25,473 bases of DNA. Origin: Fibrobacteria bacterium. Lineage in GTDB: Bacteria > Fibrobacterota > Fibrobacteria > UBA11236. The stretch covers positions 1 to 25,473 of the forward strand of contig JAYTHY010000099.1 of assembly GCA_043732185.1 (NCBI GenBank), in the 5' to 3' direction. Positions 1-25,473 of the stretch are shown piece by piece (the first letter of the stretch is position 1; each line of letters opens with the position of its first letter). Under the pieces are notes generated by a model, which saw nothing but the letters and a program-made list of their open reading frames with translations, did no database searches and was not told where the DNA came from. Both the position numbers and the translations under genes were made by a program.

Positions 1-423
1 CCCGAGTCTCGCATTCCTGCCGAGCTTATCCAGGCCTATACTCGCACAATTTACGATGTGGATGGGCCAAGCCCATTTTCACTTTTGCTGGGTCGTCCAA
101 GCACAGAACTGAACCATCTATTTAAAGCATCCCGCTGTGATTGCGCGATTTATTTGACGGCTTGGAATCCGCAAAGTCAACTGCTGTCCGAGGCAGAAAA
201 TCAGGCTCGCCAAAAGGAGTTGGAAACGGAAATCCAACTTTTACAACTTCCAATAGTACCAGGGTTTGGCCGAGATCCAGTTGGAGAATGGCCGCCGGAA
301 GCGAATGTGCTTATCCTGGGTCTATCACTCGAAAAAGGAATGGCACTAGGCCGAAAATACGATCAAAATGCCCTAGTGTGGTGTGCCGCTGACACCATAC
401 CCAATCTGATTTTACTACGATAA
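1..423 (+). CDS. DUF3293-family protein, 5'-truncated by the window edge
   Basis: Frame 1 is open from base 1 (PESRIPAELIQAYTRTIY...) to TAA at 421-423. Motifs AYxxTxY, LTAWNPxS...EN, GxDPxGEWPPE and GRKYDQNALVW are characteristic of DUF3293. Confidence 0.8.
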   Translation, partial: PESRIPAELIQAYTRTIYDVDGPSPFSLLLGRPSTELNHLFKASRCDCAIYLTAWNPQSQLLSEAENQARQKELETEIQLLQLPIVPGFGRDPVGEWPPEANVLILGLSLEKGMALGRKYDQNALVWCAADTIPNLILLR

Positions 424-449
424 AAAATGTCTAATGGACCTTCAAAAAG

Positions 450-813
450 TGGAGGCGGCGGGAATCGAACCCGCGTCCGAAATCAACTCACCAATCGCTC
501 ATACATGCTTTTCTCCTGATTTGAGTTTCGCTTCCAAACCCACCCTAGGAATCGGTTGGCCTGGTCGCTAGTCCGGATTTTCTCAGCTTCTCCGCCCAGA
601 CGTCAGAGAGACCCAGCCCCAAAGTATTACAATTCGATAGTTGTTGAGACACCCACCACCGAACCGAGGTTACCTAGGTATTAACTAGGCAGCCATAGCA
701 TAAGAATATGATTCTTCTGCATTTGTTTGTTTCCAGTTTTTTTACGAGGCCAACTAGAATCCTCGGCATGCAACTCTCAGTTCATTCGATCCCGTCGAGA
801 CCTTTGCGCCCCC
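450..813 (-). ncRNA. ssrA: tmRNA (transfer-messenger RNA)
   Basis: The minus strand starts GGGGGCGCAAAGGTCTCGACGGG and ends GGACGCGGGTTCGATTCCCGCCGCCTCCA. The acceptor stem GGGGGCG/CGCCTCC has the G3-U alanine identity pair and there is a T-loop GTTCGAT. It carries an internal tag ORF. About 364 nt; the CCA end is not fully encoded. Confidence 0.97.
685..720 (-). other. tmRNA tag-coding region, (A)AEESYSYAMAA*
   Basis: GCA GAA GAA TCA TAT TCT TAT GCT ATG GCT GCC TAG after ACAAAT; typical GCA resume codon and YAxAA C-terminus. Confidence 0.88.
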
Positions 814-899
814 CTGCTTTGTTATGTCCTTAATTGACCATCTTTAATATACCCTAAATGGTGCCAAACAGCTATAGGCTTATAGGGCGTGAGGCACAA

Positions 900-1724
900 T
901 TATTGGAATAAAGCCAAAAGGTTGGTACGCGAAAGTTGGTTGAATTGGCTTATGGCTGCAGCTCCTGTATTTTGCAGCACATCTGTTCGGACCTTTTGAC
1001 TTAAGGCCTGCGCAAAATCCACATCTTCTACGTTGGATAGACCATGAGTCGATTGAATAATCTGGATTCCAACATTTGCTGCAGCAATTTCCAGTCGATT
1101 TTGAAGGCCGCCTTGTGTGCTGCGAGTGTCATTCACTTTACGCATGGCAGTATCGATTGCGGTCATCGCTCTTAAAGCACCATCGGAAGAGGTCAGATTC
1201 TCAGATGTCAGATTGAGCGCGCCTAAGCTGATATCGCTTGTGGGCACGTCCACACTGTCGCCCGTTCTATCACCAACTTGAATATGACCACCGCCGCCAG
1301 CCAAAGCACCACTGCCATCCAGAAGGTGTTGACCGTTGAAATCAGTAGACTTGGAAATTCTATCCATTTCCTGCGAAAGCGATTGAAACTCATTATCCAA
1401 GGCATGACGCTGATCATCGTTAATGGCTCCATTGGCGCTTTGCACGGCCAATTCTCGTTGCCTTTGCAGCATATTTCCTATACTGCTCGATCCGCCATCG
1501 GCGATGGAAAGTGCACCCATTCCATCAGAAATATTTTCCGCCGCACTCCGATAGGCCCTCACTTGTTTTTCAAATTCGCGGGCCATAGCCATGCCTGCTG
1601 CATCATCCGAAGCGCGATTGATCCGCTTCCCGGTTGCCAGTTGCTCTAGTAGTTTATCTTTTTCCTGGGTATTGACCTTCCAATGATGGCTGAGGCGTTC
1701 ACCTTGATGTTTGTCGATTCGCAT
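900..1724 (-). CDS. fliC: Flagellin-family protein (274 aa, essentially D0/D1 only, divergent termini)
   Basis: Motifs QLATGKRINRASDDAAG, ADG...MLQRQRELAVQSANG, EMDRISKSTDFNGQHLLDG, IQVG, RSTQGGLQNRLE and EDVDFA. Start set at ATG 1724 (MRID, compare MRIN; GAGGA 8 nt upstream). The ORF-track start at 1874 lies upstream of the sigma-28 promoter. ATG 1733 and 1757 are alternatives. Confidence 0.9.
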   Translation of the reverse strand: MRIDKHQGERLSHHWKVNTQEKDKLLEQLATGKRINRASDDAAGMAMAREFEKQVRAYRSAAENISDGMGALSIADGGSSSIGNMLQRQRELAVQSANGAINDDQRHALDNEFQSLSQEMDRISKSTDFNGQHLLDGSGALAGGGGHIQVGDRTGDSVDVPTSDISLGALNLTSENLTSSDGALRAMTAIDTAMRKVNDTRSTQGGLQNRLEIAAANVGIQIIQSTHGLSNVEDVDFAQALSQKVRTDVLQNTGAAAISQFNQLSRTNLLALFQ

Positions 1725-1776
1725 TGGAGTCATCCTCACTCTCGGGGATTTTTCCATGTGGATCCCCCTGTTCAGG

Positions 1777-1803
1777 ATATCGGGAGAATTTGGGAAAGCT
1801 TTA
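1777..1803 (-). promoter_or_regulatory. Sigma-28 (FliA/SigD)-type promoter of the flagellin gene
   Basis: Minus strand TAAA-N15-CCCGATAT versus consensus TAAA-N15-GCCGATAA/T, about 50 nt upstream of the flagellin start. Confidence 0.85.
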
Positions 1804-1887
1804 ACGATTTTTTTATGTTTGGGACCTCTCAATTCAACATTTAAACAAACTTCCCAAACGCCTCTTCCTTTCAAGACAAGGATTCCG

Positions 1888-2739
1888 ATGACTGCCTCTT
1901 CCCTTCCCTATCACACTTTGGCATTTGATTTGGATGGAACGCTGCTCGATCCAGCAGGAAATATTTCGACGCGTTCGCTGAGTCTGCTCCGTCAACTTGC
2001 CGGACTCGGATTGGAAATTGTACTGGCTTCGGGAAGAATGACGGCCCGCGTTTCGCCATTTGCGACGGAACTTGGTTTTCCGATAACCTTAATCGCTTAT
2101 AACGGAGCAGAAACCCTGCAAGGCGAAGGAACGGATTGGACGTCCATAGCCACCCGGCCAATTTCCCAACAAACGCGCGATGCCGTCTTTGAACTTTGCC
2201 GGACCCGGAAACATTTTCTCAACATTTATGCGGATGGGAAATTGCACGGTTACCATCCCGATGGTTTATTTGCGGCCTCACACATTTATCAAGCGCAAAC
2301 TGGTGCAACCTATTCTGCTCTGCACCGGGAACTCGAGTCCGTTCCAAAGGACGCCATCGCGAAGTTACTGGTGGTGGAAACACCCGAGATTCGGAACCGA
2401 CTATTTCAGGAATGGTCTCCCCTACTTTCGTCGCATTGTTCCGTGGCTAAATCCAATCCAGAATATCTGGAGCTGATGAATCTTGGCGTGAGCAAAGGTT
2501 CGGCTTTGCAGACTTGGCTTGGTACCAAGGGTCTTACTGCGCAGGGACTCATTGCGTTTGGGGATGCGGATAACGATAAAGAGATGTTGGAATTAGCCGG
2601 TCTCGGCATCGCTATGGGCAATGCCACACCTGGTCTACGTGCTGTGTGCACACGCGTCTCGCCGTGGACCAATGCTGAAGACGGCGTGGCACAGGAACTG
2701 GCTACACTCTTTAATTTACCTTTAGAACCTTCGCTATAA
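1888..2739 (+). CDS. Cof-type HAD-superfamily (IIB) hydrolase/phosphatase
   Basis: Motif I AFDLDGTLL, motif II LASGR, IAYNGA, VSKG and motif IV AFGDADND...AMGNA. ATG 1888 has AAGGA upstream; the longer start at 1711 overlaps flagellin and its promoter. Confidence 0.92.
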   Translation: MTASSLPYHTLAFDLDGTLLDPAGNISTRSLSLLRQLAGLGLEIVLASGRMTARVSPFATELGFPITLIAYNGAETLQGEGTDWTSIATRPISQQTRDAVFELCRTRKHFLNIYADGKLHGYHPDGLFAASHIYQAQTGATYSALHRELESVPKDAIAKLLVVETPEIRNRLFQEWSPLLSSHCSVAKSNPEYLELMNLGVSKGSALQTWLGTKGLTAQGLIAFGDADNDKEMLELAGLGIAMGNATPGLRAVCTRVSPWTNAEDGVAQELATLFNLPLEPSL

Positions 2740-2773
2740 GGAAATGCCGGCATACCGGGACTCCATTTTTTGA

Positions 2774-4324
2774 TTAATAAGGTTGCATTTCCCTATCCAG
2801 ACAACGGTAATGCACCGCTTCGGCGATGTGCGCTTCTCGAATATCTGGACAGGCTTCCAAGTCTGCAATGGTGCGTCCCACTTTAAGTATTCGATCATAC
2901 GCGCGGGCTGAAAATCCCAAGGTTTCTACGGCACTGCGCAGAAGTTTTTTCGCCCCTGTTGTCAAAATGCAGAACTCCCTGGCCTGAATTCCAGACATAC
3001 TGCCATTTGAAAAGATCGCCGCCGAGCGTGCATCTTGCTTATTCTTAAAACGTTCTCTTTGCAGTTTTCGTGCAGCATCCACCCTAGTTCGCACATGTGC
3101 GGAAGACTCACCTAACTCTGCTGCATCCAATTCACCGAAGCCAAGCACCGGTAATTCCAAATGAATATCGATTCGATCCAACATTGGTCCAGATAAACGA
3201 CCGCGATAGCGGACGATTTCCTCCATACGGCATTGGCATCGGCGCTTGGTATCTAAGAGATATCCGCAAGGACAAGGATTCATGGCCGCACCCAATATTG
3301 AGCGACAAGGGTAGGTCAGTGAAATGGATGTGCGTGAAATAGTGACGGACCCTTCTTCCAAAGGCTGGCGCAAACCTTCAATAGCGTCTTTGTGGAATTC
3401 CGGAAATTCATCCAAAAACAATACGCCGTTGTGGGCAAGACTCAGCTCGCCCGGTCGCGACCATCCCCCACCACCCACTAAAGCCTGGTGGCTGATTGAA
3501 TGATGCGGGGATCGAAACGGGCGTTCACGCATGCTGCCTTGACCGGTCTTCAGCAAACCGGCGACGCTGTAAATGCGTGTGGTCTCCAGCGCCTCCTCGT
3601 CGCTGAGTTCGGGCAGAATGGAAGGCAAACGGCGCGCTAGCAATGTCTTTCCACAACCGGGACTGCCTACGAGTAAAAAGTTATGGCCGCCAGCCGCGGC
3701 TACTTCCAGGGCCCGTTTAGCCCCAGCCTGGCCGCGTACATCTGCGAAATCCAATACCTCGCCCGTTGGAACTGAACGACGTATTTTCGGCTCTGGCAAT
3801 CGCTTGGGAAAAATAGGGCATTGGATAAATTCCAAAGCTTCTAATAGGTTTCCGGGTGCGTAAACGGGTAGGCCATCCACCTGATTCGCTTCGATTTTGT
3901 TTTCTAGTGGAATGACTAGGCCAAGGCAGTTGGTTTCCTTGGCGTAAATTGCCGCCGACAATACTCCCCGAATCGGACGTATGGTTCCGTCCAATGAGAG
4001 TTCGCCCATAAATAACAGGCCGTCCAAAGGGGGTCCCGAGATTTGTTCCGAGGCACGGAGTATTCCAATGGCCAAAGGCAAATCGAATGCCGTACCCGCT
4101 TTGCGAATGCCTCCAGGCGCCAAATTTACGGTGATGCGTTTACTTGGAACGCGGAAGCCCGAATTTTTAATGGCTGCGAACACGCGCTCCCGCGCCTCCT
4201 TAACTGCGGAATCTGGGAGGCCCACCAAGGTGAACCCTGGCAGGCCAGAAGTGATATCCACCTCTACCGTGACGGGATAGGCATCAATTCCCGACATGGC
4301 ACATGATGTGACGACGGCTAGCAT
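2774..4324 (-). CDS. comM: YifB/ComM family Mg-chelatase-like AAA+ ATPase (competence helicase)
   Basis: VGLPDSAVKEARERV, ITVNLAP, FDLPLAIG, Walker A GSPGCGKT, RSPHHS, LAHNGVLFLDEFPEF, AAMNPCPCG...CQC, SGPMLDRID and FSARAYDRILKVGRTIADL. Intact, 516 aa. Confidence 0.95.
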   Translation of the reverse strand: MLAVVTSCAMSGIDAYPVTVEVDITSGLPGFTLVGLPDSAVKEARERVFAAIKNSGFRVPSKRITVNLAPGGIRKAGTAFDLPLAIGILRASEQISGPPLDGLLFMGELSLDGTIRPIRGVLSAAIYAKETNCLGLVIPLENKIEANQVDGLPVYAPGNLLEALEFIQCPIFPKRLPEPKIRRSVPTGEVLDFADVRGQAGAKRALEVAAAGGHNFLLVGSPGCGKTLLARRLPSILPELSDEEALETTRIYSVAGLLKTGQGSMRERPFRSPHHSISHQALVGGGGWSRPGELSLAHNGVLFLDEFPEFHKDAIEGLRQPLEEGSVTISRTSISLTYPCRSILGAAMNPCPCGYLLDTKRRCQCRMEEIVRYRGRLSGPMLDRIDIHLELPVLGFGELDAAELGESSAHVRTRVDAARKLQRERFKNKQDARSAAIFSNGSMSGIQAREFCILTTGAKKLLRSAVETLGFSARAYDRILKVGRTIADLEACPDIREAHIAEAVHYRCLDREMQPY

Positions 4325-4364
4325 CAGCAGTCGTGTCCAAATCGAAGGTGGACGGAATACGGCT

Positions 4365-4640
4365 TCATCCGAACAACGGCATGGGACTATTCATTACATG
4401 GTGATATGCCTTTAGGACTTTGCCCTGCAGTTCCATTCGAAACCGCATGGATAGCGTTTCAAAAACGCGGTAGGGTGTTCCTGCACTCAATCCTGGAAAG
4501 GCCAGGAAGAGGCCGTAACGGCCTTGTAATATTTTGATCCCCCTTAGGGTCAAGCTATCGTTTAAGATGACTTCAGCCGTGGCTTTAATGCGCCCTTCTG
4601 ATTCGGAATTGGGTTGGATATGTATCGAGGTAATTTTCAT
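4365..4640 (-). CDS. SpoVG-like protein, divergent second copy
   Basis: MKITSIHI...IKATAEVILNDSLTLRGIKILQGRYGLFLAFP...C-terminal helix ending VLKAY follows the SpoVG pattern. The region after AFP is atypical. Confidence 0.8.
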   Translation of the reverse strand: MKITSIHIQPNSESEGRIKATAEVILNDSLTLRGIKILQGRYGLFLAFPGLSAGTPYRVFETLSMRFRMELQGKVLKAYHHVMNSPMPLFG

Positions 4641-4659
4641 GGTCTTTCTTTCTTGAAAT

Positions 4660-4685
4660 GCCCCACCCGGGTAACCGGGCAGGGC
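4660..4685 (-). terminator. GC-rich hairpin between the two spoVG genes (possible weak terminator or RNA processing/stability element)
   Basis: Minus strand GCCCTGCCCGG-TTAC-CCGGGTGGGGC followed by ATTTC; strong stem but a poor U-tract. Confidence 0.45.
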
Positions 4686-4720
4686 GCTTGTCTTTCGGGA
4701 TATGTATGGGTAGCGGCCGA

Positions 4721-5008
4721 TTAAGCCGCAACCACCAATCGGTATTCGTTGAGAATCCGCTCGGTCATGTATTCATGAAGAGCTTTGCTGATTGGAAAGC
4801 AGAAGTTGTAACCCTTGCCTTCTTTTTTGCTGTACTCTCGTGGGAACGAGATAAATAGCCCGAATTTTCCTTTGACCACTCTTATGCTGTTAATCACAAA
4901 TTGGCCGTTCAAGACGACACGCACAAATGCTTCGAGGGGATTATCCTCTTGCTTGTTGCGCAAAGGGTGAACGTTGACTTCTGTGATTTCGATTTCGTTG
5001 GTGGACAT
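4721..5008 (-). CDS. spoVG: SpoVG family nucleic-acid-binding regulator
   Basis: EITEVNV...LEAFVRVVLNGQFVINSIRVVKGKFGLFISFPR...YNFCFPIS...ILNEY. ATG 5008 has AAGGAG upstream; 95 aa. Confidence 0.9.
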   Translation of the reverse strand: MSTNEIEITEVNVHPLRNKQEDNPLEAFVRVVLNGQFVINSIRVVKGKFGLFISFPREYSKKEGKGYNFCFPISKALHEYMTERILNEYRLVVAA

Positions 5009-5064
5009 TGCTGTCTCCTTTTCAAGTTGAAGTGGGATGCTCACACATTTCCACTTCTGGTTCA

Positions 5065-5137
5065 TTTAGCCGAATTGGCTGATGGACCTTAATGCAAAGG
5101 AGATGCCAAACCGAATTCCAACTGCAATTCGGCTAAA
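5065..5137. repeat. Perfect 13-bp inverted repeat flanking the sigma-54 promoter
   Basis: TTTAGCCGAATTG (5065-5077) and CAATTCGGCTAAA (5125-5137) are exact reverse complements. A third CCGAATT core lies at 5111-5117. Confidence 0.8.
5093..5109 (-). promoter_or_regulatory. Sigma-54 (RpoN) -24/-12 promoter upstream of spoVG
   Basis: Minus strand TTGGCATCTCCTTTGCA has exact GG-N10-GC spacing and matches TGGCAC-N5-TTGCW. Confidence 0.82.
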
Positions 5138-5193
5138 ACGGGCGCAGCTGGCCCTTTTAGGGCCAGAAAATTAAAAACCGGAAAACTAAGGTC

Positions 5194-5250
5194 GGTGAAG
5201 TACGCTGCAATGTGGTGAAGTATGGTGAACTTCAATGCAGTTTGGTGAAG
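5194..5250. repeat. Helically phased GGTGAA(G/C) boxes forming two imperfect 27-bp direct repeats
   Basis: GGTGAAG 5194, GGTGAAG 5214, GGTGAAC 5224 and GGTGAAG 5244. Segments 5194-5220 and 5224-5250 match at 21 of 27 positions. Confidence 0.75.
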
Positions 5251-5281
5251 GGCTAGGCCCCAGGAAAAAGAGCAGGAACTT

Positions 5282-5584
5282 TTAGAATCCGAAATCTTTC
5301 ATTAAGCGATCCGCCAACTTTTCTTCAAAGTCGGGGGAATTGAAATATCCGGATGCAATTTTTTCCTTGGCCTCTTGAACCTTTTCGGCGCGAACATCCG
5401 GCATTGCGTCAACATGACGCGCAATCGACTCGGTATCCGCTGACGAAGACAGTTCTTTGGCCTTTTTAGACAAGGAGACAGAATCGCTTTTTACCGGCTT
5501 TTCAGTTTCCTTGGGCCCTTTCCCGCTTCCGGAAACCTTCTGCAGGTCCATTCCGAAAATCTGAGATATTCTGTCAATTTTCAT
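5282..5584 (-). CDS. flgM: Anti-sigma-28 factor FlgM
   Basis: 100 aa with a charged, flexible N-half, then DSVSLSKKAKEL and PDVRAEKVQEAKEKIASGYF...LADRLM, the FlgM signature. It has a sigma-28 promoter upstream. Confidence 0.9.
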   Translation of the reverse strand: MKIDRISQIFGMDLQKVSGSGKGPKETEKPVKSDSVSLSKKAKELSSSADTESIARHVDAMPDVRAEKVQEAKEKIASGYFNSPDFEEKLADRLMKDFGF

Positions 5585-5605
5585 TGGATCTCCCTCTATT
5601 CTCTA

Positions 5606-5632
5606 TTATCGACCAATCGCGGTCCGAACTTA
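5606..5632 (-). promoter_or_regulatory. Sigma-28-type promoter of flgM
   Basis: Minus strand TAAG-N15-GTCGATAA, one mismatch in each box versus TAAA-N15-GCCGATAA; GAGGGAG RBS downstream. Confidence 0.8.
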
Positions 5633-5682
5633 AGTGAATACGTCAGGAAATGATTCAACAATACCGGCAAACCTCAAAATGC

Positions 5683-6012
5683 TCAACGATTGGCCAATTC
5701 CTCTTCATTATCGACAATTTCAAACAAGCGATCGATGGAGGTCATTTCAAATAAGTCATAAATATCATCTGAAAGCCGCATGAGTATCAATCTGCCCCCC
5801 GCAGCTTTGAGATCCTGGTGGCAGGTAATGAGCATACCGACCCCAGAACTGTCGATAAAACCCACATCCGCCATATTAGCTACTAAGAAAAGCTTTTTTT
5901 CTTGAATGGCTTTTTGAATGGCCAGCCGAAAATGCGAGACTTCATTTCCCTTGATATGCCCGGTAATATCGAGTATATGCCATTTTCCGTTGACGCGTTG
6001 CTTAATCTCCAT
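5683..6012 (-). CDS. STAS-domain anti-sigma-factor antagonist (SpoIIAA/RsbV-like)
   Basis: 109 aa; ILDITGHI, NMADVGFIDSSGVGMLI (conserved phosphorylatable DSSG serine), GGRLIL and LFEMTSIDRLFEI. Confidence 0.92.
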   Translation of the reverse strand: MEIKQRVNGKWHILDITGHIKGNEVSHFRLAIQKAIQEKKLFLVANMADVGFIDSSGVGMLITCHQDLKAAGGRLILMRLSDDIYDLFEMTSIDRLFEIVDNEEELANR

Positions 6013-6018
6013 GCATCC

Positions 6019-7683
6019 TCAATCCAGTTTTGGTGCCGCTATGGGCAAAGTAATGGTTACCACGGTTCCTGATTCTTTTTCTGATTCCAAAGTAATATTT
6101 CCATCCAATGACTGCACGTAATGCTGGCAAGTGGACAAACCCAGGCCTGTACCGGCCGCCTTACTGGTAAAAAAGGGTTCAAAAGCGCGCGCCGCTTCTT
6201 GAGGATTCATGCCTTTGCCATTGTCTTTAACCTTGAGAATGACATTCTTACCCATTCTGTTGGCTGTAAACTCCAGTTTGCCCTTACCCTCATGAAGGGC
6301 CTGAAGCGCATTCAGTGCAACATTCAGCAGGACCTGGACGAGAATATCCTGATCACTTATAAACCGAATATCTTCATTTTCTATAAAATGGCTCGTATTT
6401 ACAATAGCCTTGTCGTAACTCGGGCTTTTTTCCAGCATGAATGTGATTTTTGAAAAGATCTCACGAATGGATACTTCACGATAGGCAGGTCGGCTATCGC
6501 GGGAATAATCGAGTAGCCCGGAAAGGATACGGTCTAAACGTGCGGATTCAGTGACAATAAGCCCCAATAATTTGAGGTCAGACTCATTTTTAAATGAAGC
6601 ATCTCGCAGAAGTTGAGCCGATCCACTGATGCTGGCCAACGGGTTGCGGATTTCATGGGCTACCTTGGCTGCCATAGTGCCAAGTCCAGCCATGCGCTCG
6701 GATCTTAAAAGCGCCCGGCCCATGCGGCGTTCCTCCGTCAAATCAATCATAAGTACGACCCAACCTATATACTGACCTTCGCGGATGAGCGTTTTGATTT
6801 GTATAAGAAGAGGCTGTCCGGAACTCATCTTGGCTTCCAACTCCGTATAAGGAAATTTGTCTTTTAGGCGACGCATTTCCTCTAAAATTGCGGATGGAAA
6901 TACGCCTTGTAGAACGGAAAACATACCCATTCCTGGGTCCAAATTCCGATTCAGCCACGCTTCACACAATCCATTTTTGAACTTTAGAAATCCTTCTGCA
7001 TCAAAGAATAACAAGCCGGTCGGCAAGCCATTCATAACCGTTTCCGCACTAAACTGATACAAGTCCATCGCCTTATGCGCACCTTCCAAGGCCTGTCGCG
7101 CGACTTGCAATCTTCCTGCCAGTAAGGAAGACAACAAAGCGACCATGTAAAACAAGGTGGTATAAAGAAAAAATCGGACTTGGACGGTTTCCAAGTTTAA
7201 CTGTGGCAAGGTGCTCTCAATGATGCCGGGTAGTCCTAAGTGGATCAAACCGATATATCCAAATATTGTGGCCGCGGCAGTAGCTGTAACAATGGCGCCC
7301 CAATACCTAAAGAAAAATCCCGCACTAAGAATGGTCAAGATAAAGAGCAGGCCGTAATCAGAACGGTACCCATCATTCGAATAAAAAATAGCGCCTTCCA
7401 CTACCAGCTCAATTAGGAATTGAAAGTAAAGCAGGAAGCCTACTGGTGAGGCCTTGCGTTTGCGATGGGAAGCCGCCCAGGTGGCCAGATACAACACGGT
7501 TGAAACACCATAAATCAGAACCAAGCCTTTTCCAATGGATTCTTTGTCAAAGGCTAACGCAGCCCAGAAAAGCACTAGAAACATGGCGACGCGTGAGAAC
7601 ACCACCGCCAATATATCGAAGCTGTTTTCCCCGGACTCGGCGGTTTTAAACGGCGTCACCTCATTAGGAGTCGCTGCTTCCAA
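6019..7683 (-). CDS. pilS: PilS-like membrane sensor histidine kinase
   Basis: About six hydrophobic N-terminal segments, a PAS-like linker (PTGLLFFDAEG), H-box AHEIRNPLASISGS, N-box QVLLNVALNA, G1 DNGKGM, F-box FEPFFTSK and G2 GTGLGL. It follows pilC, as in the pilBTC-pilS arrangement. Confidence 0.82.
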   Translation of the reverse strand: MEAATPNEVTPFKTAESGENSFDILAVVFSRVAMFLVLFWAALAFDKESIGKGLVLIYGVSTVLYLATWAASHRKRKASPVGFLLYFQFLIELVVEGAIFYSNDGYRSDYGLLFILTILSAGFFFRYWGAIVTATAAATIFGYIGLIHLGLPGIIESTLPQLNLETVQVRFFLYTTLFYMVALLSSLLAGRLQVARQALEGAHKAMDLYQFSAETVMNGLPTGLLFFDAEGFLKFKNGLCEAWLNRNLDPGMGMFSVLQGVFPSAILEEMRRLKDKFPYTELEAKMSSGQPLLIQIKTLIREGQYIGWVVLMIDLTEERRMGRALLRSERMAGLGTMAAKVAHEIRNPLASISGSAQLLRDASFKNESDLKLLGLIVTESARLDRILSGLLDYSRDSRPAYREVSIREIFSKITFMLEKSPSYDKAIVNTSHFIENEDIRFISDQDILVQVLLNVALNALQALHEGKGKLEFTANRMGKNVILKVKDNGKGMNPQEAARAFEPFFTSKAAGTGLGLSTCQHYVQSLDGNITLESEKESGTVVTITLPIAAPKLD

Positions 7684-7725
7684 TGGACTTAGCCGTGCGC
7701 TTTCACTGCCGTAGTCGAATTCCGT

Positions 7726-8925
7726 TTACCCAACGGTTCCGGCCATTTCAAACATTGGCAAATACATAGCCACCAGCACGCCACCAATGACAGATCCAAG
7801 CACAACAATAACCAAGGGTTCTATCATGGCTGTTAAGGCATCCACGGCCGCATCCACTTCGTCGTCATAAAAATCCGAAATTTTAATGAGCATATCCGAT
7901 AAACCACCGGTCCGTTCACCAACCGCGATCATTTGAATGACCATGGGGGGAAACACGCCCGTAGCCCTTAAGGGATCCGCAATGGTTTGGCCGCCGGATA
8001 TGCTTTCCAGCGTTTTATAAATTCCGATTTCCAAAACTTTATTGCCCGCGGTTTTGGCCGTCACTTGCAAGGCGTCGATAATGGATACGCCGGAATTGAG
8101 CAAAGTGCCAAGCGTTCTGGTAAAGCGGGAAATACACGACTTGCGTTCCAGATCCCCGAATACCGGGGCATTCAGTAAGATCCGGTCCATTTTCAATTTT
8201 CCTTTATCCGTTTTATAATAGCGCAAAAACATGAAAATGCCGGCGCCGGTCGCCACTAATATGGCCAAGATCCAATGCCTGACAAAATCTGAAATGCCCA
8301 TCACAATTCTCGTTGGCAGGGGTAATTTTGCGCCGCTTTCGCCAAACATATTTGCAAAAATAGGGACCACAAAAACCATTAGAATGGTGACGGCGGCAAC
8401 GGCAACAATGGCTACGATAATAGGATAGGTCATAGCCCCTTTTATTTTTCGCCGCAAGGCATCGGCTTTTTCCTGATATTCCGCCAGGCGCAGTAAAATG
8501 GTATCTAGAATACCACCGGCTTCACCCGCCGCGATCATCTGGCAATACAGTTCAGAAAATATTTTACGGTGTTTGGCGAGGGAGTCTGCCAAGGTTCCAC
8601 CACCTTGAATATCCGCCGCTACTTGCATGATGGAGCGTTTCAACACTTCGTGCTCGGTTTGTTCCTGCAAAATGTCCAAACATTGAATCAGTGGCAAACC
8701 AGCTGAGGACATGGCCGAAAATTGACGGGTAAACCGGGCCATCACCCGCAGCGGTACCCCACCTTGCATGTTAAACTTCCAGTCAAGCGGCTTGCGCTTG
8801 ATCATGTTCGCGCGGACGCGCTTTTTGCGCAGCAGCACTTCCACGTCGCTTTTATTGCTGGCTTCGATCTCCCCGGACACTTCTTTGCCGGCTGTGGTTC
8901 TTCCTGAATAAAGCCATTTGGACAT
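7726..8925 (-). CDS. pilC: Type IV pilus platform protein PilC (GspF family)
   Basis: FTRQFSAMSSAGLPL, AGEAGGILD, KIKGAMTYP, VPIFANMF...LPLPT, VGERTGGL and AMYLPMF. Confidence 0.96.
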   Translation of the reverse strand: MSKWLYSGRTTAGKEVSGEIEASNKSDVEVLLRKKRVRANMIKRKPLDWKFNMQGGVPLRVMARFTRQFSAMSSAGLPLIQCLDILQEQTEHEVLKRSIMQVAADIQGGGTLADSLAKHRKIFSELYCQMIAAGEAGGILDTILLRLAEYQEKADALRRKIKGAMTYPIIVAIVAVAAVTILMVFVVPIFANMFGESGAKLPLPTRIVMGISDFVRHWILAILVATGAGIFMFLRYYKTDKGKLKMDRILLNAPVFGDLERKSCISRFTRTLGTLLNSGVSIIDALQVTAKTAGNKVLEIGIYKTLESISGGQTIADPLRATGVFPPMVIQMIAVGERTGGLSDMLIKISDFYDDEVDAAVDALTAMIEPLVIVVLGSVIGGVLVAMYLPMFEMAGTVG

Positions 8926-8962
8926 GATCTATCTCCGAAATCTCATTGAGGGACGGGCCTGC

Positions 8963-10030
8963 TTAAGAACGGTAATTTCCAGCCAGCAGGCGTTCAAAGT
9001 GTTCCTGGTCTATTGAGCGCGCCAACGCGTCGCTGCGTTCCACTTTACGGGCTTGCACCAATTCAACAAGTTTGGCATTCATCGTATTCATACCGAATTT
9101 GGTTCCAGATTCAATCGCACTTTGAATTTGATGAATCTTGTCATCACGAATCATGGAACGGATGCCGGTGGTCATGGTCATGACCTCATAGCAGATAATG
9201 CGCCCGCCACCAATTTTAGGCAGCAAACACTGGCTGATCACGCCTTGCAATACAAAGGAAAGTTGGGTCCGGATTTGAGATTTTTCACCGGCAGGAAAGG
9301 CATCGACTATGCGGTTGATGGTTTGGGCTGCCGAATTGGTATGCAAGGTCGCCAGCGTCAAATGCCCGGTTTCAGCAATTGATAGCGCCGCCGCCATAGT
9401 TTCCGGATCTCGCATTTCTCCAATGAGCACGACATCCGGGTCCTGACGCAAGGCTACGCGCAATGCGGATGCGAAAGTATCCGTATCGGCACGGACCTCT
9501 CTTTGATTGATGATACACCGTTTGTGTTTGTGCACAAATTCAATCGGGTCCTCTACTGTGAGGATATGACCTTCCAATTCGGTATTTAATTTGTCGATCA
9601 TGGCTGCCAAGGTAGTCGACTTACCCGAACCCGTAGGGCCAGTTACGAGAACTAGTCCAGAAGGACGCTCTACTAATTCGGAAAAAATCTTAGGCAATCC
9701 CAACTGTTCCAAACTTTGGATTTCAAAGGGGATGAAACGGATGGCCATAGAGACGCAACCGCGTTGCAAAAACGCATTGGCGCGGAAACGCGCTAAATTG
9801 GAAACTCCAAAGGAAAAATCGTATTCCCTTTTCTGTTCAAAACTTTTGCGTTGGGATTCATTCATGATGCCGTACGCCAGCCGCATACACTCTTCCGGAC
9901 TCAAGGAATCGCTCATGTAGGGGCGTAAAAAGCCATGGACGCGGAACATGGGAGGACGGCCATTAGTAATATGGAGATCCGATGCCCCCATTTCCACCAT
10001 CTTACTCAGTAGTTCTTGAATGCTAACCAT
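8963..10030 (-). CDS. pilT: Type IV pilus retraction ATPase PilT
   Basis: ASDLHI, GPTGSGKSTT, TVEDPIEF, QREV, ALRQDPDVVLIGEMRD, AETGHL, TLHT and an AIRNLIRE-like GIRSMIRD. Confidence 0.96.
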   Translation of the reverse strand: MVSIQELLSKMVEMGASDLHITNGRPPMFRVHGFLRPYMSDSLSPEECMRLAYGIMNESQRKSFEQKREYDFSFGVSNLARFRANAFLQRGCVSMAIRFIPFEIQSLEQLGLPKIFSELVERPSGLVLVTGPTGSGKSTTLAAMIDKLNTELEGHILTVEDPIEFVHKHKRCIINQREVRADTDTFASALRVALRQDPDVVLIGEMRDPETMAAALSIAETGHLTLATLHTNSAAQTINRIVDAFPAGEKSQIRTQLSFVLQGVISQCLLPKIGGGRIICYEVMTMTTGIRSMIRDDKIHQIQSAIESGTKFGMNTMNAKLVELVQARKVERSDALARSIDQEHFERLLAGNYRS

Positions 10031-10096
10031 GCACAGGCCTCCACCGGCGATACTGCCAAACCGTTTGGTCTTTCCAGTCCCTTAAAATAGATAATA

Positions 10097-11794
10097 TCAT
10101 ATCTTCGTTGATTTAATCACTTCCTGGGCTGTGGTAACGCCTTCTTTGAGTCGCACTAAAGCTGCCATTCGCAAAGTGAGCACCCCCTCCGCTATGGAAA
10201 CCTTTTCAATTTCATCCGGAGTAGCCCGGTCCACGATCATCTTGCGTATTGCATCCGAAATCGGTAATACCTGATGGATAGCCAGTCGGCCCTTGAACCC
10301 TGTATTGGAACACATGGCGCAGCCTGCACCTTTGTAGAGCGTCAAAGTTTTGGCTTCCTCCTCGCCAATTTCGAGTAAGCGGTACACTTCCGAATCCACT
10401 TTGTCTTCCACCTTGCAATTCTTACAAATCCTTCGGACCAACCGTTGGGCAATAATGAGTCGAACGGAGGTCGCCACCAGGAAAGGCTCAATGCCCATAT
10501 CGGCCAAGCGCGTAATCGTGCTGGGCGCGTCGTTGGTATGCAAGGTGCTCAAGACTAAATGACCCGTGAGCGCGGCCTTGGTGGCTATTTGCGCCGTTTC
10601 CAGATCCCGAATCTCACCTACCATGATGACGTCCGGATCCTGTCTTAAAAAGGATTTCAAGGCGGCCGCAAAAGTAAGCCCGATATCCGTTTTAACAGCC
10701 ACTTGATTGATGCCTTCCAAGTTGTATTCCACAGGGTCTTCCGCGGTCATGATATTGGTATCCGGAGTGTTGATGCTGGACAGCGCCGAGTATAGAGTTG
10801 TCGACTTGCCGGAGCCGGTAGGACCCGTAACGAGAATCATGCCGAAAGGTGAATTCAAGGCTTCGGCGAAATCCCGCAACGACTTTTCCGAAAACCCCAT
10901 CTTAGACATGTCTAGGTTTAAGTTGTCCTGGTCCAGAATACGCATAACCACTTTTTCGCCCCAAATTGTTGGCAAAACGCTGACGCGCAAATCGATTTTC
11001 TTGCTGCCAACATTCATCTTGATGCGGCCGTCCTGTGGCAAGCGGCGTTCGGCAATGTCAAGACTGGCCATAATCTTTAGTCTGGAGACAATCGCGGCCC
11101 TGAGTTTATACGGTAGTGTCGTTTGTTCGATTAATGTTCCATCCATACGATAGCGGACACGCATGGTTTTTTCATAGGCTTCAACATGGATATCCGAAGC
11201 TCTAAGCCGCACGGCGTCGGTCAAAACCTTGTTGACTAGGCGCACCAGCGGAGCCTCCATCACATTGTAATCGGATGCCCCATCATCGACGGAACTTTCC
11301 GGAATGATTTCAAGATTGCTTTCTTCGACATCCTGTAAAAGCCCTTCCATGACCACGTTGTTCACGGAAGTGAGGTAATACTTTTCAATGGCCTTTTTAA
11401 CCTGCGATTCTGGCGCCATCCAAACCCGTACATGGCAGCCGGTTAAAAACTTGATGGCATCCACCACAAAAATGTTCTTTGGGTCTCCAATCACGATATG
11501 AATCAGGCGATCTTCTTTTTGGACCGGTATCACGCCATACTTGGTAGCCATTTCTTCGGGTACTAAGGAAATAATGGCCGTAGACACATTCATTTCATTG
11601 AGGTTTACCACCTGGGTATTAATCTGTGCGGCCAGTTGCCAGACGATGTCATCCACCGAACCAATAGCCCGCACCGCCACCAGGTTTTCACCTAAGGTGC
11701 CGCCTTTTTCGGTTTGCAGCTTTAAGGCTTCCCCCAACTGATCCGGGGTCACTACCCCATCCCGTAGAAGAATTTCCCCTAATTTCTCATTCAA
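10097..11794 (-). CDS. pilB: Type IV pilus assembly ATPase PilB
   Basis: N-terminal KLGEILL...LGENLV (MshEN-like), ASDIHVE, ERRLPQDGRI, GPTGSGKSTT, LRQDPDVIMVGEIRD and the Zn motif CKNC...CAMC. TTG start. Confidence 0.96.
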   Translation of the reverse strand: MNEKLGEILLRDGVVTPDQLGEALKLQTEKGGTLGENLVAVRAIGSVDDIVWQLAAQINTQVVNLNEMNVSTAIISLVPEEMATKYGVIPVQKEDRLIHIVIGDPKNIFVVDAIKFLTGCHVRVWMAPESQVKKAIEKYYLTSVNNVVMEGLLQDVEESNLEIIPESSVDDGASDYNVMEAPLVRLVNKVLTDAVRLRASDIHVEAYEKTMRVRYRMDGTLIEQTTLPYKLRAAIVSRLKIMASLDIAERRLPQDGRIKMNVGSKKIDLRVSVLPTIWGEKVVMRILDQDNLNLDMSKMGFSEKSLRDFAEALNSPFGMILVTGPTGSGKSTTLYSALSSINTPDTNIMTAEDPVEYNLEGINQVAVKTDIGLTFAAALKSFLRQDPDVIMVGEIRDLETAQIATKAALTGHLVLSTLHTNDAPSTITRLADMGIEPFLVATSVRLIIAQRLVRRICKNCKVEDKVDSEVYRLLEIGEEEAKTLTLYKGAGCAMCSNTGFKGRLAIHQVLPISDAIRKMIVDRATPDEIEKVSIAEGVLTLRMAALVRLKEGVTTAQEVIKSTKI

Positions 11795-11912
11795 CGCTAT
11801 TTACGCCTTTCCAAATGGGCCAAGTGGCCGGACTTCTTAAAGCCATATTTGCCGTTTTTTGTGTATATTGTAAGACACATCCACCCAATAATCCACCATA
11901 GGACTTATTTCC

Positions 11913-12419
11913 TTGTTTAAGCTGACTGCAAGCACCGTTTCCGGCATTGTTCTCTTCGCGGTCCTACTGATGTTCTCGGGTTGTGGGCAAAAACAGTCGA
12001 TTTCCGGTCAAATACCAACCATTGCTTTTAAAACCTATGCTGGCGACTCCTTTACATTGTCCGCGGAAGACAAGACCGTTACCCTTTTAGTGTTTTGGGC
12101 AACCTGGTGTCAGCCCTGCTTAATGGAAATTCCTTCCCTGGTGCGGCTCCATGATAAATTTCATGACCGTAATTTTAGGGTGCTGGCTGTAAATGTGGAC
12201 GACCCGGAAGGCCAAAAGGTCCGCGCTATTAGTCGTGAATACGGCATAACTTATCCAGTGCTCGTCGGCACAGAGGCAATCATGAAACAGTTCGGTGGAA
12301 TCACCGGGCTGCCGACTTCCTTTATAATCGGTAGGGACGGTCGCATCCGTGAAAAACTGCAAGGATTAAGACCAGAACAAGAGCTTGAACACAAAGTTCA
12401 ATTGGCATTGGGAGAATAA
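11913..12419 (+). CDS. TlpA/ResA-like thiol-disulfide oxidoreductase, probable lipoprotein
   Basis: Signal peptide with lipobox-like FSGC; [14 protein letters not shown], YPVL and the [12 protein letters not shown] cis-Pro loop. The TTG start is uncertain. Confidence 0.9.
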
Positions 12420-12421
12420 AA

Positions 12422-13849
12422 ATGGGCCAGAACCTATACCATAAAGTATTTGATAAACATACGGTGGGCACGCTGTCCTCGGGACAGCATCAATTATTCA
12501 TTGGCCTACATCTCATCCATGAAGTGACCTCGCCGCAGGCATTTTCCCTGCTTAAGCAGCGGGGACTAAAGGTTCGCTTTCCAAAGCGCACCTTCGCCAC
12601 CGTAGACCATATTATTCCTACGGAAGCATTGGAACGTCATCGTCCCTTGAAAGATGCGTTGGCAGAAGAAATGCTGGTGGCAATTGAGAACAATACCAAG
12701 GAAACGGGCATCCAATTTTTTGGCGAAGATTCTGGAAGCCAAGGCATCATCCATGTCATTGGGCCGGAATTGGGCCTGACCCAGCCCGGCCAAACCATCG
12801 CTTGCGGGGACAGTCATACCTCCACGCATGGCGCCTTCGGATCTCTGGCTTTCGGCATCGGCACCAGTCAGGTGGCGGATATTCTCGCAACTCAGACCAT
12901 GAGCATGTCCAAACTCAAGGTCCGCAGAATTAATGTAACGGGCAAGTTACGCCAAGGGGTATATGCCAAGGATGTGATTCTCGCTATCATCAATAAGCTC
13001 GGTGTTAACGGTGGTGTGGGCTATGCGTATGAATACGGTGGCTCCGTGATCGAGGCCTTTTCGATGGAAGAACGGATGACTTTGTGCAACATGTCCATCG
13101 AAGGAGGCGCGCGCATCGGATATGTCAATCCGGACGAGACGACATACGCCTACCTTCGTGGCCGGACCTATGCGCCAACTGGAGCAGAATGGGATAAAGC
13201 CTTAGCCTATTGGAAAAGCATTGCCTCCGATGCCGATGCCGAGTATGCCGATATCGTTGAGTTGAATGGATCGGCTCTGGAACCCTTTGTGACTTGGGGA
13301 ATAACCCCCGCGCAATCGTTGCCGGTTTCACAGGCTATTCCCGCGGTCTCGTCCTTTTCCACCGATGACCAACCTTTGATCCTGGAAGCCCTTGAATACA
13401 TGTCGCTCAAGGAAGGCCAAGCCATTGCCGGCGTGCCCGTGGATGTGGTATTTATCGGATCCTGCACCAACGGTAGACTGTCTGATTTGGAAGAAGTGGC
13501 GCGCTTGGTGAGTGGGCACAAGGTGAATGCCCGTGTCAAAGCTTTAGTGGTTCCCGGTTCCTGGGCTGTACAACATCAGGCCGAAGCGCTTGGACTCAAG
13601 GAAATTTTTCTGACGGCGGGTTTTGAATGGCGGGAGCCCGGTTGTTCCATGTGCTTGGCCATGAATCCTGATAAATTAAAAGGGCGACAGGTTTGTGCGT
13701 CGACCTCAAATCGAAATTTCAAAGGTCGCCAAGGTTCAGCGTCTGGCCGCACACTGCTTATGAGCCCAGCCATGGCCGCTGCGGCCGCGATTACAGGCGT
13801 GGTCGCCGATGCTCGCAAAGTATTTTCGATGGAAAAGGAGTTAGCATGA
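12422..13849 (+). CDS. leuC: 3-isopropylmalate dehydratase large subunit
   Basis: [49 protein letters not shown] and [12 protein letters not shown]. Confidence 0.97.
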
Positions 13850-14451
13850 GCGATCAATTGGTCATTTCCAAGGTTCAAGGTTCTGCGGTTCCAGTACGCG
13901 GCAACGATATCGATACCGACCGGATCATTCCTGCGCGTTTTTTGCGCTGCGTGGTTTTCGACGGGTTGGGCGAACACGCCTTTGAGGATGACCGGATTGG
14001 GCTCAAAGCCAAGGGTCAACTCCATGCCTTTGACGAGTCTAAATACGCGGGTTCGCGTATCCTTTTTGTAAATAAAAATTTCGGCTGCGGTTCTTCACGT
14101 GAACATGCTCCCCAAGCCTTGATGCGCTGGGGCATACAAGCCATTATCGGGGAATCCTTTGCGGAAATTTTTTTCGGTAATTGTGTGTCTCTCGGGATTC
14201 CTTGCCTAACTGCCTCGGAAGAGTCCATGGGGCGTTTGATGGCTAAAGCCGAATCCTCACCCAAATCAGAATGGAATGTGGATCTGACAGCAGGACGTAT
14301 CAATGGCCCGGTTGAGGAATCTGTTTTCCTTCCCCCGGGACCCAAAAGTCAATTTTTAAGCGGCAGATGGAATTCCCTAAATGAGCTGCTTACGAACTTA
14401 AAAACCATTGATACCGTAGCTGCCAACCTTCCTTACGTTTCCGGCTGGTAA
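13846..14451 (+). CDS. leuD: 3-isopropylmalate dehydratase small subunit
   Basis: [28 protein letters not shown] and SFAEIFFGN. The ATG overlaps the leuC stop (ATGA) and has an AAGGAG RBS. Confidence 0.97.
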
Positions 14452-14459
14452 ATCTGGGC

Positions 14460-15965
14460 GTGGCGCACTCGGTGGTTAAATCGGTCAAACCGATTAAGTC
14501 GGTTAAAGTTCCAGTTACTGAGAGTTTGCTGCGAAAATATTCCCAAGTGTTTCCGGTGGGCTCAGTTGGAACCGGCTACCCGGCTCAGCTCATCGCTAGA
14601 AGGCGCGAGCACCTCAAAAGTCTGAATAGCTTTGCAGTCTTTTCCGGCTTGCCGCGCGAACCTGGCAGTGAAAATCTTTGGATCATGAGCGGTCTCCGTA
14701 TATTTCAGGAGCCCGCCATTATTCATTTGACCGGCATCAATCAGGCAAAGGTCATTCTGGTATTGGATCCAAAAGCCAAAGGGAACCATCAGGAAATATT
14801 GTTCATTGCCCCGAAAGATCCGAGTAAAGAATTTTGGGATGGTGTACGGCTGGGCTATCCGTTAAAAATGGACAAGGCGGGAATCAAGGTTTTAGCGGAG
14901 TTGCAGGGCTTAACGGGTATTCAAAATATTCAGCCATTGGACCAATTCGAAACCTATTTCCAAATCTTGGTCCAATCGGCAAGCAGGCCTTTTGGCTATG
15001 CTTTTTTCCATTCCTACCCACATAAGGTGGAAGGCGTCACCAAACTGACCGAAACCCAAACCGATCACAATTGGGCTTTCAAAACCCATCTTGAAAATTT
15101 GGTGCTAAAGGGAAAAAATCGTCCCTGTATTGAAATCCGCAGTTGCGTGGAACATCATTTTCGGCTACGATTGCCCTTGGAAAAAGCGCAGGTTAAGGAT
15201 GTTGAGATTGCAATTAGCCACACGCATCAGGCCTTTCGGGATACTCTAGCCAAACTGCCCGATTTTAAAAATGAAAATGACTTGTCCGCGCACCTTGAAT
15301 ACGGATTACGCAGCAGGAGTGCCGCTGGCCTAAGCTTTCCAAACATTGTCGCTGCTGGCAAGAATGCCACAGTCCTTCATTATCTTAAAAACGACGAGCC
15401 CATCCCTCCCGGTTCGTTGGTACTGCTGGATTTTGGCGTTCGCTTCGGAACCATGCATGCCGATATTTCACGAACAGTTCCCGCCAATGGCAAATTCAAC
15501 CCGCTGCAAGCTTTGCTGTATGATATCGTCCTCCAATCGCTCAAAGAAAATCAGAAGAATGCGAAGCCAGGAGAAACGATTCGGAATTTGAATAAAAAAG
15601 TGTGGATTTTTTTGGAAGACCAACTTCACAGACGCTTTTTTGATCGTGGTGGCAAGGCCGTGAGGGCCTATACCATCCAGCCCCATGGCGTTTCCCACCT
15701 AATGGGCGAACAAGAACACGATGGGGATCCCCACCGGTTGTATCAAGACTATCCCTTGCAGGTAGGTTGGCAGATTTCCAGTGAACCCGGTTTATATGGG
15801 CATTTCAGCATGACTTTGGCAGGGCGCCGATATTCGGAATGGATCGGCATCCGAATTGAGGACGATCTCCTGATTACAAAGCAGGGCTGTCGCAACCTTT
15901 CCGAAGAAATTCCACGTAAAATTGCCGATTTGGAAGCAATGATCTCTGGCGATTCACATGCCTGA
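14460..15965 (+). CDS. pepP: Xaa-Pro aminopeptidase (peptidase M24B)
   Basis: IVAAGKNATVLHY and the metal ligands LLDFG, HADISRT, HGVSHLMG..EHD, SEPGLY and GIRIEDD; N-terminal WDGVRLG. The GTG start is uncertain. Confidence 0.88.
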   Translation: MAHSVVKSVKPIKSVKVPVTESLLRKYSQVFPVGSVGTGYPAQLIARRREHLKSLNSFAVFSGLPREPGSENLWIMSGLRIFQEPAIIHLTGINQAKVILVLDPKAKGNHQEILFIAPKDPSKEFWDGVRLGYPLKMDKAGIKVLAELQGLTGIQNIQPLDQFETYFQILVQSASRPFGYAFFHSYPHKVEGVTKLTETQTDHNWAFKTHLENLVLKGKNRPCIEIRSCVEHHFRLRLPLEKAQVKDVEIAISHTHQAFRDTLAKLPDFKNENDLSAHLEYGLRSRSAAGLSFPNIVAAGKNATVLHYLKNDEPIPPGSLVLLDFGVRFGTMHADISRTVPANGKFNPLQALLYDIVLQSLKENQKNAKPGETIRNLNKKVWIFLEDQLHRRFFDRGGKAVRAYTIQPHGVSHLMGEQEHDGDPHRLYQDYPLQVGWQISSEPGLYGHFSMTLAGRRYSEWIGIRIEDDLLITKQGCRNLSEEIPRKIADLEAMISGDSHA

Positions 15966-16040
15966 GGTTATCTTTAATTGTACCTTTCGCCCCGATGTCC
16001 GGTTGAACCCGGCCCATCCCCATCCATTCAGGAAAGAATT

Positions 16041-16715
16041 ATGACCGAGGATAAAAACCCAGAATCAAATCTCAAGCCGATTCCCGTCCCGGAACCGCCC
16101 CCTACCGCCAAGAAGACTCCCGCGCCTAAGCCTCCTGCTAAGCCGGCGGCCACGAGTGGCGCGAACAAGGCCTCCGAAATCAAAAAACCGATTTTGAAGG
16201 AAGAGGATCTTTACCCTTCCGATGAAGAAGAAGAAGACGAGGACATGGATGAGGATTCTCCCGAGTTGTTTGGAGATGAACCCGGTGCCGATGTAGAACT
16301 CGACACGCTCCCCGATGCCATTCTAGGCGCGACGGATACGTCGGAGCGCATTATTTTGGTTGTGGACGAAGATGGGCAAAGACGCAATGAAACCGTTGCC
16401 ATCATCACTCAGATTCTGCCCAATGCTGTGATTGAAGTTGCCGATGATCCGGAAGAAGCTTTGGCCATGATGGATGAAGGAGATTTCGACACGTTCGTGG
16501 TCAACTTCTTGATGCCCGGCTACTCCAGCTCTGCATTTGTAAAAGCCGTTGCCAACCATCCTGAACATCCTCTGCTAATCGGCTTTGCAGCAGATAAAAT
16601 GTCCGATGCCGTAGACCCCAAAAAGGGTCTTAAAATTATTCCGCTTAAAAGGCTTTTTGATCTCGATACGAGCACGAGCGCCGAACCTCCCGATGCATTG
16701 GCACCCGAGGACTAA
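16041..16715 (+). CDS. Hypothetical protein with a Pro/Lys-rich and acidic N-terminus and an atypical (pseudo-)receiver domain
   Basis: ILVVDED...VADDPEEAL...FDTFVVNFLMPG resembles a CheY-like fold with Asn at the phosphoacceptor position. ATG 16041 has AGGA upstream. Confidence 0.7.
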   Translation: MTEDKNPESNLKPIPVPEPPPTAKKTPAPKPPAKPAATSGANKASEIKKPILKEEDLYPSDEEEEDEDMDEDSPELFGDEPGADVELDTLPDAILGATDTSERIILVVDEDGQRRNETVAIITQILPNAVIEVADDPEEALAMMDEGDFDTFVVNFLMPGYSSSAFVKAVANHPEHPLLIGFAADKMSDAVDPKKGLKIIPLKRLFDLDTSTSAEPPDALAPED

Positions 16716-16731
16716 GCTAAGCTAGGCTAAT

Positions 16732-18078
16732 TCAGGGTTGGGTCAGCTTGGCCAACTCCGCATTGCCAATGATTGCACCCCGAATCAGACTGTACACTTT
16801 TAAGTCGTACGGACTGGCATCCCGGGCGGCTTGCAAATGACCTTGCGCGCGAGTCTTATCCCCAGCTTGCAATGCTAATTTTGCCTTAAGCAAGTGGGCC
16901 TCTGCTTTGCGATGTTCATTCAATAGCAAATAATCCAGCATGCGGTCACAGGCAAAATATTTACCAGTCACAAAATCCAGCTGCGCCTCTTCCCAACTTG
17001 CTTCCAGAACCATTTTGCCACAGGATTGACGTTTTAACCGTTCCAAGGATTTTTGGGCAATGGTGAAGCTACTGAGTTTACGCGCCAGGCGGGTCTCCAG
17101 CAATAGGTTTCCAGGATTGCCGGGATTTCTTTTATTTGCAAACGCGACCACGCGGTGAGCCTTCTCTGGTTTGGCTGCATCCACGTAATATTCCATCAAT
17201 CGAGACATTAATTCATAGGCCGTACTAAAACGGTGGACGCCTTCCAGCCAAGTTTTCTCTGCAGCTTCCCAATGTCTACCGAGAAACTGGGCTTGCCCCA
17301 ATTGCAAGTACACATCCGGATCATCGGACTGGGAATCGTTGCCCAGGGATAGCATCTCTGCAGCTTGTTCATAGCTGTCATTGCCCAGTAAACTCAGTCC
17401 TAGGACTCGTGCAAAATTGAAATTCAGCGGTTCCGAACGATAAGCACTTTCTGCAAACACGACGGCTTCCTTGAACTTTCCATAATGGACTAAACAGCGT
17501 GCATACGCATTGTCTAGATCCCCTTTACCAAAACTCTGGGTACCCTGGGCCTTAAGAATCAAGTTGAGGTGAAAATAGGCTCGATCGATTCTTCCCATGT
17601 CTACGTATACACTCGCAAGTTTGCCCCGAAGGTCCTCTTGCTCAGGCATAAGAACCAAAGCGCGTTCTAAATAGGCCGTGCCTTTCAGTGGCCGTCCAGC
17701 GGAAAGGTAAAACTGTCCCAAAAGCCCATTGATGTCTTCATCGTTTGGATCGTGCGATAAGGCCTGGAGCAAGGCCACCTCTCCCTCTTTCCACTTACCG
17801 GCCATCGAGTAGCAAGAACCAATTAGGGCCAGCAGAGAAGGGTCCGTGGGCATAATTAGGCGAAGTTTTTCAAACTCCTGGGCCGCCGCCCCATATTCTT
17901 GAATTTGAAAGAGATAGTATCCCAAATCCCAGCGTGCATTTTGGTCGATTTTTTCGGCGTTTTCCACAGAGGATACGCTACCGATGGGAATTTCATTTCC
18001 AGCCCAAGCGGGTAACGTTGCCAACGTCGATAGCAGCAAATAACCGGCTAAAACTCTAACTAGATGGGAAGACCGCAT
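16732..18078 (-). CDS. Secreted/periplasmic tetratricopeptide-repeat protein
   Basis: Signal peptide ending PAWA-G; repeated LG..Y..G...A...AL...P patterns along the chain. Start is ATG 18078 or TTG 18087. Confidence 0.8.
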   Translation of the reverse strand: MRSSHLVRVLAGYLLLSTLATLPAWAGNEIPIGSVSSVENAEKIDQNARWDLGYYLFQIQEYGAAAQEFEKLRLIMPTDPSLLALIGSCYSMAGKWKEGEVALLQALSHDPNDEDINGLLGQFYLSAGRPLKGTAYLERALVLMPEQEDLRGKLASVYVDMGRIDRAYFHLNLILKAQGTQSFGKGDLDNAYARCLVHYGKFKEAVVFAESAYRSEPLNFNFARVLGLSLLGNDSYEQAAEMLSLGNDSQSDDPDVYLQLGQAQFLGRHWEAAEKTWLEGVHRFSTAYELMSRLMEYYVDAAKPEKAHRVVAFANKRNPGNPGNLLLETRLARKLSSFTIAQKSLERLKRQSCGKMVLEASWEEAQLDFVTGKYFACDRMLDYLLLNEHRKAEAHLLKAKLALQAGDKTRAQGHLQAARDASPYDLKVYSLIRGAIIGNAELAKLTQP

Positions 18079-18200
18079 ATAGAACAATTCTAAAGGTCGG
18101 CATAAAAATCTGTCGAGAGCTAATTCACTTTTCTAATCGGTTAAGACCGGTGGTTTATAAGTTTACATATCTCCTTATTTATATATGACTTATGGCTATT

Positions 18201-18216
18201 GAATAAATATTTATTC
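18201..18216. promoter_or_regulatory. Perfect 16-bp palindrome, candidate operator upstream of the TPR gene
   Basis: GAATAAATATTTATTC is its own reverse complement, but it lies in AT-rich sequence. Confidence 0.4.
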
Positions 18217-18438
18217 TGACAATATGGCTAAGGAAAAGTGGGATGGCTGAATAGGGAAGGAATGTCTCGGCTAGCCCAGATCTGAATGAGCCAGGACATC
18301 CTTTAAGTCATTGATTTCAATAGATATATATGTACATCGTGGTGGATTTCACGACAGAAATAATTCAGGCTACCCGAAGGGCAGATACAGTGTTTACTCC
18401 ACACTGAGCCCTAGGAATTATAGAGAAAAGACGTGATT

Positions 18439-20289
18439 TTAAATGTTTGGGCTCGATGTCCCTTGGGACTGCAAGGCATTTCCAAAGCGAGATTCTGCCG
18501 TTTTCCAGAGTTCTTGCAAGCGATTTCCCTGGGTACCGAGCGCGAGCCGCAAGGATTCCAAGTTTTCACCTGGATAGGGCCGGAGATTCACGAAACTTTG
18601 ATAGTACTGAAGTCCATTCATAAGGTTTTCGCGCACCAAAGCCAAATAAGCATGCGCCTTGGCATCACCCTCAACCAACTTGTCCACCATCTTTTGAAAG
18701 TAATCCACGGACATCACCAAATCCTTGGTGAACATATGCGGTCGGTCCGCGGGAACCAGGGAGCGACCTCGACCATAAATATGGTTTACCATTTCTCGGA
18801 GTGTATAAAGCCTGTCGAAGTAAGCGATATTGGGACCAGGACAAACGGAAACTGGCATGCTTGCAGAGATGACACCGAGATTGATCAAAGCCCCATTGCC
18901 GAGCTGATCGCAAATGCATGACTTCTGGTAGACTTGTTGAATTTTCTGATCAGTGGTGTTCGAAGGAGGGACTTTTTCTACGCCCATGTCCTTTAACTTG
19001 ATGCCTTGATATTCCTTGGAAGCGGTGCATATGGGCTTTTCCGTGAACTCGGTATTGGAGACCAGAAAACCTTTTGGGCAGGGTGAACCCGGCTTTCCGT
19101 TGTCGATTTGCTTTTTGGTCCATTGTTCGGAACTGGAATTGCGCAGATTGTTGAATACCACTCCAAGAGGGGAAACATCGCTGAGATACAAATCCTCTTC
19201 CTTGGCATCGGCAAGTGCTTGGCGGGTTGCAGCATCCAGTGCCGTGGCCTCGGGCACGAGTAGAAAGGGGCTGGCCCATCCGGTGGCGTCGATACCGTAC
19301 CCTTCCATAAGTCGCTGCACTTCGCCGTAAATTCCAATGCCGCCTTGGGCGGTAACCGGAATGTTTCGATTGCGACTGGCCAGAGGATAAACCTTTCCCT
19401 TTTTTTCGTAATAGGAAACGATCATGGGTTCAAACAGCTCGGCAAACTTGTCGCGGTTGTCTTTGAACTCTTGCAGGATAGGTCCCATCAAATAGCCATC
19501 AGACGCAAAAGCATGTCCGCCGCAGTTGAGACCAGACTCAATGCGAAATTCCCGAACTTCAATTCCTTTTCGGGCGATAAACTTGCCTTGAATCATGCTG
19601 GAGCGATAATCTGAGACCTTGAGAATAACGCCCTTTTTAGCTTCCGCCTCCCCTACCCGGTAAAAATCCGGGAAGTTTTCCATATAGCCGTAGAGGGTAG
19701 GATTAATGCCGGCTGAATACACGATGTTGCCGTTTACTTTGGAATTGGCAAAGCCGCGTAGGGCGGATTTGGCATCCGCATGTTCCATACTCATGGCGTG
19801 GCCATCGCGATCATAGGTGATGCGGTCGAGCTTGGTCATGATATTGCAATTGATTTTGCCGGGTAGAATCAAGTTGTTGAGTTCGTTTTCCAGCTGTCTT
19901 TTTTCCGAACCATCCATCATTTTCAGATAAGACTGATAGAGTTTTCGGACGGGTGAGGATTCCGGCAAAAGCTCGAAATACTTGATTTTATCGTTCCCGG
20001 ACTCGAATGGCTGGGCGCGAATTTCGGCAATTTGCTTTTCCACCACATCGTGAACCAGGTCCAAATAGGCGGTAATCCGGCGAGCACGAGCATCGGGTTG
20101 TCCGGCCGAAATACTTTGATACTCCAAACCATAGACGCCTGTGTAGTACTTGCGAATCCGTTCAATCAGCAAATCGTCCACAATGGAGATGACGGAGGAT
20201 ATTCCGTATTTGGCGATTCTCAGGGGGGAATCAATGGTAAAACCAGTCCCCATTACGGGAATATGGAAAGAATGGTGGGTTTTATACAT
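18439..20289 (-). CDS. Conserved hypothetical protein; putative FMN TIM-barrel oxidoreductase (nitronate monooxygenase/FabK/FabX-like) with a Cys cluster
   Basis: 616 aa; IPVMG, SAGINP, IESGLNCGGH, IPVTAQGGI, DATGWASPFL..PEA, SPLG, CPKG/CTAS/CICDQL and CPGPN. The ORF is secure; the function is inferred. Confidence 0.65.
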   Translation of the reverse strand: MYKTHHSFHIPVMGTGFTIDSPLRIAKYGISSVISIVDDLLIERIRKYYTGVYGLEYQSISAGQPDARARRITAYLDLVHDVVEKQIAEIRAQPFESGNDKIKYFELLPESSPVRKLYQSYLKMMDGSEKRQLENELNNLILPGKINCNIMTKLDRITYDRDGHAMSMEHADAKSALRGFANSKVNGNIVYSAGINPTLYGYMENFPDFYRVGEAEAKKGVILKVSDYRSSMIQGKFIARKGIEVREFRIESGLNCGGHAFASDGYLMGPILQEFKDNRDKFAELFEPMIVSYYEKKGKVYPLASRNRNIPVTAQGGIGIYGEVQRLMEGYGIDATGWASPFLLVPEATALDAATRQALADAKEEDLYLSDVSPLGVVFNNLRNSSSEQWTKKQIDNGKPGSPCPKGFLVSNTEFTEKPICTASKEYQGIKLKDMGVEKVPPSNTTDQKIQQVYQKSCICDQLGNGALINLGVISASMPVSVCPGPNIAYFDRLYTLREMVNHIYGRGRSLVPADRPHMFTKDLVMSVDYFQKMVDKLVEGDAKAHAYLALVRENLMNGLQYYQSFVNLRPYPGENLESLRLALGTQGNRLQELWKTAESRFGNALQSQGTSSPNI

Positions 20290-20381
20290 GCTTACCCTAA
20301 CAAAAGTGTGGAATATAGTTTATCAATAAAATTGGCTAGTGCTCTTTCAAAACATGTAAAATGATGTCAGATTGCGGTTTT

Positions 20382-21956
20382 TTAGGCTTCTGTATGGAAT
20401 TTGGCAAACCCGATTTTGGGAAAATTTTTCTCCATCAGCCCCATTCTATAGGAATTAGGACATAGGTACACCAGATTGCCACCTTTGTCCAAAGCCAAGT
20501 CATGGGTGTTTTGGGATTTGAAAGCCTGAATTTCAACCGCGTCACCGGTTACCCAACGCGCCATAGCCACTGGAGCCGCTTCCAGGCGGCATCGGGCATT
20601 ATACTCCTCCTCAAGCCTGAACTTAATCACATCAAATTGCAACACACCCACCACACCAAGGACGGGAATGGGGCTGGCCAAGGGATGAAAAAGCTGGGTT
20701 GCGCCTTCTTCAGAAAGCTGTTTGAGGCCTTGACTTAGCTGCTTACTCTTCAAGGGATCTTCGAGGTAAACGCGCGAGAAATGCTCCGGCGCAAAATCCG
20801 GTATGCCTATGAATTTCAGATTTTCGATTTCCGACAGCGTGTCGCTGATATTGTACAGGCCAGGATCGTGGATACCGATGATATCCCCGGCAAAGGCCTC
20901 CTCTATAACGGTTTTATCATTGGCTAGAAAAGTGGATGGTGCAGCCAGACGCACCTGACGGCCACTGCGACAATGGAGCACTTTCGCCCCCCGCACGAAC
21001 TTTCCGGAACACACCCGCATAAATGCGATTCGGTCTCGATGTTTGGGATCCGTATTGGCCTGGATTTTAAAGACAAAACCGGTAAATGCCGGTTCCGTGG
21101 CCACAACCGTGCGCTGCTCCGCTTCCCGTGGCATGGGCGAAGGCGCATAGGCTACAAAGCTGTCCAATAGATGCTTGACCCCAAAGTTGTTGATGCCGGA
21201 TCCGAAATAAACCGGCGACAGCTCACCGCGCAGATATTTCTCATGGTTAAAGGGTTCCATGGCTCCATGCACCAATTCAGCCTGTTCGCGGAACTCGGCC
21301 AAATACCTGGGATGAAACCATTCATCCAGGCGACTGTCGTGTAGCCCATCGACCTTGCGCATCTCCCCTTCTTGGGAATCCGGATTAAACAGATGCACGG
21401 TATCATTGCCAAAGGCATACACACCTTGGAAAAACTTGCCATTGCCAATGGGCATGGTCATGGGCGAACATTTTAGGCCAAGAATGCGCTCCACTTCATC
21501 CATCAAGGCGATGGGCTCCCGCGCGTCCCGGTCCATTTTGTTGATGAAAACCGTCACAGGGCATTTGCGAAGGCTGCACACTTCCATCAACTTGATGGTT
21601 TGCGGCTCCACGCCTTTAGCCGCGTCCAAAAGCACAAGCACCGAGTCTACAGCGACCAGGGCTCGAAAGGTATCCTCGGAAAAGTCCTGATGCCCGGGAG
21701 TATCCACCAAATTGATCTGACAACCTTGATAGGGAAAGCTGAGAACCGAAGAAGAGACGGAAATACCGCGTTGCTGCTCGATCTTCATCCAATCCGAGGT
21801 GGTGAATTTTTTATTGGCTTTAGCCCGCACATGGCCGGCCTCGCGTATGACTTTTCCGTACCAAAGGAATTTTTCGGTGATGGTGGTTTTGCCGGCATCA
21901 GGATGGCTGACAATGGCAAAAGTCCGGCGCTTCAGGATTTCGTCGTTTGTGGTCAC
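20382..21956 (-). CDS. prfC: Peptide chain release factor 3
   Basis: RRTFAIVSHPDAGKTTITEK, SDWM.IEQQRGISV, DTPGHQDFSEDT, NKMD, FKIQANTDPKHRDR and LSEEGA. GTG start. Confidence 0.98.
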   Translation of the reverse strand: MTTNDEILKRRTFAIVSHPDAGKTTITEKFLWYGKVIREAGHVRAKANKKFTTSDWMKIEQQRGISVSSSVLSFPYQGCQINLVDTPGHQDFSEDTFRALVAVDSVLVLLDAAKGVEPQTIKLMEVCSLRKCPVTVFINKMDRDAREPIALMDEVERILGLKCSPMTMPIGNGKFFQGVYAFGNDTVHLFNPDSQEGEMRKVDGLHDSRLDEWFHPRYLAEFREQAELVHGAMEPFNHEKYLRGELSPVYFGSGINNFGVKHLLDSFVAYAPSPMPREAEQRTVVATEPAFTGFVFKIQANTDPKHRDRIAFMRVCSGKFVRGAKVLHCRSGRQVRLAAPSTFLANDKTVIEEAFAGDIIGIHDPGLYNISDTLSEIENLKFIGIPDFAPEHFSRVYLEDPLKSKQLSQGLKQLSEEGATQLFHPLASPIPVLGVVGVLQFDVIKFRLEEEYNARCRLEAAPVAMARWVTGDAVEIQAFKSQNTHDLALDKGGNLVYLCPNSYRMGLMEKNFPKIGFAKFHTEA

Positions 21957-22066
21957 GTGTATTCCGGCCTAGGGGATGAGGAAAACAAAAATAGCAAGGA
22001 AAGACGCGGGGTGCGAGGCCACGGCTTTCTTTGGTCTTTATAAATTAGGAACAAATGGGAGTAGCA

Positions 22067-23833
22067 ATGGACAATCGACCCGCTTGGCTAGCCAAGGTTC
22101 CCCGGCCCAGTCCGGAATTTCCTCGCAATTTCATCGCCGCGGACGCGGACTTGTCCGGTTGGGAAGGCATCAAAACCTATCTGGACGAATTGGTATCCAG
22201 GCCGGTACCGGATAGGCACACCTTGATCCAATGGATCCAAGACTATGCCGAATTAGGCGATGCCGTCCATGAAGAAAGCGCCCGGCTTTATATCGCCATG
22301 ACCTGTTTTACCAATGACGAGGCAAAACAGAATGCCTATCTCAACTTTGTGGAAACAGTAGAGCCGGCCATGGCGCCGGTTATCGATGCCTTGAATCGAA
22401 AAATCGTGGCCCATCCGGATTGCGCAGGATTGCCTGCTGATGTATATGGGCAATGGCGAGACTCCTTAACAATCAGTATCGAGCTTTTTACGGAAGCCAA
22501 TATTCCCTTGCATACCGACATCACAAAGTTGGCTCAGGCCTATCAAAAGATTTGCGGAGATATGACGGTGCAATGGGAAGGTCAGACCAAAACCTTGAGC
22601 CAAATGTCCTCGATCCTTCAATCCGCGGACCGGTCGAAGCGGGAAAAGGCTTGGATGATAATGGCTGAGCGCCGACTCAAAGACCGGCAAAAGTTGGACG
22701 ATCTTTTCGACGAGCTGTTTGTCCTTCGCAATCAAACCGCACGCAATTTAGGCTTAAAGGATTATATCGACTACAGTTTCAAGGCCAATCACCGCACGGA
22801 TTATGGGACAAAAGATTGCATCGATTTCCATACCAGTATTGAGAAGGCCGTGGTACCCGTTTACCGGAAAGCCCTCGACTATCGAAAAGAAAAATTGAAT
22901 GTGGACAGCCTTAGGCCGTGGGATATGCAATGTGATCCCTTGGGCCGCCCGCCCTTGCAACCCTTTAAAGAATCAAGTCGATTGATCGAAGGTGTCGATA
23001 AAATATTTGCGCAAATGGATCCGGAACTGCACGGATTTTATCGGATGATGACAGATAAAAGTTTGATGGACTTGGATAACCGGGTTGGCAAAGCCCCGGG
23101 AGGGTATCAATGCAGCCTGGATGAAGTGCGACTGCCTTTTATATTCATGAATGCCGTCGGCCTCAATGAAGATGTCTTTACCCTGTTGCACGAAAGTGGC
23201 CATGCCTTTCACCTCTTATACACGCGGGGCATGTCGCTGGGATTCAACCGGGGCGCGCCGATGGAATTCAGCGAGGTCGCGTCCATGGCCATGGAACGGC
23301 TTGGCTCCCGCTACCTGGGTGAATTTTATGAACCGGAAGAGCATAAGCGCGCCTTGCAAATGGAAGATGAAGAAGTTTTCAGGCTGTTGCCATGGGTGGC
23401 CACGGTGGATGCATTCCAGCACTGGCTCTATGCAAATCCCGGGCACACACAATCCCAGCGAAGGGAAACATGGCTGGGCCTGGACCGGCGCTTCGGCCCC
23501 GATTTGGACTGGTCGGGCTTAGAAGATTTCCGGGCTACGGCATGGCATCGGCAATTGCATATTTTCGAGGTGCCTTTTTATTATATCGAATACGGCATTG
23601 CCCAGCTCGGAGCCTTGCAGGTTTGGTTGAAATCGTTACAGGATCAAAAATCAGCCTTGGCGGATTATAAACGCGGATTGCAATTGGGCGGGACGCTAGG
23701 CTTGCGCAGCCTTTTTCAAGGGGCAGGTTTGGCTTTCGATATGCGCGAGGAGGCCATCCGGCCTTTAGTCGAGAAAGTCAAAGAAGAATGGGAAACCTCG
23801 GTTGGAATTTCGCATGCAGTGGGGTCAAAATGA
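22067..23833 (+). CDS. M3-family oligoendopeptidase (PepF-like)
   Basis: LRPWD, RVGKAPGGY, PFIFMN, HESGHAFH (HExxH), EVASMAME, HIFEVPFYYIEY. Start ATG 22067 (GGAG RBS) or 22055. Confidence 0.93.
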   Translation: MDNRPAWLAKVPRPSPEFPRNFIAADADLSGWEGIKTYLDELVSRPVPDRHTLIQWIQDYAELGDAVHEESARLYIAMTCFTNDEAKQNAYLNFVETVEPAMAPVIDALNRKIVAHPDCAGLPADVYGQWRDSLTISIELFTEANIPLHTDITKLAQAYQKICGDMTVQWEGQTKTLSQMSSILQSADRSKREKAWMIMAERRLKDRQKLDDLFDELFVLRNQTARNLGLKDYIDYSFKANHRTDYGTKDCIDFHTSIEKAVVPVYRKALDYRKEKLNVDSLRPWDMQCDPLGRPPLQPFKESSRLIEGVDKIFAQMDPELHGFYRMMTDKSLMDLDNRVGKAPGGYQCSLDEVRLPFIFMNAVGLNEDVFTLLHESGHAFHLLYTRGMSLGFNRGAPMEFSEVASMAMERLGSRYLGEFYEPEEHKRALQMEDEEVFRLLPWVATVDAFQHWLYANPGHTQSQRRETWLGLDRRFGPDLDWSGLEDFRATAWHRQLHIFEVPFYYIEYGIAQLGALQVWLKSLQDQKSALADYKRGLQLGGTLGLRSLFQGAGLAFDMREEAIRPLVEKVKEEWETSVGISHAVGSK

Positions 23834-25284
23834 ACGAGAATTTATGGGGAATGGATGCAAAACGTAAAGCCGCTTTGGATCGCTACGCCGCGACAGCAGA
23901 AAAACACTTGGATGACTTGAAGCGGCTGACACGAATCCCCAGCGTCAGTTTCGATGGCTTTGATCCTGCCCATGTGGAGCGTTCCGCAGAGTGCACGATG
24001 GACATCCTGAAACAGGCCGGATTCGAAAATGTGCAAATCATGCGCATTCCAGGCACGCACCCCTACGTCTACGGGGATTGGCTGAAATGTAAGGGCGCTC
24101 CCACCGTCCTACTATATGCCCATCACGATGTACAGCCCGCCTTGCGGGAAGAACTGTGGAAAACACCCGTGTTTGAGCCGACGGAAGTCAATGGCCGAAT
24201 TTTTGCCCGAGGCATTGCCGACGACAAAGCCGGTGTGCTCATCCATGCCGCCAGTGTGGCTGCCTGGCTGGAGACCGCGGGGGAATTGCCCATCAATGTC
24301 AAGGTCATCATAGAAGGCGAAGAAGAAATCGGGTCCATCCATTTGGCAGAATTCTTGAAAACCTTCCGGGACCGACTGGGAGCGGACTGCGTCATCTTGA
24401 CCGATTGCAGTAATTTTGACACTGGGCTTCCCAGCCTTACCACCACCTTACGTGGTCTCATCAGCATGGAAATTACGGTGACCGCTTTAGATCATCCCTT
24501 ACATTCCGGCATGTGGGGTGGCCCTATTCCCGATCCCATTCAAGGCCTAGCCAAGATTCTCGCAAAGCTTACCGATGCATCCGGAAAAGTTGCCGTTCCT
24601 GGCCTGTGGGAAGATGTTCTGCCCGCCAGCCCGCAGGAATTGGAAGACATGCGCAAGCTCGGTTTGACGGACGCGATTTTTAGAGAACAGTCCGGCATTG
24701 GCGCAGATGTAAATCTTTTCGGAACCGATACGGAACTCTTGAATAAAATGTGGCGTGAGCCTTCCGTGGCGGTCAATTCTATTCAGAGCGGCGGCAAAAA
24801 AATTGCCGGGAACGTGATTATGGATTCGGCCTGGGCGAGAATCGGATTGCGACTGGTACCCAATATGGATCATGTCAAAGCGACACGCATCCTCACGCAA
24901 TTTCTCAAGGATAACTGTCCGTGGGGACTGAAAGTGGATGTTACTCCTGAACAAGGAGCCAATCCTTGGATGACCACGCCCGATCATCCTGTATTTGCAG
25001 TAGCCAAAAAATCTTTGGGGCTCGGGTACGGGCGCGAGGCGGTTTTCATCGGTTGCGGCGGCACTATTCCTTTTGTGGACAGCTTTACCAAAGTCCTGGG
25101 GAATATTCCGGCCCTGTTGGTTGGCATCGAAGATCCGTATACCAATGCCCACTCCGAAAATGAATCGCTGGGAATAGCGGATTTCCATAAGTCCGTATGC
25201 AGTCAGATCCATTTCTTTGCCGATCTGGCCGAGTCCGTGGCTAAAAATCCGGGAATGTTCACACAAACACCGTCAGCCAAGTGA
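23830..25284 (+). CDS. M20/M25/M40 family metallopeptidase (dipeptidase-like)
   Basis: YAHHDVQP, ARGIADDK, EGEEEIGS, LHSGMWGG, GGTIPF and NAHSENE. The ATG overlaps the upstream stop (ATGA). Confidence 0.93.
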   Translation: MNENLWGMDAKRKAALDRYAATAEKHLDDLKRLTRIPSVSFDGFDPAHVERSAECTMDILKQAGFENVQIMRIPGTHPYVYGDWLKCKGAPTVLLYAHHDVQPALREELWKTPVFEPTEVNGRIFARGIADDKAGVLIHAASVAAWLETAGELPINVKVIIEGEEEIGSIHLAEFLKTFRDRLGADCVILTDCSNFDTGLPSLTTTLRGLISMEITVTALDHPLHSGMWGGPIPDPIQGLAKILAKLTDASGKVAVPGLWEDVLPASPQELEDMRKLGLTDAIFREQSGIGADVNLFGTDTELLNKMWREPSVAVNSIQSGGKKIAGNVIMDSAWARIGLRLVPNMDHVKATRILTQFLKDNCPWGLKVDVTPEQGANPWMTTPDHPVFAVAKKSLGLGYGREAVFIGCGGTIPFVDSFTKVLGNIPALLVGIEDPYTNAHSENESLGIADFHKSVCSQIHFFADLAESVAKNPGMFTQTPSAK

Positions 25285-25324
25285 GCGGTGATTTTCATGG
25301 ATGATAAGGCATTCAATCTCCAAA

Positions 25325-25473
25325 ATGGATAACGATTTTGACCTAGTCATCGCGGGCGCTGGCATCATGGGCTTAAGCAACGCGCTTGAGGCGGCCAGGG
25401 CAGGCTTGGCCGTACTAGTTTTCGATCCGGCCATTGCGTCCCACAATGCCTCGTGGGCGGCGGCAGGAATTCT
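25325..25473 (+). CDS. FAD-dependent oxidoreductase, glycine oxidase ThiO/DadA-like; 3'-truncated by the window edge
   Basis: MDNDFDLVIAGAGIMGLSNALEAARAGLAVLVFD...ASWAAAGI: Rossmann GxGxxG plus the ASxAAAG motif. Alternative in-frame ATG at 25301. Absent from the ORF track. Confidence 0.82.
   Translation, partial: MDNDFDLVIAGAGIMGLSNALEAARAGLAVLVFDPAIASHNASWAAAGI

Follow-up and report, generated by a model that had tools for sequence, protein, structure and literature searches.

A type IV pilus motor locus ending in flgM in Fibrobacterota and its possible bearing on flagellar expression

Fibrobacterota have been described as polymer degraders for which type IV pili and ancestral flagella were predicted (PMC4704652), and the term flgM does not occur in that text. 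In a genome of this phylum, the genes of a type IV pilus motor are followed on the same strand by a sensor kinase gene, a STAS gene and flgM, which encodes an anti-sigma-28 factor. This locus raises the question of whether flgM is only a neighbor of the pilus genes or is supplied by their transcription, and whether the STAS protein has a part in the connection, as was proposed in a sequence-only reading of the locus.

Gene order and identities

The gene order pilB-pilT-pilC-pilS-like kinase-STAS-flgM was established from profile searches and coordinates, with all six genes on the minus strand of the window, the whole stretch of 25,473 nt that was analysed. The pilB gene (10097-11794) encodes a type IVa pilus assembly ATPase (TIGR02538, 696 bits, cut-off 676; NF053729, 41.1 bits, cut-off 38), whose N-terminus carries an MshEN-like (c-di-GMP-binding) motif that is also found in relatives. 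It is followed by pilT for the retraction ATPase (8963-10030; TIGR01420, 475, cut-off 319) and by pilC for the inner-membrane platform protein (7726-8925; PF00482 twice, 225, cut-off 25), for which the top NCBIfam model was myxobacterial PilC with a score under the cut-off. Separated by gaps of 66 and 37 nt, these three genes form one co-directional type IVa pilus motor operon.

The next gene (6019-7683) encodes a PilS-like sensor histidine kinase with six predicted membrane helices (six hydrophobic segments), HisKA and HATPase_c domains and intact ATP-binding boxes. Its H-box residue His343 was invariant in 34 aligned relatives, and many of its homologues were named PilS by their sources. The PilS membrane model PF25323 (6TM_PilS) scored 18.1 bits in the window, under its cut-off of 27, and reached E<=0.01 in 29 of the 34 relatives. 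Arg31 of the kinase is near-invariant in the aligned relatives; it was not counted as evidence because no published confirmation was found for a contact of PilS Arg24 with pilin. After a gap of 6 nt comes the gene of a STAS-only anti-sigma-factor antagonist (5683-6012; TIGR00377, 64.1, cut-off 53.5) with Ser55 in a DSSG motif, and 98 nt further lies flgM (5282-5584; TIGR03824, 46.2, cut-off 40.75; PF04316 also above cut-off), the profile of which retrieved solved FlgM proteins. The co-directional order, the intact serine motif and both distances were thus as the sequence-only reading had given them.

It has been reported that the pil region of Geobacter and Myxococcus runs pilB-pilT-pilC-pilS-pilR-pilA (PMC5065972). 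The locus shares the order up to pilS and the six-helix kinase, but here STAS and flgM follow instead of pilR and pilA. This replacement had been taken as distinctive, which it is not, since five loci outside the phylum (titled Zixiibacteriota, Ignavibacteria or uncultured) also have pilC-pilS without a regulator behind. No cognate regulator (pilR) for the kinase was present at the locus, and only two sigma-54 activators occurred in the window and the 80 related loci surveyed below, neither of them immediately following pilS; that of L013 has 320 aa and no receiver domain. A motif search for pilin-like N-termini was negative for all ORFs of the window and of the 80 loci, as had been claimed for the window. 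The accompanying claim that the window holds no response regulator needs amendment: a receiver-fold protein is encoded at 15978-16715 on the plus strand (PF00072, 25.8 bits, under cut-off). It has Asn where the phospho-accepting Asp is expected (position assigned by eye against the receiver motif), and therefore the window has no phosphorylatable regulator.

Outside the operon, a flagellin-like gene (900-1754, minus strand) with a sigma-28-type site at 1777-1803 is likely an output of the FlgM/sigma-28 circuit. Its product has a divergent N-terminus and lies under all NCBIfam flagellin cut-offs shown, but above the cut-offs of both Pfam flagellin domains; homologues in four loci (L005-L008) have a similar site upstream (by eye). 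The gene fliA was not located at the locus or in the relatives' loci examined. In L018, L020, L028 and L050 flgM is faced by the gene of a short sigma factor, which was considered as FliA and rejected, because RpoD-like models scored far higher.

Conservation of the pil-flgM link and its transcription signals

The survey covered the best 80 of at least 560 matches and gave 35 informative Fibrobacterota loci, after loci with less than 500 nt past pilC were dropped (L001 and L022 of Fibrobacterota; L042, L049, L054 and L063). The full order of six genes was found in 14 of the 35. In 17 others flgM stood immediately after pilC, without kinase or STAS, so that flgM ended the pil locus in 31 of 35. 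The link was absent in four loci: one with kinase and STAS but no flgM (L011), and three with none of these genes (L033, L038, L043). The order seen in the window is thus conserved, but the constant link is that between the pil operon and flgM, not that between STAS and flgM. In the PilC tree, from which L016 was omitted for its short PilC and which included 14 of the 43 loci from outside the phylum, flgM-terminated loci occurred in both clades (support 99/92 and 100/99), with PilC identity down to about 60%. Genes past flgM and before pilB varied between and within the clades while the stretch from pilC to flgM stayed, and no flgN-flgK-flgL was seen behind flgM at the Fibrobacterota loci examined. 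The pattern of STAS and pilS amounts to about two tree events, one clade difference and one loss in L011.

A sigma-28-type promoter of flgM lies at 5606-5632 on the minus strand, 21 nt upstream of the ATG and inside the 98-nt gap; this site had been overlooked in the sequence-only reading. With the sigma-28 consensus, matches in the window alone were at chance level (five against 2.64 expected, a number reached by 11 of 100 shuffles). Among the relatives, a site with at most two mismatches preceded flgM in 30 of 32 loci; by the same test such sites stood before STAS in 0 of 15, before pilC in 0 of 29 and before pilB in 1 of 25. The profile matches of FlgM together with this promoter are those of an anti-sigma-28 factor. 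For the pil operon, an upstream element at 11860-11880 (minus strand) with a sigma-70-like -10 hexamer (11867-11872) is a candidate promoter, judged by eye from its conservation. It also occurred in 9 of 25 loci inspected besides the window, and a TATAAT-like hexamer was present in most clade B loci (by eye). The element contains no sigma-54 site, and it was not picked up by a generic scan for promoters and terminators over 700-12500, the counts of which were at chance level.

Terminator-like hairpins were scored in two ways. The lenient test, done first, gave hairpins before flgM in 15 of 32 loci and after it in 23 of 31, which is less clear than the strict test (hairpin-plus-U at -10 kcal/mol), devised after the lenient results were seen, with 1 of 32 before and 15 of 31 after. 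In the window itself there was no strict hairpin on either side of flgM. The count before flgM must be read with the gap lengths, for short gaps by themselves depress it, and Rho-dependent termination is invisible to the test. The gap was 41-69 nt in seven loci, leaving little space beyond the promoter, and in three of the loci (L015, L025, L027; 41-42 nt) the -35 element begins within the STAS stop codon. Long gaps were found in L019, L020, L028 and L029, some gaps reaching 234-443 nt, and L028 has a strong hairpin before flgM.

Possible read-through into flgM and the probable role of the STAS protein

Based on these data, we tentatively prefer, as a reasonable possibility, that the pil transcript ends with flgM, which also has an internal sigma-28 promoter, that pil read-through supplies FlgM, and that the STAS protein has an RsbW-like kinase as its partner rather than FlgM. 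Transcription from the pilB promoter would run through pilT and pilC (and in one clade through pilS and STAS) into flgM and end after it, so that FlgM would be made independently of sigma-28. More pil transcription would then give more FlgM, sigma-28 would be held and less flagellin made, while the internal promoter would provide the usual negative feedback. Read-through is favored because flgM stays behind pilC in the 17 loci without kinase and STAS while the outer neighbors change, and flgM as the transcript end is favored because strict hairpins are seldom before it and often after it. With a constitutive pil promoter, read-through would set only a basal FlgM level and there would be no switch.

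Somewhat unlikely, in our judgment, is an inherited neighborhood with no coupling, in which flgM has been a separate sigma-28 unit behind pilC since the ancestor of the phylum and pil transcription stops before it. This would fit its own promoter in nearly all loci, the lenient hairpins and long gaps before flgM, the four broken links and a sample made of the best 80 of at least 560 matches. It fits poorly with the reshuffling of neighbors on both sides while pilC-to-flgM was kept in both clades, with strict terminators placed after rather than before flgM, and with the short gaps of the seven loci.

The STAS-FlgM pair of the sequence-only reading was modeled on HsbA, which has been reported to bind FlgM in Pseudomonas aeruginosa (PMC6482189, PMC8256260): unphosphorylated STAS would bind FlgM and free sigma-28, with pil co-expression balancing both in the STAS clade. 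The two systems share a STAS-only protein with its serine at a similar position (Ser55 here, Ser56 in HsbA, PA3347) as well as FlgM. However, HsbA adjoins its kinase/phosphatase HsbR (PMC8256260), whereas the STAS gene here lies beside a His kinase gene and flgM with no HsbR-type receiver-PP2C-kinase gene adjoining. The precedent, which had been called established, is also weaker than stated, since in P. putida, according to a preprint, HsbA neither altered FliA-dependent expression nor co-precipitated FlgM (bioRxiv 10.1101/2024.11.25.625174). In favor of the pair, flgM comes immediately after STAS in 14 of the 15 STAS loci among the 80, no homologue has lost the serine motif (DSSG in 72 of 74, DSTG in 2), and in the near clade STAS is as conserved (74-89%) as PilC (74-86%) and PilT (75-88%), pointing to a constrained partner. 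Nevertheless, STAS is directly behind the kinase in 15 of 15, its start overlaps the kinase stop in 8 of 10 loci inspected, and the two are present or absent together in all 35 informative Fibrobacterota loci. STAS follows the kinase, not flgM, because flgM keeps its place in the 17 loci without kinase and STAS and L011 keeps kinase and STAS without flgM, its STAS sequence not diverged. No conserved block specific to the STAS clade was visible by eye in FlgM. Distance correlations among STAS, FlgM, PilS and PilC (15 taxa) were all 0.92-0.99, with no discriminating power, and after removal of PilC the partial correlations (STAS-FlgM 0.23, STAS-PilS -0.19) were weak and uninformative either way. 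Complex prediction for FlgM (68 rows) and STAS (47 rows) scored 0.00 in two runs against a mark of 0.32, with no control folded, and is evidence neither way. The pair is thus not supported as the mechanism and we regard it as unlikely.

The STAS protein is of the RsbV/SpoIIAA type, a STAS-only fold with a phosphorylatable Ser in D-S-x-G. The predicted structure (pLDDT 93) had RsbV and SpoIIAA as top matches (TM 0.80-0.90), and its DSSG aligned with that of SpoIIAA. Identity to these proteins is 19-26%, and unlike theirs the locus lacks rsbW/spoIIAB as well as genes for a phosphatase or a sigma factor; neither the 15 proteins of the window nor the 96 flanking proteins scanned from a subset of 14 loci included one resembling RsbW or RsbU. 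An atlas search returned generic anti-sigma antagonists only, and a library-wide profile search gave four close clusters, then multi-domain STAS proteins and a few single-domain ones at 96-130 bits. The STAS protein is therefore probably a canonical anti-anti-sigma factor with a kinase partner encoded elsewhere; it would be translated with pilS, phosphorylated on serine and work with an RsbW-like kinase from another site.

A combination of both ideas, in which flgM was built into the pil operon in the Fibrobacterota ancestor so that pili repress sigma-28, and a phospho-gated STAS protein of one clade binds FlgM and lifts the repression, would place motors, pilin sensor, brake and antagonist in one operon, but we consider it quite improbable. 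Least credible is a non-canonical pilus-side adaptor binding the PilS-like kinase or the pilus motor and replacing part of the missing output: the near-overlap and co-presence of the two genes would suit it, as would the loss of a recognisable PAS domain from the kinase in the STAS clade (retained by the five outside-phylum kinases), but the phosphorylation target of a HisKA kinase is Asp rather than Ser, the STAS rate tracks PilC rather than the faster-changing kinase, pilS stands without STAS in all five outside loci, and fold and motif are ordinary.

Relation to known systems and meaning

Returning to read-through, the nearest precedent is the Bacillus subtilis comF operon in the ComK/FlgM pathway, which lies upstream of and co-directional with flgM and whose read-through was reported to be able to increase FlgM and reduce flagellin (PMC4793158, PMC12265714). 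Here, too, a co-directional operon whose read-through could raise FlgM stands upstream, with no intrinsic terminator before flgM by the strict test and a less clear result by the lenient one. The systems differ in that the upstream genes here are pilB-pilT-pilC (with pilS and STAS), flgM is terminal with no flgN-flgK-flgL after it, and no ComK-like inducer is known. Another route from a pilin-sensing kinase to flagella was reported in P. aeruginosa, where PilSR controls swimming through fleSR (PMC6058289); that control is positive and acts via PilR and sigma-54, not FlgM.

The sequence-only reading, in which the locus may link pilus and flagellum, was supported by synteny and more widely than supposed, but not with the STAS-FlgM pair as the means. 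The read-through logic is known from comF-flgM, and flgM at the end of a pilus motor operon in Fibrobacterota appears to be new, as no published description of the arrangement was found in a search with low coverage of subscription literature. The trade-off between pili and flagella is known for few groups, and a pilB-pilT-pilC-flgM unit across the phylum, if true, would add an independent second example of the logic seen in Bacillus competence, here tied to pilus motors. Judged from gene order and sequence signals, pilus production may restrain flagellum production in Fibrobacterota, and such a link, if true, could govern the choice between swimming and attachment to cellulose or chitin.

Gene order in the window and in its relatives

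The six genes were re-called on the minus strand where the sequence-only reading had placed them, and family matches bore this out: pilB (10097-11794), pilT (8963-10030), pilC (7726-8925), a PilS-like sensor histidine kinase (6019-7683), a STAS-only protein (5683-6012) and flgM (5282-5584). The gaps of 6 nt (kinase-STAS) and 98 nt (STAS-flgM) given there were also correct. PilC passed PF00482 and PilB, PilT, STAS and FlgM passed curated cut-offs. The kinase has six hydrophobic segments, intact ATP boxes and His343, which is invariant among 34 aligned relatives; it scored under the cut-off of the PilS membrane-domain model, which 29 of these 34 matched, and many homologues carry the source-given name PilS. 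Homology places the organism in Fibrobacterota. The nearest PilC among the best 80 of at least 560 relatives (90%) was from this phylum, as were the homologues of STAS, the kinase and FlgM with a named source, except one STAS and one kinase match labelled Okeania. The PilB N-terminus (11660-11794, minus strand) bears an MshEN-like motif, conserved phylum-wide with Lys replacing the first Arg, which is a possible c-di-GMP input.

A single genome scan was anchored on PilC so as not to select for STAS or flgM, yielding at least 599 stretches and at least 560 relatives, and the best 80 were kept as loci. Record titles and the PilC tree assigned 37 loci to Fibrobacterota, and 36 of them formed one clade with the window (L016 was too short and left out). 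Two loci with less than 500 nt behind pilC were set aside. Among the 35 informative Fibrobacterota loci (from the best 80 of at least 560), the order was pilC-pilS-STAS-flgM in 14, pilC-flgM in 17, pilC-nadC in three and pilC-pilS-STAS-redoxin in L011 alone, counts that are not independent and reduce to few tree events (roughly two losses and a single difference between the clades). Six-frame profile searches of every locus gave no additional STAS or FlgM copy. The kinase and STAS occur in clade A, which holds the window (titles mainly Fibrobacteria; support 99/92), and both are missing from clade B (mainly Chitinispirillaceae or Chitinivibrionales; 100/99). L011 is sister to L012, where flgM is present, and the three nadC loci are nested in clade B. 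One locus with the full gene order, L009, is titled Bifidobacteriales although the tree groups its PilC with those of Fibrobacterota; it is probably mislabelled or from a mixed bin.

Outside the phylum there were 43 loci among the same best 80 of at least 560, and none of the 39 informative ones carried STAS or flgM. In five of the 39, the gene after pilC-pilS was lexA or encoded a DUF255 protein, so the absence of pilR behind pilS is ordinary in this region of the tree; in one further locus, L062, a PilS-like membrane domain shows up where the contig ends. Judged by this distribution, the pilC-pilS pairing looks older than the phylum, the pil-to-flgM link extends across the phylum, and STAS accompanies the kinase.

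Transcription signals and genes around flgM

A site overlooked in the sequence-only reading was located at 5606-5632, within the STAS-flgM gap and 21 nt upstream of the flgM start. We take it to be sigma-28-type from the generally known consensus, and taken singly it is no better than chance. Counting the window, 30 of 32 loci had such a site (at most two mismatches) upstream of flgM, compared with 0/15 upstream of STAS, 0/29 upstream of pilC and 1/25 upstream of pilB. Therefore, flgM should not be dependent on the pil transcript. That flgM lies near the pil genes without any coupling to them is somewhat unlikely. In three loci the -35 element starts inside the STAS stop codon. Neither a sigma-54 nor a sigma-28 site was found upstream of pilB, where a conserved element contains a -10 hexamer that reads by eye as sigma-70-like.

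A lenient hairpin-plus-U test was positive before flgM in 15/32 loci and after it in 23/31, with 5/26 and 3/29 at the two intra-operon gaps. A strict test (-10 kcal/mol), devised after the lenient result, gave 1/32 before and 15/31 after flgM; the window had no strict hairpin at either position.

The genes behind flgM differ, including spoVG, an uncharacterised secreted protein, AraC with aspartokinase, a short RpoD-like sigma factor and Yip1, among others. The sigma factor (286-289 aa), tail to tail with flgM on the minus strand of L018 (1635-2501), L020 (11999-12868), L028 (11915-12784) and L050 (11773-12633), was ruled out as FliA, being RpoD-like. Between flgM and spoVG, L002 (8493-9410), L004-L008, L010 and L013 encode a 290-620 aa protein, absent from the window, whose start resembles a signal peptide; it also has a variable linker of low complexity and, at the C-terminus, a conserved domain (no Pfam match in six scanned). 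In the window, two tandem spoVG genes (4365-5108, minus strand) lie ahead of comM/yifB, and their sigma-54-type site (5093-5108) recurs in 8/8 spoVG-bearing loci. Farther off, a pseudo-receiver (15978-16715, plus strand) has Asn at the phospho-Asp position and an acidic, proline-rich N-terminus; its domain is nearly invariant across seven related loci, and the protein may act in localisation or as a scaffold. A 616-aa protein (18439-20289, minus strand) keeps its position in several related loci. A tmRNA gene (447-813, minus strand) was found by ARAGORN and Rfam RF00023, and a phage-type integrase gene immediately past the matching region of L005 suggests an insertion site.

The STAS protein and its possible partners

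The STAS model (pLDDT 93) matched RsbV and SpoIIAA, with its DSSG motif aligned to theirs. Near-clade STAS identity was 74-89%, similar to that of PilC and PilT, and exceeded that of the kinase (44-64%); this strong conservation therefore points to a constrained partner. The sequence-only reading proposed FlgM, after the P. aeruginosa STAS protein HsbA. STAS does adjoin flgM in 14 of 15 STAS loci, and the precedent is reported for P. aeruginosa (PMC6482189, PMC8256260). However, it did not extend to P. putida, where bioRxiv 10.1101/2024.11.25.625174 describes unaltered FliA-dependent expression and no co-precipitation of FlgM with HsbA. Moreover, in 17 loci flgM stays in place although STAS is missing; STAS overlaps the stop codon of the kinase gene in 8 of 10 loci inspected; the L011 STAS, with no flgM behind it, has diverged no further than that of L012; and no gene like HsbR, the HsbA kinase/phosphatase, adjoins STAS. 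An HsbA-like action on FlgM is rather improbable. RsbW, RsbU, FliA and PilR were all absent from 96 flanking proteins picked from 14 loci. Direct action of STAS on the kinase or the pilus motors is very doubtful.

Proposed read-through into flgM

The simplest account is a pil operon whose last gene is flgM, carrying an internal sigma-28 promoter. This account is favoured tentatively, with read-through, regulation and phenotype as its predicted parts. In B. subtilis, comFA read-through into flgM works by the logic proposed here (PMC4793158, PMC12265714). The window shares its pilB-pilT-pilC-pilS order with Geobacter and Myxococcus (PMC5065972, PMC6060248). The pilus-to-flagellum control exerted by PilSR in P. 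aeruginosa (PMC6058289) runs by a different route. Both pili and ancestral flagella have been predicted for Fibrobacterota (PMC4704652). Among the papers listed by literature searches, none dealt with pilC-flgM or pilS-STAS-flgM linkage, and the phylum-wide arrangement appears new to the literature; each component is a known family member, and the likely logic already has precedent.

A flagellin-like gene 3.5 kb from flgM, with a promoter resembling that of flgM, is a plausible output of the circuit. Its product (900-1754, minus strand) is short, N-terminally divergent and conserved in L005-L008, and is perhaps a minor flagellin because it scored under every NCBIfam flagellin cut-off shown. 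Under the flgM-terminal operon account, read-through from the pil genes would make FlgM without sigma-28, and, given a regulated pil promoter, an increase in pilus machinery would bring more FlgM and less flagellin.
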